In this document: one piece after another, positions 1 to 64,000 of the stretch | How positions within the stretch are numbered: position 1 is the first letter of the stretch | How the letters are laid out: every line of letters begins with the position of its first letter | Origin: Escherichia coli | GTDB taxonomy: Bacteria; Pseudomonadota; Gammaproteobacteria; Enterobacterales; Enterobacteriaceae | Reading direction: 5' to 3' (one strand) | Assembly: GCF_046105845.1 (NCBI RefSeq) | Contig: NZ_CP151004.1 | Length of the DNA stretch: 64,000 nucleotides | Translations under genes and position numbers: made by a program | The notes under the pieces: model-generated | What the model saw: only the letters and a program-made list of their open reading frames with translations | Told to the model about the DNA's origin: nothing | The model's database searches: none

Positions 1-156
1 GCTAAATTAGCCACCGAACTGGCCTTGCAGGGGGCAGCAGGCAATATTGATCCGCGTGCCAGCCACTGTTTTATGCCGACGTTAGTGCGTCGTCATTCTG
101 TCGCAACGCGCCAGAATGCGGCGGCGATCACTAACTCAACAAATCTGGCGATGTAA
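1..156 (+). CDS. galS: 3' end of galS (LacI-family repressor), partial
   Basis: Open frame running to TAA at 154-156 translates ...[22 protein letters not shown]; sits immediately upstream of mglB as in E. coli. Confidence 0.75.
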
Positions 157-166
157 CCGCTTTCAA
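151..166 (+). promoter_or_regulatory. GalR/GalS operator of the mgl promoter
   Basis: ATGTAACCGCTTTCAA matches the GTGNAANCGNTTNCAC consensus at 14 of 16 positions; centred 18 bp upstream of the CRP site; overlaps the galS stop codon. Confidence 0.5.
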
Positions 167-168
167 TC

Positions 169-184
169 TGTGAGTGATTTCACA
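169..184 (+). promoter_or_regulatory. CRP binding site of the mglBAC promoter
   Basis: TGTGA-GTGATT-TCACA, both half-sites perfect; a TATGAT -10 hexamer at 206-211 is at class II spacing. Confidence 0.7.
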
Positions 185-435
185 GTATCTTAACAATGTG
201 ATAGCTATGATTGCACCGTTTTAACGTTGTAACCCGTATGTAACAGTGAATAATCACTTTCACCGAGGTAATAGCGTCATAACAACAATTAAAGCCGTTT
301 TCTGGAGCGTTACCGGGCATGGAAGAACGAATTTTAAAAAGTGAGCTTCGGCGTTCAGTAACACTTCATTAACTCTACTGCCCCGCCGAGCATTTATCTC
401 AAGCACTACCCTGCATAAGAAAAACCGGAGATACC

Positions 436-1434
436 ATGAATAAGAAGGTGTTAACCCTATCTGCTGTGATGGCCAGCATGTTATTCGGTGCCGCTGCACA
501 CGCTGCTGATACTCGCATTGGTGTAACAATCTATAAGTACGACGATAACTTTATGTCTGTAGTGCGCAAGGCTATTGAGCAAGATGCGAAAGCCGCGCCA
601 GATGTTCAGCTGCTGATGAATGATTCTCAGAATGACCAGTCCAAGCAGAACGATCAGATCGACGTATTGCTGGCGAAAGGGGTGAAGGCACTGGCAATCA
701 ACCTGGTTGACCCGGCAGCTGCGGGTACGGTGATTGAGAAAGCGCGTGGGCAAAACGTGCCGGTGGTTTTCTTCAACAAAGAACCGTCTCGTAAGGCGCT
801 GGATAGCTACGACAAAGCCTACTACGTTGGCACTGACTCCAAAGAGTCCGGCATTATTCAGGGCGATTTGATTGCTAAACACTGGGCGGCGAATCAGGGT
901 TGGGATCTGAACAAAGACGGTCAGATTCAGTTCGTACTGCTGAAAGGTGAGCCGGGCCATCCGGATGCAGAAGCACGTACCACTTACGTGATTAAAGAAT
1001 TAAACGACAAAGGCATCAAAACTGAACAGTTACAGTTAGATACCGCTATGTGGGATACCGCTCAGGCGAAAGATAAGATGGACGCCTGGCTGTCTGGCCC
1101 GAACGCCAACAAAATCGAAGTGGTTATCGCCAACAACGATGCGATGGCAATGGGCGCGGTAGAAGCACTGAAAGCACACAACAAGTCCAGCATTCCGGTG
1201 TTTGGCGTCGATGCGCTGCCAGAAGCGCTGGCGCTGGTGAAATCCGGTGCACTGGCGGGCACCGTACTGAACGATGCTAACAACCAGGCGAAAGCGACCT
1301 TTGATTTGGCGAAAAACCTGGCCGATGGCAAAGGTGCGGCTGATGGCACCAACTGGAAAATCGACAACAAAGTGGTCCGCGTACCTTATGTTGGCGTAGA
1401 TAAAGACAACCTGGCTGAATTCAGCAAGAAATAA
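436..1434 (+). CDS. mglB: Galactose/glucose ABC transporter periplasmic binding protein
   Basis: 332-aa ORF with signal peptide; recognisable MglB sequence; followed by mglA and mglC. Confidence 0.97.
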
Positions 1435-1442
1435 GACTGATT

Positions 1443-1474
1443 GGGCGCAGTCGTTTGCTGCGCCCTTATTGTAT
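1443..1474 (+). terminator. Intercistronic hairpin between mglB and mglA
   Basis: GGGCGCAG-tcgtttg-CTGCGCCC stem-loop followed by a T-rich tract. Confidence 0.4.
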
Positions 1475-1494
1475 GGCCAACAAGGTAAAATTAT

Positions 1495-3015
1495 ATGGTC
1501 AGCTCAACGACTCCGTCTTCCGGAGAATACTTGTTGGAAATGAGCGGTATCAACAAGTCTTTTCCTGGTGTTAAGGCACTTGATAACGTTAATTTAAAAG
1601 TCCGGCCACATTCTATCCATGCATTAATGGGGGAAAACGGCGCAGGAAAATCAACATTATTAAAATGCCTGTTTGGTATTTATCAAAAAGACTCCGGCAC
1701 CATTTTATTCCAGGGTAAAGAGATCGATTTCCATTCTGCCAAAGAAGCGCTGGAAAATGGTATTTCGATGGTACACCAGGAGTTAAACCTGGTATTACAA
1801 CGTTCGGTGATGGATAACATGTGGCTGGGGCGATATCCCACCAAAGGCATGTTTGTCGATCAGGACAAAATGTACCGCGAAACCAAAGCGATTTTTGATG
1901 AACTGGATATTGATATCGATCCGCGTGCGCGCGTCGGCACATTATCCGTTTCGCAAATGCAGATGATCGAAATCGCCAAAGCGTTTTCCTATAACGCGAA
2001 AATTGTGATTATGGATGAACCGACTTCTTCGTTAACCGAAAAAGAAGTTAATCATCTGTTTACTATTATTCGTAAATTAAAAGAGCGCGGCTGTGGTATT
2101 GTTTATATCTCACATAAAATGGAAGAAATCTTCCAGTTATGTGATGAAGTTACCGTATTGCGCGACGGTCAGTGGATCGCCACTGAACCGCTGGCAGGAC
2201 TGACGATGGACAAGATCATCGCCATGATGGTTGGGCGTTCTCTTAACCAACGTTTCCCTGACAAAGAAAACAAGCCGGGCGAAGTGATTCTTGAAGTGCG
2301 TAACCTGACGTCGCTGCGCCAGCCGTCGATTCGCGATGTCTCGTTTGATCTGCATAAAGGGGAGATCCTCGGTATTGCCGGTCTGGTGGGGGCGAAACGT
2401 ACCGATATTGTTGAGACGTTATTTGGTATTCGCGAGAAATCGGCTGGCACTATTACGTTGCACGGCAAAAAGATCAATAACCATAATGCCAACGAAGCCA
2501 TAAACCACGGATTTGCACTGGTAACTGAGGAGCGCCGCTCAACGGGAATTTATGCCTATCTGGATATCGGTTTTAACTCGTTAATTTCCAATATCCGCAA
2601 CTATAAAAACAAAGTTGGCTTGCTGGATAACTCGCGGATGAAAAGCGATACCCAGTGGGTGATTGACTCGATGCGGGTAAAAACACCGGGTCATCGGACG
2701 CAAATTGGTTCGCTCTCCGGTGGTAATCAGCAAAAGGTGATTATTGGTCGCTGGCTACTAACGCAACCAGAAATATTAATGCTCGATGAACCGACGCGCG
2801 GTATTGATGTCGGGGCGAAGTTTGAGATCTATCAGTTAATTGCCGAACTGGCGAAGAAAGGCAAGGGGATTATTATTATCTCCTCTGAAATGCCTGAGTT
2901 GTTAGGGATAACAGACCGTATTCTGGTTATGAGCAATGGTCTCGTTTCCGGAATTGTCGATACAAAAACAACAACGCAAAACGAAATTCTGCGTCTTGCG
3001 TCTTTGCACCTTTAA
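1495..3015 (+). CDS. mglA: Galactose ABC transporter ATP-binding protein (tandem ABC domains)
   Basis: 506-aa ORF with two Walker A motifs (GENGAGKST and a second ABC domain). Confidence 0.97.
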
Positions 3016-3030
3016 GATTAGGGGCTTCCC

Positions 3031-4041
3031 ATGAGTGCGTTAAATAAGAAAAGTTTTCTTACTTACCTGAAAGAGGGCGGTATTTACGTCGTTCTTTTAG
3101 TTTTGCTGGCAATTATTATTTTCCAGGACCCAACATTTTTAAGTCTGTTGAACTTAAGTAATATTCTCACCCAGTCATCGGTGCGTATTATTATCGCGCT
3201 CGGTGTGGCAGGGTTAATTGTCACCCAGGGGACCGACCTTTCTGCAGGTCGCCAGGTGGGGCTGGCGGCAGTAGTAGCGGCGACGTTATTGCAGTCCATG
3301 GATAACGCCAACAAAGTGTTCCCGGAAATGGCGACGATGCCGATTGCGCTGGTTATTCTGATTGTCTGTGCCATTGGTGCGGTGATCGGTTTGATCAACG
3401 GCCTGATTATCGCTTATCTCAACGTGACGCCGTTCATTACCACGCTCGGCACGATGATCATCGTCTATGGCATCAACTCGCTCTATTACGACTTTGTCGG
3501 GGCGTCGCCAATTTCTGGTTTTGACAGTGGCTTCTCTACCTTTGCTCAGGGCTTTGTCGCGCTGGGGAGTTTCCGTCTCTCTTACATCACCTTCTACGCG
3601 CTGATTGCGGTGGCGTTCGTCTGGGTGTTGTGGAACAAAACCCGCTTCGGCAAGAACATTTTTGCTATCGGCGGTAACCCGGAAGCGGCGAAAGTTTCTG
3701 GTGTCAACGTCGGCCTGAACCTGCTGATGATCTACGCGTTGTCTGGTGTGTTCTATGCCTTCGGCGGGATGTTAGAAGCCGGACGTATCGGCTCTGCCAC
3801 CAACAACCTCGGCTTTATGTATGAGTTGGATGCTATCGCGGCGTGCGTGGTGGGCGGCGTATCGTTCAGCGGCGGTGTGGGGACGGTGATTGGTGTGGTG
3901 ACCGGGGTGATTATTTTTACCGTCATCAACTATGGCCTGACGTACATCGGCGTAAACCCATACTGGCAGTACATCATCAAAGGGGCGATTATTATCTTCG
4001 CCGTGGCGTTGGATTCACTGAAATACGCGCGTAAGAAGTGA
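3031..4041 (+). CDS. mglC: Galactose ABC transporter permease
   Basis: 336-aa polytopic membrane ORF directly after mglA. Confidence 0.96.
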   Translation: MSALNKKSFLTYLKEGGIYVVLLVLLAIIIFQDPTFLSLLNLSNILTQSSVRIIIALGVAGLIVTQGTDLSAGRQVGLAAVVAATLLQSMDNANKVFPEMATMPIALVILIVCAIGAVIGLINGLIIAYLNVTPFITTLGTMIIVYGINSLYYDFVGASPISGFDSGFSTFAQGFVALGSFRLSYITFYALIAVAFVWVLWNKTRFGKNIFAIGGNPEAAKVSGVNVGLNLLMIYALSGVFYAFGGMLEAGRIGSATNNLGFMYELDAIAACVVGGVSFSGGVGTVIGVVTGVIIFTVINYGLTYIGVNPYWQYIIKGAIIIFAVALDSLKYARKK

Positions 4042-4057
4042 TGTGATTGTGGGTATT

Positions 4058-4106
4058 GCCGGATGCGTCGCATCCGGCAATCGGTGCCAAATGCCGGATG
4101 CGTCGC
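4058..4106. repeat. REP/BIME palindromic units between convergent mglC and preA
   Basis: GCCGGATGCGTCGCATCCGGC perfect palindrome at 4058-4078 and a second partial copy at 4093-4106. Confidence 0.7.
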
Positions 4107-4111
4107 TGGTT

Positions 4112-5347
4112 TTACAACGTTACCGGGTGTTCTTTCTCTCCCTTCTTAAACTTCACTTCTCCGAGATCAATACAACCCACCGGGCAGACGTGACCACAAA
4201 GCAGGCAACCAACACATTTCTCGGTATTACAATGCGGTGTACGGGTTTTCTCGCTCCATTCCATCGCCTGGTGACCGCCGTCGTAACAGGAAATATAACA
4301 GCGTCCACAGCCAACACATTTATCAAGATTGATATGGGGATAGACAATATAACTGCGGTCTAAATCTTCCGCGGGAACAATATTGTGATTCGCCAGACCT
4401 ACCATTTCCTGCAACGAATCAAACCCCTGATCGGCAAGATAATGTGACAACCCGCTCGCCATATCTTCCACTATCCGATACCCGTACTGCATAATGCCGG
4501 TGGTCACCTGCAACGTCGCTGCACCGAGCAATAAAAACTCTGCCGCATCTTCCCAGGTTTCAATACCGCCGATACCGCTGATCGGGAAATCGCGCAGCTC
4601 TGGATGGGTGCGCATTTGCTGAATAAAGCGCAGGGCGATCGGTTTTACCGCTTTACCGGAATATCCGGAAATACTCGATTTACCGTTAACGATCGGCATA
4701 CCGATTTTCTGATTAAGATCGATATTGGTGATGGATTTAACGGTGTTAATCGCCGCAATGCCATCTGCGCCGCCGCGCTTCGCCGCCAGCGCCACTTCGC
4801 ACATATCACCGATATTCGGCGTCATCTTCGCCAGCATTGGCAGCGTGGAACCACGTTTTACTGCCCGACAATATTTTTCTACCAGCTCCGGGCTTTGCCC
4901 GACATCGCTACCCATCGCATGAGAAGTCATTTGCGGACAGGAGAAGTTACACTCGATCATATCCGCGCCAGCTTCTTGCACCAGACGCGCCAGCTCTTCC
5001 CATTGCTGCTCATTTTCGCCCATGATTGAAGCGATCAATACTTTGTCCGGGTAATCTTCTTTCAGCCGACGCAGGGCGGCCAGATTATCTTCCAACGGAT
5101 GTTCAGCAATCTGCTCCATATTTTTGAAGCCGATAAAACCGGTATCTTCTTTCACCAGATGATCAAAACGCGGTGAGACTTCGTTGGCGATAAAAAAGCC
5201 GATCGTTTTAAACACCACGCCGCCCCAGCCAGTGTCGTAGGCTTTGGCACACATCTCATAGCAGTTGCCTACCGGCGAAGAAGAGAGGCAGAACGGGTTG
5301 GGAAACTTCACGCCGCAAAAAGTAATCGAAAGATCTTTCGTTAACAT
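4112..5347 (-). CDS. preA: NAD-dependent dihydropyrimidine dehydrogenase subunit PreA (Fe-S, DHODH-like)
   Basis: ORF with C-terminal 4Fe-4S ferredoxin cysteine clusters; start chosen at [10 protein letters not shown] to give 411 aa; overlaps preT stop. Confidence 0.92.
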
Positions 5348-6579
5348 GAGCAAGCTCCCTCTAAATAATGATGAATCGCCTCGGCGGCTTCTTTCCCGGT
5401 TTTCACGGCATAGACCACGGTTTTGTCACCCTCAACAATATCGCCAGCAGCAAAGACTTGCGGGTCGCGGGTCTGGTAATTTTGTGTATTGATGGTGTTA
5501 CGCTGCGGCTCTAACTCCGCAAAGGCATCCAGTCTGGCATGCTGACCGACGGCGAGAATAATTTTATCTGCCGCCATCGTCAGTTCGCCCGGTAACCGTA
5601 CATGCTTAAACGTGACTTTATTGCCTTCCACGGCTACTGGCGTGAATCCATCAATGATCGAAACGCCCAGCTCCCGGGCGCTGGCAAACTCTTTTTCGCT
5701 TGCCGGAAACTCATCTAACTCTTCACGCGCTACGCAAGTTACTGCCTGACAGCCGAGAACTTTCAGCGTGCTGGCTACGTCCATCGCGACATCACCGCCG
5801 CCGATAATTAATGCGCTTTGTGGAATGCTGATATCGCCTTGCGCCTGTCGTGCACGTTGCAAGAAGTCGACGGCAATCTCAACGTCGCTATGCTCAAACA
5901 GTGGTAGCCCCGAACCGCTCGATAACCCCACGGTGACCAGTACCGCGCGGTTTTCCGCTTTCAGCTGCTCCAGGGTGAGTGTTTTACCGATTTCGTTATT
6001 GCACTTAATGGTCACGCCCATTTTTTCAATACGGGCGATTTCTGCATCCAGTACTGATTGCGGTAACCGGAATTGCGGAATGCCGTTACGCAACCAGCCA
6101 CCGGCTTGTGCTTCTTTCTCATAGATCGTGACGTCATAACCCTGGTTTGTCAGTGTCACACTGGCCTGCAATCCGGCAGGACCCGCGCCAATAATGGCGA
6201 CTTTGCCGAGCGTTTTAGTACCGGGTTGATAAATTTCCATCCCAGTTTGTTGTTCAAAATCAGTAACAAAACGCTGTAAGCGACCGATATCAATGGGAGT
6301 ATCAACACCGGCACGGGTACAACCGCTTTGGCATAATTTCTCCGTCGGGCACACTCTGGCACAAACGGCACCGAGGGCATTATTTTCACGAATTGTCTCG
6401 GCAGCGCCTTTAAAATTACGAAAGTAGATTGAGCGAATAAATTTCCCCGGATCGGTCTGTGCCGGGCAAGCCTGACTACAGGGAGCGTCATGACATAATA
6501 AGCAGCGAGAGGCTTCTTTAATCGCCAGTAAAGGCGTAAAAGCCGGAGTGAGTTCATCCAGATAATTTTGTTGCGGCAT
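5341..6579 (-). CDS. preT: Dihydropyrimidine dehydrogenase subunit PreT (FAD/NAD-binding)
   Basis: 412-aa ORF with GAGPAG dinucleotide-binding motif and N-terminal Fe-S cysteines; upstream partner of preA. Confidence 0.92.
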
Positions 6580-6772
6580 GTGATCTTCCTTAATGCTATG
6601 AGTAATTAAGGCGAACGCTAAATAAATATTGCGTGCTGATATTAAGGCTATGCGCGTGGGGAAATTTAAACTGTGAAAGGATTCACAAATAGCTGCGGTT
6701 CAGAATGTTATATCCGCAGCTTATTGAGTGAAGTAATAATTATTCTCAATAATTAACAGAAAAGAGAAAATA

Positions 6773-8768
<1,996 letters not shown>

Positions 8769-8827
8769 GGCGTTGCCTCATAATCATGTAATGGGATAAC
8801 AGTTTACGAACCCGTTATGGCTTTATA

Positions 8828-8843
8828 TGTGATCTGAATCTCA
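8828..8843 (-). promoter_or_regulatory. CRP site in the cdd promoter (CRP/CytR region)
   Basis: TGAGATTCAGATCACA on the coding strand about 60 nt upstream of the cdd ATG; a weaker CRP-like site lies near 8855-8872. Confidence 0.45.
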
Positions 8844-8897
8844 TTAATTATGCAACGCGTGAAACTTACATCAAAAATGCGCGACGCATCGCAAATT

Positions 8898-10024
<1,127 letters not shown>

Positions 10025-10226
10025 TTAATTCGTAAAACGTGCTACCGATCACATTAAGAAATCAGCGCTTATTTTTTCGCTCCCGGGCATTACGCAATGA
10101 GCAGCGAACTCAGGCATACATCAAGCATAGAGAGGGATTGCAGTTTGCAGCAATCCCTCTTTGCAGACCTTTAATCCGCTGACCATAGGCGCTAACATAG
10201 CGCCTCATTTTTTTGCGGGTGATGAT

Positions 10227-11174
10227 ATGCGTGTGTTACTGGCTCCGATGGAGGGTGTACTCGACTCTCTGGTGCGTGAATTGCTGACCGAAGTTAACGA
10301 CTACGATCTGTGCATCACCGAGTTTGTCCGCGTGGTGGATCAACTGCTGCCGGTAAAAGTCTTTCATCGCATTTGCCCTGAACTACAAAACGCCAGCCGG
10401 ACACCATCCGGTACGCTGGTGCGCGTGCAGTTGTTAGGCCAGTTCCCACAATGGCTGGCAGAGAACGCCGCCCGTGCAGTTGAGTTAGGTTCCTGGGGCG
10501 TGGATCTCAATTGCGGCTGCCCGTCGAAAACGGTTAACGGTAGCGGCGGTGGGGCGACGTTACTCAAAGATCCTGAACTCATCTATCAGGGTGCAAAAGC
10601 GATGCGCGAAGCTGTACCGGCGCATTTGCCCGTCAGCGTAAAAGTGCGTCTGGGCTGGGACAGCGGTGAGAAGAAATTTGAAATCGCCGATGCGGTGCAA
10701 CAGGCTGGTGCTACAGAGCTGGTGGTGCATGGGCGGACGAAAGAGCAGGGTTACCGCGCGGAGCATATTGACTGGCAGGCGATTGGCGAGATTCGCCAGC
10801 GGCTGAATATTCCGGTGATTGCCAACGGTGAAATCTGGGACTGGCAGAGTGCGCAACAATGCATGACGATCAGCGGATGCGACGCAGTGATGATTGGTCG
10901 CGGGGCGCTCAATATTCCCAACCTGAGCCGGGTGGTAAAATATAACGAACCGCGAATGCCGTGGCCGGAGGTGGTTGCTTTGCTGCAAAAATATACTCGT
11001 CTGGAAAAGCAGGGCGATACCGGGTTATATCACGTAGCGCGGATTAAACAGTGGTTGAGTTATTTGCGTAAAGAATACGATGAAGCAACGGAATTATTTC
11101 AGCATGTTCGGGTGTTGAATAATTCCCATGATATTGCAAGGGCTATTCAGGCAATTGATATCGAGAAACTCTAA
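10227..11174 (+). CDS. dusC: tRNA-dihydrouridine(16) synthase DusC
   Basis: Start chosen at [11 protein letters not shown] to give 315 aa; Dus-family TIM-barrel sequence. Confidence 0.93.
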
Positions 11175-11220
11175 GAAACCATAGTGATGTTTTTTGACAA
11201 TGTGTTAGCTCTTTATCAAT

Positions 11221-11452
11221 AGGCCGCACGGTTGTTTGGTGGCGTCAAAATCGCCGAGGCGTTCCCTGAAGGCCGGGGCAGCCCACATGGATGTGGGCTG
11301 AGGGCGCGTTTTACAGGGATGTTACCTCGCGCCCGACCCGGTAGCCGTAAGGGATAAGCCGAGGGCACCGCGCAGCGGCGATTTTGTTCGCCAGAGCCCG
11401 GGGGTGCAGGGGGCGGCGGCGATTGGCCGCCCCCTGCGCGCTCCTTGCGCCA
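11221..11452. repeat. GC-rich hairpin-dense intergenic element of unknown identity
   Basis: About 230 bp with perfect stems (CAGCCCACAT/ATGTGGGCTG at 11279-11300; GCAGGGGGCGGC/GCCGCCCCCTGC at 11406-11437) and a long-range inverted repeat (11243-11258 vs 11377-11393). Confidence 0.4.
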
Positions 11453-11546
11453 GTGATTATATGAAGCAATGCACATGACAGGAGCGCAACAGGATGAGAG
11501 ACTGAAATATTCTCGTTATTTTCGGATCTGATGACATTAATTAATT

Positions 11547-11630
11547 TTAAAATATCATCTTAAATACGCCAGTCACCACCAGTAGCCCAATCAGGAAAAT
11601 AATCAATACAGCCCAGAGTATAATTTTCAT
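11547..11630 (-). CDS. yohP: Small membrane protein YohP (27 aa)
   Basis: Hand translation gives MKIILWAVLIIFLIGLLVVTGVFKMIF*, a single-transmembrane small protein; not in the ORF track because of its size. Confidence 0.7.
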   Translation of the reverse strand: MKIILWAVLIIFLIGLLVVTGVFKMIF

Positions 11631-11853
11631 TGGCGTTCCTTTATTTGTGAGTGCTGAATAAGTATAGGAAAAAACGAAGCCCTTTGCCGCTATCCATAAA
11701 CTATTAAGATAAATCGGAAGATATCATTCACTTAGTGTATATTTTTCTGGATATGTCGTTTTATTGCCACTGATGTATTGCCACGCGAAACTAAAAAATA
11801 TATCGCAACACACGGTAATCTCCGCGCACCTTTTCTTACCTGATTATTCCCCC

Positions 11854-13290
11854 ATGAATCGTGATTCTTTTTATCCCGCCATCGCCTGTTTTCCGCTGTT
11901 ACTGATGCTGGCCGGGTGTGCGCCTATGCATGAAACCCGCCAGGCGTTAAGCCAGCACACGCCCGCTTCACAAGTTGACACCGCATTACCCACGGCGCTG
12001 AAAAATGGTTGGCCAGACAGCCAATGGTGGCTGGAGTATCACGATAATCAACTCACTTCCTTAATTAATAACGCACTACAGAACGCACCGGATATGCAGG
12101 TGGCTGAACAACGCATTCAACTGGCTGAAGCCCAGGCGAAGGCAGTTGCCACTCAGGATGGTCCGCAGCTCGACTTTTCTGCGGATATGGAGCGACAAAA
12201 AATGTCGGCAGAAGGCTTAATGGGGCCGTTTGCTCTGAACGATCCGGCCGCAGGTACGACCGGTCCGTGGTACACCAACGGTACTTTTGGCTTAACGGCG
12301 GGCTGGCATCTCGATATCTGGGGAAAGAATAGGGCGGAGGTAACTGCTCGCCTGGGAACGGTTAAAGCACGGGCGGCGGAACGCGAGCAAACCCGCCAAT
12401 TGCTGGCTGGCAGCGTAGCCCGCCTGTACTGGGAGTGGCAAACCCAGGCGGCGTTAAACACTGTCTTACAGCAAATCGAAAAAGAGCAGAACACCATTAT
12501 CGCCACCGATCGCCAGCTATATCAGAACGGGATTACTTCTTCAGTTGAAGGTGTGGAAACCGATATTAATGCCAGCAAAACCCGGCAGCAGCTCGACGAT
12601 GTCGCGGGGAAAATGAAAATTATTGAGGCACGGTTAAGCGCACTTACAAATCACCAGACAAAGGCATTGAAGCTTAATCCGGTCGCGTTGCCGAAAGTGG
12701 CAAGCCAGCTTCCTGATGAACTGGGGTACTCCTTACTGGCGCGGCGGGCAGATTTGCAGGCGGCGCACTGGTACGTTGAGTCATCGTTAAGCACTATTGA
12801 TGCGGCAAAAGCGGCATTTTATCCTGACATCAACCTGATGGCCTTCCTGCAACAGGATGCGTTGCACTTAAGCGATCTGTTCCGTCATTCCGCGCAGCAA
12901 ATGGGCGTTACGGCAGGCCTGACGCTACCCATTTTCGATAGTGGTCGTCTTAACGCCAACCTCGATATCGCAAAAGCCGAAAGCAACTTGTCTATCGCCA
13001 GCTACAACAAAGCGGTGGTTGAAGCGGTGAATGACGTGGCGCAGGCAGCCAGTCAGGTTCAGACACTGGCGGAGAAAAACCAGCATCAGGCGCAAATTGA
13101 GCGCGATGCCTTGCGTGTAGTAGGTCTTGCGCAGGCGCGCTTTAACGCGGGCATCATTGCGGGTTCCCGCGTCAGCGAAGCCAGAATCCCCGCGCTGCGT
13201 GAGCGGGCCAATGGCCTGTTATTGCAAGGGCAGTGGCTGGATGCCTCCATTCAACTCACTGGTGCGTTGGGCGGGGGTTACAAACGTTGA
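11854..13290 (+). CDS. mdtQ: Outer-membrane efflux lipoprotein MdtQ (OprM/NodT family), apparently intact
   Basis: Start chosen at MNRDSFYPAIACFPLLLMLAGC (lipobox) to give 478 aa; continuous frame. Confidence 0.88.
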   Translation: MNRDSFYPAIACFPLLLMLAGCAPMHETRQALSQHTPASQVDTALPTALKNGWPDSQWWLEYHDNQLTSLINNALQNAPDMQVAEQRIQLAEAQAKAVATQDGPQLDFSADMERQKMSAEGLMGPFALNDPAAGTTGPWYTNGTFGLTAGWHLDIWGKNRAEVTARLGTVKARAAEREQTRQLLAGSVARLYWEWQTQAALNTVLQQIEKEQNTIIATDRQLYQNGITSSVEGVETDINASKTRQQLDDVAGKMKIIEARLSALTNHQTKALKLNPVALPKVASQLPDELGYSLLARRADLQAAHWYVESSLSTIDAAKAAFYPDINLMAFLQQDALHLSDLFRHSAQQMGVTAGLTLPIFDSGRLNANLDIAKAESNLSIASYNKAVVEAVNDVAQAASQVQTLAEKNQHQAQIERDALRVVGLAQARFNAGIIAGSRVSEARIPALRERANGLLLQGQWLDASIQLTGALGGGYKR

Positions 13291-13342
13291 TGATATGCGC
13301 CTTCTATACTTAACGTTTATTCAGCGTTAAGTGGAGAACTCG

Positions 13343-14104
13343 ATGGCACAGGTCGCGATTATTACCGCCTCCGATTCGGGGATCGGCAAAGAGTGCGCGT
13401 TATTACTGGCGCAGCAGGGGTTTGATATTGGTATTACCTGGCACTCTGATGAAGAAGGGGCAAAAGATACCGCGCGTGAGGTGGTTAGCCACGGCGTACG
13501 TGCGGAGATCGTGCAGCTGGATCTCGGCAATCTACCAGAAGGGGCACTGGCGCTGGAGAAACTCATTCAACGGCTGGGGCGTATTGATGTGCTGGTGAAT
13601 AATGCGGGCGCAATGACCAAAGCGCCGTTTCTTGATATGGCTTTCGATGAGTGGCGCAAGATTTTTACCGTTGATGTCGATGGTGCATTTTTATGCTCGC
13701 AAATTGCTGCCCGCCAGATGGTGAAACAAGGGCAGGGTGGTCGCATCATCAACATTACGTCGGTGCATGAACATACGCCGTTGCCGGATGCCAGCGCCTA
13801 CACAGCCGCTAAACATGCGCTCGGCGGGTTAACCAAAGCGATGGCGCTGGAGCTGGTCAGGCATAAGATTTTGGTGAATGCGGTTGCACCTGGGGCGATC
13901 GCCACGCCAATGAACGGCATGGATGATGGCGACGTGAAGCCCGGCGCGGAGCCTTCGATTCCCTTGCGGCGTTTTGGCGCAACGCATGAGATTGCCAGCC
14001 TGGTGATGTGGCTTTGTTCGGAGGGCGCAAATTACACCACTGGGCAGTCGTTGATAGTGGATGGCGGCTTTATGTTGGCGAATCCGCAGTTCAACCCAGA
14101 ATAG
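13343..14104 (+). CDS. yohF: Short-chain dehydrogenase/reductase YohF
   Basis: Start at MAQVAIITASDSGIGK gives 253 aa; SDR glycine-rich motif and YxxxK. Confidence 0.9.
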   Translation: MAQVAIITASDSGIGKECALLLAQQGFDIGITWHSDEEGAKDTAREVVSHGVRAEIVQLDLGNLPEGALALEKLIQRLGRIDVLVNNAGAMTKAPFLDMAFDEWRKIFTVDVDGAFLCSQIAARQMVKQGQGGRIINITSVHEHTPLPDASAYTAAKHALGGLTKAMALELVRHKILVNAVAPGAIATPMNGMDDGDVKPGAEPSIPLRRFGATHEIASLVMWLCSEGANYTTGQSLIVDGGFMLANPQFNPE

Positions 14105-14144
14105 CGCAGTGAGGTGCGTGGTTATTTCATTGGGTAATATTTGG

Positions 14145-14226
14145 GTAGGCATGATAAGACGCACAAGCGTCGCATCAGGCATGGTGCACCGGATGTCGGA
14201 TGCGGCGCGAACGCCTTATCCTAGGC
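14145..14226. repeat. REP/BIME palindromic units between convergent yohF and yohD
   Basis: Two canonical REP units (GCCTGATGCGACGCTTGTGCGTCTTATCATGCCTACC on the minus strand; CGGATGCGGCGCGAACGCCTTATCC). Confidence 0.7.
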
Positions 14227-14233
14227 AATGGTT

Positions 14234-14812
14234 TTACGCCTGATTATCCGGCTTTTTCTTCCCGCGTCGTTTCAGCCACCAGCGCACGCCTACCACCAGA
14301 ACCACGACCAGAATCAACCAGACCCAGTGTTTCAAATGCTGGTCGAGATTGTGCAACCACGGCGCAATCACCTGACCACCAGCGTAACCGATAGTTGTAA
14401 AAATCAACGCCCAGGCAAATGCGCCAAGGATATTCAGTGGCAGAAAGATTTTCGGCGGCAGCTGGCTGGCACCAATCAGCGTCGGGCCAATCACCCTAAA
14501 GCCATACATAAAACGCGTACCAATGACAAACAGATACGGATGGCGTTGGATAAGTTTCTGCGCCCGCTCAATTTTATCCTGATGTTTCGAGAAACGGCGT
14601 AATAGCTTGCCGCCAAAGCGCCGCCCGCACAGATAAAGCACCTGGTCGCCAATCATGCCGCCAAGCGCCACAGAAAGTACCACCAGCGGGAACTTTAATA
14701 GCCCCTGATGTGCCGCAACGCCTCCCAGCAAAGTCACGGTTTCACCTTCCGCCAGGCTACCGATCACCAGCGCGGCATAACCATATTGTGAGATGAGTGT
14801 ATTGAGATCCAT
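14234..14812 (-). CDS. yohD: DedA-family inner-membrane protein YohD
   Basis: Start at MDLNTLISQYGY gives 192 aa; DedA/SNARE-associated family sequence. Confidence 0.88.
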   Translation of the reverse strand: MDLNTLISQYGYAALVIGSLAEGETVTLLGGVAAHQGLLKFPLVVLSVALGGMIGDQVLYLCGRRFGGKLLRRFSKHQDKIERAQKLIQRHPYLFVIGTRFMYGFRVIGPTLIGASQLPPKIFLPLNILGAFAWALIFTTIGYAGGQVIAPWLHNLDQHLKHWVWLILVVVLVVGVRWWLKRRGKKKPDNQA

Positions 14813-14981
14813 AGGCCAGTCTGTCTCCCTTTGGTTGCCTGTAAGCATACACCCTGTAAATCATTCACGCTGAAAAAGGACGTACATCAGACGGTGCAAA
14901 TTACATGAGCGAACAAAAAATAATCACAAGCTGACTTATACTTGAACTGTCAGGTTCATGAACTCACAACAAGGGGGCGGT

Positions 14982-15569
14982 ATGAGCCATGTCTGGGGAC
15001 TGTTTTCCCATCCCGATCGTGAAATGCAGGTGATTAATCGCGAAAACGAAACGATTTCTCATCACTACACCCACCACGTTTTGCTGATGGCGGCGATTCC
15101 GGTGATTTGCGCCTTCATTGGCACTACACAGATTGGCTGGAATTTTGGCGATGGCACTATCCTGAAGTTATCCTGGTTTACCGGACTGGCGCTGGCTGTC
15201 CTGTTTTATGGCGTTATGCTGGCTGGGGTTGCGGTGATGGGGCGGGTCATCTGGTGGATGGCGCGCAATTACCCACAGCGTCCGTCACTTGCGCACTGCA
15301 TGGTCTTCGCGGGCTACGTTGCAACTCCGCTGTTTTTAAGCGGTCTGGTGGCGCTTTATCCGCTGGTCTGGTTGTGTGCGCTGGTCGGCACGGTGGCGCT
15401 GTTTTACACCGGCTACCTGCTGTATCTCGGTATTCCGAGCTTCCTGAATATCAACAAAGAGGAAGGCCTTAGCTTCTCCAGTTCGACGCTGGCGATTGGC
15501 GTGCTGGTACTGGAAGTGCTGCTCGCCCTTACCGTTATACTATGGGGTTACGGTTATCGTTTGTTCTAG
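14982..15569 (+). CDS. yohC: Yip1-family inner-membrane protein YohC
   Basis: Start at MSHVWGLF gives 195 aa; polytopic membrane protein. Confidence 0.85.
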   Translation: MSHVWGLFSHPDREMQVINRENETISHHYTHHVLLMAAIPVICAFIGTTQIGWNFGDGTILKLSWFTGLALAVLFYGVMLAGVAVMGRVIWWMARNYPQRPSLAHCMVFAGYVATPLFLSGLVALYPLVWLCALVGTVALFYTGYLLYLGIPSFLNINKEEGLSFSSSTLAIGVLVLEVLLALTVILWGYGYRLF

Positions 15570-15742
15570 AAAGTTCTTTTGTGTTGCATTGCTGGCGTAA
15601 ATGTCAGCAATGCAGCATTTCCTCACGATTCTCCTTTGACGATCGCACTTTTTGCTCGTTATGATGGCGTCGCTAGCCTCAGTAAATCCTTACTCCGGCG
15701 GTGCGCAACCCGTGCGCGTGAACCACTATCTGAATGCTCATC

Positions 15743-16675
15743 ATGCCGAAATTTCGAGTTTCTTTATTTAGCCTGGCCCTGATGCTGGCTGTGCCTTTTG
15801 CACCGCAGGCCGTTGCGAAAACGGCAACCGCTACCACCGCTTCACAACCGGAAATTGCCTCCGGTAGCGCGATGATTGTTGATCTGAATACCAACAAAGT
15901 GATCTATTCGAACCACCCGGATCTGGTGCGTCCGATTGCGTCTATCAGCAAATTAATGACCGCGATGGTTGTGCTGGATGCGCGACTGCCGCTGGATGAA
16001 AAACTAAAAGTGGATATCAGCCAGACGCCGGAGATGAAAGGGGTCTATTCGCGCGTACGACTGAATAGCGAAATCAGCCGTAAAGATATGCTGTTGTTGG
16101 CGCTGATGTCTTCAGAAAACCGCGCGGCGGCAAGCCTTGCGCACCATTATCCCGGTGGTTACAAAGCCTTTATTAAGGCGATGAATGCGAAAGCGAAATC
16201 GCTCGGAATGAACAACACGCGCTTTGTTGAACCGACCGGATTGTCGGTGCATAACGTTTCAACCGCCCGTGACTTAACCAAACTGCTCATTGCCAGCAAA
16301 CAATATCCGTTGATCGGGCAGTTAAGTACTACCCGGGAAGATATGGCAACCTTCTCTAACCCGACGTATACGCTGCCGTTCCGCAATACTAACCATCTGG
16401 TGTATCGCGATAACTGGAATATTCAGTTAACCAAAACCGGCTTTACCAATGCGGCGGGCCATTGTCTGGTGATGCGTACGGTTATCAATAATAAACCGGT
16501 GGCGCTGGTAGTGATGGACGCGTTTGGCAAATATACCCATTTTGCCGATGCCAGCCGCCTGCGTACCTGGATTGAAACCGGTAAAGTGATGCCTGTTCCG
16601 GCAGCAGCGTTGAGCTATAAAAAACAAAAAGCCGCCCAGATGGCGGCGGCGGGGCAGACGGCACAGAACGATTAA
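15743..16675 (+). CDS. pbpG: D-alanyl-D-alanine endopeptidase (PBP7)
   Basis: Start at [11 protein letters not shown] gives 310 aa; signal peptide and SISK (SxxK) active-site motif. Confidence 0.93.
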
Positions 16676-16682
16676 ATGAATG

Positions 16683-16716
16683 ACGGATGGCGATACTCTG
16701 CCATCCGTAATTTTTA
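16683..16716 (+). terminator. Intrinsic terminator between convergent pbpG and dld
   Basis: ACGGATGGC-gatactct-GCCATCCGT stem followed by AATTTTTAC. Confidence 0.5.
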
Positions 16717-18429
16717 CTCCACTTCCTGCCAGTTTTTCCGCTTACTGGTTTTACCGATCCCCGGATTCATGCTGTTGGTCGGATCGTTCTCGCGATAAAA
16801 CTTCTGCAACGTCTCCGGTGCTTTATACAAATGACCGACGTTATGCTCGGCAGGGTACTGCGCGCCGCGCTGCTGTAGCAGTTCCAGCATCTGTTCTTTC
16901 AACGCATGCACATCCACGCCTTTTTTAACGATGTAATCCTGATGGAAGACATAGCACATAAAATGGCCGTAATAGAGCTTGTGCACCAGCTGGCTGTCGA
17001 TCTCCGGCGGTAAATGCTCATACCACTCGGTGTCGTTACGCCGCAGAGCGATATCCAGTGCCAGAATGTCTTCGACTTCATCGGAATGCACCGCCTGATA
17101 ACGAATTGCTGCGCCCGCAGCGGCGAAACGGTGTAAAAACGCTTTGCTACCTTCCTCCGGCGTACAGACAAAGAAATCGCCTTCGGCCTGTTTGAAATAA
17201 TCCACCAGCCACGATTTGGCTTCACCGACGCCATCGCCCGCCATTTTTAACAGCAGATGATGTTCGTATTTATCGCGCCAGTTTTTCATGCGCGGCGGTA
17301 AATGGCTGGGGAACAGGTGACCGAATTTTTGCATCGCACGGTCGGTAAAATGCGGACGGAAGAATTTCACTTTCTCCAGCATCGCATCGGTGCGCCCCTT
17401 GAGATTAAAGAAGAACGGCATCTTGTCGGTGCCTAACTTATCAATCATCAGGAAGGTGTCTTTGCCGTATTTTTCCGCAATATCGTAGATATCCCGGTGC
17501 ATATATTCCCCGGCAACCGGCAGATTTTCGAAATTAGCCAGAATATGACGGCGGATTTCGGTCAGTACTTCCGGCTGGTTGGTGCCGATATAAAACACCT
17601 GCTGATTTTTTTCCGCTTCGAAGGTATCAAGACGTACCGCAAAGACGGCCAGCTTCCCGGCGCAACCAGAAGATTCAAATAACCGATCCGGATCGGCGTT
17701 ATAACGTGCAGGCGTGTCGGCTTCAATATCACGAACGCGGTGGACATAGTCATAATCGTGGGCGTGACGACCATCGTGACGCACATCGTCATCTTTGATG
17801 CGATCGTCATCCAGCTTGCTAAGGATCTGCTCCGGCGTTTCGCCCAGATCAATCCCGAGATGGTTAACCAGCGTCAGCTTGCCATCTTCATTTATACGCG
17901 CGAATAACGACATTTCGGTATACGCCGGGCCACGTTGCACCAACGAGCCGCCGGAGTTGTTACAAATACCGCCGATGACCGATGCGCCTATACACGATGA
18001 TCCAATCACTGAGTGCGGTTCGCGTCCCAGCGGTTTGAGGGCTTTTTCCAGCGAATAAAGCGTGGTGCCCGGATAGGCCAGCACCTGTTCGCCCTTGCCA
18101 AGAACGTGCAGCTTGTCGAGACGCAGGGTGCTGATGATCACGATATCGCGATCATAGTCGTTACCGTTTGGCGTCGAGCCTTCGGTCAGACCTGTATTGG
18201 CAGCCTGCATCAGAATAATTTTGTCGGCGGTGACGCAGGCTTTCAGCACCCGCCACAATTCCAGTAGTGAGCTAGGGAAAACGACAGCCAGCGCGTCGCC
18301 CTGACCAGAACGGAAGCCCTTGCGATAGCGGGCCGTTTTTGCGGGATCGGTGAGCAGGTGTGAATGACCGACCAGACGGGCAAGTTCATTCAAAAAGGCT
18401 TTATTATCAATTGTTGTCATGGAAGACAT
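16714..18429 (-). CDS. dld: FAD-dependent D-lactate dehydrogenase
   Basis: Start at MSSMTTIDNKAFLNELARLVG gives 571 aa. Confidence 0.95.
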   Translation of the reverse strand: MSSMTTIDNKAFLNELARLVGHSHLLTDPAKTARYRKGFRSGQGDALAVVFPSSLLELWRVLKACVTADKIILMQAANTGLTEGSTPNGNDYDRDIVIISTLRLDKLHVLGKGEQVLAYPGTTLYSLEKALKPLGREPHSVIGSSCIGASVIGGICNNSGGSLVQRGPAYTEMSLFARINEDGKLTLVNHLGIDLGETPEQILSKLDDDRIKDDDVRHDGRHAHDYDYVHRVRDIEADTPARYNADPDRLFESSGCAGKLAVFAVRLDTFEAEKNQQVFYIGTNQPEVLTEIRRHILANFENLPVAGEYMHRDIYDIAEKYGKDTFLMIDKLGTDKMPFFFNLKGRTDAMLEKVKFFRPHFTDRAMQKFGHLFPSHLPPRMKNWRDKYEHHLLLKMAGDGVGEAKSWLVDYFKQAEGDFFVCTPEEGSKAFLHRFAAAGAAIRYQAVHSDEVEDILALDIALRRNDTEWYEHLPPEIDSQLVHKLYYGHFMCYVFHQDYIVKKGVDVHALKEQMLELLQQRGAQYPAEHNVGHLYKAPETLQKFYRENDPTNSMNPGIGKTSKRKNWQEVE

Positions 18430-18624
18430 TTTCCACTCCTTGTGGTGGCGAAAAAATATCACAACCTAGAATAGCGCCTTGTATGACAATTCAGCGAGTG
18501 AATATTTTGAAAATTCAGACAATAAACTGAGCATTCTTTTTCTCTCTCCATCATGCTTATGGCAAACTACGGTTTTTGCACCATTTTCGCTGCCACGTCG
18601 GGCAACAAAGGAAGAAAAATCCAT

Positions 18625-20922
18625 ATGAAATGGCTATGTTCAGTAGGAATCGCGGTGAGTCTGGCCCTGCAGCCAGCACTGGCGGATGATTTATTCGGTA
18701 ACCATCCATTAACGCCTGAAGCGCGGGATGCGTTCGTCACCGAACTGCTTAAGAAAATGACAGTTGATGAGAAAATTGGTCAGCTGCGCTTAATCAGCGT
18801 CGGCCCCGATAACCCGAAAGAGGCGATCCGCGAGATGATCAAAGACGGTCAGGTTGGGGCGATTTTCAACACCGTAACCCGTCAGGATATCCGCGCCATG
18901 CAGGATCAGGTGATGGAATTAAGCCGCCTGAAAATTCCTCTTTTCTTTGCTTACGACGTGCTGCACGGTCAGCGCACGGTGTTCCCGATTAGCCTCGGTC
19001 TGGCCTCGTCTTTTAACCTCGATGCGGTGAAAACGGTCGGACGTGTCTCTGCTTATGAAGCGGCAGATGATGGCCTGAATATGACCTGGGCACCAATGGT
19101 CGATGTTTCGCGCGATCCGCGCTGGGGACGTGCTTCCGAAGGTTTTGGCGAAGATACGTATCTCACCTCAATAATGGGTAAAACCATGGTGGAAGCGATG
19201 CAGGGTAAAAGTCCGGCAGATCGCTACTCGGTGATGACCAGCGTCAAACACTTTGCCGCTTACGGCGCGGTAGAAGGCGGTAAAGAGTACAACACCGTCG
19301 ATATGAGTCCGCAGCGCCTGTTTAATGATTATATGCCGCCGTACAAAGCGGGGCTGGACGCAGGCAGCGGCGCAGTGATGGTGGCGCTGAACTCGCTGAA
19401 CGGTACGCCAGCCACCTCCGACTCCTGGCTGCTGAAAGATGTTCTGCGCGACCAGTGGGGCTTTAAAGGCATCACCGTTTCCGATCACGGCGCAATCAAA
19501 GAGCTGATTAAACACGGCACGGCGGCAGATCCGGAAGATGCGGTGCGCGTGGCGCTTAAGTCCGGGATCAACATGAGCATGAGCGACGAGTATTACTCGA
19601 AGTATCTGCCTGGGTTGATCAAATCCGGCAAAGTGACCATGGCAGAGCTGGACGATGCTGCCCGCCATGTACTGAACGTTAAATATGATATGGGGTTGTT
19701 TAACGACCCATACAGCCATCTCGGTCCGAAAGAGTCTGACCCGGTGGATACCAATGCCGAAAGCCGCCTGCACCGCAAAGAAGCGCGTGAAGTGGCACGC
19801 GAAAGCCTGGTGTTGCTGAAAAACCGTCTCGAAACGTTACCGCTGAAAAAATCAGCCACCATTGCGGTGGTTGGGCCACTGGCGGACAGCAAACGTGACG
19901 TGATGGGCAGCTGGTCCGCAGCCGGTGTTGCCGATCAATCCGTGACCGTACTGACCGGGATTAAAAATGCCGTCGGTGAAAACGGTAAAGTGCTGTACGC
20001 CAAAGGGGCGAACGTCACCAGTGACAAAGGCATTATCGATTTCCTGAATCAGTATGAAGAGGCGGTCAAAGTCGATCCGCGTTCGCCGCAAGAGATGATT
20101 GATGAAGCGGTGCAAACCGCGAAACAATCTGATGTGGTGGTGGCTGTGGTCGGTGAAGCTCAGGGGATGGCGCACGAGGCCTCCAGCCGTACCGATATTA
20201 CTATTCCGCAAAGCCAACGTGACTTGATTGCGGCGTTGAAAGCCACTGGTAAACCGCTGGTGCTGGTGCTGATGAATGGGCGTCCGCTGGCGCTGGTGAA
20301 AGAAGATCAGCAGGCTGATGCGATTCTGGAAACCTGGTTTGCGGGTACGGAAGGGGGTAATGCGATTGCCGATGTATTGTTTGGCGATTACAACCCGTCC
20401 GGTAAGCTACCGATGTCCTTCCCGCGTTCTGTCGGGCAGATCCCGGTGTACTACAGCCATCTGAATACCGGGCGTCCGTATAATGCCGACAAGCCGAACA
20501 AATATACATCGCGTTATTTTGATGAAGCTAACGGGGCGCTGTATCCGTTCGGCTATGGTCTGAGCTATACCACCTTCACCGTCTCTGATGTGAAACTTTC
20601 CGCGCCGACCATGAAGCGTGACGGCAAAGTGACCGCCAGTGTGCAGGTGACGAACACCGGTAAGCGCGAAGGGGCGGCGGTAGTGCAGATGTACTTGCAG
20701 GATGTGACGGCTTCCATGAGTCGTCCGGTGAAGCAGCTGAAAGGCTTTGAGAAAATCACCCTGAAATCGGGCGAAACTCAGACCATCAGCTTCCCGATTG
20801 ATATCGAGGCGCTGAAGTTCTGGAATCAACAGATGAAATATGACGCCGAGCCTGGCAAGTTCAACGTCTTTATCGGCACTGATTCCGCACGCGTTAAGAA
20901 AGGCGAGTTTGAGTTGCTGTAA
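18625..20922 (+). CDS. bglX: Periplasmic beta-glucosidase (GH3)
   Basis: Start at MKWLCSVGIAVSLA (signal peptide) gives 765 aa; GH3 family sequence. Confidence 0.95.
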   Translation: MKWLCSVGIAVSLALQPALADDLFGNHPLTPEARDAFVTELLKKMTVDEKIGQLRLISVGPDNPKEAIREMIKDGQVGAIFNTVTRQDIRAMQDQVMELSRLKIPLFFAYDVLHGQRTVFPISLGLASSFNLDAVKTVGRVSAYEAADDGLNMTWAPMVDVSRDPRWGRASEGFGEDTYLTSIMGKTMVEAMQGKSPADRYSVMTSVKHFAAYGAVEGGKEYNTVDMSPQRLFNDYMPPYKAGLDAGSGAVMVALNSLNGTPATSDSWLLKDVLRDQWGFKGITVSDHGAIKELIKHGTAADPEDAVRVALKSGINMSMSDEYYSKYLPGLIKSGKVTMAELDDAARHVLNVKYDMGLFNDPYSHLGPKESDPVDTNAESRLHRKEAREVARESLVLLKNRLETLPLKKSATIAVVGPLADSKRDVMGSWSAAGVADQSVTVLTGIKNAVGENGKVLYAKGANVTSDKGIIDFLNQYEEAVKVDPRSPQEMIDEAVQTAKQSDVVVAVVGEAQGMAHEASSRTDITIPQSQRDLIAALKATGKPLVLVLMNGRPLALVKEDQQADAILETWFAGTEGGNAIADVLFGDYNPSGKLPMSFPRSVGQIPVYYSHLNTGRPYNADKPNKYTSRYFDEANGALYPFGYGLSYTTFTVSDVKLSAPTMKRDGKVTASVQVTNTGKREGAAVVQMYLQDVTASMSRPVKQLKGFEKITLKSGETQTISFPIDIEALKFWNQQMKYDAEPGKFNVFIGTDSARVKKGEFELL

Positions 20923-20996
20923 TGCTTTAGTAAGGGCGCGACGTCTGCGCCCTTTGCCTGATGTTCATATCTTAACTTGCTGAATTTTCGCCCTTT

Positions 20997-21031
20997 GTAG
21001 GCCGGATAAGGCGCTCGCGCCGCATCCGGCA
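20997..21031. repeat. REP palindromic unit downstream of bglX
   Basis: GTAGGCCGGATAAGGCGCTCGCGCCGCATCCGGCA; a GC hairpin at 20933-20957 may terminate bglX. Confidence 0.6.
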
Positions 21032-21173
21032 GGAAACGCCGGACCGAATATGCCTCTTAAGTATTTATCTGATTCTGCAACTGAATCCGTCCGCTCAGGC
21101 TAACCCCACCATTATCAACTATGCTTTTCTCTTAATTCGCTGAAAACAACAGTAAAAGAATGAGGAAAGCATC

Positions 21174-22091
21174 ATGCCACTCTCAAAGGTCTGGGCCGGT
21201 TCACTGGTTATGTTGGCGGCCGTGAGCCTGCCGCTACAGGCAGCTTCTCCCGTTAAAGTCGGTTCAAAAATCGATACTGAAGGCGCGCTGCTCGGCAACA
21301 TTATTTTGCAAGTGCTGGAAAACCACGGCGTACCAACGGTCAATAAAGTGCAACTTGGAACGACTCCTGTGGTGCGCGGGGCGATCACTTCCGGTGAACT
21401 GGATATCTATCCGGAATATACCGGCAATGGCGCGTTTTTCTTTAAAGATGAAAACGATGCGGCGTGGAAAAATGCCGGGCAAGGCTACGAGAAAGTCAAA
21501 AAGCTCGATGCAGAGCAAAACAAGTTAATCTGGCTGACGCCTGCGCCTGCAAATAACACCTGGACCATCGCCGTGCGTCAGGATGTGGCAGAGAAAAACA
21601 AACTCACTTCGCTTGCTGACCTGAGTCGTTATCTGAAAGACGGTGGCACCTTCAAACTGGCGGCCTCAGCAGAGTTTATCGAACGCGCCGATGCGTTACC
21701 TGCGTTTGAAAAAGCCTATGGCTTTAAGCTCGGTCAGGATCAGTTGCTGTCACTGGCTGGTGGCGACACGGCGGTGACGATCAAAGCCGCTGCCCAGCAA
21801 ACCTCTGGCGTTAATGCCGCAATGGCTTACGGCACTGACGGCCCGGTCGCGGCGCTGGGGCTGCAAACCTTAAGCGATCCGCAAGGCGTGCAACCTATCT
21901 ACGCGCCTGCACCAGTGGTGCGTGAGTCGGTGTTGAAAGAGTATCCACAAATGGCACAGTGGCTACAGCCAGTCTTCGCCAGCCTCGATGAAAAAACATT
22001 GCAGCAACTGAATGCCAGCATTGCTGTGGAAGGACTGGATGCCAAAAAAGTGGCTGCCGACTACCTGAAACAAAAAGGGTGGACGAAGTAA
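21174..22091 (+). CDS. osmF: Glycine betaine ABC transporter periplasmic binding protein OsmF (YehZ)
   Basis: 305-aa ORF with signal peptide; first gene of a four-gene ABC operon. Confidence 0.92.
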   Translation: MPLSKVWAGSLVMLAAVSLPLQAASPVKVGSKIDTEGALLGNIILQVLENHGVPTVNKVQLGTTPVVRGAITSGELDIYPEYTGNGAFFFKDENDAAWKNAGQGYEKVKKLDAEQNKLIWLTPAPANNTWTIAVRQDVAEKNKLTSLADLSRYLKDGGTFKLAASAEFIERADALPAFEKAYGFKLGQDQLLSLAGGDTAVTIKAAAQQTSGVNAAMAYGTDGPVAALGLQTLSDPQGVQPIYAPAPVVRESVLKEYPQMAQWLQPVFASLDEKTLQQLNASIAVEGLDAKKVAADYLKQKGWTK

Positions 22092-22097
22092 TTTCCC

Positions 22098-23255
22098 GTG
22101 ACTTATCTACGTATTAATCCTGTTCTGGCGCTGCTGCTGTTGCTGACGGCAATCGCAGCGGCGCTGCCGTTTATCAGTTACGCGTCTAATCGTTTAGTTT
22201 CGGGTGAGGGGCGTCATCTCTGGCAGCTGTGGCCGCAAACGATCTGGATGCTGGTGGGCGTTGGTTGCGCCTGGCTGACCGCCTGTGTTATTCCCGGTAA
22301 AAAAGGCAGCATTTGTGCACTCATTCTGGCGCAATTCGTCTTCGTATTGCTGGTGTGGGGAGCTGGAAAGGCGGCGACACAACTGGCGCAAAATGGCAGT
22401 GCGCTGGCGCGTACCAGCCTCGGCAGTGGTTTCTGGCTGGCTGCGGCGCTGGCATTGCTGGCCTGTAGCGATGCCATCCGCCGAATCTCCACGCATCCGC
22501 TGTGGCGCTGGTTGTTGCATATGCAGATTGCCATCATTCCGCTGTGGTTGCTGTATTCCGGCGCGCTTAACGATCTCTCGCTAATGAAAGAATACGCCAA
22601 CCGTCAGGATGTGTTTGATGACGCGCTGGCGCAACATCTGACGTTGCTGTTTGGTGCGGTGCTGCCTGCGTTAGTGATTGGTGTGCCGCTGGGCGTCTGG
22701 TGCTACTTTTCCACTGCGCGGCAGGGGGCGATTTTTTCTCTGCTGAATGTCATTCAGACCGTGCCTTCGGTGGCGCTCTTTGGCCTGTTGATTGCGCCGC
22801 TTGCCGCGCTGGTTACGGCCTTTCCGTGGCTGGGTAAGCTCGGCATAGCAGGAACCGGAATGACACCCGCACTGATTGCGCTGGTGCTCTATGCCTTGCT
22901 GCCGCTGGTGCGCGGCGTGGTAGTCGGCTTGAACCAGATCCCGCGCGATGTGCTGGAGAGCGCCAGAGCGATGGGCATGAGCGGGGCGCAGCGATTCCTG
23001 CATGTTCAGTTACCGCTGGCGTTACCGGTATTTCTGCGCAGCCTGCGGGTGGTGATGGTGCAAACCGTCGGCATGGCGGTGATTGCGGCGTTAATCGGCG
23101 CAGGCGGTTTTGGGGCGCTGGTTTTCCAGGGGCTGCTAAGCAGTGCCATTGATTTAGTGTTGCTGGGGGTGATCCCGGTAATTGTTCTGGCGGTGCTGAT
23201 CGATGCGCTGTTCGATTTGCTTATCGCACTGCTGAAGGTGAAACGTAATGATTGA
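22098..23255 (+). CDS. yehY: ABC transporter permease YehY
   Basis: 385-aa membrane ORF, GTG start; overlaps yehX start. Confidence 0.92.
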
Positions 23256-24174
23256 ATTTAGCCATGTCAGCAAACTGTTCGGCGCACAAAAAGCCGTTAA
23301 CGATCTCAATCTCAATTTTCAGGAAGGGAGTTTTTCGGTGCTGATTGGCACATCTGGTTCCGGCAAATCCACCACCCTGAAAATGATTAACCGCCTGGTG
23401 GAGCATGACAGCGGCGTGATCCGCTTTGCCGGAGAAGAAATTCGCTCGCTGCCAGTACTGGAGTTGCGCCGCCGGATGGGCTACGCCATTCAATCTATTG
23501 GCCTGTTCCCCCACTGGAGCGTGGCGCAAAACATCGCTACCGTGCCGCAATTACAAAAATGGTCGCGGGCGCGGATTGACGATCGTATCGACGAATTAAT
23601 GGCGCTACTGGGGCTGGAGCCAAATTTGCGTGAGCGTTATCCGCATCAGCTTTCTGGCGGTCAGCAGCAACGTGTGGGAGTGGCGCGCGCACTGGCTGCC
23701 GATCCGCAAGTCTTACTGATGGATGAACCTTTTGGCGCACTGGACCCGGTAACGCGCGGCGCGTTGCAACAAGAGATGACGCGCATTCACCGTTTGCTGG
23801 GGCGCACTATTGTGCTGGTCACTCATGATATTGATGAGGCGCTACGGCTGGCAGAACATCTGGTGTTGATGGATCACGGTGAAGTGGTGCAGCAGGGCAA
23901 TCCGCTGACGATGCTGACTCGTCCGGCGAATGATTTTGTCCGCCAGTTTTTTGGGCATAGTGAACTGGGTGTCCGCCTGCTTTCGTTACGTAGCGTGGCG
24001 GATTACGTGCGTCGCGAAGAACGGGCAGAAGGTGAGGCGCTGGCAGAAGAGATGACGCTACGCGATGCGCTCTCCCTGTTTGTCGCGCGGGGATGTGAAG
24101 TGCTGCCGGTGGTGAACACGCAGGGCCAGCCTTGCGGCACGCTGCATTTTCAGGATCTGCTGGTGGAGGCGTAA
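23248..24174 (+). CDS. yehX: ABC transporter ATP-binding protein YehX
   Basis: 308 aa; Walker [10 protein letters not shown] and ABC signature LSGGQQQRV. Confidence 0.94.
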
Positions 24175-24178
24175 GCGT

Positions 24179-24910
24179 ATGAAGATGTTGCGCGATCCGC
24201 TGTTTTGGCTCATTGCTTTGTTTGTGGCACTGCTTTTCTGGCTGCCTTACAGCCAGCCGCTGTTTGCTGCTTTGTTCCCACAACTGCCACGACCCGTTTA
24301 TCAGCAGGAAAGCTTTGCAGCTCTGGCACTGGCTCATTTCTGGCTGGTGGGAATTTCGAGTTTGTTTGCGGTGATCATTGGTACTGGTGCCGGAATTATT
24401 GTTACTCGCCCGTGGGGCGCGGAATTTCGCCCACTGGTGGAAACTATTGCCGCCGTTGGGCAGACTTTTCCGCCCGTTGCGGTGCTGGCGATTGCCGTTC
24501 CGGTGATTGGGTTTGGTCTGCAACCCGCGATTATCGCCTTGATCCTTTACGGTGTGCTGCCCGTCCTGCAGGCGACACTTGCCGGGCTGGGAGCGATTGA
24601 TGCCAGCGTGACAGAAGTTGCGAAAGGTATGGGAATGAGCCGTGGTCAGCGACTGCGTAAGGTCGAGCTACCGCTGGCGGCTCCGGTGATTCTGGCGGGC
24701 GTGCGAACTTCGGTGATTATCAACATTGGTACGGCGACGATCGCCTCAACGGTAGGGGCCAGCACGCTGGGTACGCCGATCATCATCGGGCTTAGCGGAT
24801 TTAATACCGCGTATGTGATCCAGGGGGCGTTACTGGTGGCACTGGCGGCGATCATTGCAGACCGCCTGTTTGAAAGGCTGGTGCAGGCGCTTAGCCAGCA
24901 CGCAAAATAA
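24179..24910 (+). CDS. yehW: ABC transporter permease YehW
   Basis: 243-aa membrane ORF. Confidence 0.92.
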
Positions 24911-24998
24911 AGGTATAACCTGCGAGCATGACGCCACCAATTCCGCCTAACGCCATAAACAGGAACAGGGCGATGACCCCAATTTTAGCTATGCGCAT
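24891..24998 (-). CDS. yohO: Small membrane protein YohO (35 aa)
   Basis: Hand translation gives [35 protein letters not shown]; GGAG Shine-Dalgarno upstream; its 3' end overlaps the yehW 3' end by 20 nt. Confidence 0.6.
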
Positions 24999-25057
24999 AA
25001 TGCACTCCTTATGTTAACGAAAGGATTGTACAGTAAAGCGCATTTGTTAACGAATCA

Positions 25058-25789
25058 TTAAATGCCGAGTGGGAAAATATCATGGCCTTGTTCCTGCCAA
25101 CTGGTGAGTTGCTGCTGTTGGGCGGAGGTTCGATTTTCACCGCACCACACCAGCAATGTACGGCCTTCGAACAGTTCAGGGCGTAGTTGATTGAGCGAGT
25201 GGGCGAGGACATCAATGCGCCATCCTTGTTGACTGGCAATCCAGCCCTCCAGCCACAGACGGGTGGTATCATGAATATTCCAGCCAACCACCAACGCATC
25301 TTTACCCTGTTTTTTACGTGCCGAAGCCAGGCAAATGGCGATGTAGTTGATCAGTACGCCGTCGAGGATCGCCAGCAGCGCCTGGAGAGTCGGTTGTTGG
25401 CACTGAAGTCGTCGGCGCAGAGGAATAAACAGATGTGTGGTGAGCGTCTGGGCGGGGTAATCCTGACCGCGCTCTTTGATCCACGTTCGCAGGCTATGCA
25501 GATTGCCGCTTTGCAGGTAAGTCAGTAATGTTTCTTGCTGATCGCGCCAGCCGTTCTGCACATCAACATTTTCATTACTGAGCAGCATTTTAACTTTGCT
25601 GACCTGCACGCCGTTGTCGATCCAGCGTTTGATCTCGCGGATCCGGTCAATATCGGCATCATTGAACAGCCGATGACCGCCGTCTGTCCGTTGCGGTTTC
25701 AGCAATCCGTAACGCCTCTGCCACGCGCGTAACGTGACAGGGTTAATATCACAAAGCAACGCCACTTCACCAATTGTGTAAAGCGCCAT
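25058..25789 (-). CDS. mlrA: MerR-family transcriptional regulator MlrA
   Basis: 243 aa; N-terminal MerR helix-turn-helix (MALYTIGEVALLCDINPVTLRAWQRRYGLL). Confidence 0.93.
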   Translation of the reverse strand: MALYTIGEVALLCDINPVTLRAWQRRYGLLKPQRTDGGHRLFNDADIDRIREIKRWIDNGVQVSKVKMLLSNENVDVQNGWRDQQETLLTYLQSGNLHSLRTWIKERGQDYPAQTLTTHLFIPLRRRLQCQQPTLQALLAILDGVLINYIAICLASARKKQGKDALVVGWNIHDTTRLWLEGWIASQQGWRIDVLAHSLNQLRPELFEGRTLLVWCGENRTSAQQQQLTSWQEQGHDIFPLGI

Positions 25790-26010
25790 CGTCTCACCCT
25801 TGCTCGCGAGGTCCCGGTTTAACTTTAGACGCAGTTTTGCGAACCAGGTAGTTTTGCCCGTTTTTTGTGCATCTATAGGGTGATTTTATTTTTGCCAGGC
25901 GATTTTGAGTGATCGTACTCACGAATTCTCATTTTTCTGCAAGAGTTCAAAGAAAGTTAAACGCAGGCAATGTATGTTACGCGTTTTAAAGGGAAGTGTG
26001 GTTTGCGGGT

Positions 26011-27696
26011 ATGTACGATTTTAATCTGGTGTTGCTGCTGCTTCAGCAGATGTGCGTTTTTTTAGTCATTGCGTGGTTAATGAGTAAAACGCCATTATTC
26101 ATACCGTTAATGCAGGTCACGGTTCGTCTGCCGCATAAATTTCTCTGCTACATCGTCTTTTCCATCTTCTGCATCATGGGCACCTGGTTTGGGCTGCATA
26201 TTGACGATTCTATTGCCAATACCCGTGCGATAGGCGCGGTAATGGGCGGCTTACTCGGCGGTCCGGTCGTCGGTGGGCTGGTTGGTCTGACCGGCGGGTT
26301 ACATCGATATTCGATGGGGGGCATGACCGCGCTAAGTTGCATGATCTCGACCATCGTTGAAGGGTTGCTCGGCGGCCTGGTACACAGCATCCTGATCCGT
26401 CGCGGGCGCACTGATAAAGTCTTTAACCCCATTACCGCCGGTGCCGTCACGTTCGTCGCTGAAATGGTGCAAATGTTGATCATCCTGGCGATCGCCCGAC
26501 CTTATGAAGATGCGGTGCGTTTGGTGAGTAATATTGCTGCGCCAATGATGGTCACCAATACCGTCGGCGCGGCGCTGTTTATGCGTATATTGCTCGATAA
26601 ACGCGCGATGTTTGAAAAATACACTTCGGCTTTTTCTGCCACTGCGCTAAAAGTGGCTGCCTCGACGGAAGGCATTTTGCGCCAGGGGTTTAACGAAGTG
26701 AACAGCATGAAAGTGGCACAGGTGCTGTATCAGGAGCTGGATATTGGTGCAGTCGCGATTACCGATCGAGAAAAATTGCTGGCCTTTACCGGAATTGGTG
26801 ACGACCACCATTTACCCGGCAAACCGATTTCTTCGACTTATACCTTAAAAGCGATTGAAACCGGTGAAGTGGTCTACGCTGATGGCAACGAAGTACCTTA
26901 TCGTTGCTCTTTGCATCCGCAATGCAAACTGGGATCGACGCTGGTAATTCCGTTGCGTGGCGAAAATCAGCGGGTGATGGGCACCATCAAATTGTATGAA
27001 GCCAAAAACCGTTTATTCAGTTCAATCAACCGCACGCTGGGCGAGGGGATTGCGCAACTGCTTTCGGCGCAGATCCTCGCCGGGCAATATGAGCGGCAAA
27101 AAGCGATGCTCACCCAGTCAGAGATCAAACTGCTTCACGCCCAGGTGAACCCCCATTTTTTGTTTAATGCGCTTAACACCATTAAAGCGGTGATCCGCCG
27201 CGACAGCGAACAGGCCAGCCAGCTGGTGCAGTATCTTTCCACTTTTTTCCGCAAAAACTTAAAGCGGCCTTCGGAGTTTGTTACTCTCGCAGACGAAATT
27301 GAACATGTGAACGCTTATCTGCAAATTGAAAAGGCGCGCTTCCAGTCGCGGTTGCAGGTCAACATTGCTATTCCGCAAGAATTATCCCAGCAGCAATTGC
27401 CCGCGTTTACCCTGCAACCGATAGTGGAAAACGCCATTAAACATGGGACATCACAACTGCTCGATACAGGGCGAGTGGCAATCAGCGCCCGACGTGAGGG
27501 GCAACATTTGATGCTGGAGATCGAAGACAATGCCGGTTTGTATCAACCGGTAACCAATGCCAGTGGGCTGGGGATGAATCTGGTGGATAAGCGTTTACGT
27601 GAACGGTTTGGCGATGACTATGGGATAAGCGTCGCCTGTGAGCCTGATAGTTACACCCGAATAACGTTACGACTACCATGGAGGGACGAGGCATGA
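26011..27696 (+). CDS. btsS: LytS-type sensor histidine kinase BtsS (YehU)
   Basis: Start at [11 protein letters not shown] gives 561 aa; 5TM-LytS, GAF and His-kinase regions ([14 protein letters not shown]). Confidence 0.93.
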
Positions 27697-28412
27697 TTAA
27701 AGTCTTAATTGTCGATGATGAACCGTTAGCACGGGAGAACCTGCGCGTATTTTTGCAGGAGCAGAGCGATATTGAAATCGTTGGTGAGTGTTCAAACGCC
27801 GTGGAAGGGATCGGCGCGGTGCATAAACTGCGCCCGGATGTGCTGTTTCTTGATATCCAGATGCCGCGCATCAGTGGTCTGGAAATGGTGGGAATGCTCG
27901 ACCCGGAACATCGTCCGTATATCGTTTTTCTCACCGCGTTTGACGAATACGCTATTAAAGCCTTTGAAGAACATGCCTTTGATTATCTGCTGAAGCCAAT
28001 TGACGAAGCGCGACTGGAGAAAACGCTGGCGCGATTGCGTCTGGAGCGCAGCAAGCAGGATGTTTCGCTGTTACCGGAAAATCAACAGGCGCTGAAATTT
28101 ATCCCTTGTACGGGGCATAGTCGGATTTATTTGCTGCAAATGAAAGATGTGGCATTTGTCAGCAGTCGGATGAGCGGTGTCTACGTTACCAGTCACGAAG
28201 GGAAAGAGGGCTTTACCGAACTGACATTACGTACCCTGGAGAGTCGTACACCACTACTACGCTGCCATCGTCAGTATCTGGTTAACCTCGCGCATTTACA
28301 GGAGATTCGTCTGGAAGATAACGGCCAGGCCGAGTTGATTTTGCGTAATGGCTTAACCGTGCCGGTCAGCCGTCGTTATCTGAAAAGCTTAAAAGAGGCG
28401 ATTGGCCTGTAA
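27693..28412 (+). CDS. btsR: LytTR-family response regulator BtsR (YehT)
   Basis: Start at [15 protein letters not shown] gives 239 aa; ATGA start/stop overlap with btsS. Confidence 0.93.
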
Positions 28413-28458
28413 AAGACTGCTAAAATGGCTTTTTGCCTCATCAACACCTGAAGGCCTC

Positions 28459-28929
28459 ATGCTAAGTAACGATATTCTGCGCAGCGTGCGCTACATTTTG
28501 AAAGCCAATAATAATGACCTGGTGCGTATTCTGGCGCTGGGTAATGTCGAAGCCACCGCGGAACAGATCGCCGTCTGGCTACGTAAAGAAGACGAAGAGG
28601 GTTTTCAGCGTTGTCCGGACATTGTTTTGTCTTCCTTCCTCAATGGCCTGATTTATGAAAAACGCGGCAAGGATGAGTCTGCTCCGGCACTGGAGCCGGA
28701 ACGTCGCATTAATAACAACATCGTGCTGAAAAAATTACGCATCGCGTTTTCGCTGAAAACCGATGACATTCTGGCGATCCTTACCGAACAGCAGTTCCGC
28801 GTTTCGATGCCGGAAATTACGGCGATGATGCGTGCACCGGATCATAAAAACTTCCGCGAATGCGGCGATCAATTTTTACGTTATTTTCTGCGTGGACTGG
28901 CAGCGCGCCAGCATGTGAAGAAAAGCTAA
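28459..28929 (+). CDS. yehS: DUF1456 protein YehS
   Basis: Start at MLSNDILRSVRYILK gives 156 aa. Confidence 0.85.
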   Translation: MLSNDILRSVRYILKANNNDLVRILALGNVEATAEQIAVWLRKEDEEGFQRCPDIVLSSFLNGLIYEKRGKDESAPALEPERRINNNIVLKKLRIAFSLKTDDILAILTEQQFRVSMPEITAMMRAPDHKNFRECGDQFLRYFLRGLAARQHVKKS

Positions 28930-28938
28930 GACGGGTAT

Positions 28939-28963
28939 GGCGGCCATGCGAAACATGGCCGCC
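28939..28963. terminator. Hairpin between convergent yehS and yehR
   Basis: GGCGGCCATG-cgaaa-CATGGCCGCC perfect 10-bp stem. Confidence 0.4.
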
Positions 28964-28969
28964 GACAGA

Positions 28970-29431
28970 TTATTTCACTTCTTTAAAACCAGCGGCTTTC
29001 ATCACCAGTTCCATTTGCGCCATAGTGATACCTTTTTTGGCATCTTCAGCAGAAACGTTGATTCCTGAAATACCCTGCAGGGCTTTAAAATCCACTTTTT
29101 CCATATCGATAGTCACGTTTTCCTGCGCGTAGGTATCGGTATAGGTTAATTTTTCTTCAACACCCGCGATGTTTTTGTATTTGGCGCTTAACGGCTCAAG
29201 TGTCTTGGCAGCATCTTCTTTGGTGGTTGCACCAATGGAGGCAAATTGAATTTTGGTTTCAGAAGATTGCTTAAGCACCTTGTCACCTTTGTAGACATAG
29301 GTAATGGCAATTTCAGTGCCGTTCAGATTGGCGCTGAATTTTTTCGATTCTTCTTTGTCACCGCAGCCAGCAAGAGAGAAAACCAGAACAGATGCAACAA
29401 CGAGGGAAAACAGCTTATTGAAAGCCTTCAT
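28970..29431 (-). CDS. yehR: Lipoprotein YehR (DUF1307)
   Basis: Start at MKAFNKLFSLVVASVLVFSLAGC (lipobox) gives 153 aa. Confidence 0.88.
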   Translation of the reverse strand: MKAFNKLFSLVVASVLVFSLAGCGDKEESKKFSANLNGTEIAITYVYKGDKVLKQSSETKIQFASIGATTKEDAAKTLEPLSAKYKNIAGVEEKLTYTDTYAQENVTIDMEKVDFKALQGISGINVSAEDAKKGITMAQMELVMKAAGFKEVK

Positions 29432-29555
29432 GTAAAACTCCATTTTATTTAATCAAGGAACTGGTGACTCTCACCAGGGGCTATATAGGATATGCCTAAT
29501 ACCGTGGCGTGAGCAGTCCGGAACTGGAGTAGAACTCTTAGTAAAAAGCACTATT

Positions 29556-29852
29556 TCATCCTTGTTGCTGAAGCATGGGGAATAATTGTTCGCAAAGCAA
29601 AACACCGTTATTCATTGCTTCTACCCGTGCCTCGCTTTCTGTATTACGAAATTGTGCCAACACATGTGCCAGCCGATAAAAACCCACCGCGGTGAGGTCA
29701 TTCGCCAGCAACTCTGCCTGACCAATAGCACTCTGTTCCTGATAGCGCCAGCCGTTATGGAGCAGTTGAATAAGTAACGCCTGGCAGCGCATCAGCAACT
29801 GATGAGCGGTAGACGGCACAGGCAGAACGCTGGCAGAAGGTAGCGGTGCCAC
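29556..29852 (-). other. Open frame co-phased with yehQ downstream of its in-frame TGA (possible detached C-terminal segment)
   Basis: 98-codon ORF in the same frame as yehQ, separated from the TGA at 29877-29879 by 8 sense codons; begins with GTG; translated sequence is not low-complexity. Confidence 0.35.
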
Positions 29853-29876
29853 AGGCGCAGTTTCTGCGTCCAGCGC

Positions 29877-31556
29877 TCAGGCGCGGGTTTTGGTCATCAT
29901 TACCCGTGGTTCCAGTGTCAATTGCCCCTCAACAAAACTGACAAAGCCAGAAACCAGACTCACGGGGTCGTCTGTGTGTTGCAAAAGTGCCGCCATGCGT
30001 TCAACGGCAAAAGGAGAACAGGCAGATGCCGGAAGGGATAACGTCAGCACATTATCTTCCCCTTCGCCGCTAATGACCTGCGCGTCCAGTGTCTGGCGGC
30101 TGCTATCCCAACCAAGCGAAATACACTCCGCTACCGGCAGAATAAATAAGTTATCGACCTGGTTGAGTGGTCGTATGCAGGCGGGGGGACGCTGGCGTAA
30201 ATATTCCCGCAAAGCCACAATGCCCGACTGGCGCAACGGCGCGCTCAACATTTGCCAGGCGTCTGGCGACAGCGGCACAACGCTGCTTAAGCGGTTGCGG
30301 GTAGCTAACAACAGCTCGCCATCGGCACTGCGTTTTGCTGCTTGTGAAACAATTTGCCCACCTGCCAGTGCGCCAGCCAGAAAACTAAACAGCCGACGCG
30401 TCGCTGCCGGTGAGTTTTCCTGTTCGCTTCTCGGCCAACTACGCGAAAGATGCAAAATACTGCCAGTGTCGGGATCGGTAAACCAGATGCGTAAACCATA
30501 ATGCTCAATATCCTGCCAGCAACGCATACCTAAAGACACCAGCCGCAGATGATCAAGCTTTGCTTCTCCGGCAATGCCAGAGCCAACGACCGTGCGCCAC
30601 GGCACAGGAGGAACTTCACCAACACTGTCGCGCCGGGCCATCTCTTGTGCGCAATTTAATCGACTGTTTAATGCCGCAAGCTGACGTAAGCATTCTCCGA
30701 CATGATAGTGGCTGGCGCGGGCGTGGAAGGCATCAACGCTGGCGCGCAGTTGCCGTAGCGATTCACTCACCCAGCGCCAGTTGCAGCGTTCCGCCGCTTG
30801 CTGCGCGCGGCTGAAAGCAGCCTTGTAATGAATAAGCGGCTGGCTGATGCCGCCAAGCCATAACGCCTGGCTTAATTGCTGAACATATTGACGACACGCG
30901 TCGCCCTCATCGTTGGCAAACGGATCGTCAGATGATGTGACGTGTTCGCTGCGCATCTGCCAGATTAAATGAGTAAATTCCGCTTGCTGCGCTTTGGCCT
31001 GGACAAAGGCCTGTACTGCCAGTACGACATGTTCGCAAAGTGTGCCGTCAATACAATCACAGCGTGCGAAACGAATGCTGCTGCGGGAATAAAAACGTAC
31101 ATCGCTCATCGGTAAGCGGGCAGAGGGAATTTCGCCCGGCGTACAGAACAACTCAATGGTGATGCCTTTAGCGACCAGTGTCTGTGCGCGTTTGCGGGTG
31201 GCATCGGGCAGGGTAGCCAGTTCTTCCAGCCAGATTGCCGGATCCCACTCTTCTTCTTTTTCCGTAGGCTGGGTGGTGGCGCAAAGTCGCTGATAACTTA
31301 AAACCAGCATCACGCGATGGCGGCACATGCCGCTGGCCCCGCAGCTGCATTGAGCCTCTTTCAGTGCCTGACCGTTCGCCAGCTGGGTGCGGACACCGTC
31401 ACTGAAGGTGGCGATTAAAGCGCCGTTCTCATGGCTGATTTCCGGGACGTTGCCATTTTCCAGTTCTTTAAGGCTGCGCTTAACAAAACCGGCATTGCTT
31501 AACGCCGTCAAAGCTTGTGGTGTCAGTTCTAATAATTCCGGCCGTAGTGAATTCAT
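29877..31556 (-). CDS. yehQ: SWIM zinc-finger protein YehQ (ends at an in-frame TGA)
   Basis: 559-aa ORF with SWIM motif CSCGASGMCRHRVM (CxCxnCxH); ATGA overlap with yehP stop. Confidence 0.85.
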   Translation of the reverse strand: MNSLRPELLELTPQALTALSNAGFVKRSLKELENGNVPEISHENGALIATFSDGVRTQLANGQALKEAQCSCGASGMCRHRVMLVLSYQRLCATTQPTEKEEEWDPAIWLEELATLPDATRKRAQTLVAKGITIELFCTPGEIPSARLPMSDVRFYSRSSIRFARCDCIDGTLCEHVVLAVQAFVQAKAQQAEFTHLIWQMRSEHVTSSDDPFANDEGDACRQYVQQLSQALWLGGISQPLIHYKAAFSRAQQAAERCNWRWVSESLRQLRASVDAFHARASHYHVGECLRQLAALNSRLNCAQEMARRDSVGEVPPVPWRTVVGSGIAGEAKLDHLRLVSLGMRCWQDIEHYGLRIWFTDPDTGSILHLSRSWPRSEQENSPAATRRLFSFLAGALAGGQIVSQAAKRSADGELLLATRNRLSSVVPLSPDAWQMLSAPLRQSGIVALREYLRQRPPACIRPLNQVDNLFILPVAECISLGWDSSRQTLDAQVISGEGEDNVLTLSLPASACSPFAVERMAALLQHTDDPVSLVSGFVSFVEGQLTLEPRVMMTKTRA

Positions 31557-32689
31557 GACTGAAGATTCTCCGCAAGCCAGGTCGCCAGTTCGCCCGGCGT
31601 CATGGCGGCTATTTGTGCGCCGACATTAACCAGCGCCTGGGCCGTATCGTGGTCATAGCAAGGTGTTGCGGTGCTATCGAGCGCCGCCAGTCCCAGTACT
31701 TTGATGCCGCTCTGGACACACTTTTTCACCTGATGCGTCAGTAATGATGATGAACCCCCTTCGTAAAAATCGCTCACGAGGATAATGACGCTTTTCGCTG
31801 GTTGTTCAATAAGTTGCCGACCATATTCCATGGCACTGGCGATATTGGTTCCGCCGCCTAATTGCACTTTCATTAATAACTCTACCGGATCGGCAACGTC
31901 TGCCGTGAGATCAACCACGCTGGTGTCAAACGCCACCAGATGGGTACGAATACCGGGTAACTGCCATAAACAGGTCGCCATCACCGCTGAGTGGATCACC
32001 GAGTCCACCATTGATCCGCTTTGATCAACCAGTAAGACCAGTTGCCATTGTTCACTGTGGCGCTTAATGCGGCTGTTAAAGCGGGGGGATTCGATATACA
32101 ACTTGCCGTGTTGCGGATGCCAGTGTTGCAGGTTGGCGCGCAGCGTACTTTTGAACTCAAAGTTTCGCGCCAGTGGAATAAATGAGCGGCGACGGCGATC
32201 GCGGACACCAGAAAAAGCCTGACGAACTTCCTTTGCCAGTCGCGCCATAATCTCTTCAACAACCTGGTGCACTATCCGGCGGGCGGCAGCCAGCACTTCG
32301 GGATTCATCAGATGTTTGGTGTGCAAAACGGCGCGTAGCAGGCTTTCAGAAGGCTGCATACGTTCCAGCACGTCGAGATTCGTCACCACATCTTCAATGC
32401 CGTAGCGCAGTACGGCATCGCTTTCCAGCCGCTCGATCACCCGTTGCGGAAACAGCGTGTGAATACTGTTGATCCACTCAGGGGTGGTGAGATTTGAGCC
32501 ACCTAATCCACCGGAGCGTTCACCACGCTGGAGCCGTTCAGGATCGCGCCCGTACAGCCACTCCAGCGCGTGGTCTATCTGCCGGGCATTGTCATCCAGC
32601 CCACAAAGGGTCGTTTCTGCCGCTTCGCCAAGAATTAATCGCCAGCGTTGTAGCTCACGGATAGTCAGAAGATCGTTCAGTTCAGACAT
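31553..32689 (-). CDS. yehP: von Willebrand factor A domain protein YehP
   Basis: Start at MSELNDLLTIRE gives 378 aa; MIDAS motif DQSGSM. Confidence 0.9.
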   Translation of the reverse strand: MSELNDLLTIRELQRWRLILGEAAETTLCGLDDNARQIDHALEWLYGRDPERLQRGERSGGLGGSNLTTPEWINSIHTLFPQRVIERLESDAVLRYGIEDVVTNLDVLERMQPSESLLRAVLHTKHLMNPEVLAAARRIVHQVVEEIMARLAKEVRQAFSGVRDRRRRSFIPLARNFEFKSTLRANLQHWHPQHGKLYIESPRFNSRIKRHSEQWQLVLLVDQSGSMVDSVIHSAVMATCLWQLPGIRTHLVAFDTSVVDLTADVADPVELLMKVQLGGGTNIASAMEYGRQLIEQPAKSVIILVSDFYEGGSSSLLTHQVKKCVQSGIKVLGLAALDSTATPCYDHDTAQALVNVGAQIAAMTPGELATWLAENLQS

Positions 32690-34961
32690 GGAAAACTCCC
32701 CAGTGTTGCAGCGATGCCAGTGCCTGCTGTTCGAGTTGTTGATGATGTGCAATGGCTTGCGGTGGACAATGCAACGGCATTTGCAGCGCTGAAACGGGAA
32801 GCTGTGTGAGCTGGTAATGCTCAAGCACCTGATGCGCCAGCGTCCCGCGTTCTCGTGGTGGTAGCCAGGCCATCGCCGCGCGTAAATCGGGCAGGGCGTT
32901 AATAAAATCGTCGTCACTCAGTTGATTTAAATGACTACTGAAACCGGCGATAAATGCCGGCTGACAGGCCAGTTGATGGCGGGCCAGCGCCAGCAAACCG
33001 TGCAGCGCTTCGCCGGATTGTGCCGGGGATAATTGCGCCAGCATTGTCAGCGCCGCTTCGGCACTGGCGTTGGGATGTTCCAGACGCATTAGTGCGCCAA
33101 GAGCCGCGCCGCGATCCAGCGCCGGGGCATGAATCGCCTGACTGCGGCGCTCCAGTAAGGCTACCGCCGCAGAAAGCGAAACGCCGGGTAAATTAACGCC
33201 GCTATGTAGATCGCGCAGGATATGGCAAAGCGTCTGCCAGCTATGCAGGTGAGCGTGAAACTCCTTTTCCTCCGGTCTGCCGTTGGATTCACACAGCCAG
33301 AGTGTGCGATCGATAGCCGCGCATAACGTCGTCTGTAATATCTGCGCGCCTTGCATACCGCTAATTTCATCCAGCCGCCATAAGGCGTATAGCACTTCCA
33401 GCGCCTGGCCCATTTCGGCAAACTGATTTTCCTGGGCGATTAATAATGTAAGTTGCTCCAGTAATTGTTGACTGAAGGACGCCAGACCCGCTAACGCCGC
33501 TTGGCTAAGACATGTGGTGATACTGCCGATTCCACCCGCGTCCAGCATATCGGCTTCTAATTTATTGCGTGCGGCTTCCTGGAGTGTGGCACCAAAGCAG
33601 GCGGCCTCAATCAATGCCGCATGCTGGCTAAGCGGGCGGGTTAATTTCCAGCGTTCTTCACCGTTGCCTGCAAGTGTCAGTGTGCTTCCCTGCTGGCGTA
33701 CAACCCCTGGGATCTCCAGTATTGCCAACCGATGTAACACCTGACTTTGCGCCAGTCCATCGGGGGTAAAGCGATTTAAGGTAAGCTCCGCCGGAAGAGA
33801 GATTCCGGTACGTTCCAGTTCGCAGGTGACATCTTTTGGCAGAGGCGGTTGTGGCGTAGAAGGGGCAAGTTTACCGAATCCGTCACCCGCTAATGTGTCT
33901 ATCAACGTTAGCAGAATCGGATCGGTATCGGGATGAATAACGCCGCGATAGCTCCACGGCAGCGGCGCATTCAGGGCTTCTTTAATCAGCGAGCCTGCTA
34001 TGGCATCCAGCCAGTCAGTGCGTAACGGTAGTGTATGACCACGCAACTGTGCCAGTGCCATCGCATGCAGATGAGCGGCAGCCATATCAGCGGTAGAAGC
34101 GGGCAATTTGTGCTGGCGCAAACGGGTAAGGATAGTTTTTAGCAGTTGTTCACCGGCCTGCTGTAGGCCCCACTGCCAGCACCAGTTTTGCCAGACCGGG
34201 GCAGGCATACCAGAAAGGTATCCTGCCAGCACATCAAGGCGCTTTTCACTGTAGGGGGTGAGATAACAACCTGTAACGGCATCATCCAGTAAGAGCAATT
34301 CTGGCGTGTTAATTACCTGCGGACATTCGCGCCACATTTTTGCCAGTGCCGGAGCGTGCCAGCCACCGCAGACAACTAACACGTCGCCATTATTTTGCTG
34401 CATCGCCCATCCAATCCAGCGGGCCATAAAGGCTTCGCGCTGACGATTGAGAACATCTCCGGGGGAGTCGCCCCGCAGTTGGGCAAAATAGTGCGCAAGT
34501 GCAGAGGGTAATGCAGTTTGCTGGCTTTCATCTTCGAACAAGTGATCCCACAGGGTGTCGCTGTTATCCATGCGGGTGGCACGCAGCAGCAAGGTCTGGC
34601 TTTCCTCTTGCGTATCAGGCGAATCGTCCTCTTCTTCACTCTGCGCCCAGCAAGGCAAATCGATGAAGTAAGTTTGTGCCTGAATACGACGAGCGGCTTG
34701 TAGCGCCTGCCACTCCGGCGAAAATTCAGCAAATGGCGTCCAGGCACCACGCCCGGGGGCTACACCGTCCTGATACTGGCAATAACTGTAAATAGCTACC
34801 GGAAGCTGGTGAGCTAACAACAGTTCGTCTACCCGGTCATTAAAATCAGCCGGGCCTTCAATCAACACGTATCGTGGCCGCTGGCTTTCGATTAACGATT
34901 TCACCAGCCGGGCGCAGGCCGGACTATGATGCCGGATGCCGACAATTAACGGCTCGCTCAT
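32682..34961 (-). CDS. yehM: Uncharacterised protein YehM
   Basis: Start at MSEPLIVGIRHHSPACARLV gives 759 aa; overlaps yehL stop and yehP start. Confidence 0.9.
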   Translation of the reverse strand: MSEPLIVGIRHHSPACARLVKSLIESQRPRYVLIEGPADFNDRVDELLLAHQLPVAIYSYCQYQDGVAPGRGAWTPFAEFSPEWQALQAARRIQAQTYFIDLPCWAQSEEEDDSPDTQEESQTLLLRATRMDNSDTLWDHLFEDESQQTALPSALAHYFAQLRGDSPGDVLNRQREAFMARWIGWAMQQNNGDVLVVCGGWHAPALAKMWRECPQVINTPELLLLDDAVTGCYLTPYSEKRLDVLAGYLSGMPAPVWQNWCWQWGLQQAGEQLLKTILTRLRQHKLPASTADMAAAHLHAMALAQLRGHTLPLRTDWLDAIAGSLIKEALNAPLPWSYRGVIHPDTDPILLTLIDTLAGDGFGKLAPSTPQPPLPKDVTCELERTGISLPAELTLNRFTPDGLAQSQVLHRLAILEIPGVVRQQGSTLTLAGNGEERWKLTRPLSQHAALIEAACFGATLQEAARNKLEADMLDAGGIGSITTCLSQAALAGLASFSQQLLEQLTLLIAQENQFAEMGQALEVLYALWRLDEISGMQGAQILQTTLCAAIDRTLWLCESNGRPEEKEFHAHLHSWQTLCHILRDLHSGVNLPGVSLSAAVALLERRSQAIHAPALDRGAALGALMRLEHPNASAEAALTMLAQLSPAQSGEALHGLLALARHQLACQPAFIAGFSSHLNQLSDDDFINALPDLRAAMAWLPPRERGTLAHQVLEHYQLTQLPVSALQMPLHCPPQAIAHHQQLEQQALASLQHWGVFHV

Positions 34962-34971
34962 GCATCTTTCC

Positions 34972-36060
34972 TCACGGCAGGCGGTGGCGAGCTTGATAAT
35001 AAGACTGCCAGTGAGCTTCTTTATGTGTGGCGACGCGCTGTTCGAAGTAACGGCGCAGACGCGCGCGATCTTCTTCGTTATCTTTGACGATGGTTCCGGC
35101 AATACAGTCCACCAGGTCGGCAGGCTCCCCCGCGCGATTCGCTAAAAACCAGGCGCGGACACCCACAGCATGGGCCACGTTAACGGCTTCAGCGGTGGAC
35201 ATAATCGCTGTCAGTGTATCCATTGACGTTTTCTTTTCGCCGTTGGCACGCAGATCGCGGAACGTGCGCACCAGTAATTCCAGTACCGCGTCAGGCACTT
35301 TATGCGGAATACCGCTATGGGCCAGCAAACGCGCCGAAGCACTGGCGACCAGTTCGAGCTCCTGGGCGAAATCCATAATCGGAAAGACAGTTTCAAAATC
35401 GAAGCGACGCTTTAGCGCAGCACTCATTTCATTGACGCCGCGATCGCGGGTATTGGCAGTGGCAATAATATTAAAGCCTTCCCGCGCATAGAGCTGACTG
35501 GCTTCACCAGTGAGTTCCGGCACCGTCATTACCCTGTCAGAAAGCATACCTAACAGACAGTCTTGTACTTCCAGCGGTGTACGCGTTATCTCTTCAAAAC
35601 GGACAATTTTGCCGTCGCGCATTCCCTGGTAAAGCGGGGCTGGGACCAGCGCTTCCGTTGACGGACCATGGTTGATAAGCAGGGCGTAGTTCCAGCCGTA
35701 CTTGATTTGATCTTCGGTGGTAGATGCGCCGCCCTGGATGGTTAACCCGGCATCGCCGCTAATAGCGGTTGCCAGTAATTCAGACAGGAGAGATTTTGCG
35801 GTACCCGGTTCCCCCACCAACATCAAACCGCGCCCGGTGGCAAGAGTGACTAACATACGTTCGACAGCGGAGGGACTAATCACCACTTTACGGCTAATAT
35901 TTTGCGCGCTATCGCCAAGGATAAAAGCACGGGCCGCAGGCAAACTTAACTGCCAACCGGGCGGGCAAGGTGCGTTATCATTTTGTTTTAATTTTGCCAG
36001 TTCATCGGCGTATAACACAGCAGCAGGCGGACGCTGCAGATGATTATTCTGCGGTGACAT
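34972..36060 (-). CDS. yehL: MoxR-type AAA+ ATPase YehL
   Basis: Start at MSPQNNHLQRP gives 362 aa; Walker A GEPGTAKS. Confidence 0.9.
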   Translation of the reverse strand: MSPQNNHLQRPPAAVLYADELAKLKQNDNAPCPPGWQLSLPAARAFILGDSAQNISRKVVISPSAVERMLVTLATGRGLMLVGEPGTAKSLLSELLATAISGDAGLTIQGGASTTEDQIKYGWNYALLINHGPSTEALVPAPLYQGMRDGKIVRFEEITRTPLEVQDCLLGMLSDRVMTVPELTGEASQLYAREGFNIIATANTRDRGVNEMSAALKRRFDFETVFPIMDFAQELELVASASARLLAHSGIPHKVPDAVLELLVRTFRDLRANGEKKTSMDTLTAIMSTAEAVNVAHAVGVRAWFLANRAGEPADLVDCIAGTIVKDNEEDRARLRRYFEQRVATHKEAHWQSYYQARHRLP

Positions 36061-36171
36061 ATATTCATCCCTGAAATGTATTAATGAAATAAACGATATT
36101 TTACGCGCAATAAATGTTTTGCGCATTAGTTGTTTGAACGGAAAATATCTGGAAAGCAGATCACAGTAAAT

Positions 36172-36254
36172 AAAAAAACCTGCTGGTGAGGCAGGTTCTT
36201 TTATTTACTATTTTCAGGCCCAACACCGCAGCCTGTGCAACATCGTGTTCCAAC
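36172..36254 (-). ncRNA. Candidate OrzO-like antitoxin sRNA, copy 1
   Basis: Minus-strand TATAAT at 36266-36261 with TTGCAA -35 at 36289-36284 (17-bp spacer); ends at hairpin CCTGCCTCACCAGCAGG followed by TTTTTTT (36195-36172). Confidence 0.45.
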
Positions 36255-36283
36255 GAACGAATTATAACCATCGGTGGACCCCG

Positions 36284-36311
36284 TTGCAATTAAGATAATG
36301 AGATTTATAAT
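36284..36311 (+). promoter_or_regulatory. Sigma70 promoter of toxin mRNA, copy 1
   Basis: TTGCAA-16 bp-TATAAT; predicted start near 36318 gives a 5' UTR of about 175 nt. Confidence 0.5.
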
Positions 36312-36492
36312 CCAGACGGTTGGGACGTTGCGCCGGATCGGACCAATTTCAAGTCCTGGCTACCGGACGGGTGGTGCTGCAGGTGGTGCCCTGATCCGGA
36401 GTGCAACATCGTGGTCCAACATACGTAAACCAGTATCGACAGGCAGTGTAAGGGTAAGGTGCTGGTGTTGCGCTCCTTAATAAGGAGAGCGG

Positions 36493-36582
36493 ATGGACAC
36501 GCAGACACAAAAGTTAACCGTGCTCATTGCTGTACTGGAGCTATTAGTGGCTCTGTTACGGTTGATTGATTTGTTGAAGTAA
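36493..36582 (+). CDS. zorO: Type I toxin, ZorO/ZorP family (29 aa), copy 1
   Basis: AGGAGAG Shine-Dalgarno then MDTQTQKLTVLIAVLELLVALLRLIDLLK*; which copy is zorO versus zorP cannot be told from sequence alone. Confidence 0.75.
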   Translation: MDTQTQKLTVLIAVLELLVALLRLIDLLK

Positions 36583-36604
36583 TGGGCAAATTGAAACGCA
36601 TCTA

Positions 36605-36634
36605 AGGGGGAATACCGCTTCCCCCTTTAATAAA
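36605..36634 (+). terminator. Terminator of toxin mRNA, copy 1
   Basis: AGGGGGAA-taccgc-TTCCCCCT stem followed by TTAATAAAAT. Confidence 0.4.
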
Positions 36635-36777
36635 ATGATTACATCTTCCATTAATTCACCTGATAACTTTTTTCTTATTTATAAATTCATCGATTTTATA
36701 ATTAACGTACCATTTCGCCGGGATGTGAATATTTATGGTGGCTATTGGCGAAAAATATCTGGAAAGTAGATCGCAGA

Positions 36778-36862
36778 AAATAAAAGAACCTGCTGGTGAG
36801 GCAGGTTCTTTTATTTACTACTTTGATGTTAAGTTACTGATAGTGCAACATGGCATCTCAAC
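36778..36862 (-). ncRNA. Candidate OrzP-like antitoxin sRNA, copy 2
   Basis: Minus-strand TATAAT at 36874-36869 and TTGCAA at 36897-36892 (17-bp spacer); hairpin at 36789-36805 followed by a U-rich tract. Confidence 0.4.
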
Positions 36863-36891
36863 GAACGAATTATAACCACCGCTGGACCGTG

Positions 36892-36919
36892 TTGCAATTA
36901 AGATAATGAGATTTATAAT
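36892..36919 (+). promoter_or_regulatory. Sigma70 promoter of toxin mRNA, copy 2
   Basis: TTGCAA-16 bp-TATAAT. Confidence 0.5.
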
Positions 36920-37100
36920 CCTGACTGTTGGGAAGTTGCGCCGGATCGAACCCATTTCAAGTCCTGGCTACCGGACGGGTGGTGCCGCAGGTAGTGCTCT
37001 GATCCGGAGTGCAACATGGCGACTCAACATACGTAAATCAGTATCGACAGGCAGTGTAAGGGTAAGGTGCTGGTGTTGCGCTCCTTAATAAGGAGAGCGG

Positions 37101-37190
37101 ATGGACACGCTGACACAAAAGTTAACCGTGCTCATTGCCGTACTGGAGCTATTAGTGGCTCTGTTACGGTTGATTGATTTGTTGAAGTAA
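37101..37190 (+). CDS. zorP: Type I toxin, ZorO/ZorP family (29 aa), copy 2
   Basis: MDTLTQKLTVLIAVLELLVALLRLIDLLK*; differs from copy 1 only at codon 4 (CTG Leu versus CAG Gln). Confidence 0.75.
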   Translation: MDTLTQKLTVLIAVLELLVALLRLIDLLK

Positions 37191-37209
37191 TGGGCAAATT
37201 GAAACGCAA

Positions 37210-37563
37210 CTAAGGGGGAAAACCGCTTCCCCCTTTAATAAAGTAATATTCTATTAGTTGGTTGAATATATTCTGTAGTTTACGATTAAAAATTGCTATT
37301 ACAGTTTCAGGTGATTCACCTCGTAATTTCCGCTCATCAATACACTCATCTCTTATATAAATCAACGCATCATTTATTAGCGGGTCAGCATCTTCTCGAT
37401 CACGTTGATGAAATGTTGGACGTAGCCGGAATCGCTCCAGTCGATAGACAGAACCTGTAAATAATTCAGAGCGTTTATGGATCTCAAGCCTGAAGGAAAA
37501 CGGCTCTTCAGGTACAGGGGCCTCATAATCGTAAATAGTGATCAGCTCTTTTTGCACGATCAT
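37210..37563 (-). CDS. yehK: Uncharacterised protein YehK
   Basis: 117-aa ORF starting MIVQKELITIYDYEAP; its last 10 codons lie inside the copy-2 terminator hairpin (37213-37242). Confidence 0.7.
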   Translation of the reverse strand: MIVQKELITIYDYEAPVPEEPFSFRLEIHKRSELFTGSVYRLERFRLRPTFHQRDREDADPLINDALIYIRDECIDERKLRGESPETVIAIFNRKLQNIFNQLIEYYFIKGGSGFPP

Positions 37564-37623
37564 CGCTTTTCCCGGTGGCAGGTCGTGTTAATAACGAGCA
37601 GTCGCATCACTGCCCGCTGTGTT

Positions 37624-40600
37624 TTAATGGAAAATAACGTCGGGTGCGCTTAACGCTTCACTCAAATCAAACACATCAAGTTCGGCAAAAGTGACAGATT
37701 TATTGTCACGGTATACACAAAGAGAACGGAAGCTCATTAGCGCTTTGCTATCAACATTGTAGCGGTTAAAACTGGATGAAAACTTAAGGACCAGCCGGTA
37801 CTCGCCCAGGCCATAGACAAATGCGTCCTCATAGCCTGACTCCCAGCCTTTGTATCGCATTCCCATAAGCTGCCCAACGGTAGCGGATTTACCTTCCCAG
37901 CGAGTCAGGCTGTTACTGGTTGACTCGTCAGGCGTGAGCAGCACCGTGCGGCGCGACAACTGGCGAAAAGGCGGCATAATTTCGTAATCGGCAAAAAGCT
38001 GTGCAAATTCACTGCGCATTTCTGCTGTCATTTCTAACGGGTGGGCAATGCCAATCAGAGCATCCGCAGGAAGGTCAATGGGCTCATCCTGCGCATTGCA
38101 GAACTCCCCCTCAGCGGCCACACGAAAGGCGTTGAGTAAACGACGCGGTTCATTTGCCGGATAAACACCCCATATTAATCGCTGAGTAACCAGGCGGGTA
38201 AAGGGATGATTAACAAACAGAGAACGAAAATCTGCCAGCGACCAGCGTCGGATGGTGCGCAGGGCCGTTTCAAGACGCGGGAGCAGGTTTTTGCTCACCT
38301 GAGTAGCATCTTTTTTTAGCCCTTTTAGTCGTGCCAGTGCCTCGGGCGCTTTCAGTTGATCGTCATCGGCGCGCAACCGTGGAACGCTTTTCTGGCGAAC
38401 GTTTTGCTGATCAAAGATAACCGGGTTGAGGTTTTCATCGAAGCGAACGGTAAACTGCCGGGGACCAAAATCAAAACTCAACGCCTGCGGATCATCAAGG
38501 CCCAGTGTTGGGACTAATCTGTCCGCTAACTCTTCCTGGCTTAGCCCGCGATTTTCTGCGACTACCTGAAGAAATTCCGCCGCGTTATCACGTAAGGGGC
38601 GGGATTTCGCCCGTTGCGATATATGATGCAGCTGCATCAGCGCCATATCATTATTCATCAGGGTAAGGATGTTCAGGCCACTGACAGCACGGGCAGATTT
38701 GCCTTCTTGTGGCCAGGCGAGGATCTGTGTCGTCAGATCCCGAGCCGTGCTTTCGTCACCAAAGAGACTTAACGCCAGAAATGCCCAGTTGTCTTTTGCA
38801 GGGGCACCAGCTTGTTGCCAGGCGGTGAAGAGATCCCAGGCAAAAGCTGCGAGCGTTTGTGGTTGGCAAAACGTTTTCAGTTGTTCCAGCCCGCTATAAA
38901 AACGTCCCCCCTGGGTAAAGCGCAGCATTTCGCCGATAATTTCCAGAGCGTCATCGGTAACAGGTTGATTATTAGTGATAAGGCGCGGCCTGGACCACAT
39001 TTGCGGATGCCAGAAATCAGGGGCTTTTGGCATGCGCGCCGGGTAAATTTCCAGCGGGTTCTGGGTAAGTATTTTTTCCAGGGCTGGCCACACATCAGCA
39101 CGATCCCAGCGGTTTGCCACGGTTTGTAGTAATTCGCCATGTCCCTGTTCGTAAAGTAAACGCAGGGCAAATAATGCAGCTTCGCTATTATCGCTGGATT
39201 TAATGAAGACAAGAGGGATAAGTGCAGTAGCCGTATGTTCCGGCCATTGTAAAATCCACTGGCGGGCCAGATCACGCTGCGCCGCGAAACGTCGCCAGAC
39301 GCGGGCAACGGGCAGGGCCAGTTCGGTTGCGCCGAAATTTAAAATTAACGGAAATGTTTCTTTTGGACGATGTGAAAAAGCCAACAGCAGACCTGGTAGA
39401 GCATCCAATCCGAAGATACTGAGAAAATAGTCCTCACCCGCAGACAGATGCTTTTTCTCATTGATACGTAGCCAGAAAGTCAAAGCCATCTCACGCGGCA
39501 ACTGCGCCAATAAATACAGGTTCCAGATACTCTTTTCCCGACGATAGCGTGAGTAGCTGTCATTTTCCCATATGTTAATTAACACTTCTACGTGACCGCT
39601 GCGAAGCGCCTGTTCTGCTAATTGAGCTTCCGGGGAGCTCCAGCCATTCATGATCTCTTCAACCCGCCCTGGGTAGTAATGCCACTGAACAATGAGTGAA
39701 TTGCGTGCAGCATCCAGTTTTCCGGGGAGTATATAATTCAAAAACAGCCATACATCATCTCCAAAACCCAGCTCCTGTAGTACAACTCGTCCACTTTTAT
39801 GTTCCATGCGTTCCGCAAGAGATTCCGTGCTGAAATAACGGGCAGACTCAGTGGCGGCAAGCCTCTCTCGTTCGCCTGGTTGCCAGTAAACTTGCGGCGT
39901 TAATTCGAACGGTGCCAAATCAAGACGTGGAACTGTCATTTTTTTCTTACTACGCCACGGTGGTGAAACGAGGATTTCAGGCAGATTGCTGTTATCGGTG
40001 CCATCAATAACCGGTTTGGGCGGTGCCGATAAATAACTATTCAGCACTGCCCGGGCTTGAGTACTTAACCACGGCATCACTTCTGCTGCCAGTTGTGGCT
40101 GCGATGCCATCAGCGTTTGTAACAGTGTACGCCAGTATTCATCTCGAGCTTTTTGCTGTGCAGGCAGCTTTTTGTCTTCGATGATTGGATAACCAGGGCG
40201 CGCAGGTGGTTCTTTTAGCGCCAGAAGCTCTGCCAGTGCGGCAAGCGTCGCATGGGGGAAATTTTTACTGTATTTAGCTACACGTTGCAGGCTGGGTTTG
40301 TTTTTATCAGCAACTAACAGCAGGGTGCGGATGACCTGCGGATGGTTAATTTGTACCAGCAGACTGCCGCAATCTTCTTTATGGGCATACATTGCCAGGC
40401 GTGGAACGGCTGCCAGTCCTTGTTCGCGCAAAAGGGCAGCGCAGGCCGCGTAGCCGAAGTGGTTTTCATGCGACATGTAGCTGGCTTCCCGATCGCTAAA
40501 TATATCCTGGCTCCAGTAGCGTTCGAGTTTTTTCACCGCTCTGGGGTCATTAGCAACAACTTTTAACCACTCCTTAGAATGAAAATGAGTCCGCGGGCAT

Positions 40601-41256
40601 TCAAGGTCTACCAACTCATTGGCGATTTCTGGTTTTTCCGGGAGGATCAGCGCAATAAAAGGGCGGCGAACTTTGGTTATTCCTGGCAGTGCGGCAATGA
40701 GTTTGTCGGCGCAACGCTGCCAGCTGCTTTCCTCTGCCAGAGAGAGATGCTTACGCAGTCGGAGATCGAATTCGTTATAGGTTTCTGAGCGATAACCATA
40801 GCCATAATCCTCGTCCTGATACTGCAATGTCACTAGCAGAGGATCACTTTCATAACACCGTGCAATAAACTGGCGTGCAATCACCACCTCAGTCGCATAT
40901 TCCAGTCCCTCTTGTTGGACGATTTCGTCGAGCAACTGTTGGCTATCATTTTGCGCGATACAGGCTAGCGCCGCCATTGTCCGGGCCGGAACTGAGGGTT
41001 TGTGTTCTCCGATCAAGTTGATGGCCTGCGTAATGGCCGACTGCCACTCCAGTGAAAAATTTTCATAACGCCAGACAATGTTTTTTTTCTTCTCAGCTTT
41101 TTGTAGCAATTCATCACCCAGTGTCTGGATGAGGCTTTCAGTGATAACAGGCACTGGTTCGCCCGGCCAACTGCGATGGCTGAGCGGCGTTTTGCCTTTT
41201 TTATATTTCAGTTCCACTTGGGCGTTATCCGCCAGCCACGGTAATTCCTTGTCCAT
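37624..41256 (-). CDS. yehI: Large DUF4132-family protein YehI
   Basis: 1210-aa ORF; extensive paralogy with molR (RLRKHLSLAEESSWQRCADKLIAALPGI versus RLRKHLALAEETLWQRCVDKFITALPDI). Confidence 0.93.
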   Translation of the reverse strand: MDKELPWLADNAQVELKYKKGKTPLSHRSWPGEPVPVITESLIQTLGDELLQKAEKKKNIVWRYENFSLEWQSAITQAINLIGEHKPSVPARTMAALACIAQNDSQQLLDEIVQQEGLEYATEVVIARQFIARCYESDPLLVTLQYQDEDYGYGYRSETYNEFDLRLRKHLSLAEESSWQRCADKLIAALPGITKVRRPFIALILPEKPEIANELVDLECPRTHFHSKEWLKVVANDPRAVKKLERYWSQDIFSDREASYMSHENHFGYAACAALLREQGLAAVPRLAMYAHKEDCGSLLVQINHPQVIRTLLLVADKNKPSLQRVAKYSKNFPHATLAALAELLALKEPPARPGYPIIEDKKLPAQQKARDEYWRTLLQTLMASQPQLAAEVMPWLSTQARAVLNSYLSAPPKPVIDGTDNSNLPEILVSPPWRSKKKMTVPRLDLAPFELTPQVYWQPGERERLAATESARYFSTESLAERMEHKSGRVVLQELGFGDDVWLFLNYILPGKLDAARNSLIVQWHYYPGRVEEIMNGWSSPEAQLAEQALRSGHVEVLINIWENDSYSRYRREKSIWNLYLLAQLPREMALTFWLRINEKKHLSAGEDYFLSIFGLDALPGLLLAFSHRPKETFPLILNFGATELALPVARVWRRFAAQRDLARQWILQWPEHTATALIPLVFIKSSDNSEAALFALRLLYEQGHGELLQTVANRWDRADVWPALEKILTQNPLEIYPARMPKAPDFWHPQMWSRPRLITNNQPVTDDALEIIGEMLRFTQGGRFYSGLEQLKTFCQPQTLAAFAWDLFTAWQQAGAPAKDNWAFLALSLFGDESTARDLTTQILAWPQEGKSARAVSGLNILTLMNNDMALMQLHHISQRAKSRPLRDNAAEFLQVVAENRGLSQEELADRLVPTLGLDDPQALSFDFGPRQFTVRFDENLNPVIFDQQNVRQKSVPRLRADDDQLKAPEALARLKGLKKDATQVSKNLLPRLETALRTIRRWSLADFRSLFVNHPFTRLVTQRLIWGVYPANEPRRLLNAFRVAAEGEFCNAQDEPIDLPADALIGIAHPLEMTAEMRSEFAQLFADYEIMPPFRQLSRRTVLLTPDESTSNSLTRWEGKSATVGQLMGMRYKGWESGYEDAFVYGLGEYRLVLKFSSSFNRYNVDSKALMSFRSLCVYRDNKSVTFAELDVFDLSEALSAPDVIFH

Positions 41257-41265
41257 GCTCTTTCC

Positions 41266-44200
41266 TTATTCAAACAGGGCTTCAATATCGTTAATGAGTT
41301 CGCTGGCGGTGATGTCGTCGAGCACGGAGAACTGCGCTTCCTGTGTTGAATTACTCCCCCAGCCATAGCTTTCCGCTTTGCCTTCCCATAGCCACAGCTT
41401 ACTCAAGAGTTGCTCGGCACTGAGTTCGGCTGGCGACATGCCGACCGCAAAACCTTCATCGATTTTCATGATTAACGACCAGCGGCCCAGCGGTTTGATC
41501 ATCCAGCCGATCCAGCCACCGTCCTGCGGTTCACCACGCATCCAGCCTTTATTCGCCAGCCCCATTACCCGACCGCTCGGGCATTTTCTGCCTGCCCAGC
41601 GGGTCAATTCGCTGGCATTGCGCTCGGTTTCTGTCAGGGCGTAACTGTTACGGTCGAGCTGGCGGAACGGCGGTAGCAGTTCGTAGTCGGCAAAAAGTTG
41701 ACCAAAGGCGGCAGCATCCGTGGGTGATATTTCCAGAACGTGAGGAATCCAACAGAGATATCGCCTTCCGGCAGGGTGAAAAGATCATCGTCTGCGGTGC
41801 TGTAGCTGTTATCTTCCGCCACGCGAAAGCAAGCCAGTAGCTCGTTTTCGGTGCTATAAACGCCCCAAATCAGACGGCGGGTTAAGTGACGAACCAGCGG
41901 ATGCTCAACCAGGAAGAGCTGAAAGTTTTCCGGCGACCAGCGGCGGCGCAGGCACATGGCGGATTCCAGCCTTGCTACCTGCTGGGCGGCGACGGTACGC
42001 GCATCTTTTTTCAGCAATTTGTAGCGGTTAACAGCATCGTTTGCCTGTGATTCATCATCGCTTTTATTGGGTTTAGGTAAGTCTTTCAGGCGGCTGCCGG
42101 AAACATCGCGCACAAACGGTTTTAAGGTTTCATCAAAGCTGACGGTGAACTGGCGTGGGCCAAAATCCAGCAGCAGCGAACCGTTATCATCCAGACCGAG
42201 ATCCGGTGCTAACCGATCTTCAAGCTCCGCTACCGTCAGTTCGCGACTCTCGGCAATGTCGGCAATTTTTTCTTTTGCCCGCTCCTGTAATGCTTTGAAT
42301 TTCAGTTTCTGGGCGATCCCGTTAAGCTGCATCAGGGCGATATCACTACCGATAGCAGCGAGAATATCCAGCCCGACGGTGGCGCGTTTATGCTGGGATT
42401 CACCAGGCCAGGCGCGAATCAAAGGCGTCAGTTTGCGGGCGGTGTCGTCGTTACCGAGAACGCCTAACGCAGTGAACGCCCAGCTCTCTTTCGATGGTGC
42501 GCCAGCGGCCAGCCAGGCGGTAAACAGATCCCAGGTAAATTCAGCCAGTGAGTCGGCGGTACAGGCGGCTTTCACCTGCAATAATCCCGGATACAGTGCC
42601 TCTTCCTGAGGGAAGCGGAGCATTTCACCGAGGCGTAGGAGGGCGCTATCTGGCAGTGATTGGGCATTTGCTTTTAATACCGGGCGGGTCCAGATCGATG
42701 GCTGATAAAAGGCCGGAAGAGTGGGGATTTTTGTCGGGTGATTATCTAAGGGATCGAGCGCAAGCATAGCGTTCACCGCATCTATTACTTCCGGCTGGTT
42801 ATAACGCCGGGCGATTTCTTGCAGTAATGGCTGATGATCGTTTTCGATAAGCATACGCAAGGCAGCGCGGGCGTTATCCTGGGCTTCACCGGCTTTGCCG
42901 AGCGCCGCAGGCAGTAGGCCGGTAATGGCGTGTTCCGGGTATTTCAGCAGCCAGGTGCGGGCGTCTTGTCGTAGGGTTTTGAGTTTGTTGAAGGCGCGGG
43001 CGATCAGTGGCGCTAATTCGATAGCCGCAAAATATTGTGCTACAGGCAGAGCTTCTTGTGGATAGCGTGAAAAGGAGTGAATAAAACCCTGTAACCCAGT
43101 GAGTTGCAGGTGCGTCATGACAAACTCGACACCGACGTGTGGCTCTTTACTGAGGACATTCCACGCCTGCGCTGTCTTTTCGATAGGCAGGGCGGCTAAC
43201 ATGTAAAGCTGCCATTCCCGTTGATAGGAGTGCCAGAAGGTTTTAAATTCGCTGATCAGCGCGGAATAATGTCCCCTTTGCCAGAGATCTATAGCAGCAT
43301 CAGGCGCTTTCATATACTGGCCATTATTCCAGCGATTGAAACCCAGACGTGCCAGGTAGTTCTGAATATCCTCTTTTTGGCCGATGTCTATTTGATGTGC
43401 GTGCCAGCGATGCCTTGCATGAATCTCTTTTTCTGCCGTCTCGGTCAATGTGCAGCATGACTCCAACGATAATGGCGTTAAATCCAATACCGGTATAACA
43501 GATTTTTTCTTTTTCGAAAGCCAGGGCGGTGAGACTAATACGGCAGGCAGTAGATCGGCGCAGGCATGGTTTGAGGGCTGTGTCAGTTGTTGCAGGCATG
43601 CTTTCAGCACTGCAACTGCGGGTGTTGAGAGCCAGGGAGTGACCTGATCTGCCAGTGCCGGTTGCGAGATAAGCATCGTCATCAGCATAATGCGCCAACT
43701 ATTCTCTTCTTTTTGCGCAAGAAGTTCCGCCAGTGCCGCCAGTGCCGTGTGTGGGAACGCAGCGCAAGCCTTAGTCATTCGTTCATGGCAGCGTTTAGTT
43801 TTGCCAGACACACGTATAAGTAGCATTAATGCTTGTGGGTGATTGATCTCTGCGAGAATGCTTCCGCAAAGATCAGCATAAGCATAGGGGGCGAAGCGAG
43901 CGATTCCAGCAATCCCTTGCTCCTGCAAAACGGTGACATTCCAGATGCAACCATGGTAATAGTCATTAAAAAGGTCGTACGCGCAATAAGATTCCAGTGC
44001 TTTGAGTAAGGAAGATTCTTGAACAACAAGTTTCAGCCATTCAACAGTTTGGACATTTTTCTGCTTCAGTAACCGTCGTGCGACTTCTTCTGCAATCTCC
44101 GGGCGTTCCGGTAGCATTAGCGCTACCATCGGTTGTTGAACGGGAGGAATATCAGGTAAAGCTGTAATGAATTTATCTACACAGCGTTGCCACAAAGTTT

Positions 44201-45014
44201 CTTCTGCAAGAGCCAAATGCTTACGCAGTCGAACGTCAAAGGGGGTAACACAATGTGCATGGTTTAATAATGGCTGAAAAGTAATGTGTATGCTTGTTCT
44301 GTGATAAGCGCAATCGAACGAGATATATTGCATGGCAATAAACATATCCACGGCAAATTCTAGTCCGTAGACATAGACAATTTCATCCATGAGTTCAGGG
44401 CATTCGCCCCAGAATTTACGCGAAACCAGACCAACCTGTACAGCCAACGCAGCAGGAGAAAGTGGACCATTAGCGAGAGCTTCATTGATATTCTGCTGCC
44501 AGTTAGCAGAACATGCACTGAAATCGTATGTTGTTAATTTTCCTGATAGATTATGAATATCCTGACCTAAATTCATAAGGAGGCTGTCTTGTGGTTCGCT
44601 TACAGCATCCCCAGGAAAACGTCGGGAAGGTAAGGCCTCCTGAGACTTTTTCTCCGATAGATGGATAGTGGAATCATCTGTAAGCCACGGGCATGGTGTC
44701 TCAGCAGGTTCAGCAACCATACTTTGGTCAAATACGACAGTGGTTTCTGCCACGCCAGTTGTATCTACTTCGATCGTTTCTATTTTGATTGCGGTTTGGG
44801 ATGGCGAAGATAATTCTTCCACATACCCCTTCTTCACCTTCTCCGCAATCAGCTTCAGTCCCGCTTTTTCCGCCGCTGCTGCATCCGCAAAACTTTTTAC
44901 CTGGCTTTGTCCGTTGGTGCCGACTTTACCCCAGTTGATGTGCAGTTCGTTTCCCTGCTGCTCCACCGCCCAGAATTTATGTGATTTTTCGTCCTGATAG
45001 ATAAAGTGTTTCAT
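41266..45014 (-). pseudogene. molR: molR (yehH): WGR-domain/DUF4132 giant protein gene with a frameshift near the C-terminus
   Basis: ORFs 41634-45014 (1126 aa) and 41266-41607 are in different frames; the second frame continues the YehI-like C-terminal homology (ISPTDAAAFGQLFADYELLPPFRQL...); N-terminus has a WGR-like motif (KFWAVEQQGNELHINWGKVGTNG). Confidence 0.8.
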
Positions 45015-45154
45015 TCTGCATCCCTGTAATTTTATCCAGTTGAATGCTGATGCTACCAGTATTTATGCGGGTTAGAGAGAGACAAAATCGCAAGAAAACA
45101 ACTTTAGGAATTTATAAAGAAAAGGCGCTGTCGATGCAGCGCCTTGAAGGGGGA

Positions 45155-47188
45155 TTATTTCACCTGATGACCCGGTTTAGCACCGGCATCCGGGCTTAGC
45201 AGGAAAATATCTTTCCCGCCAGGACCGGCAGCCATCACCATGCCTTCAGAGATACCGAAGCGCATTTTACGTGGTGCCAGGTTAGCCACCATAATGGTGT
45301 GACGACCAATCAGTGCCTGCGGATCCGGGTAAGCAGAACGAATGCCGGAGAAGACATTGCGTTTTTCACCGCCGAGATCCAGCGTCAGGCGCAGCAGTTT
45401 GTCAGAACCTTCAACAAACTCTGCGTTTTCGATCAACGCCACGCGCAGGTCAACTTTGGCGAAGTCGTCAAAGGTGATGGTTTCCTGAATCGGATCATCT
45501 GCCAGCGGGCCAGTAACTGGTGCGGCAGCGGCTTTCACTTCTTCTTTAGAGGCTTCCACCAGTGCTTCAACCTGCTTCATGTCGATGCGGTTATACAGCG
45601 CTTTGAACGGATTCACTTTGTGGCCCAGCAGCGGTTGCTGGATACCATCCCAGGTCAGTTCCGTATTAAGGAATGCTTCTGCGCGCTCGGTCAGTATCGG
45701 CAGTACCGGCTTCAGGTAAGTCATCAGCACGCGGAACAGGTTTATGCCCATTGAGCAAATTGCCTGCAGGTCGACATCGCGGTCTTCCTGTTTCGCCACC
45801 ACCCACGGAGCCTGTTCATCGACATAGCGGTTAGCCAGATCAGCCAGCGCCATAATTTCGCGTACTGCTTTACCAAATTCGCGGCTTTCCCACGCTTCAC
45901 CAACCACTTCAGCGGCATCCGTGAAGGTTTTGTACAACTGCGGGTCAGCCAGTTCGCTTGCCAGCACGCCGTCAAAACGCTTGTTGATAAAGCCAGCGTT
46001 ACGGGATGCCAGGTTAACCACTTTATTCACGATATCGGCATTCACACGCTGAACGAAATCTTCCAGGTTGAGATCGATATCATCAATGCGCGAAGAGAGT
46101 TTCGCAGTGTAGTAGTAACGCAGGCTGTCAGCATCAAAATGATTCAGCCAGGTGCTGGCTTTAATAAAGGTGCCGCGAGACTTGGACATCTTCGCGCCGT
46201 TCACCGTCACATAGCCATGAACAAACAGGTTAGTCGGTTTGCGGAAGTTGCTGCCTTCCAGCATTGCTGGCCAGAACAGGCTGTGGAAGTAAACAATATC
46301 TTTACCGATGAAGTGGTACAGCTCGGCGGTGGAGTCTTTCTTCCAGTATTCATCGAAGCTTACGCTGTCGCCGCGCTTGTCGCACAGATTCTTGAAAGAA
46401 CCCATATAGCCAATCGGCGCATCCAGCCAGACGTAGAAATATTTGCCCGGTGCGTTCGGAATTTCAAAACCGAAGTACGGCGCATCGCGGGAGATATCCC
46501 ACTGTTGCAGGCCAGATTCAAACCACTCCTGCATTTTGTTTGCCACCTGCTCCTGCAACGCGCCACTGCGGGTCCATGCCTGCAACATTTCGCTGAAAGA
46601 GGGCAGATCAAAGAAGAAGTGTTCAGAATCACGCATTACCGGCGTAGCACCAGAAACCACCGATTTAGGCTCGATAAGCTCAGTCGGGCTGTAGGTCGCG
46701 CCGCAGACTTCGCAGTTATCGCCGTATTGATCCGGGGATTTACATTTCGGGCAGGTGCCTTTTACAAAACGGTCCGGCAGGAACATGCCTTTTTCTGGAT
46801 CGTACAGCTGTGAGATGGTGCGGTTTTTAATAAAACCGTTCTCTTTCAGGCGAGAATAAATAAGTTCTGACAACTGGCGGTTCTCTTCGCTGTGCGTCGA
46901 GTGATAGTTGTCATAGCTGATGTTAAAGCCCGCAAAATCAGTCTGATGTTCCTGACTCATTTCGCCAATCATCTGCTCCGGGGTGATACCAAGCTGCTGA
47001 GCTTTCAGCATGATCGGTGTGCCGTGGGCATCGTCGGCGCAGATGAAGTTGACCTCGTGGCCGCGCATTCGCTGGTAACGGACCCAGACATCAGCCTGGA
47101 TGTGCTCCAGCATATGGCCGAGGTGGATTGAGCCGTTAGCGTACGGCAGTGCGCACGTCACCAGAATTTTCTTCGCGACTTGAGTCAT
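45155..47188 (-). CDS. metG: Methionyl-tRNA synthetase
   Basis: Start at [25 protein letters not shown] (HIGH motif) gives 677 aa; KMSKS present. Confidence 0.97.
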
Positions 47189-47319
47189 AGTAGGCATTAC
47201 TTCTTAATAGTGAAAAGGGGTTAGATAGTACCAAATGGGAAAATGTTAAGTAAGTACTTCTCTATATTCTTCAGGTAAACTATCAGCTGATGGTTTATCT
47301 ATACAAAAAAGGAGTCGGG

Positions 47320-48429
47320 ATGAACGAACAATCCCAGGCCAAATCACCAGAAGCCTTGCGCGCAATGGTCGCCGGGACACTGGCCAATTTTCAGCACCCA
47401 ACCCTGAAGCATAACCTCACCACGCTGAAAGCGTTGCACCATGTCGCCTGGATGGACGACACGCTGCATGTGGAACTGGTTATGCCATTCGTCTGGCATA
47501 GCGCGTTCGAAGAGTTAAAAGAGCAATGTAGCGCCGAACTGCTGCGCATCACCGGAGCGAAAGCTATCGACTGGAAACTGTCGCATAACATAGCCACTCT
47601 GAAACGCGTGAAGAATCAGCCGGGAATTAACGGCGTGAAGAACATTATCGCGGTCAGTTCCGGTAAAGGTGGCGTGGGTAAATCCTCCACGGCGGTAAAC
47701 CTGGCGTTGGCACTGGCGGCGGAAGGGGCGAAAGTCGGCATTCTGGACGCCGATATCTACGGCCCATCAATCCCTACCATGCTGGGCGCAGAAAATCAGC
47801 GTCCAACTTCGCCGGACGGTACCCATATGGCACCGATTATGTCTCATGGACTGGCAACCAATTCAATTGGTTATCTGGTCACTGACGACAATGCGATGGT
47901 GTGGCGTGGTCCGATGGCGAGCAAGGCGTTAATGCAGATGTTGCAGGAAACCTTGTGGCCGGATCTCGACTATCTGGTGCTTGATATGCCGCCAGGCACC
48001 GGTGACATTCAATTGACACTGGCACAAAACATTCCAGTAACTGGTGCGGTCGTGGTCACCACCCCACAAGACATCGCGTTGATCGATGCGAAAAAAGGCA
48101 TTGTGATGTTCGAGAAAGTCGAGGTTCCGGTGCTTGGTATTGTCGAGAACATGAGTGTGCATATTTGCAGTAACTGTGGTCACCATGAACCGATTTTCGG
48201 TACCGGTGGTGCTGAGAAACTGGCTGAAAAATACCACACACAGCTGCTGGGGCAGATGCCGTTACACATCTCCTTACGTGAGGATCTCGATAAAGGCACG
48301 CCAACGGTTATCAGCCGTCCGGAGAGCGAATTTACCGCTATCTACCGCCAGCTGGCTGACCGCGTTGCAGCTCAGCTCTACTGGCAGGGTGAAGTCATTC
48401 CAGGCGAGATTTCCTTCCGCGCGGTCTAA
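47320..48429 (+). CDS. mrp: Fe-S cluster carrier ATPase Mrp/ApbC
   Basis: Start at MNEQSQAKSPEAL gives 369 aa; P-loop GKGGVGKSS and CxxC motif. Confidence 0.95.
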   Translation: MNEQSQAKSPEALRAMVAGTLANFQHPTLKHNLTTLKALHHVAWMDDTLHVELVMPFVWHSAFEELKEQCSAELLRITGAKAIDWKLSHNIATLKRVKNQPGINGVKNIIAVSSGKGGVGKSSTAVNLALALAAEGAKVGILDADIYGPSIPTMLGAENQRPTSPDGTHMAPIMSHGLATNSIGYLVTDDNAMVWRGPMASKALMQMLQETLWPDLDYLVLDMPPGTGDIQLTLAQNIPVTGAVVVTTPQDIALIDAKKGIVMFEKVEVPVLGIVENMSVHICSNCGHHEPIFGTGGAEKLAEKYHTQLLGQMPLHISLREDLDKGTPTVISRPESEFTAIYRQLADRVAAQLYWQGEVIPGEISFRAV

Positions 48430-48459
48430 CGCCTATTAACCATTCTGGTTATTCTTTAT

Positions 48460-48500
48460 ACACCGCAGAGATGTTACATTGATGCGGTGTATTTGTTTTT
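48460..48500 (+). terminator. Intrinsic terminator downstream of mrp
   Basis: ACACCGCA...TGCGGTGT stem followed by ATTTGTTTTT. Confidence 0.45.
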
Positions 48501-48691
48501 GCTGCATTAATGAACACTTATTTAATGCTGCGAATATTCTGCGGACCTTCGTCCGAAACTCTATAAAGTCGATTGATCGTACAGGCAATGCTTCATTATC
48601 ATCCTTCGTGGCTGTGTAGTGGATGTACAGCTATAGTTTGTTATGCACTCATTCTATCCAGGCATAACCTTTACTACAGGGATAACGTTCA

Positions 48692-48973
48692 ATGAATAAG
48701 TACTGGCTGTCAGGAATTATTTTTCTTGCCTATGGAATGGCTTCTCCCGCGTTCTCTTCACAGACTGCCACATTAACGATTAATGGCAGGATCAGTCCCC
48801 CAACATGCAGTATGGCTATGGTTAATGGTCAACCTCAACAGCATTGTGGTCAGTTAACGTATGATGTTGATACCCGTCATCAGGTTTCTTCGCCAGTCAA
48901 AGGTGTAACGACAGAAGTGGTTGTTGCAGGTAGCGATAGCAAACGTCGAATCGTGTTAAATCGCTACGATTAA
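48692..48973 (+). CDS. yehE: Small secreted protein YehE
   Basis: 93-aa ORF with signal peptide, upstream of the yehDCBA fimbrial operon. Confidence 0.8.
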   Translation: MNKYWLSGIIFLAYGMASPAFSSQTATLTINGRISPPTCSMAMVNGQPQQHCGQLTYDVDTRHQVSSPVKGVTTEVVVAGSDSKRRIVLNRYD

Positions 48974-49268
48974 TTTGCCACCCTGGTTTTTTAATCGAAT
49001 TTAGAAAGCTGAAATCATTCGCGTGAATGATTTCAGCTTTTTTATTGATATCAATAATATCATTTACAAAAATCTGCATTAATTAATAGATGTGATAAAT
49101 ATTTAATATGCTTAAGTATTTGTTGTATTTATATTGCAATAGTTAATTTGTTTTAAATCAATAAAACAATATGTTTACATTGCGGCAACTTTTTTGATGT
49201 GAGAAATTTGTTTCCAAGAGATACAGACTCTTAACAACCAAAAAATAAATTTTATTAAGGAACATATT

Positions 49269-49811
49269 ATGAAACGTTCAATTATTGCTGCCGCTGTTTT
49301 TTCTTCTTTTTTTATGAGTGCTGGGGTATTTGCCGCAGACGTTGATACCGGAACATTAAGTATTAAAGGGAATATTGCAGAATCTCCGTGTAAATTCGAA
49401 GCGGGTGGCGATTCAGTAAGTATTAATATGCCAACTGTACCAACCACTGTCTTTGAAGGTAAAGCTAAATACTCGACCTATGATGATGCAGTCGGTGTAA
49501 CCAGCAGCATGTTAAAAATTAGCTGTCCGAAAGAAGTTGCTGGTGTAAAACTCTCGTTGATTACCAACGATAAAATAACCGGAAACGATAAGGCGATAGC
49601 CAGTAGCAACGATACCGTGGGGTACTATCTCTATTTAGGTGATAACAGCGATGTCCTGGATGTTTCTGCACCTTTTAACATTGAGAGTTATAAAACAGCG
49701 GAAGGTCAATATGCTATTCCGTTTAAAGCAAAATACCTGAAGCTGACAGATAATTCAGTGCAATCAGGTGATGTGTTATCTTCTCTGGTTATGCGTGTGG
49801 CGCAGGATTAA
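49269..49811 (+). CDS. yehD: Fimbrial major subunit YehD
   Basis: 180-aa ORF with signal peptide and fimbrial subunit features. Confidence 0.9.
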   Translation: MKRSIIAAAVFSSFFMSAGVFAADVDTGTLSIKGNIAESPCKFEAGGDSVSINMPTVPTTVFEGKAKYSTYDDAVGVTSSMLKISCPKEVAGVKLSLITNDKITGNDKAIASSNDTVGYYLYLGDNSDVLDVSAPFNIESYKTAEGQYAIPFKAKYLKLTDNSVQSGDVLSSLVMRVAQD

Positions 49812-49891
49812 TAAATAAAATTTCAAGTTTCTCCAGTTAATAAACATGGCCGCTATCCCCATGGCGGCCTTTTAATTTAAGAGGCATTAAG

Positions 49892-50566
49892 ATGAAAGGA
49901 TTATTAGCTTTACTCATTTCTTCTATGGTCCTTCCTGCACATGCCGGTATTGTTATCTACGGGACGCGTATTATTTACCCGGCAGAAAATAAAGAAGTGA
50001 TGGTGCAGTTGATGAATCAGGGAAACCGTTCTTCGCTGCTGCAGGCGTGGATTGATGATGGCGATACGTCGTTACCACCAGAAAAAATTCAGGTTCCTTT
50101 CATGTTAACGCCACCAGTGGCAAAAATAGGGGCAAATTCCGGGCAGCAAGTAAAAATCAAAATTATGCCGAATAAACTGCCTACTAATAAAGAGAGCATT
50201 TTTTATCTGAATGTTCTGGATATTCCACCAAATAGTCCAGAGCAAGAGGGCAAGAATGCACTGAAATTTGCAATGCAAAACAGAATTAAATTGTTTTACC
50301 GGCCTGCGGGTATTGCACCGGTAAATAAAGCGACATTTAAAAAGTTACTGGTAAATCGCAGTGGCAATGGATTGGTGATAAAAAATGACTCAGCAAATTG
50401 GGTAACGATTTCGGATGTCAAAGCTAATAATGTCAAAGTCAATTATGAAACTATTATGATTGCCCCCTTAGAAAGTCAGAGTATTAATGTCAAAAATAAT
50501 AATGCGAATAACTGGTACCTGACCATTATCGATGACCATGGCAACTATATTAGTGACAAAATTTAA
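49892..50566 (+). CDS. yehC: Periplasmic fimbrial chaperone YehC (PapD-like)
   Basis: 224-aa ORF with signal peptide; chaperone-usher family sequence; the K-12 annotation may use an earlier alternative start. Confidence 0.88.
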   Translation: MKGLLALLISSMVLPAHAGIVIYGTRIIYPAENKEVMVQLMNQGNRSSLLQAWIDDGDTSLPPEKIQVPFMLTPPVAKIGANSGQQVKIKIMPNKLPTNKESIFYLNVLDIPPNSPEQEGKNALKFAMQNRIKLFYRPAGIAPVNKATFKKLLVNRSGNGLVIKNDSANWVTISDVKANNVKVNYETIMIAPLESQSINVKNNNANNWYLTIIDDHGNYISDKI

Positions 50567-50581
50567 TTGCAGGAGCTGCCT

Positions 50582-53062
50582 ATGTTGAGAATGACCCCAC
50601 TTGCATCAGCAATCGTAGCGTTATTGCTCGGCATTGAAGCTTATGCAGCTGAAGAAACCTTTGATACCCATTTTATGATAGGTGGAGTGAAAGATCAGCA
50701 GGTTGCAAATATTCGTCTTGATGATAATCAACCCTTGCCGGGGCAGTATGACATCGATATTTATGTCAATAAGCAATGGCGCGGGAAATATGAGATCATT
50801 GTTAAAGACAACCCGCAAGAAACATGTTTATCAAGGGAAATTATCAAGCGGTTAGGCATTAATACCGATAACTTTGCCAGCGGTAAGCAATGTTTAACAT
50901 TTGAGCAACTTGTTCAGGGAGGGAGCTATACCTGGGATATCGGAGTTTTTCGTCTCGATTTCAGTGTCCCGCAGGCGTGGGTGGAAGAACTGGAAAGTGG
51001 CTATGTTCCACCGGAAAACTGGGAGCGGGGTATTAATGCGTTTTATACCTCTTATTATGTGAGTCAGTATTACAGCGACTATAAAGCGTCGGGTAATAGC
51101 AAGAGTACATATGTACGTTTTAACAGCGGGTTAAACTTACTGGGGTGGCAACTGCATTCTGATGCCAGTTTCAGTAAAACAAATAGCAATCCAGGGGTGT
51201 GGAAAAGCAATACCCTGTATCTGGAACGTGGATTTGCCCAACTTCTCGGCACGCTTCGCGTGGGTGATATGTACACATCAAGCGATATTTTTGATTCTGT
51301 TCGCTTCAGCGGTGTGCGGTTGTTTCGTGATATGCAGATGTTGCCTAACTCGAAACAAAATTTTACTCCACGGGTGCAGGGGATTGCTCAGAGTAACGCG
51401 CTGGTAACTATTGAACAGAACGGTTTTGTGGTTTATCAGAAAGAGGTTCCTCCTGGCCCGTTTGCGATTACAGATTTGCAGTTGGCCGGTGGTGGAGCGG
51501 ATCTTGATGTCAGCGTGAAAGAGGCGGACGGTTCGGTAACCACCTATCTGGTGCCTTATGCAGCGGTGCCAAATATGCTGCAACCTGGCGTATCGAAATA
51601 TGATTTTGCGGCGGGTCGTAGCCATATTGAAGGGGCAAGCAAACAAAGTGATTTTGTCCAGGCGGGTTATCAGTATGGTTTTAATAATTTATTGACGCTG
51701 TATGGTGGCTCGATGGTCGCGAATAATTATTACGCGTTCACTTTGGGGACTGGCTGGAATACACGCATTGGTGCCATTTCCGTCGATGCCACGAAGTCGC
51801 ATAGTAAACAAGACAACGGCGATGTGTTTGACGGGCAAAGTTATCAAATTGCCTACAACAAATTTGTGAGCCAAACGTCGACGCGTTTTGGTCTGGCGGC
51901 CTGGCGTTATTCGTCGCGTGATTACCGGACATTTAACGATCACGTTTGGGCAAACAATAAAGATAATTATCGCCGTGATGAAAACGATATCTATGACATT
52001 GCCGATTATTACCAGAACGATTTTGGCCGTAAAAATAGCTTTTCTGCCAATATGAGCCAGTCATTGCCAGAAGGCTGGGGTTCTGTGTCCTTAAGTACGT
52101 TATGGCGAGATTACTGGGGGCGTAGCGGCAGCAGTAAGGATTATCAGTTGAGTTATTCCAACAACCTGCGACGGATAAGCTATACCCTCGCGGCAAGCCA
52201 GGCTTATGACGAGAATCATCATGAAGAGAAACGTTTTAATATTTTTATATCGATTCCCTTTGATTGGGGTGATGACGTTACGACGCCTCGTCGGCAAATA
52301 TATATGTCTAACTCAACGACGTTTGATGATCAGGGTTTTGCCTCAAATAATACGGGATTATCGGGAACCGTTGGAAGCCGGGATCAATTTAACTATGGGG
52401 TCAACCTGAGTCATCAGCATCAGGGAAATGAAACGACAGCTGGAGCGAATTTAACCTGGAACGCGCCGGTTGCGACAGTGAATGGCAGTTATAGTCAGTC
52501 GAGTACTTATCGACAGGCTGGAGCCAGTGTTTCAGGGGGCATTGTCGCCTGGTCGGGGGGCGTTAATCTGGCGAACCGTCTTTCCGAAACGTTTGCAGTG
52601 ATGAATGCGCCAGGAATTAAAGATGCTTATGTCAATGGGCAAAAATATCGCACAACAAACCGTAATGGAGTGGTGGTATACGACGGAATGACACCTTATC
52701 GGGAAAATCACCTGATGCTGGATGTGTCGCAAAGCGATAGCGAAGCAGAATTGCGCGGTAACCGGAAAATTGCCGCCCCTTTTCGCGGCGCGGTTGTACT
52801 GGTTAATTTTGATACCGATCAGCGCAAGCCCTGGTTTATAAAAGCGTTAAGAGCGGATGGGCAACCATTAACGTTTGGTTATGAAGTCAATGATATCCAC
52901 GGTCATAATATTGGCGTTGTCGGCCAGGGAAGTCAGTTATTTATTCGCACCAATGAAGTACCGCCATCGGTTAATGTAGCAATTGATAAGCAACAAGGAC
53001 TTTCATGCACAATCACCTTCGGTAAAGAGATTGATGAAAGTAGAAATTATATCTGTTGGTGA
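50582..53062 (+). CDS. yehB: Fimbrial outer-membrane usher YehB
   Basis: Start at MLRMTPLASAIVALLLG gives 826 aa; usher family sequence. Confidence 0.93.
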   Translation: MLRMTPLASAIVALLLGIEAYAAEETFDTHFMIGGVKDQQVANIRLDDNQPLPGQYDIDIYVNKQWRGKYEIIVKDNPQETCLSREIIKRLGINTDNFASGKQCLTFEQLVQGGSYTWDIGVFRLDFSVPQAWVEELESGYVPPENWERGINAFYTSYYVSQYYSDYKASGNSKSTYVRFNSGLNLLGWQLHSDASFSKTNSNPGVWKSNTLYLERGFAQLLGTLRVGDMYTSSDIFDSVRFSGVRLFRDMQMLPNSKQNFTPRVQGIAQSNALVTIEQNGFVVYQKEVPPGPFAITDLQLAGGGADLDVSVKEADGSVTTYLVPYAAVPNMLQPGVSKYDFAAGRSHIEGASKQSDFVQAGYQYGFNNLLTLYGGSMVANNYYAFTLGTGWNTRIGAISVDATKSHSKQDNGDVFDGQSYQIAYNKFVSQTSTRFGLAAWRYSSRDYRTFNDHVWANNKDNYRRDENDIYDIADYYQNDFGRKNSFSANMSQSLPEGWGSVSLSTLWRDYWGRSGSSKDYQLSYSNNLRRISYTLAASQAYDENHHEEKRFNIFISIPFDWGDDVTTPRRQIYMSNSTTFDDQGFASNNTGLSGTVGSRDQFNYGVNLSHQHQGNETTAGANLTWNAPVATVNGSYSQSSTYRQAGASVSGGIVAWSGGVNLANRLSETFAVMNAPGIKDAYVNGQKYRTTNRNGVVVYDGMTPYRENHLMLDVSQSDSEAELRGNRKIAAPFRGAVVLVNFDTDQRKPWFIKALRADGQPLTFGYEVNDIHGHNIGVVGQGSQLFIRTNEVPPSVNVAIDKQQGLSCTITFGKEIDESRNYICW

Positions 53063-53072
53063 GAGGTGGAAT

Positions 53073-54107
53073 ATGATGTTCAGAAATGGAATGTTACTAA
53101 TATTTATTTTATGGGTTAATTTTACCTGGGCTGGATGTCGTACCACTGCATCATTAAATATTACTGATAGTATTAATGTGGGGGAGATTTTAGCGAATGA
53201 GGTTTCCTTTAGTAAAAGTGTTGTGTTTACTGGGATATCTTGTGATACGAGCACGGATAAAATAGTCTATAAAAATATCCAAAGTGATTGGGTTGAAGTC
53301 GGGCCTTTTGGTAATGGCGAAAAGTTAAAGGTTAAAATAGAGTCTTTAGGTAAAACCAGTGACACGATTGGGAAATCCAGCAATGCGCAGGCAGTATTAC
53401 CCTATGTGGTTAAAATATCTAAAGGCACACCTGATTTTACTGGAGAAAGAAAACCTACCTGGTTTCTTTCAGATACTGTGATTGCAAATATTGGCGGTGA
53501 GTCATCTTCATCCATTGACTTTTGGTTGAGCATTTGTAAGACATTGAAGATTAACTGGTGTGTAAGTTATCTCACCAGTAAACTGGCGGGGGATACATTT
53601 ACGCTTGGATTAAGTATTTCCTATTATCCTAAAAATACGACCTGTAAGCCTGAAAACACAATAATAAAAGTAGATGATATTGCCTTGTCCCAATTCAGAA
53701 GTCAGGGAAAGATTACGGCGAATAGTAAGGAAGGAATAATTACGTTGAAATGTGATAATCTTTTCGGCGACACAAAACAAGCATCGCGGAATATGGTCGT
53801 ATATCTTTCCAGCAGTGACTTAGTTACAGGAAGCAATACAATTTTGCGCGGCAACATAGATAATGGTGTAGGATTTGTGTTGGATCTAAAAGAACCACCC
53901 AAAGGGACTGAAGCAGCCATCAAAATTTCTGCTAGCGGCGATCAGGGCGCGGCGACATCATTATGGAAAACAGATAAAACCGGGGCTTCTTTAAATAGTA
54001 ATATTATTAATATACCTGTCCTGGCCAGTTACTACGTCTACGATACAAACAAAGTAAAATCTGGCGCACTACAGGCAACCGCATTAATCAACGTGAAATA
54101 CGACTAA
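53073..54107 (+). CDS. yehA: Fimbrial adhesin-like protein YehA
   Basis: GAGGTGG Shine-Dalgarno then MMFRNGMLLIF (signal peptide) gives 344 aa. Confidence 0.88.
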   Translation: MMFRNGMLLIFILWVNFTWAGCRTTASLNITDSINVGEILANEVSFSKSVVFTGISCDTSTDKIVYKNIQSDWVEVGPFGNGEKLKVKIESLGKTSDTIGKSSNAQAVLPYVVKISKGTPDFTGERKPTWFLSDTVIANIGGESSSSIDFWLSICKTLKINWCVSYLTSKLAGDTFTLGLSISYYPKNTTCKPENTIIKVDDIALSQFRSQGKITANSKEGIITLKCDNLFGDTKQASRNMVVYLSSSDLVTGSNTILRGNIDNGVGFVLDLKEPPKGTEAAIKISASGDQGAATSLWKTDKTGASLNSNIINIPVLASYYVYDTNKVKSGALQATALINVKYD

Positions 54108-54149
54108 TAACGAGCAAGTGGCTAATAATAAAAAATAACAAGGTGTCTG

Positions 54150-54181
54150 CATTTCCCCCTCATGATGAGGGGGCTTTTTTT
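54150..54181. terminator. Bidirectional intrinsic terminator between convergent yehA and rcnB
   Basis: CCCCCTCAT-g-ATGAGGGGG perfect stem flanked by an A-run and CTTTTTTT. Confidence 0.6.
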
Positions 54182-54518
54182 AGCGATGATAAAAAATCTC
54201 ACCGTCGTAGGCTTTAATGATTTTACCGTCGGTGTCGCTGATCAACACGTACGCGCCACCCATATAGGTCCAGTGCGTCCCGGCATCAGGCGCGGGCAGG
54301 TTACGTAACTGCCACTGCTTAATGTTGTACTCATCGGTGCGGTACATCTCTGGGACGGTATCGCCTGGTTTGAAATGCTTAAAGTCAGCAATGAAACTGC
54401 TTAACTCATACTTAGAAATTCCCGAGGTATTGGTCGAACCCGCGGTGGCTGGTGCGGCCCAGGCGGCACTGGTAACCAGCAAAAGCGCACCCAGCAACAT
54501 CTTATTTTTAATGGTCAT
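54180..54518 (-). CDS. rcnB: Periplasmic nickel/cobalt homeostasis protein RcnB (YohN)
   Basis: Start at MTIKNKMLLGALLLVTSAAWA (signal peptide) gives 112 aa. Confidence 0.9.
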   Translation of the reverse strand: MTIKNKMLLGALLLVTSAAWAAPATAGSTNTSGISKYELSSFIADFKHFKPGDTVPEMYRTDEYNIKQWQLRNLPAPDAGTHWTYMGGAYVLISDTDGKIIKAYDGEIFYHR

Positions 54519-54736
54519 AAACTCTCCACTTTGGGGATCTGTAATATCAGTCGCATATCTTTCCTGCCATACAATATAACTGACAAGCGATATTTTGTTA
54601 GTGATCCCATGATTTCGTAAAAAGTGTAAATGAAAGGATGCCCTAAAAGCATCCTTAGCGAGCAGAGAGTCAGCGGAAATAGCTGATTTAAGAATCATCC
54701 TGGGCTGAAGATAACATGCAAACCTAAAGGATTGAG

Positions 54737-55561
54737 TTATCGCATTATGCCCATAAAGCCATGCACACCCATATACACACCAACTAAGCCAATCAACAGA
54801 CTGGAAAAATAGGGGGCGCGTTTAGCGAGAGTGTTAAATCCGCTCCAGCGTTTTGCGACCTGCTGAACGCTGATTGCTGCGCCAACGCCTACGGTGACAA
54901 GCGTTAACGCCAGGCCAATGCTGAAACTGACGACCAGTGTTGCGCCCAGTGTCAGGGCTTTCAACTGAATGCAAATCAACAGCACGGTAATTGCTGCCGG
55001 GCAGGGGATAAGACCACCTGTTAAGCCAAATAGCAAAATTTGCCAGTTGGTGACCTCTCTACCATCAAAGCGTCGTTTAATGTCATTGGCATGGGCTCGT
55101 GCATGGGCATCCTGATACTCGCCATGTTCGTGATGGTGATGATGTCCATGGTCGTGGTGATCTTCGTGATCATGGTGATGATGCTCATGATCATGCCCGT
55201 GCATATTCTCCAGCCAGTTGCGTTCGCCGCGCCAGGTACGCCAGAACATCCAGAACGCGGTGCCAATAATGATCACCGCGGAAATCAACTGGAGCCACGG
55301 TTCCGCCGACTGCGTAGTAAAGCGTTTGCTGATCACCATCCCGCCAAAGGCAATCAACCAGACCACCGCGGTATGCGAAATGGTTGCTGCCAGTCCGAGC
55401 ATCACCGCCTGTTTAATGGTGCCTTTGATGGCGATGATAAACGCCGCCATCATCGTTTTTGAGTGCCCTGGTTCCAGGCCATGAAGCGCACCAAGTAAGA
55501 TGGCGCTGGGGATGAAGAACCAGGCGTTTCCTTGCTGAAGAAGAGTGGTAAATTCGGTCAT
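54737..55561 (-). CDS. rcnA: Nickel/cobalt efflux protein RcnA
   Basis: 274-aa membrane ORF with an extended His-rich loop (HGHDHEHHHHDHEDHHDHGHHHHHEHGE). Confidence 0.94.
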   Translation of the reverse strand: MTEFTTLLQQGNAWFFIPSAILLGALHGLEPGHSKTMMAAFIIAIKGTIKQAVMLGLAATISHTAVVWLIAFGGMVISKRFTTQSAEPWLQLISAVIIIGTAFWMFWRTWRGERNWLENMHGHDHEHHHHDHEDHHDHGHHHHHEHGEYQDAHARAHANDIKRRFDGREVTNWQILLFGLTGGLIPCPAAITVLLICIQLKALTLGATLVVSFSIGLALTLVTVGVGAAISVQQVAKRWSGFNTLAKRAPYFSSLLIGLVGVYMGVHGFMGIMR

Positions 55562-55598
55562 GATAATAATTCTTAGTATTAATTCGGCAATCTGATTC

Positions 55599-55613
55599 TA
55601 CTCCCCCCCAGTA
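55599..55613. promoter_or_regulatory. RcnR operator site 1
   Basis: TACT-C7-AGTA, the complement-strand form of the published TACT-G6-N-AGTA motif, in the rcnA-rcnR divergent intergenic region. Confidence 0.7.
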
Positions 55614-55618
55614 CCTGA

Positions 55619-55633
55619 TACTACCCCCCAGTA
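55619..55633. promoter_or_regulatory. RcnR operator site 2
   Basis: TACT-A-C6-AGTA, 20 bp from site 1. Confidence 0.7.
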
Positions 55634-55681
55634 GATTAATAGTGCTATGATTTTTCATGTTCTTGTTAACCAGGTGTTGCC

Positions 55682-55954
55682 ATGTCTCATACAATCCGTG
55701 ATAAACAGAAACTGAAAGCGCGTGCCAGTAAGATTCAGGGCCAGGTCGTGGCGCTCAAGAAAATGCTCGACGAGCCGCACGAATGCGCTGCAGTTTTACA
55801 ACAGATTGCTGCTATCCGTGGCGCGGTAAACGGTCTGATGCGGGAAGTGATTAAAGGTCATCTGACGGAACACATCGTTCACCAGGGGGATGAGCTAAAA
55901 CGTGAAGAAGATCTGGATGTCGTTCTGAAGGTGCTGGATTCATATATCAAATAA
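55682..55954 (+). CDS. rcnR: Ni/Co-responsive transcriptional repressor RcnR (CsoR/RcnR family)
   Basis: 90-aa [24 protein letters not shown]...; divergent from rcnA. Confidence 0.93.
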
Positions 55955-56043
55955 TTTATTAACGCGATTGTAAAACTGCCGGTTTTCCTCGTTTACAACG
56001 CGTGCGCTGGACATTACCATCCTCCTCTGCGATTTATCATCGC

Positions 56044-56176
56044 AACCAAACGACTCGGGGTGCCCTTCTGCGTGAAGGCTGAGAAATACCCGTATCACCT
56101 GATCTGGATAATGCCAGCGTAGGGAAGTCACGGACCACCAGGTCATTGCTTCTTCACGTTATGGCAGGAGCAAACT
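56044..56176 (+). ncRNA. TPP (THI-box) riboswitch in the thiM leader
   Basis: Leader contains GGGGTGCCCTTCTGCGTGAAGGCTGAGAAATACCCGTATCACCTGATCTGGATAATGCCAGCGTAGGGAA; Shine-Dalgarno GGAG at 56167-56170 lies in the expression platform. Confidence 0.85.
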
Positions 56177-56965
56177 ATGCAAGTCGACCTGCTGAGTTCC
56201 GCGCAATCTGCGCACGCGTTACACCTTTTTCACCAACATTCCCCTCTTGTGCACTGCATGACCAACGATGTGGTGCAAACCTTTACTGCCAATACCTTGC
56301 TGGCGCTCGGTGCATCGCCAGCGATGGTTATCGAAACCGAAGAGGCCAGTCAGTTTGCGGCTATCGCCAGTGCGTTGCTGATTAACGTTGGCACGCTGAC
56401 GCAGCCACGCGCACAGGCGATGCGTGCCGCCGTTGAACAGGCAAAACGCTCTCAAACACCCTGGACGCTTGATCCAGTAGCGGTGGGTGCACTCGACTAT
56501 CGCCGCCGTTTTTGTCTGGAACTTCTGTCTCATAAGCCAACCGCCATACGTGGTAATGCTTCGGAAATCATGGCATTAGCTGGCATTGCTAATGGCGGAC
56601 GGGGAGTGGATACCACTGACGCCGCAGCTAATGCGATACCCGCTGCACAAACACTGGCACGGGAAACTGGCGCAATCGTCGTGGTCACAGGCGAGGTGGA
56701 TTATGTTACCGATGGTCATTGCACCGTTGGCATTCACGGTGGCGATCCGCTAATGACCAAAGTGGTAGGAACTGGCTGTGCATTATCGGCGGTTGTCGCT
56801 GCCTGTTGTGCGTTACCAGGCGATACGCTGGAAAATATCGCATCTGCCTGTCACTGGATGAAACAAGCCGGAGAACGCGCAGTCGCCAGAAGCGAGGGGC
56901 CAGGCAGTTTTGTTCCACATTTCCTTGATGCGCTCTGGCAATTGACGCAGGAGGTGCAGGCGTGA
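56177..56965 (+). CDS. thiM: Hydroxyethylthiazole kinase
   Basis: 262-aa ORF; ThiM family sequence. Confidence 0.95.
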
Positions 56966-57762
56966 AACGAATTAACGCTCTGACGATTGCTGGTACTGAT
57001 CCGAGTGGTGGTGCGGGGATTCAGGCCGATCTTAAAACCTTCTCGGCACTTGGCGCTTATGGTTGCTCAGTGATTACTGCACTGGTGGCGCAAAATACCC
57101 GTGGCGTACAGTCGGTGTATCGCATTGAGCCTGATTTTGTCGCCGCCCAGCTCGATTCGGTGTTCAGCGATGTGCGAATCGATACCACTAAAATCGGTAT
57201 GTTGGCGGAAACCGATATTGTTGAAGCGGTGGCAGAACGGTTGCAACGTTATCAGATCCAAAACGTGGTACTCGACACCGTTATGCTGGCAAAAAGCGGC
57301 GACCCGCTGCTTTCACCTTCGGCGGTTGCTACGCTGCGCAGTCGATTATTGCCACAGGTTTCATTAATAACGCCAAACTTGCCCGAAGCTGCCGCCTTGC
57401 TCGACGCGCCACACGCGCGCACCGAACAGGAAATGCTGGAACAAGGGCGATCGCTGTTGGCGATGGGCTGTGGCGCAGTGCTAATGAAAGGTGGTCATCT
57501 GGATGATGAGCAAAGCCCGGACTGGCTGTTTACTCGTGAGGGGGAACAACGATTTACTGCACCGCGCATTATGACCAAAAACACCCACGGCACTGGTTGT
57601 ACGCTCTCTGCGGCGTTGGCTGCACTACGCCCGCGCCATACAAACTGGGCTGACACCGTACAGGAGGCAAAAAGCTGGCTTTCATCGGCGTTAGCCCAGG
57701 CCGACACGCTGGAAGTTGGTCACGGTATTGGTCCGGTTCACCACTTCCACGCCTGGTGGTGA
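56962..57762 (+). CDS. thiD: Hydroxymethylpyrimidine/phosphomethylpyrimidine kinase
   Basis: 266-aa ORF overlapping thiM stop; PfkB-like ThiD sequence. Confidence 0.95.
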
Positions 57763-57826
57763 GCACCGTACTATAGCTGCTTTGGTTATTGTCAGCCTTT
57801 GGCGCTGACATTCAGGGATGAAACCA

Positions 57827-58645
57827 ATGCAACTGAGAATCACCAGTCGAAAAAAATTCACCGCTTTATTATGCGCTCTTGGGCTAATTTCCATCGTTGC
57901 AATTTATCCGCGTCAGACGGTGAATTTTTTCTACTCGACAGCAATTCAGATTAAAGACTACATCCACTTCTACGGTTATCGTCCGGTCAAATCTTTTGCT
58001 ATTCGCATTCCTGCCAGTTACACCATTCATGGTATTGATGTTTCACGCTGGCAGGAGCGAATCGACTGGCAGCGGGTGGCAAAAATGCGCGATAACGGTA
58101 TTCGCTTGCAGTTTGCCTTTATCAAGGCGACGGAAGGCGAAAAGCTGGTGGACCCCTATTTTTCGCGTAACTGGCAACTAAGCCGCGAAAATGGCCTGCT
58201 GCGCGGGGCGTATCATTATTTCTCCCCGTCAGTATCCGCTTCAGTTCAGGCGCGATTATTTCTGCAAACGGTGGATTTCTCACAAGACGATTTCCCTGCG
58301 GTACTGGACGTAGAAGAGCGAGGAAAATTATCGGCAAAAGAATTACGTAAGCGGGTAAGTCAGTGGCTAAAAATGGTCGAAAAAAGTACGGGAAAAAAGC
58401 CGATTATTTACTCAGGAGCCGTTTTTTATCACACCAATCTGGCGGGCTATTTCAATGAATATCCGTGGTGGGTGGCTCACTATTATCAACGTCGTCCGGA
58501 CAATGACGGCATGGCCTGGCGCTTCTGGCAGCATTCCGACCGTGGACAGGTAGATGGCATTAATGGTCCGGTGGATTTTAATGTGTTTAATGGCACGGTG
58601 GAGGAGTTGCAGGCATTCGTTGATGGGATGAAAGAAACGCCTTAA
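57827..58645 (+). CDS. yegX: GH25 lysozyme-family hydrolase YegX
   Basis: Start at MQLRITSRKKF gives 272 aa; GH25-like sequence. Confidence 0.85.
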   Translation: MQLRITSRKKFTALLCALGLISIVAIYPRQTVNFFYSTAIQIKDYIHFYGYRPVKSFAIRIPASYTIHGIDVSRWQERIDWQRVAKMRDNGIRLQFAFIKATEGEKLVDPYFSRNWQLSRENGLLRGAYHYFSPSVSASVQARLFLQTVDFSQDDFPAVLDVEERGKLSAKELRKRVSQWLKMVEKSTGKKPIIYSGAVFYHTNLAGYFNEYPWWVAHYYQRRPDNDGMAWRFWQHSDRGQVDGINGPVDFNVFNGTVEELQAFVDGMKETP

Positions 58646-58696
58646 ATAAGAAGCAGTGATATACTCCCACCAGACTCCCTGGCAGGAAAAAGACAA

Positions 58697-59443
58697 ATGG
58701 AACAAGCGCATACCCAGCTGATTGCCCAACTGAACGAACGTATTTTAGCGGCGGATAACACGCCGCTTTATATTAAGTTTGCCGAAACGGTAAAAAATGC
58801 CGTGCGCAGCGGGGTGCTGGAGCATGGCAATATTTTGCCCGGTGAGCGTGATTTAAGTCAGTTAACCGGCGTTTCGCGCATTACGGTGCGCAAGGCGATG
58901 CAGGCGCTGGAAGAAGAGGGCGTGGTGACGCGTTCGCGTGGTTACGGCACGCAGATCAACAACATCTTCGAATACTCGTTGAAAGAAGCGCGAGGTTTTT
59001 CTCAGCAGGTGGTATTGCGCGGGAAAAAGCCCGATACGCTATGGGTTAACAAGCGTGTCGTGAAATGTCCCGAAGAAGTCGCGCAGCAGCTAGCGGTCGA
59101 AGCAGGAAGTAATGTCTTTTTGCTTAAGCGTATTCGCTATGTCGATGAAGAAGCGGTATCAATTGAGGAATCGTGGGTTCCTGCGCATTTAATTCATGAT
59201 GTTGATGCCATCGGAATTTCTCTTTATGACTACTTCCGCAGCCAGCACATTTACCCACAACGTACGCGTTCCCGCGTTAGCGCCCGGATGCCGGATGCCG
59301 AGTTTCAGTCACATATTCAGTTAGATAGCAAAATACCGGTGCTGGTGATCAAGCAAGTGGCGCTTGACCAACAGCAACGGCCTATTGAGTACAGCATTAG
59401 CCACTGTCGCAGCGATCTATACGTTTTTGTGTGCGAGGAGTAG
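58697..59443 (+). CDS. yegW: GntR/HutC-family transcriptional regulator YegW
   Basis: 248 aa; N-terminal winged helix-turn-helix and UTRA-like C-terminal domain. Confidence 0.9.
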   Translation: MEQAHTQLIAQLNERILAADNTPLYIKFAETVKNAVRSGVLEHGNILPGERDLSQLTGVSRITVRKAMQALEEEGVVTRSRGYGTQINNIFEYSLKEARGFSQQVVLRGKKPDTLWVNKRVVKCPEEVAQQLAVEAGSNVFLLKRIRYVDEEAVSIEESWVPAHLIHDVDAIGISLYDYFRSQHIYPQRTRSRVSARMPDAEFQSHIQLDSKIPVLVIKQVALDQQQRPIEYSISHCRSDLYVFVCEE

Positions 59444-60382
59444 TTCCTCGCGCGTTGGCGCACAATCACCGCCCCGATGCCCGACAACCCACGACGCCAC
59501 TGCATTGCCCAGTAATACAGCATCCGCCAGTGGCAGACCAGAGGCCAGCCCGGCAAGTACGCCACCTGCATGACTGTCGCCCGCCCCAATGGTGTCGACA
59601 ACTTGCGTTGGAAATGCCGGAATGCAGCCAGAAGCATCGTTGCTGAAATACCATGCACCCTCTTTATCGAGACGAACGATCAACGGCGCGGCAAATTTCT
59701 CCTGCCATTGCTTGCCAAGTGTTGTTATCTCTGCGGATAAAGCAAAACGTTCGGCGGCAATCTCAGCCTCTTGACGATTGAGTGATACTAAAGGTCGACA
59801 GGCCATGATCCGCGCCAGTAATGCGTCCGGGATATCGCCGATACGTGGGCCAAAATCGATAAACGGCGTCACGTCTTGCAGCTCTTCCAGCCATTCCACT
59901 AACAATTCGCCGCAGAGCGAGGCCAGTTGATAACCGGAAAAATAGAGCAGGCTGCCAGGCGCAACGGTTAATCGTGCCAACCATTGGCGATTCCATTGAT
60001 TTTCCACGCCGCTGAATGACATAAAAGTGCGTTCGCCATCCGGCTCAACCAGCGCCAGACACCAGCCGTTATCACCTTCGGCGTTATCGATCAGGCTGAT
60101 TAAGCCCTCTTTTGCCATCCGGTTGCGAATAATCTCCGCCCAAACCCCCTGACCGAGCGGCAAGGCATTACCCGCTTCGATGCCGAGGCGCTTTAACGCC
60201 ACGGCAATATTCAGTGCGCAGCCGCCAACGTTAACGCTCTGCTGTTTCAGTTCGATATCGCACCCACGCCAGGGGAGGGCATAAGCGTCGGCGATCACAT
60301 CAATGACCGCCGCGCCAATCACCATAACTGGCTGACGCGTGGTTAATTCAGGCAGCAGCGTGTGTAATCGAGCGCCGCTCAT
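59417..60382 (-). CDS. yegV: PfkB-family sugar kinase YegV
   Basis: 321 aa; PfkB motifs (GAGDSHAGG). Confidence 0.9.
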   Translation of the reverse strand: MSGARLHTLLPELTTRQPVMVIGAAVIDVIADAYALPWRGCDIELKQQSVNVGGCALNIAVALKRLGIEAGNALPLGQGVWAEIIRNRMAKEGLISLIDNAEGDNGWCLALVEPDGERTFMSFSGVENQWNRQWLARLTVAPGSLLYFSGYQLASLCGELLVEWLEELQDVTPFIDFGPRIGDIPDALLARIMACRPLVSLNRQEAEIAAERFALSAEITTLGKQWQEKFAAPLIVRLDKEGAWYFSNDASGCIPAFPTQVVDTIGAGDSHAGGVLAGLASGLPLADAVLLGNAVASWVVGHRGGDCAPTREELLLAHKNV

Positions 60383-61383
60383 ACCGCCTCCCGTTGTTGA
60401 CGATATTTCGCCAGCGCTGTGGCATAGCGGTTGAAATCAAGCTGATTTACCGCATCCAGCTCCGCCTTTAACGCAGGATCGATAGCGTTAATGCCATGCA
60501 ACGCGCCGCAGATTGCCGTCGCCATAGCACCGATGGTGTCTGTATCGCCGCCAAGGTTAGCGCACAGGACGGCGCAACGGTTCGGGTCGGTTTGTGCCAG
60601 TTCAACCAGCGCAATGGCGCACGGAACGGACTCAATAGTGCTGGTACCTGCGCCAACGACCTGGTAAAGCTGTTCGCTGGCGGATTCAGTGCCGTCGGCA
60701 TTGCGCACAATTTTCAGCGCAATCTCCAGCCGCGCCGCCAATGAGGCGCTGAACGTGGTCGTGCGTTTTTGCTGTGCATGTTGCGCAATTGAAGGCAGTG
60801 AATCAACAATCGCTGACCAGCTTTCTCCGTCAATGGCACGAGAAATCGCCCATGCGATGACTACCGCACCTGCAACTGCCAGATCGGATTTATGGGTCGG
60901 GCTCGACGCCAGCGCCACATCATCAATAAAGGAATCAACATCACGCGCCGGAAGCAAACAACCTAATGGCGAGACGCGCATCGCTGCGCCGTTGGTCACG
61001 CCGTTGTTTTCCAGTTCAGCAACGGGTTTACCGTCGCGAATGGCGTTGAGAGCAATCTTCGAGGTCGGACCTAGTACGTTTTTGTTAAAGGCATCGAAAC
61101 GCAGCGCCCAGTCGAGAATATTACGCCCAATCAGATCCGGATCGATCTTGCCTTCACGTTCCAGTAACGCATCCGCCAGACACAGCGCCATCGAGGTATC
61201 GTCGGTGAATTCGGCGCGGTTAAAATAACAGGCTGCGTTATTCTCCTTTGGTCCAGGCAGAAAACGATCAATCCAGCCAAAGTGTGCTTTAACGCGGCTG
61301 CGTGGCCAAAGCTCGGAGGGCATCCCCATCGCATCCCCTAACGCCTGCCCATAAAGAGCACCGAGAATACGTTCTGTTTTCAT
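60379..61383 (-). CDS. yegU: ADP-ribosylglycohydrolase-family protein YegU
   Basis: 334 aa; overlaps yegV start and yegT stop. Confidence 0.9.
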   Translation of the reverse strand: MKTERILGALYGQALGDAMGMPSELWPRSRVKAHFGWIDRFLPGPKENNAACYFNRAEFTDDTSMALCLADALLEREGKIDPDLIGRNILDWALRFDAFNKNVLGPTSKIALNAIRDGKPVAELENNGVTNGAAMRVSPLGCLLPARDVDSFIDDVALASSPTHKSDLAVAGAVVIAWAISRAIDGESWSAIVDSLPSIAQHAQQKRTTTFSASLAARLEIALKIVRNADGTESASEQLYQVVGAGTSTIESVPCAIALVELAQTDPNRCAVLCANLGGDTDTIGAMATAICGALHGINAIDPALKAELDAVNQLDFNRYATALAKYRQQREAV

Positions 61384-62657
61384 TTAACTTCCCCTTGTGT
61401 CAACGCAATATCGCGATCATCGACCTTGATAGCCGTAATTTCGTTGTCGGATTCGCGGAAAAAAATCATGAACAGCACGGCGATAATGGCAATCATCACC
61501 GCGCCAAAAGTCCACATCCCGGACCAGTTGAAAGTCAGTCCGTTTACCGGTTCCTGATAAGCGAACATCTTTTCCATCATCACACCGCCAAGACGATAGC
61601 CGAGCAAACTGCCGAAGCCCTGGCAGCAGAGCGTGATCAGCCCCTGCGCAGCGGTACGCATATGCACGGGGGCTTTTTTATCGACATAGATGTAAGCGGT
61701 AACGTAGTAAAAATCGTAACTTACTCCATGCAGCAAAATGCCGAGGAACAGTAACGCGTAGGTGAAATATTCATCCGCACTACCGTAAATAAAGAAGCCA
61801 TAGCGGATCGCAGCGGTGACCAGACCAAGCAACAATACCTTTTTGATACCAAAGCGTTTAGTGAAAAACGGCAATGCCAGCATAAAGAAGATTTCAGAGA
61901 ACTGGCCGAGCGTCATCCAGCCGGTGGCGTTTTTCATGCCGACTTCTGTCAGATAACCGTTGGCAAAGATGTAATAGAACGCCAGTGGCATCGCAAACAG
62001 GAATGAACAGAAGAAAAAGACGAGGAAGTTTTTATCGCGCAGCAGGATCAGCGCATCCAGGCCGAGCATGACTTTAATGTCCATTTTGCCGGTGCTTTTT
62101 GGCGGCGTGTCGGGCAGGAAAAACGCAAACACACCGAGCAGAGCAGAACTTCCGGCGGTAATCAGCAGCGGGATGTTAGTCGGAGAGATATCGGCATAAC
62201 CCAGCATTTGCGGCAAAAATCCACATGCCAGACCGGAGGCAATCCAGCCGATAGTGCCCATCACACGAATGCGTGGGAAATCACGCTCCACATCCGGCAC
62301 GTTGGCAAAAGCGATACTGTTAGTCAGCGCAATGGTCGGCATATAGGTTAGCGAGTAGGCCAGCAGTAACGGGAAGAACCCGGCAAAAGTGGTCTGTTGC
62401 GCAGCGAAATACATCAGCGCCGCACCAGCGAACATCAATACCGCCAGCACTTTCTGCGCCGAGAAAAAGCGGTCAGTGATGGAGCCAACCAGAATTGGCG
62501 ACAGGATCGCCGCAATGGCGGTACAGGCATACGACCAGCCAATTTCTCCGGCACTAAAACCGCTTTTACTTAACCACAACCACAATGGCACAAACCACGC
62601 GCCCCAGATAAACCATTCAACAAACATCATGAACGACAGCTTTGCTGTTGTTTTCAT
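61380..62657 (-). CDS. yegT: MFS nucleoside transporter-family protein YegT
   Basis: 425-aa polytopic membrane ORF; first gene of yegTUV. Confidence 0.9.
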   Translation of the reverse strand: MKTTAKLSFMMFVEWFIWGAWFVPLWLWLSKSGFSAGEIGWSYACTAIAAILSPILVGSITDRFFSAQKVLAVLMFAGAALMYFAAQQTTFAGFFPLLLAYSLTYMPTIALTNSIAFANVPDVERDFPRIRVMGTIGWIASGLACGFLPQMLGYADISPTNIPLLITAGSSALLGVFAFFLPDTPPKSTGKMDIKVMLGLDALILLRDKNFLVFFFCSFLFAMPLAFYYIFANGYLTEVGMKNATGWMTLGQFSEIFFMLALPFFTKRFGIKKVLLLGLVTAAIRYGFFIYGSADEYFTYALLFLGILLHGVSYDFYYVTAYIYVDKKAPVHMRTAAQGLITLCCQGFGSLLGYRLGGVMMEKMFAYQEPVNGLTFNWSGMWTFGAVMIAIIAVLFMIFFRESDNEITAIKVDDRDIALTQGEVK

Positions 62658-62913
62658 CTTTTAATTCCTTCATGACAGGTAATGTAAGGTACGCGATGAC
62701 AATACCATTTAATAATACCTTTTAAATACCTTTGCGGTGAAAACTTGACCGCGGTAACATTTTTTCTGATGAATCGAGCCAACAGAAAACGCTGATAAAA
62801 CATCCAAAAGATGGAAAAACTCGCCTGTAACGACCAGGATTATGATTGCCCGCAAAAGGCGGGCCAGGACAATCCATAGCCGATATCCAATCGGAATTTA
62901 CGGGAGCATAGTA

Positions 62914-63966
62914 ATGACAGATATTGCGCAGTTGCTTGGCAAAGACGCCGACAACCTTTTACAGCACCGTTGTATGACTATTCCTTCTGACCAGCTTTAT
63001 CTCCCCGGACATGACTACGTAGACCGCGTGATGATTGACAATAATCGCCCGCCAGCGGTGTTACGTAATATGCAGACGTTGTACAACACCGGGCGTCTGG
63101 CTGGCACAGGATATCTTTCTATTCTGCCGGTTGACCAGGGCGTTGAGCACTCTGCCGGAGCTTCATTTGCCGCTAACCCGCTCTACTTTGACCCGAAAAA
63201 CATTGTTGAACTGGCGATCGAAGCGGGCTGTAACTGTGTGGCGTCAACTTACGGCGTGCTGGCATCGGTATCGCGGCGTTACGCGCATCGCATTCCATTC
63301 CTCGTCAAACTTAATCACAACGAGACGCTAAGTTACCCGAATACCTACGATCAAACGCTGTATGCCAGCGTGGAGCAGGCCTTCAACATGGGCGCGGTGG
63401 CGGTTGGGGCGACTATCTATTTTGGCTCGGAAGAGTCACGTCGCCAGATTGAAGAAATTTCTGCGGCCTTTGAACGCGCGCATGAGCTGGGCATGGTGAC
63501 CGTGCTGTGGGCCTATTTGCGTAACTCCGCCTTTAAGAAAGATGGCGTTGATTACCATGTTTCCGCCGACCTGACAGGTCAGGCGAATCATCTGGCGGCA
63601 ACCATAGGTGCAGATATCGTTAAACAAAAAATGGCGGAAAATAACGGCGGCTATAAAGCGATTAATTACGGTTATACCGACGATCGCGTGTACAGCAAGT
63701 TGACCAGCGAAAACCCGATTGATCTGGTGCGTTATCAGTTAGCTAACTGCTATATGGGCCGCGCAGGGTTGATAAACTCCGGCGGTGCTGCAGGCGGTGA
63801 AACTGACCTCAGCGATGCAGTGCGTACTGCGGTTATCAACAAACGCGCTGGCGGAATGGGGCTGATTCTTGGACGTAAGGCGTTCAAGAAATCGATGGCT
63901 GACGGCGTGAAACTGATTAACGCCGTGCAGGACGTTTATCTCGATAGCAAAATTACTATCGCCTGA
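62914..63966 (+). CDS. fbaB: Class I fructose-bisphosphate aldolase
   Basis: Start at [18 protein letters not shown] gives 350 aa. Confidence 0.93.
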
Positions 63967-64000
63967 TACGCCTCATACGAACAGCACTACCACGTATGCC

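Follow-up and report, generated by a model that had tools for sequence, protein, structure and literature searches.

The AT-rich yehE-yehD gap of Escherichia coli as a probable layered control region of the yehDCBA fimbrial operon

Background

The chaperone-usher operons sfm, ycb/elf, yad, ybg, yfc and yra are H-NS-silenced cryptic operons with AT-rich, H-NS-occupied DNA upstream of them. According to Korea et al. 2010, as relayed in PMC5797941, they are poorly expressed in the laboratory and functional when driven from a foreign promoter. The gaps upstream of yadN, sfmA, elfA, ybgD, yfcV and yraH are also promoter islands (PMC3661553), and so is the gap between yehE and yehD in K-12, which is listed as island 2190229_357, one of 78 (Panyukov and Ozoline 2013, PMC3661553 Table 1). 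This island is also marked as part of a predicted genomic island, and it was bound by H-NS in the ChIP-chip data of both Kahramanoglou (MG1655) and Oshima (W3110), as tabulated in PMC3661553. Curran et al. place yehDCBA in the H-NS regulon and call it cryptic (PMC5797941); they report its repression by H-NS second-hand, citing Korea et al. 2010. The operon was also 3.6-fold up on over-production of SlyA, an H-NS antagonist (PMC5797941), and yehEDCBA lies in a static, silenced region of extended protein occupancy (bioRxiv 10.1101/2024.06.20.599902).

Other described systems resemble the yeh gap in part. The invertible fimS element and the Dam/Lrp switch of pap share with it AT-rich DNA upstream of a fimbrial major-subunit gene; they differ from it in that a recombinase, inverted alleles and GATC sites are all lacking at the yeh gap. 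ArcA-P operators (Park et al. 2013) have direct repeats spaced by 11 bp, and the yeh site is like them in its four repeats, in the repression of the downstream operon and in its position over the likely promoter. Unlike the other cryptic operons, the yeh region adds the terminator of an upstream gene on the same strand and a published ArcA site.

Here we describe this gap in a 64,000-nucleotide stretch of E. coli DNA, hereafter the window. An earlier sequence-only reading had proposed that about 300 bp of strongly AT-rich DNA precede an intact yehDCBA operon and form a typical H-NS-silenced cryptic fimbrial promoter.

Results

The gap is the GC minimum of the window

The yehE-yehD intergenic gap spans 48974-49268 (295 bp); its first base directly follows the stop codon of yehE, and its last base directly precedes the ATG of yehD. 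The gene order around it, established by BLAST against 5,426 complete E. coli genomes, is metG / apbC / yehE / yehDCBA / rcnBA. The flanking genes are as follows:

48692..48973, plus strand: yehE, a 93-aa secreted protein with a DUF2574 domain (Pfam E = 1.4e-51), named yehE in matching genomes.
49269..54107, plus strand: yehD, yehC, yehB and yehA, an intact chaperone-usher fimbrial operon, from Pfam domains and the annotation of matching genomes.

The yehE/yehD island of K-12 MG1655 is the orthologous locus, with the same flanking genes. The K-12 gap is 90.5% identical to that of the window and nearly equal in length (292 versus 295 bp) and in GC content (24.3% versus 24.4%). Once a 1,978-bp offset between genome versions was corrected, island 2190229_357 mapped to the full length of the gap and reached a few bases into both genes. 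This orthology to a published region supports the view that the gap is a typical H-NS-silenced cryptic fimbrial promoter. The H-NS silencing, the ArcA effects and the expression effects known from other strains are carried to the strain of the window by orthology only, and they would be expected to hold there on that basis.

The profile of AT content bore out the proposed AT-rich stretch. The GC content of the gap was 24.4%, compared to 50.6% for the whole window. Only 0.09% of the 295-bp windows in a 64-kb scan were as low in GC, and all of them overlapped 48974-49268; the gap was also the lowest of the 28 intergenic gaps of the window (mean 44.2%, standard deviation 8.5%). The segment 49046-49180 within it was at 17% GC. 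TpA steps numbered 31 in the gap, against a mean of 13.9, which places it in the top 0.3% of windows. As in H-NS-silenced regions, AT content was well over the genome average across about 100 bp or more. The whole yeh cluster was at 41.6% GC beside flanks of 52%, as expected of an H-NS target. The window contains another AT-rich gap, at 11477-11772 (35.5% GC), while its maximum of -10-like hexamers lies at about 11451 and its maximum of TpA steps near 6551.

The operon is intact and its cluster may be recombined

All four genes of the operon encode proteins with full-length Pfam domains, in agreement with the initial description of an intact operon:

YehD, 180 aa: Fimbrial domain.
YehC, 224 aa: PapD_N and PapD_C domains.
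YehB, 826 aa: PapC_N, Usher and PapC_C domains, full length.
YehA, 344 aa (gene 53073-54107): Fimbrial domain, a putative tip adhesin.

The yehA gene is dimorphic: the allele of the window was found at full length in only 649 of the 5,426 complete E. coli genomes, and the common K-12-type yehA shares with it only the last ~84 nt. The housekeeping flank at 41000-48429 (DUF4132 genes, metG and apbC) reached no more than 97.9% identity with any of the complete E. coli genomes, whereas the yehE-yehA genes (48692-54107) were 99.1-99.7% identical to those of strain M217. This difference suggests that the lineage is divergent and that its yeh cluster has undergone recombination.

Many chaperone-usher operons have an attenuator after the major-subunit gene. 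A similar GC-rich hairpin, GGCCGCTATCCCCATGGCGGCC, followed by a T-run, was seen at 49848-49869, between yehD and yehC. Two strains carried disruptions of the locus. In E. coli NR1442, an IS1 sits right after the yehE terminator, in place of the remaining gap, of yehD and of a 5' portion of yehC (L017 2562-3316). In strain 2-331, the match is broken by an insertion of IS1 size that seems to lie in yehD, a gene annotated in two pieces in that strain.

An intrinsic terminator of yehE occupies the start of the gap

The first element of the gap is not promoter DNA:

49003..49046, plus strand: intrinsic terminator of yehE, from RNA fold and covariation.

It lies 30 nt past the yehE stop codon and consists of a perfect core stem, 49008-49020 with 49025-49037, a GCGT loop, then T6; an A-run upstream extends the stem from 13 to 18 bp. 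The predicted fold was at -28.2 kcal/mol (z = -6.9), and none of 200 shuffled sequences folded as well. Among 7 Escherichia and Citrobacter sequences, 95.6% of the cells of the stem were paired, compared to 28-55% for slid controls. Two-sided changes were found in 5 of the 13 pairs, with a covariation score that was reached by none of 500 shuffles. The hairpin thus shows both a stem-loop with a U-run after the stop codon and compensatory change in relatives, and it is the intrinsic terminator of yehE. A simple scan had overlooked it because the stem runs on into the T-tract. Since yehE transcription ends there, yehD needs a promoter of its own. The promoter reading of the gap therefore does not extend to the first ~70 bp, which are the yehE terminator.

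Concerning yehE itself, the sequence that follows the signal peptide of the protein, TATLTINGRISPPTC, is reminiscent of the beginning of mature YehD, TGTLSIKGNIAESPC; the overall similarity was not significant, and the idea that YehE is a truncated paralogue of YehD was not supported (BLASTP E = 1.5). A second conserved non-coding block, at 48590-48690, lies directly 5' of yehE, with a pairwise identity of 0.92-0.97 within Escherichia; it is probably the promoter and leader of yehE.

The spacer conserves composition rather than sequence

Between the terminator and the half of the gap near yehD lies the following segment:

49046..49117, no strand: distal AT core, or spacer, 18% GC; variable sequence, AT-richness kept.

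This spacer was compared in 13 sequences, which represent several Escherichia species as well as Citrobacter: their mean pairwise identity was 61%, and the GC content was 18-33% in every one of them. Composition of this kind suggests a tract where H-NS may nucleate and spread. Specific sites were looked for as well. The high-affinity H-NS 10-mer TCGATAAATT had no match in the gap with fewer than 2 mismatches (matches at that level were at 48966 and 49081), and it was not enriched in the window (76 matches versus 66 expected). Likewise, the SlyA 12-mer consensus was not enriched; the single SlyA-like match with 2 mismatches, at 49001-49012, falls inside the terminator.

The window differs from the K-12 island in that its allele of the distal half, 48974-49117, is a minority one: the two differ at 24 of 144 sites, compared to 6.5% of the third codon positions in the flanking genes (Fisher P = 3e-4). 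About 766 of the 5,426 complete genomes carry an allele with 95% identity or more to that of the window, and this is ordinary allelic variation. The distal half thus evolves faster than largely synonymous sites and yet stays AT-rich; it could be a recombination patch or a segment under very weak constraint on sequence.

Such drift would also fit a purely passive origin, in which AT-richness is a by-product of horizontal acquisition, mutation bias and the terminator, with no regulatory role; the low GC content of the whole yeh cluster is likewise as this explanation would have it. However, GC was kept at 18-33% in the 13 spacer sequences despite their 61% identity, the gap is the GC extreme of the window and not merely low, and H-NS occupancy in vivo together with expression effects has been published, as tabulated or relayed in PMC3661553 and PMC5797941. 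We consider a passive origin very improbable.

The half near yehD is a conserved block

The next segment behaves in the opposite way, its sequence being kept:

49118..49250, plus strand: conserved promoter/operator block, delimited by cross-species identity, with a putative core promoter and regulator sites.

Its identity to the window was 93% in O157, where third codon positions of yehD were at 56% and where yehE and yehD were only 76% and 80% identical overall. It was 85-90% in E. albertii and in an E. whittamii-like genome, and 66% in Citrobacter, where third codon positions were at 38%. Sliding identity within Escherichia peaked at 0.98, at 49182-49221. A scan of 100,044 species representatives for a conserved 27-nt motif of the block returned only Escherichia species and three Citrobacter genomes, so the block is not a widespread enterobacterial element; in the eight loci found with the motif, its positions are invariant by construction. 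Purifying selection is thus stronger on the half near yehD than on either yehE or yehD, which is a modestly useful point of the analysis, and only mildly new. The two patterns fit two constraints: one on composition in the spacer, as for H-NS, and one on sequence in the block, as for specific proteins and RNA polymerase. Since the half near yehD is an operator/promoter block that keeps its sequence and carries an ArcA site, base composition is accordingly only part of the silencing.

Within the block, the phylogenetic footprint points to a promoter:

49180..49208, plus strand: candidate sigma-70 promoter, with -35 TTGCGG (49180-49185), a 17-nt spacer and an extended -10 TGaGAAATT (49200-49208).

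TTGCGG, the 17-nt spacing and TGnGAA(A/T)TT are kept in all the Escherichia sequences and in the three Citrobacter sequences, and we infer from this footprint that yehD may be transcribed from 49180-49208. The candidate does not appear in the output of a simple sigma-70 scan, and yehD is listed with 'no TSS' in PMC3798270 Table S6. A strict sigma-70 scan of the gap gave no excess of sites (2 found versus 2.3 expected), and the loose -10 pattern TANNNT placed the gap in the top 4% of windows; these scans used a strict consensus and the TANNNT pattern, whereas the promoter island class is defined by dense overlapping promoter-like signals over at least 300 bp, scored with PlatProm.

An operator overlaps the candidate promoter:

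49149..49191, minus strand: ArcA-P site, four direct repeats 11 bp apart, orthologous to a published K-12 site.

The site lies inside the conserved block, and 42 of its 43 bases match K-12 U00096.2 2190321-2190363 (PMC3798270 Table S4). The TGTTA-like direct repeats with 11-bp spacing are present in the sequence, and the binding itself is known from the literature: ArcA gave a 3.9-fold ChIP-seq peak at K-12 yehD, in one replicate only, and yehDCBA was 5.4-fold up in an arcA mutant (PMC3798270). YehD is also among the ArcA targets obtained by genomic SELEX (PMC6134199). The repeats overlap the likely -35, which would fit repression by occlusion.

Other regulators have been reported for the orthologous genes. 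Over-production of BolA raises yehD. When tagged CsiR was over-produced in K-12, yehD was the top induced gene (55.8-fold), and a ChIP peak was found at U00096.2 2190601 (PMC5217608). This peak maps to about 48909 in the window, within yehE and some 65 bp from its 3' end. The best 14-mer in common with the csiD promoter (12 of 14 positions) was no better than those obtained with shuffled sequences.

Taken together, these data raise the question of whether control lies mainly with regulators that recognise specific sequences in the block (ArcA, perhaps CsiR, and a further activator), with H-NS binding secondary or incidental. Conservation of the block far exceeds that of the genes beside it, and silencing by composition alone does not call for this. 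The published ArcA binding and derepression and the CsiR response point the same way, as does the observation that loss of the protein-occupancy domain alone did not induce yehDCBA (bioRxiv 10.1101/2024.06.20.599902), from which it follows that H-NS is not the whole story. Against this, H-NS occupied the island in the two independent ChIP-chip studies as tabulated, and repression by H-NS is reported second-hand; the results for CsiR were obtained by over-expression of a tagged protein, and the 14-mer adds nothing to them. We judge it unlikely that specific regulators dominate. Control by specific regulators and silencing by H-NS are compatible, and not exclusive of one another.

The ribosome-binding site is invariant and the leader unstructured

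The last element of the gap lies next to yehD:

49257..49262, plus strand: Shine-Dalgarno sequence AAGGAA, 7 nt 5' of the yehD ATG; its GGA is the CsrA contact in EHEC.

AGGAA was invariant in 15 of 15 sequences, and the putative 5'UTR of yehD had no significant RNA structure (z = +1.1). EHEC 86-24 transcribes the yeh locus as one unit from its native promoter; in this strain, CsrA contacts the yehD leader at the GGA within the ribosome-binding site and promotes expression, and ethanolamine plus vitamin B12 (adenosylcobalamin in the assay) raise YehD levels (PMC11287998). In gel assays, CsrA shifts the yehD 5'UTR, and a GG-to-CC mutation abolishes the shift (PMC11287998). The operon is therefore not silent in every strain.

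With this element, the layout of the gap is complete: it is not uniform, but consists of a terminator, an AT-rich spacer, a conserved block and a ribosome-binding site.

The gap is most unlikely to conceal another element

We also considered whether the gap conceals a phase-variation switch, of the fimS or of the Dam/Lrp type, a small RNA, or a gene for a small protein. An inverted repeat of 15 nt (49040-49054 and 49152-49166, 87% complementary) does flank 97 bp of the AT core. However, this repeat is absent in O157, no recombinase gene lies nearby, and a synthetic query in inverted orientation had no full-length match above 84% identity in the 5,426 genomes. A fimS-type invertible switch was rejected on these grounds, the inverted repeat being weak and inverted alleles being absent from the genomes searched. 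A pap-type Dam/Lrp switch was also rejected, as 48974-49268 contains no GATC site. An Rfam scan of 48400-49900 at E <= 1 returned only chance hits of microRNA models on the terminator hairpin, and the leader of yehD is unstructured. The gap fully contains two short minus-strand open reading frames (20 and 35 aa), but the 35-aa frame is disrupted by 1-nt indels in O157-type alleles, and among the small open reading frames of 20-90 aa that overlap the gap none was conserved in frame. A concealed element of any of these kinds is the least credible of the explanations considered, with a negligible chance of being right.

Discussion

We conclude with good confidence that the gap is a layered control region of the yehDCBA fimbrial operon, made of a terminator, a putative H-NS tract, an operator/promoter block and a ribosome-binding site. 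Its working could be pictured as follows. The intrinsic terminator would isolate yehD from yehE transcription. The ~70-bp spacer (18% GC), with its AT- and TpA-rich surroundings, would recruit H-NS, and an H-NS filament across the promoter would keep the operon off in laboratory conditions, in a silencing of the xenogeneic type that antagonists such as SlyA may partly relieve. The ~130-bp conserved block would hold the core promoter and specific operators, where ArcA-P repeats over the likely -35 would add anaerobic repression. Finally, CsrA would act at the ribosome-binding site, in a short unstructured leader.

A control region between yehE and yehD is real, ordinary and already described. 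The present analysis has little importance beyond annotation, and provides a finer map of a known control region; it also illustrates that a classic H-NS target is recognisable from sequence alone.

The conservation of the proximal block nevertheless suggests specific regulation, incompletely assigned so far, and it indicates to those who work on Yeh fimbriae where point mutations should be placed. A tentative possibility, which we hold to be clearly less than even, is that 49118-49250 is a dedicated control module that combines the ArcA repeats with an activator site, the lead candidate being CsiR/GlaR. If such is the case, Yeh fimbriae would be more than cryptic: a natural signal, such as oxygen or glutarate/carbon starvation, would gate them tightly together with H-NS. 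More generally, the stronger constraint on the block argues for an operon that is used in nature under specific factors, and not for a decaying cryptic locus.

Follow-up and report, generated by a model that had tools for sequence, protein, structure and literature searches.

The locus described here lies in a window of 64,000 nucleotides of Escherichia coli DNA (contig NZ_CP151004.1 of assembly GCF_046105845.1) and is centred on the divergent genes of a nickel and cobalt efflux protein and its repressor. The gene order in K-12 is yehA, rcnB, rcnA, rcnR, a TPP riboswitch, thiM and thiD, and the window has the same order. The three rcn genes are placed as follows.

54180-54518, minus strand: rcnB, accessory periplasmic protein of 112 amino acids, downstream of rcnA and identical to the RcnB of K-12.
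54737-55561, minus strand: rcnA, Ni/Co efflux protein of 274 amino acids (NCBIfam NF007454), with a His-rich loop encoded at 55124-55201.
55682-55954, plus strand: rcnR, repressor of 90 amino acids which belongs to the CsoR/RcnR family and responds to Ni(II)/Co(II) (NCBIfam NF011613 equivalog).

Of 5426 complete E. coli genomes, 5361 contain the region, and RefSeq names rcnA and rcnR at this place. RcnR scores 197.3 bits against the NF011613 equivalog model (cut-off 138), is identical in sequence to the K-12 repressor and has His3, Cys35, His60 and His64 in place; this H-C-H-H (W-X-Y-Z) ligand set is the signature of the Ni/Co-sensing RcnR (PMC11672702). RcnA scores 557 bits against NF007454, the model for its nickel/cobalt efflux subfamily (cut-off 195). 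Its His-rich core comprises the 26 residues 121-146, with 17 histidines, four aspartates and three glutamates, while in its extended form the stretch has 37 residues and 19 histidines, so that the length of about 30 residues given for this loop in an earlier note on the same DNA is a fair description. Two of the differences from K-12, Y125H and H134D, fall within the core, which still has 17 histidines in 26 residues; the composition of the loop is thus polymorphic among strains.

For RcnB the NCBIfam profile search gave no match, though RefSeq carries the name. The mechanical open reading frame for rcnB is 172 codons long (54180-54698, minus strand), and the annotated gene starts at 54518 and encodes 112 amino acids. 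The two genes are mentioned in the literature as a transcription unit rcnAB (PMC4124493). On the other side of rcnR, upstream of thiM-thiD and as in the K-12 annotation, the TPP riboswitch occupies 56046-56142 on the plus strand (Rfam RF00059, 71.2 bits, gathering score 54.3).

The gap between rcnA and rcnR extends from 55562 to 55681 and measures 120 bp, in agreement with the length given earlier. It holds two 15-bp motifs in direct orientation:

55599-55613, plus strand: RcnR site 1, rcnA-proximal; on the rcnA-sense strand TACT-G6-G-AGTA; identical to K-12.
55614-55618, no strand: spacer CCTGA of 5 bp, which sets the 20-bp start-to-start register of the sites.
55619-55633, plus strand: RcnR site 2, rcnR-proximal; on the rcnA-sense strand TACT-G6-T-AGTA; identical to K-12.

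By direct reading and by pattern search, site 1 is TACT-C7-AGTA (TACTCCCCCCCAGTA) and site 2 is TACT-A-C6-AGTA (TACTACCCCCCAGTA) on the plus strand, with the coordinates and the description that the earlier note had given for them; the C tracts occupy 55603-55609 and 55624-55629. Their reverse complements, TACTGGGGGGGAGTA and TACTGGGGGGTAGTA, both read TACT-G6-N-AGTA, which is the published RcnR motif, reported to be present in two copies between rcnA and rcnR (PMC7055735, PMC3902906); the match to this motif that had been proposed thus holds twice. Two statements on geometry need rewording. The distance of 20 bp is correct when measured from start to start, and is not the gap between the sites, which are separated by the 5 bp CCTGA. 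Likewise the C tracts do differ by one nucleotide, C7 against C6, but the two sites have the same length of 15 bp and the difference consists of one base, C versus A, at the seventh core position of the motif.

A search of the 64-kb window with TACTNCCCCCCAGTA on both strands, tolerating up to two mismatches, returned site 1 and site 2 as the sole matches, each with zero mismatches. At that threshold 0.18 matches are expected by chance, and two out of 100 shuffled sequences reached two matches. The cognate repressor with its H-C-H-H ligand set is encoded directly beside the two sites.

The comparison with the K-12 intergenic sequence that had been suggested as a check was performed with K-12 J53 as reference, and the earlier reading passed it. 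Site 1, site 2 and the spacer are base-for-base identical in the alignment, and the sole difference in the 120 bp is an A to G change at 55659, which lies 26 bp past site 2 and outside the sites. In rcnA there is one synonymous change near the start of the gene (55547), and the protein carries four substitutions (A83T, S100G, Y125H and H134D). K-12 is reportedly also the strain background in which the footprinting of RcnR in E. coli was done. The studies of the rcnA-rcnR operator to which later papers refer are those of Iwig and Chivers 2009 (J Mol Biol 393:514) and of Blaha et al. 2011 (Biochimie 93:434). In the citing papers the species is given as E. coli, without strain.

RcnR was used as query against one genome per species, which yielded eighty rcnR loci with 258 kb of sequence in total, covering Escherichia, Citrobacter, Salmonella, Raoultella, Kosakonia, Rahnella, Hafnia, Erwinia, Edwardsiella, Morganella and a Vibrio. 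A divergent rcnA is next to rcnR in 78 of them. The 15-bp motif was matched 133 times, in every case no more than 130 nt upstream of an rcnR gene and with the strand orientation seen in the window, and the 258 kb contain no match outside the rcnR upstream regions. The 15-5-15 geometry is exact in 64 loci, each with different flanking sequence. With the sites of these 64 loci as anchor, a profile shows an information content near 2 bits at each position of both 15-mers, against about zero in most of the intergenic DNA.

The tandem pairs, 67 in number, allow each part of the arrangement to be looked at separately. The spacer has 5 bp in 66 of them and comes in 25 different sequences; such near-constant length combined with free sequence indicates that it is the phasing of the sites that is constrained. 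On the side of rcnA, 65 of the 67 pairs have a C7 core. In the rcnR-proximal site the first core base, as written in TACT-A-C6-AGTA, is A in all 67, and the core is exactly A-C6 in 58. By these counts the N of the consensus is not free but specific for each site, and is conserved across species; in the window the bases concerned are 55603 and 55623.

Some species depart from the tandem arrangement. A single C7 site is present in Erwinia psidii, Edwardsiella anguillarum and one Enterobacter sp., and Morganella has one intact RcnR site and a second, degenerate one. The single-site species show that the tandem pair is not strictly needed for an rcn operator.

Escherichia whittamii Sa2BVA5 has a deletion of about 150 bp which apparently takes out the entire intergenic region together with the 5' end of rcnA (corresponding to about 55520-55681 of the window). 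The ends of the deletion lie in a short direct repeat, CCAGGCGTTxCC in rcnA and CCAGGTGTTGCC just before the ATG of rcnR. It could be real or an artefact of assembly.

Taken together, the exact motif, its position and the footprint argue that the two 15-bp motifs are almost certainly the tandem RcnR operator shared by the divergent rcnA(-rcnB) and rcnR, and this analysis turned up no evidence against such a reading. Three other explanations for the C-rich sites were considered.

The first regards the C tracts as a switch which is phase variable by slipped-strand mispairing, with C6, C7 and C8 toggling the control of rcnA and rcnR by RcnR. Variants of the expected kind are indeed recorded: site 1 has C8 in about 93 complete E. 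coli genomes and C6 in up to about 118, examples of such strains being E70, ML775 and O121:H19 assemblies, and in strain NC22 the C tracts of both sites are extended by one base. Among the listed C6 and C8 records, however, many have accessions and strain names of one and the same STEC assembly series (CP027xxx, CP028xxx), for which reason these tract variants are probably errors of homopolymer consensus in assembly and not true alleles. In addition, about 4386 out of 5345 E. coli genomes match the 91-bp operator segment of K-12 exactly, and the C7 and A-C6 lengths are fixed over more than 60 species, which is the opposite of what a hypervariable tract would show. On the grounds of this tract conservation and of the clustering of the variants by assembly batch, phase variation was rejected, and we regard it as very improbable.

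Variation in the number of sites is of a different kind. A third RcnR site is present in six complete E. coli genomes, which cannot come from homopolymer error. In five of them, of different serotypes (N47, at 2444-2583 of its locus L006, N39, EC26 and one strain each of O157:H7 and O111:H8), a 20-bp unit with site 2 is duplicated in tandem, while in WW2 it is the unit of site 1 that is duplicated, over 23 bp; the two kinds of duplication imply at least two independent events.

The second explanation is that the sites serve mainly another regulator, such as the paralogue FrmR or some other metal regulator. In its favour, the FrmR model gives RcnR a score of 76.5 bits, and FrmR too uses tandem type-1 sites (PMC5146963). 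The score is well under the FrmR cut-off of 133, though, the FrmR motif differs in having ATAC/GTAT repeats around a 9-bp GC tract (PMC5146963), and in all loci examined the motif described here accompanies rcnR and has no further occurrence. There is hardly any likelihood left for a regulator other than RcnR as the main user of the sites.

The third explanation, by which the motifs would be chance low-complexity runs of C or a local 20-bp duplication without regulatory role, can point to the near-perfect direct repetition of 15 bp in the two sites and to local duplication of the unit, as the third copy in six E. coli genomes demonstrates, but it is effectively refuted by the conservation analysis, in which the sites are near-invariant and their spacing fixed in 64 distinct loci of many genera, in contrast to the diverged DNA around them; the exact match to a published motif and the 0.18 matches expected even at the relaxed threshold speak against it as well, and its probability is negligible. 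A G-quadruplex or i-motif was dismissed, two G tracts being too few.

Outside the sites three short blocks are conserved, and they supply candidates for promoter and translation signals of the two genes:

55643-55651, plus strand: candidate extended -10 of the rcnR promoter, TGcTATGAT (TGCTATGAT), in a conserved block.
55595-55600, minus strand: candidate -10 of rcnA, TAGAAT, a 5/6 match to TATAAT which overlaps the edge of site 1.
55570-55575, minus strand: putative ribosome-binding site of rcnA, TAAGAA, 8 nt before the ATG.

Downstream of site 2 the 64-locus profile shows only one conserved block, a.TG.TA...T, 9-20 nt beyond the site. In the window it reads TGCTATGAT, which we infer to be the extended -10 of rcnR. 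On the side of rcnA the tetranucleotide ATTC immediately 5' of site 1 on the plus strand is kept across genera, and on the rcnA strand reads as part of AGTAGAAT. Its conservation may reflect the -10 of rcnA (TAGAAT); alternatively it could reflect contacts of RcnR with bases flanking the site. Near the start of rcnA the sequence TTCTTA(G/A) is present in seven of the eight loci of other genera which show the stretch (the exception being locus L057), these loci coming from Citrobacter, Salmonella, Enterobacter, Erwinia and Edwardsiella, and TAAGAA is probably the ribosome-binding site of rcnA. CTAAGAAT was tried as -10 of rcnA and rejected in favour of the ribosome-binding site, given its distance to the ATG. 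Both proposed -10 placements fit the published position of the two sites between two transcription starts.

A consensus promoter scan of the region returned two weak candidates, a number not significant with 0.8 expected, and the proposed -10 elements are not among them. The two candidates of the scan, TTGCCG-16-TATTAT on the minus strand and TTAACC-18-TACAAT on the plus strand, were rejected as promoters, since in both cases the -10 hexamer abuts or lies in a coding region.

In E. coli ETEC4085 an IS5-family transposase element (1616-2612 of its locus L004) is inserted between rcnA and the operator, at TTAG (about 55572-55576 of the window), and parts rcnA from its promoter and operator.

The way in which the operator would work can be taken from published work on RcnR. 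Intracellular Ni(II)/Co(II) is the signal to which RcnR responds in its control of rcnR and rcnAB, and the two sites sit between the transcription starts of these two units (PMC4124493). It is the apo-form of the repressor that binds TACT-G6-N-AGTA (PMC7055735, PMC3902906), with a stoichiometry of 1:1 per site; the protein contacts the TACT/AGTA repeats and selects the G tract for its A-form-like shape (PMC3902906). A single tetramer occupies each site, on one and the same DNA face (PMC5146963), and with cobalt or nickel RcnR leaves the DNA (PMC7105576). For the RcnR of Salmonella affinities are given, without detail on the sites (PMC5709419).

RcnR binding should hold in the strain analysed here because the operator sequence is identical, and the same-face geometry, stoichiometry, release by metal and autoregulation, which are carried over from this literature, should apply as well. 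According to this model, in metal-free conditions one RcnR tetramer would occupy each TACT-G6-N-AGTA site, which it would recognise through the TACT/AGTA inverted repeats together with the A-form-like, unbroken G/C tract. Because of the place of the sites between the two starts, where they would overlap or abut promoter elements, their occupancy would repress the efflux genes rcnA(-rcnB) and rcnR itself. Upon binding of Ni(II) or Co(II) the affinity of RcnR for DNA would drop, the operator would be vacated and both promoters would fire.

The operator of this window is already known, being identical to that of K-12, and is neither novel nor surprising. The RcnR operator has been biochemically characterised since 2009; it is the control switch of nickel and cobalt efflux in E. 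coli, protecting the cell from the toxicity of both metals, and the rcn control switch has been reused in synthetic metal-inducible circuits. What is mildly new is the cross-genus asymmetry of C7 and A-C6, the constant 5-bp length of the spacer and the rare alleles with one or three sites. The footprint, by which site length, spacing and asymmetry are all under constraint, is of modest value in itself, and the natural one-site and three-site alleles are usable for relating operator copy number to the metal response.

The asymmetry invites a further suggestion. In more than 60 species C7 is always on the side of rcnA and A-C6 on the side of rcnR, with the 5-bp spacer in between. It is conceivable, although we consider it rather doubtful, that the two sites are non-equivalent and that the conserved asymmetry and the number of sites tune the function of the operator. 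If this were true, the sites could differ in their affinity for RcnR, so that rcnA and rcnR would be derepressed at different metal levels, or the T of site 2 on the rcnA strand could double as part of the -35 of rcnA. The natural one-site species and the three-site alleles of E. coli could in that case have a shifted set-point for nickel and cobalt.

Comparison with known systems places the locus without difficulty. With the tandem rcnA-rcnR operator of K-12 it has in common both sites of 15 bp, the spacer of 5 bp, the gap of 120 bp, the order and orientation of the genes and the RcnR protein sequence; the base at 55659, the synonymous change at 55547 and the four substitutions in RcnA are different and leave the operator untouched. 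The sites have the features of the tandem type 1 site, with an unbroken tract of six or seven G/C bases and TACT/AGTA inverted repeats 7 bp apart (PMC3902906), and do not differ from it; the E. coli RcnR operator is the founding example of this type. The sites of E. coli FrmR in Pfrm are likewise tandem GC-tract sites with short AT-rich inverted repeats, bound by a close paralogue of RcnR (PMC5146963), but their repeats are ATAC/GTAT, their GC-rich tracts measure 9 bp, and induction is by formaldehyde, not by nickel or cobalt. The type 2 operators of CsoR, for example that of Streptomyces lividans, share with the sites of this window the G-tract pseudopalindromes, the GTA dyads and a repressor of the same fold (PMC3902906).

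Follow-up and report, generated by a model that had tools for sequence, protein, structure and literature searches.

The 150-nt 5' leader of thiMD in the 64-kb window, the whole stretch of Escherichia coli DNA analyzed in this work, is almost certainly the E. coli thiM TPP riboswitch, an element that sequesters the Shine-Dalgarno (SD) sequence and carries a secondary, Rho-dependent layer of control. Every testable defining feature of the RF00059 aptamer family and of an SD-sequestering expression platform is present, and no datum contradicts this explanation. The identities of the aptamer and the genes, the identity with K-12, the conserved and mutually exclusive predicted pairings, the lack of an intrinsic terminator and the rut-like composition stem from our own analysis; for TPP binding, repression of translation and the dependence on Rho we rely on the literature on the identical K-12 sequence.

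The riboswitch is already known and ranks among the best-studied riboswitches. The copy in the window is base for base the K-12 leader, holds nothing new and adds no new biology; its value lies in an annotation that a track of open reading frames misses. The intergenic region between rcnR and thiM, 222 bp in length, is almost filled by a promoter and a regulatory RNA of 150 nt that would set thiMD expression according to cellular TPP, and the ORF track is blind to both.

Genomic context and identity with the K-12 leader

The window is part of the E. coli chromosome and shows the gene order yehA-rcnB-rcnA-rcnR-thiM-thiD-yegX-yegW, which is the same as that of the K-12 MG1655 locus (yegX-thiD-thiM-rcnR-rcnA-rcnB-yehA). 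An initial annotation had named thiMD as the controlled genes, and both products indeed score far above the cutoffs of their models (Table 1). The GTG start codon of thiD and the stop codon of thiM share four nucleotides (GTGA). Upstream of the thiM leader lies the ORF for RcnR, and that for RcnA is also found upstream of thiM, on the minus strand.

Table 1. Features of the thiM leader and its surroundings, in window coordinates
Feature	Position	Strand	Basis
RcnR ORF	55682-55954	+	Upstream of thiM leader
Promoter-like site of thiMD: −35 TTTACA (55992-55997), 17-nt spacer, −10 TACCAT (56015-56020)	55992-56020	+	Consensus scan
Probable transcription start (nucleotide +1 of Bastet et al., 2017)	56027	+	Inferred; 7 nt past the −10 hexamer
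5'-terminal hairpin, 6 bp, UGCGAU/AUCGCA, 5' of the aptamer	56028-56044	+	All MFE predictions
TPP aptamer (THI element)	56046-56142	+	RF00059 covariance model
P1	56052-56055 / 56126-56129	+	Rfam alignment and pair listing
P2	56056-56059, 56061 / 56086, 56089-56092	+	Rfam alignment and pair listing
P3, C56065 bulged	56062-56068 / 56074-56079	+	Rfam alignment and pair listing
J3-2, CUGAGA	56079-56084	+	Sequence
P4	56098-56101 / 56120-56123	+	Rfam alignment and pair listing
P5	56104-56107 / 56114-56117	+	Rfam alignment and pair listing
Predicted anti-sequester (ON-state) stem, 56112-56130 with 56147-56166	56112-56166	+	Unconstrained MFE
Predicted OFF-state outer helix, 56132-56144 with thiM codons 4-8 (56186-56199)	56132-56199	+	Constrained fold
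Predicted SD-sequester (OFF-state) hairpin, UUGCUUCUUCA (56146-56156) with UGG(C)AGGAGCAA (56162-56173)	56146-56173	+	Aptamer-enforced fold
Shine-Dalgarno sequence of thiM, GGAG	56167-56170	+	Sequence; 6 nt 5' of ATG (56177-56179)
thiM, hydroxyethylthiazole kinase, 262 aa	56177-56965	+	TIGR00694, 334.7 bits (cutoff 256.4); RefSeq annotation
C-rich, G-poor region in thiM, matching the published rut site	56225-56250	+	Composition scan
Stem-loop (56250-56277) and equivalents of published Rho termination sites	56250-56288	+	Fold and PMC5499598
thiD, hydroxymethylpyrimidine/phosphomethylpyrimidine kinase, 266 aa	56962-57762	+	TIGR00097, 362.6 bits (cutoff 204.95); RefSeq annotation

The window leader is the K-12 thiM riboswitch sequence itself, rather than a homologue of it, which bears out the description of the element as a well-known one in the initial annotation. 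In a three-way alignment, positions 55983-56194, that is the region from 5' of the −35 box to thiM codon 6, are 100% identical with K-12 MG1655, and the same is true for positions 56201-56265. With the leader of b2104 the window shares the sequence from the promoter to codon 6, the flanking genes, the SD, the AUG, the anti-SD and the rut region, and all differences are confined to positions outside the leader. The sole difference upstream of it is a G at 55982 (T in K-12), 5' of the −35 box. Up to position 56300 there are four coding SNPs (56195, A/G, Gly7Ser; 56200; 56266; 56287), two of which reside in or beside the 3' side of the outer helix predicted for the OFF state. An alteration of the switch by the SNPs at 56195 and 56200 was considered and rejected, as the predicted energies deviate from those for K-12 by about 1 kcal/mol or less.

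Of 5426 complete E. coli genomes, 5424 contained a match to a 501-nt query comprising the leader, with a top identity of 99.8%. One genome at this level of identity carries, in the interval from rcnR to thiM, the RefSeq/PGAP annotation "TPP riboswitch" on the same 97 bases. Winkler, Nahvi and Breaker reportedly gave the first description of the aptamer in 2002, and its crystal structures are deposited as PDB 2GDI and 2HOJ.

The aptamer

The THI-box TPP aptamer claimed for the thiM leader in the initial annotation was recovered with the Rfam TPP covariance model, the very check proposed there. When all 4227 Rfam families were run against the whole 64-kb window at gathering thresholds (cmscan), RF00059 yielded a single match with a score of 71.2 bits (E = 5.1e-12), well above the gathering score of 54.3. 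The alignment is complete and untruncated, covering model positions 1-105 of 105, and the all-family scan detected no further TPP riboswitch in the window. The 3' end of the aptamer lies 35 nt 5' of the thiM ATG on the same strand.

Helices P1 to P5 can all be formed, and every listed pair is standard with the exception of one C-A mismatch that P3 shows in the Rfam register and that disappears when C56065 bulges. The optional stem P3a is missing, seen as an 11-column deletion in the RF00059 alignment. Besides CTGAGA in J3-2, the conserved motifs ACCTGA (56097-56102) and GCCAGCG (56113-56119) are present. From the crystal structures we take CUGAGA in J3-2 to be the pyrimidine sensor and ACCUGA...GCCAGCG in P4/P5 to be the pyrophosphate sensor. 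The selectivity for TPP would carry over to the window aptamer from the identical K-12 thiM leader, for which TPP binding kinetics have been measured (PMC5499598). The predicted 5'-terminal hairpin ahead of the aptamer may have a stabilizing function; in the leader alignment its stretch is not conserved beyond Escherichia.

Probable promoter and transcription start

The promoter-like site listed in Table 1 is the only sigma-70-like match in the region 55850-56300, its hexamers are the same in K-12, and it presumably acts as the thiMD promoter. Bastet et al. (2017, PMC5499598) number the leader from the transcription start and describe an RBS mutant, G142C, and an AUG mutant, U152A. Relying on this published numbering we infer that transcription starts at 56027, because only then does G142C correspond to G56168, the second G of GGAG, and U152A to T56178 in the ATG. 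The GGAG of the window is accordingly the RBS that was mutated in that work.

Between the stop codon of rcnR (55954) and the promoter no intrinsic terminator was detected (55955-55991), so that transcription of rcnR could run on into the thiM leader. The longer 5' extension arising from such read-through could affect folding of the aptamer.

Expression platform and predicted switching

Two mutually exclusive pairings are predicted for the region between the aptamer and thiM, and the SD sequence is part of the expression platform just as the initial annotation had it. In the unconstrained fold, the ON-state stem pairs GGGAAG (56122-56127) from the 3' half of the aptamer with the anti-SD CUUCUU (56149-56154) and encloses a small hairpin (56133-56136/56141-56144). 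When the aptamer is enforced, UUGCUUC is predicted to pair with GGAGCAA as the core of the OFF-state hairpin, and this SD-sequester hairpin also forms on its own, with a predicted energy of −14.4 kcal/mol for 56131-56182. The mean probability of the SD being unpaired is about 0.5 in the unconstrained ensemble (0.62-0.67 for GGA, 0.22 for the last G) versus 0.00 with the aptamer enforced. The predicted outer helix of the OFF state encloses both the SD hairpin and the AUG; as such it is not conserved in leaders of the Kosakonia/Enterobacter type.

For the transcript 56027-56200, the ensemble energy is −49.8 kcal/mol with the aptamer enforced compared with −55.8 kcal/mol for the free RNA, a gap of about 6 kcal/mol that could be paid by nanomolar ligand binding. 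The folding energy of 56040-56200 is close to that of shuffled sequence (z = −0.25). Such a weak value is expected because the RNA is bistable, and thermodynamic prediction alone would have missed the riboswitch.

Within 55850-56300 not a single terminator-like site was found on either strand, so no intrinsic terminator was detected in the leader. Firmicutes-type TPP riboswitches have the same aptamer fold and ligand (RF00059) and employ a terminator/antiterminator platform, unlike the thiM element of the window with its SD sequestration and its lack of a terminator hairpin with a U-tract.

Under the mechanism that we propose, the 3' half of the aptamer with GGGAAG would pair with the anti-SD CUUCUU when TPP is scarce. 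With the anti-SD engaged, GGAG and AUG would be free and thiM would be translated, and translation of thiD would probably be coupled to that of thiM via the GTGA overlap. Binding of TPP would close P1 to P5 and withdraw the 3' half of the aptamer from the anti-SD; the freed anti-SD would then sequester the SD by pairing of UUGCUUC with GGAGCAA, which would block translation initiation. In line with this, TPP represses a ThiM-LacZ translational fusion comprising six codons in the identical K-12 sequence (PMC5499598).

Translational control by TPP, as stated in the initial annotation, is consistent with the exclusive pairings, the lack of a terminator and the identity with K-12 (PMC5499598), but the statement is incomplete in omitting the Rho layer. 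The span given there, 56044-56176, correctly takes in the aptamer and the platform and ends directly ahead of the thiM ATG, and its description as an RNA feature invisible to the ORF track is apt for an intergenic promoter and leader RNA. The functional unit, on the other hand, exceeds this span: promoter and transcription start occupy 55992-56027, and the OFF-state pairing and the Rho element extend to about 56288, so that the regulatory unit appears to include roughly the first 110 nt of the thiM coding sequence.

The Rho-dependent layer and the primary level of control

In K-12, translational repression secondarily triggers Rho-dependent termination within thiM codons 20-34, which lowers thiMD mRNA (Bastet et al., 2017, PMC5499598). 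Transcriptional fusions are repressed by TPP only when they contain 34 or more thiM codons, and this repression is abolished by bicyclomycin (PMC5499598). Rho protects nucleotides 201-210 counted from the transcription start and terminates at nucleotides 231, 237 and 262 (PMC5499598), corresponding to 56227-56236 and to 56257, 56263 and 56288 in the window given a +1 at 56027. The C-rich, G-poor region of the window contains 36-40% C and 4-8% G in 25-nt windows, and just 3' of it a fold of 56200-56300 yields a 10-bp stem (56250-56277). Rho-dependent termination at thiM of the window would follow from the literature on the identical K-12 sequence (PMC5499598). As a secondary and indirect effect, untranslated thiM mRNA would expose the rut site at about codons 17-25, Rho would terminate around codons 27-38 and thiMD mRNA would decrease.

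Since TPP lowers thiMD mRNA, since inhibition of Rho abolishes the repression of transcriptional fusions (PMC5499598) and since a C-rich, G-poor tract follows downstream, it could be argued that the aptamer acts mainly on transcription, be it by intrinsic termination within the leader or by direct exposure of a Rho loading site there, and that SD sequestration is incidental. We regard this as extremely unlikely. The region 55850-56300 lacks a terminator-like hairpin with a U-tract, TPP represses the six-codon translational fusion but not transcriptional fusions of 6, 10 or 20 codons, and mutation of the RBS or the AUG alone also lowers the mRNA (PMC5499598). From the published fusions and the RBS and AUG mutants it follows that the action of Rho comes after translational repression and needs codons 20-34, not elements of the leader, and the published fusion series has already largely refuted a primarily transcriptional mechanism (PMC5499598). 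Sequestration of the SD with a dependent Rho layer is therefore the reading retained here.

The TPP riboswitches of E. coli thiC and thiB (tbpA) belong to the same aptamer class (RF00059) and respond to the same ligand in the same organism; they differ from thiM in that they reside at separate loci outside the window and have different expression platforms. Both are likewise described as translational switches with added control at the mRNA level (PMC5234074, PMC11487190, PMC10578472). For thiC, a regulatory pause located at the start site is reported (PMC5234074), whereas control of Rho by thiM is indirect (PMC5499598).

It is conceivable, though in our estimate very unlikely, that the Rho-terminated leader transcript (about 230-260 nt, 56027 to about 56257-56288) accumulates in thiamine-replete cells as a stable, TPP-bound molecule and serves as a trans-acting sRNA or as a buffer for TPP. 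The only basis for a role in trans consists of the defined 5' hairpin and the defined termination sites. In such a role the transcript would resemble the trans-acting riboswitch-derived RNAs of other bacteria that are alluded to in the introduction of PMC5499598.

Conservation across Enterobacterales

A scan of representative genomes for ThiM led to 80 loci in Enterobacterales. Together with the window, the 74 distinct leaders in which CTGAGA and thiM were spaced as expected gave an alignment of 75 sequences. P1, P2, P4 and P5 as well as the ligand-contact motifs are invariant throughout. These four helices are therefore uninformative on covariation, and it is the Rfam model on which the case for the aptamer structure depends. 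All three inner pairs of P3 exhibit compensatory changes, and P3 and the small hairpin in the platform are the only covarying helices.

Both alternative structures are maintained. For the OFF structure 92.6% of the alignment cells are paired, compared with 35-55% when the partners are slid by 1-3 columns; the corresponding values for the ON structure are 85.4% versus 34-52%. The CUUC:GGAG pairs are kept in all 75 leaders, the core pairs GGGAAG:CUUCUU are formed in 72-75 of them, and the SD sequence GGAG is unchanged in all but one (74/75). Sequence 5' of P1 is not conserved between genera.

This bears on the last and practically negligible explanation, namely that conservation in 55940-56146 reflects a minus-strand protein gene, for which an uninterrupted ORF of 68 aa (56146..55940) overlapping the aptamer could be cited, or that the Rfam match arose by chance: the match is full-length with E = 5e-12 under a structure-aware model, P3 varies by compensatory pair changes and by loop indels that would shift the frame, the sequence 5' of P1 diverges between genera as stated, and neither K-12 nor other RefSeq genomes have an annotated CDS at this place.

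Behind the invariant aptamer of the thiM TPP riboswitch, two platform designs can be distinguished (alignment columns ~113-170). The Escherichia/Kluyvera type combines UUGCUUC with GGAGCAA. In the Kosakonia/Enterobacter/Cedecea type, CCUGCCCGG is complementary to CCGGGCAGG, which overlaps the SD. Equilibrium folding gave a lower SD accessibility with the aptamer enforced than in the free ensemble in only 48 of the 75 leaders. A clean switch of the SD (0.0 versus about 0.5) was predicted solely for platforms of the Escherichia/Kluyvera type; in those of the Kosakonia/Enterobacter type, where the outcome is ambiguous, both ensembles have a partly paired SD. As the change is not clean in many leaders from outside Escherichia, the simple two-state equilibrium picture is not borne out family-wide, and the mechanism of the Kosakonia/Enterobacter/Cedecea-type platforms may be kinetic.

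Some relatives depart from this arrangement. The thiM leaders of Pseudocitrobacter vendiensis and P. faecalis (L030, L031:1300-1503) have kept the platform but no more of the aptamer than its 3' half, beginning with the P5 loop TAATGCCAG; the 5' part of about 60 nt is replaced by unrelated, AT-rich sequence, and RF00059 gave no match at the gathering score in these leaders. Only the anti-sequester (ON-state) stem is predicted for them, with the SD about 0.9 unpaired, and thiM is therefore probably constitutive in both species. A metagenome-assembled genome (MAG) of Pseudocitrobacter (L027) keeps the full thiM aptamer. At this locus a fluoride riboswitch (RF01734, 52.3 bits, L027:1205-1272, minus strand) is encoded about 100 nt upstream of the TPP riboswitch of thiM and on the strand opposite to it, and a sok antitoxin RNA (RF01794, 95.7 bits, L027:3341-3514, minus strand) lies downstream of thiD. 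In Providencia spp. (L053, L060 and L062; thiM with 64-65% identity), no TPP aptamer was found within 1.5 kb upstream of thiM, a gene that appears to follow another one closely in these organisms. Riboswitch control of thiM is consequently not universal in Enterobacterales.

Other RNA elements in the window

The Rfam scan also revealed two tandem OrzO-P antitoxin sRNAs (RF02083) on the minus strand, at 36172-36247 (101.3 bits) and 36782-36855 (90.2 bits). Each of them adjoins a divergent ORF on the plus strand (36493-36582 and 37101-37190) for a hydrophobic, ZorO/ZorP-like peptide of 29 aa, with the sequences MDTQTQKLTVLIAVLELLVALLRLIDLLK and MDTLTQKL... The arrangement suggests that a zor-orz type I toxin-antitoxin locus has been duplicated, a further feature that is missed by an ORF track with a length cutoff. 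Finally, a Peptidase-S11 RNA motif (RF03039) was detected at 15658-15738 on the plus strand with 72.8 bits (gathering score 34.8) and constitutes a cis-regulatory candidate. Judging from its position relative to K-12, it presumably sits upstream of pbpG, the gene for a PBP/D-alanyl-D-alanine peptidase.
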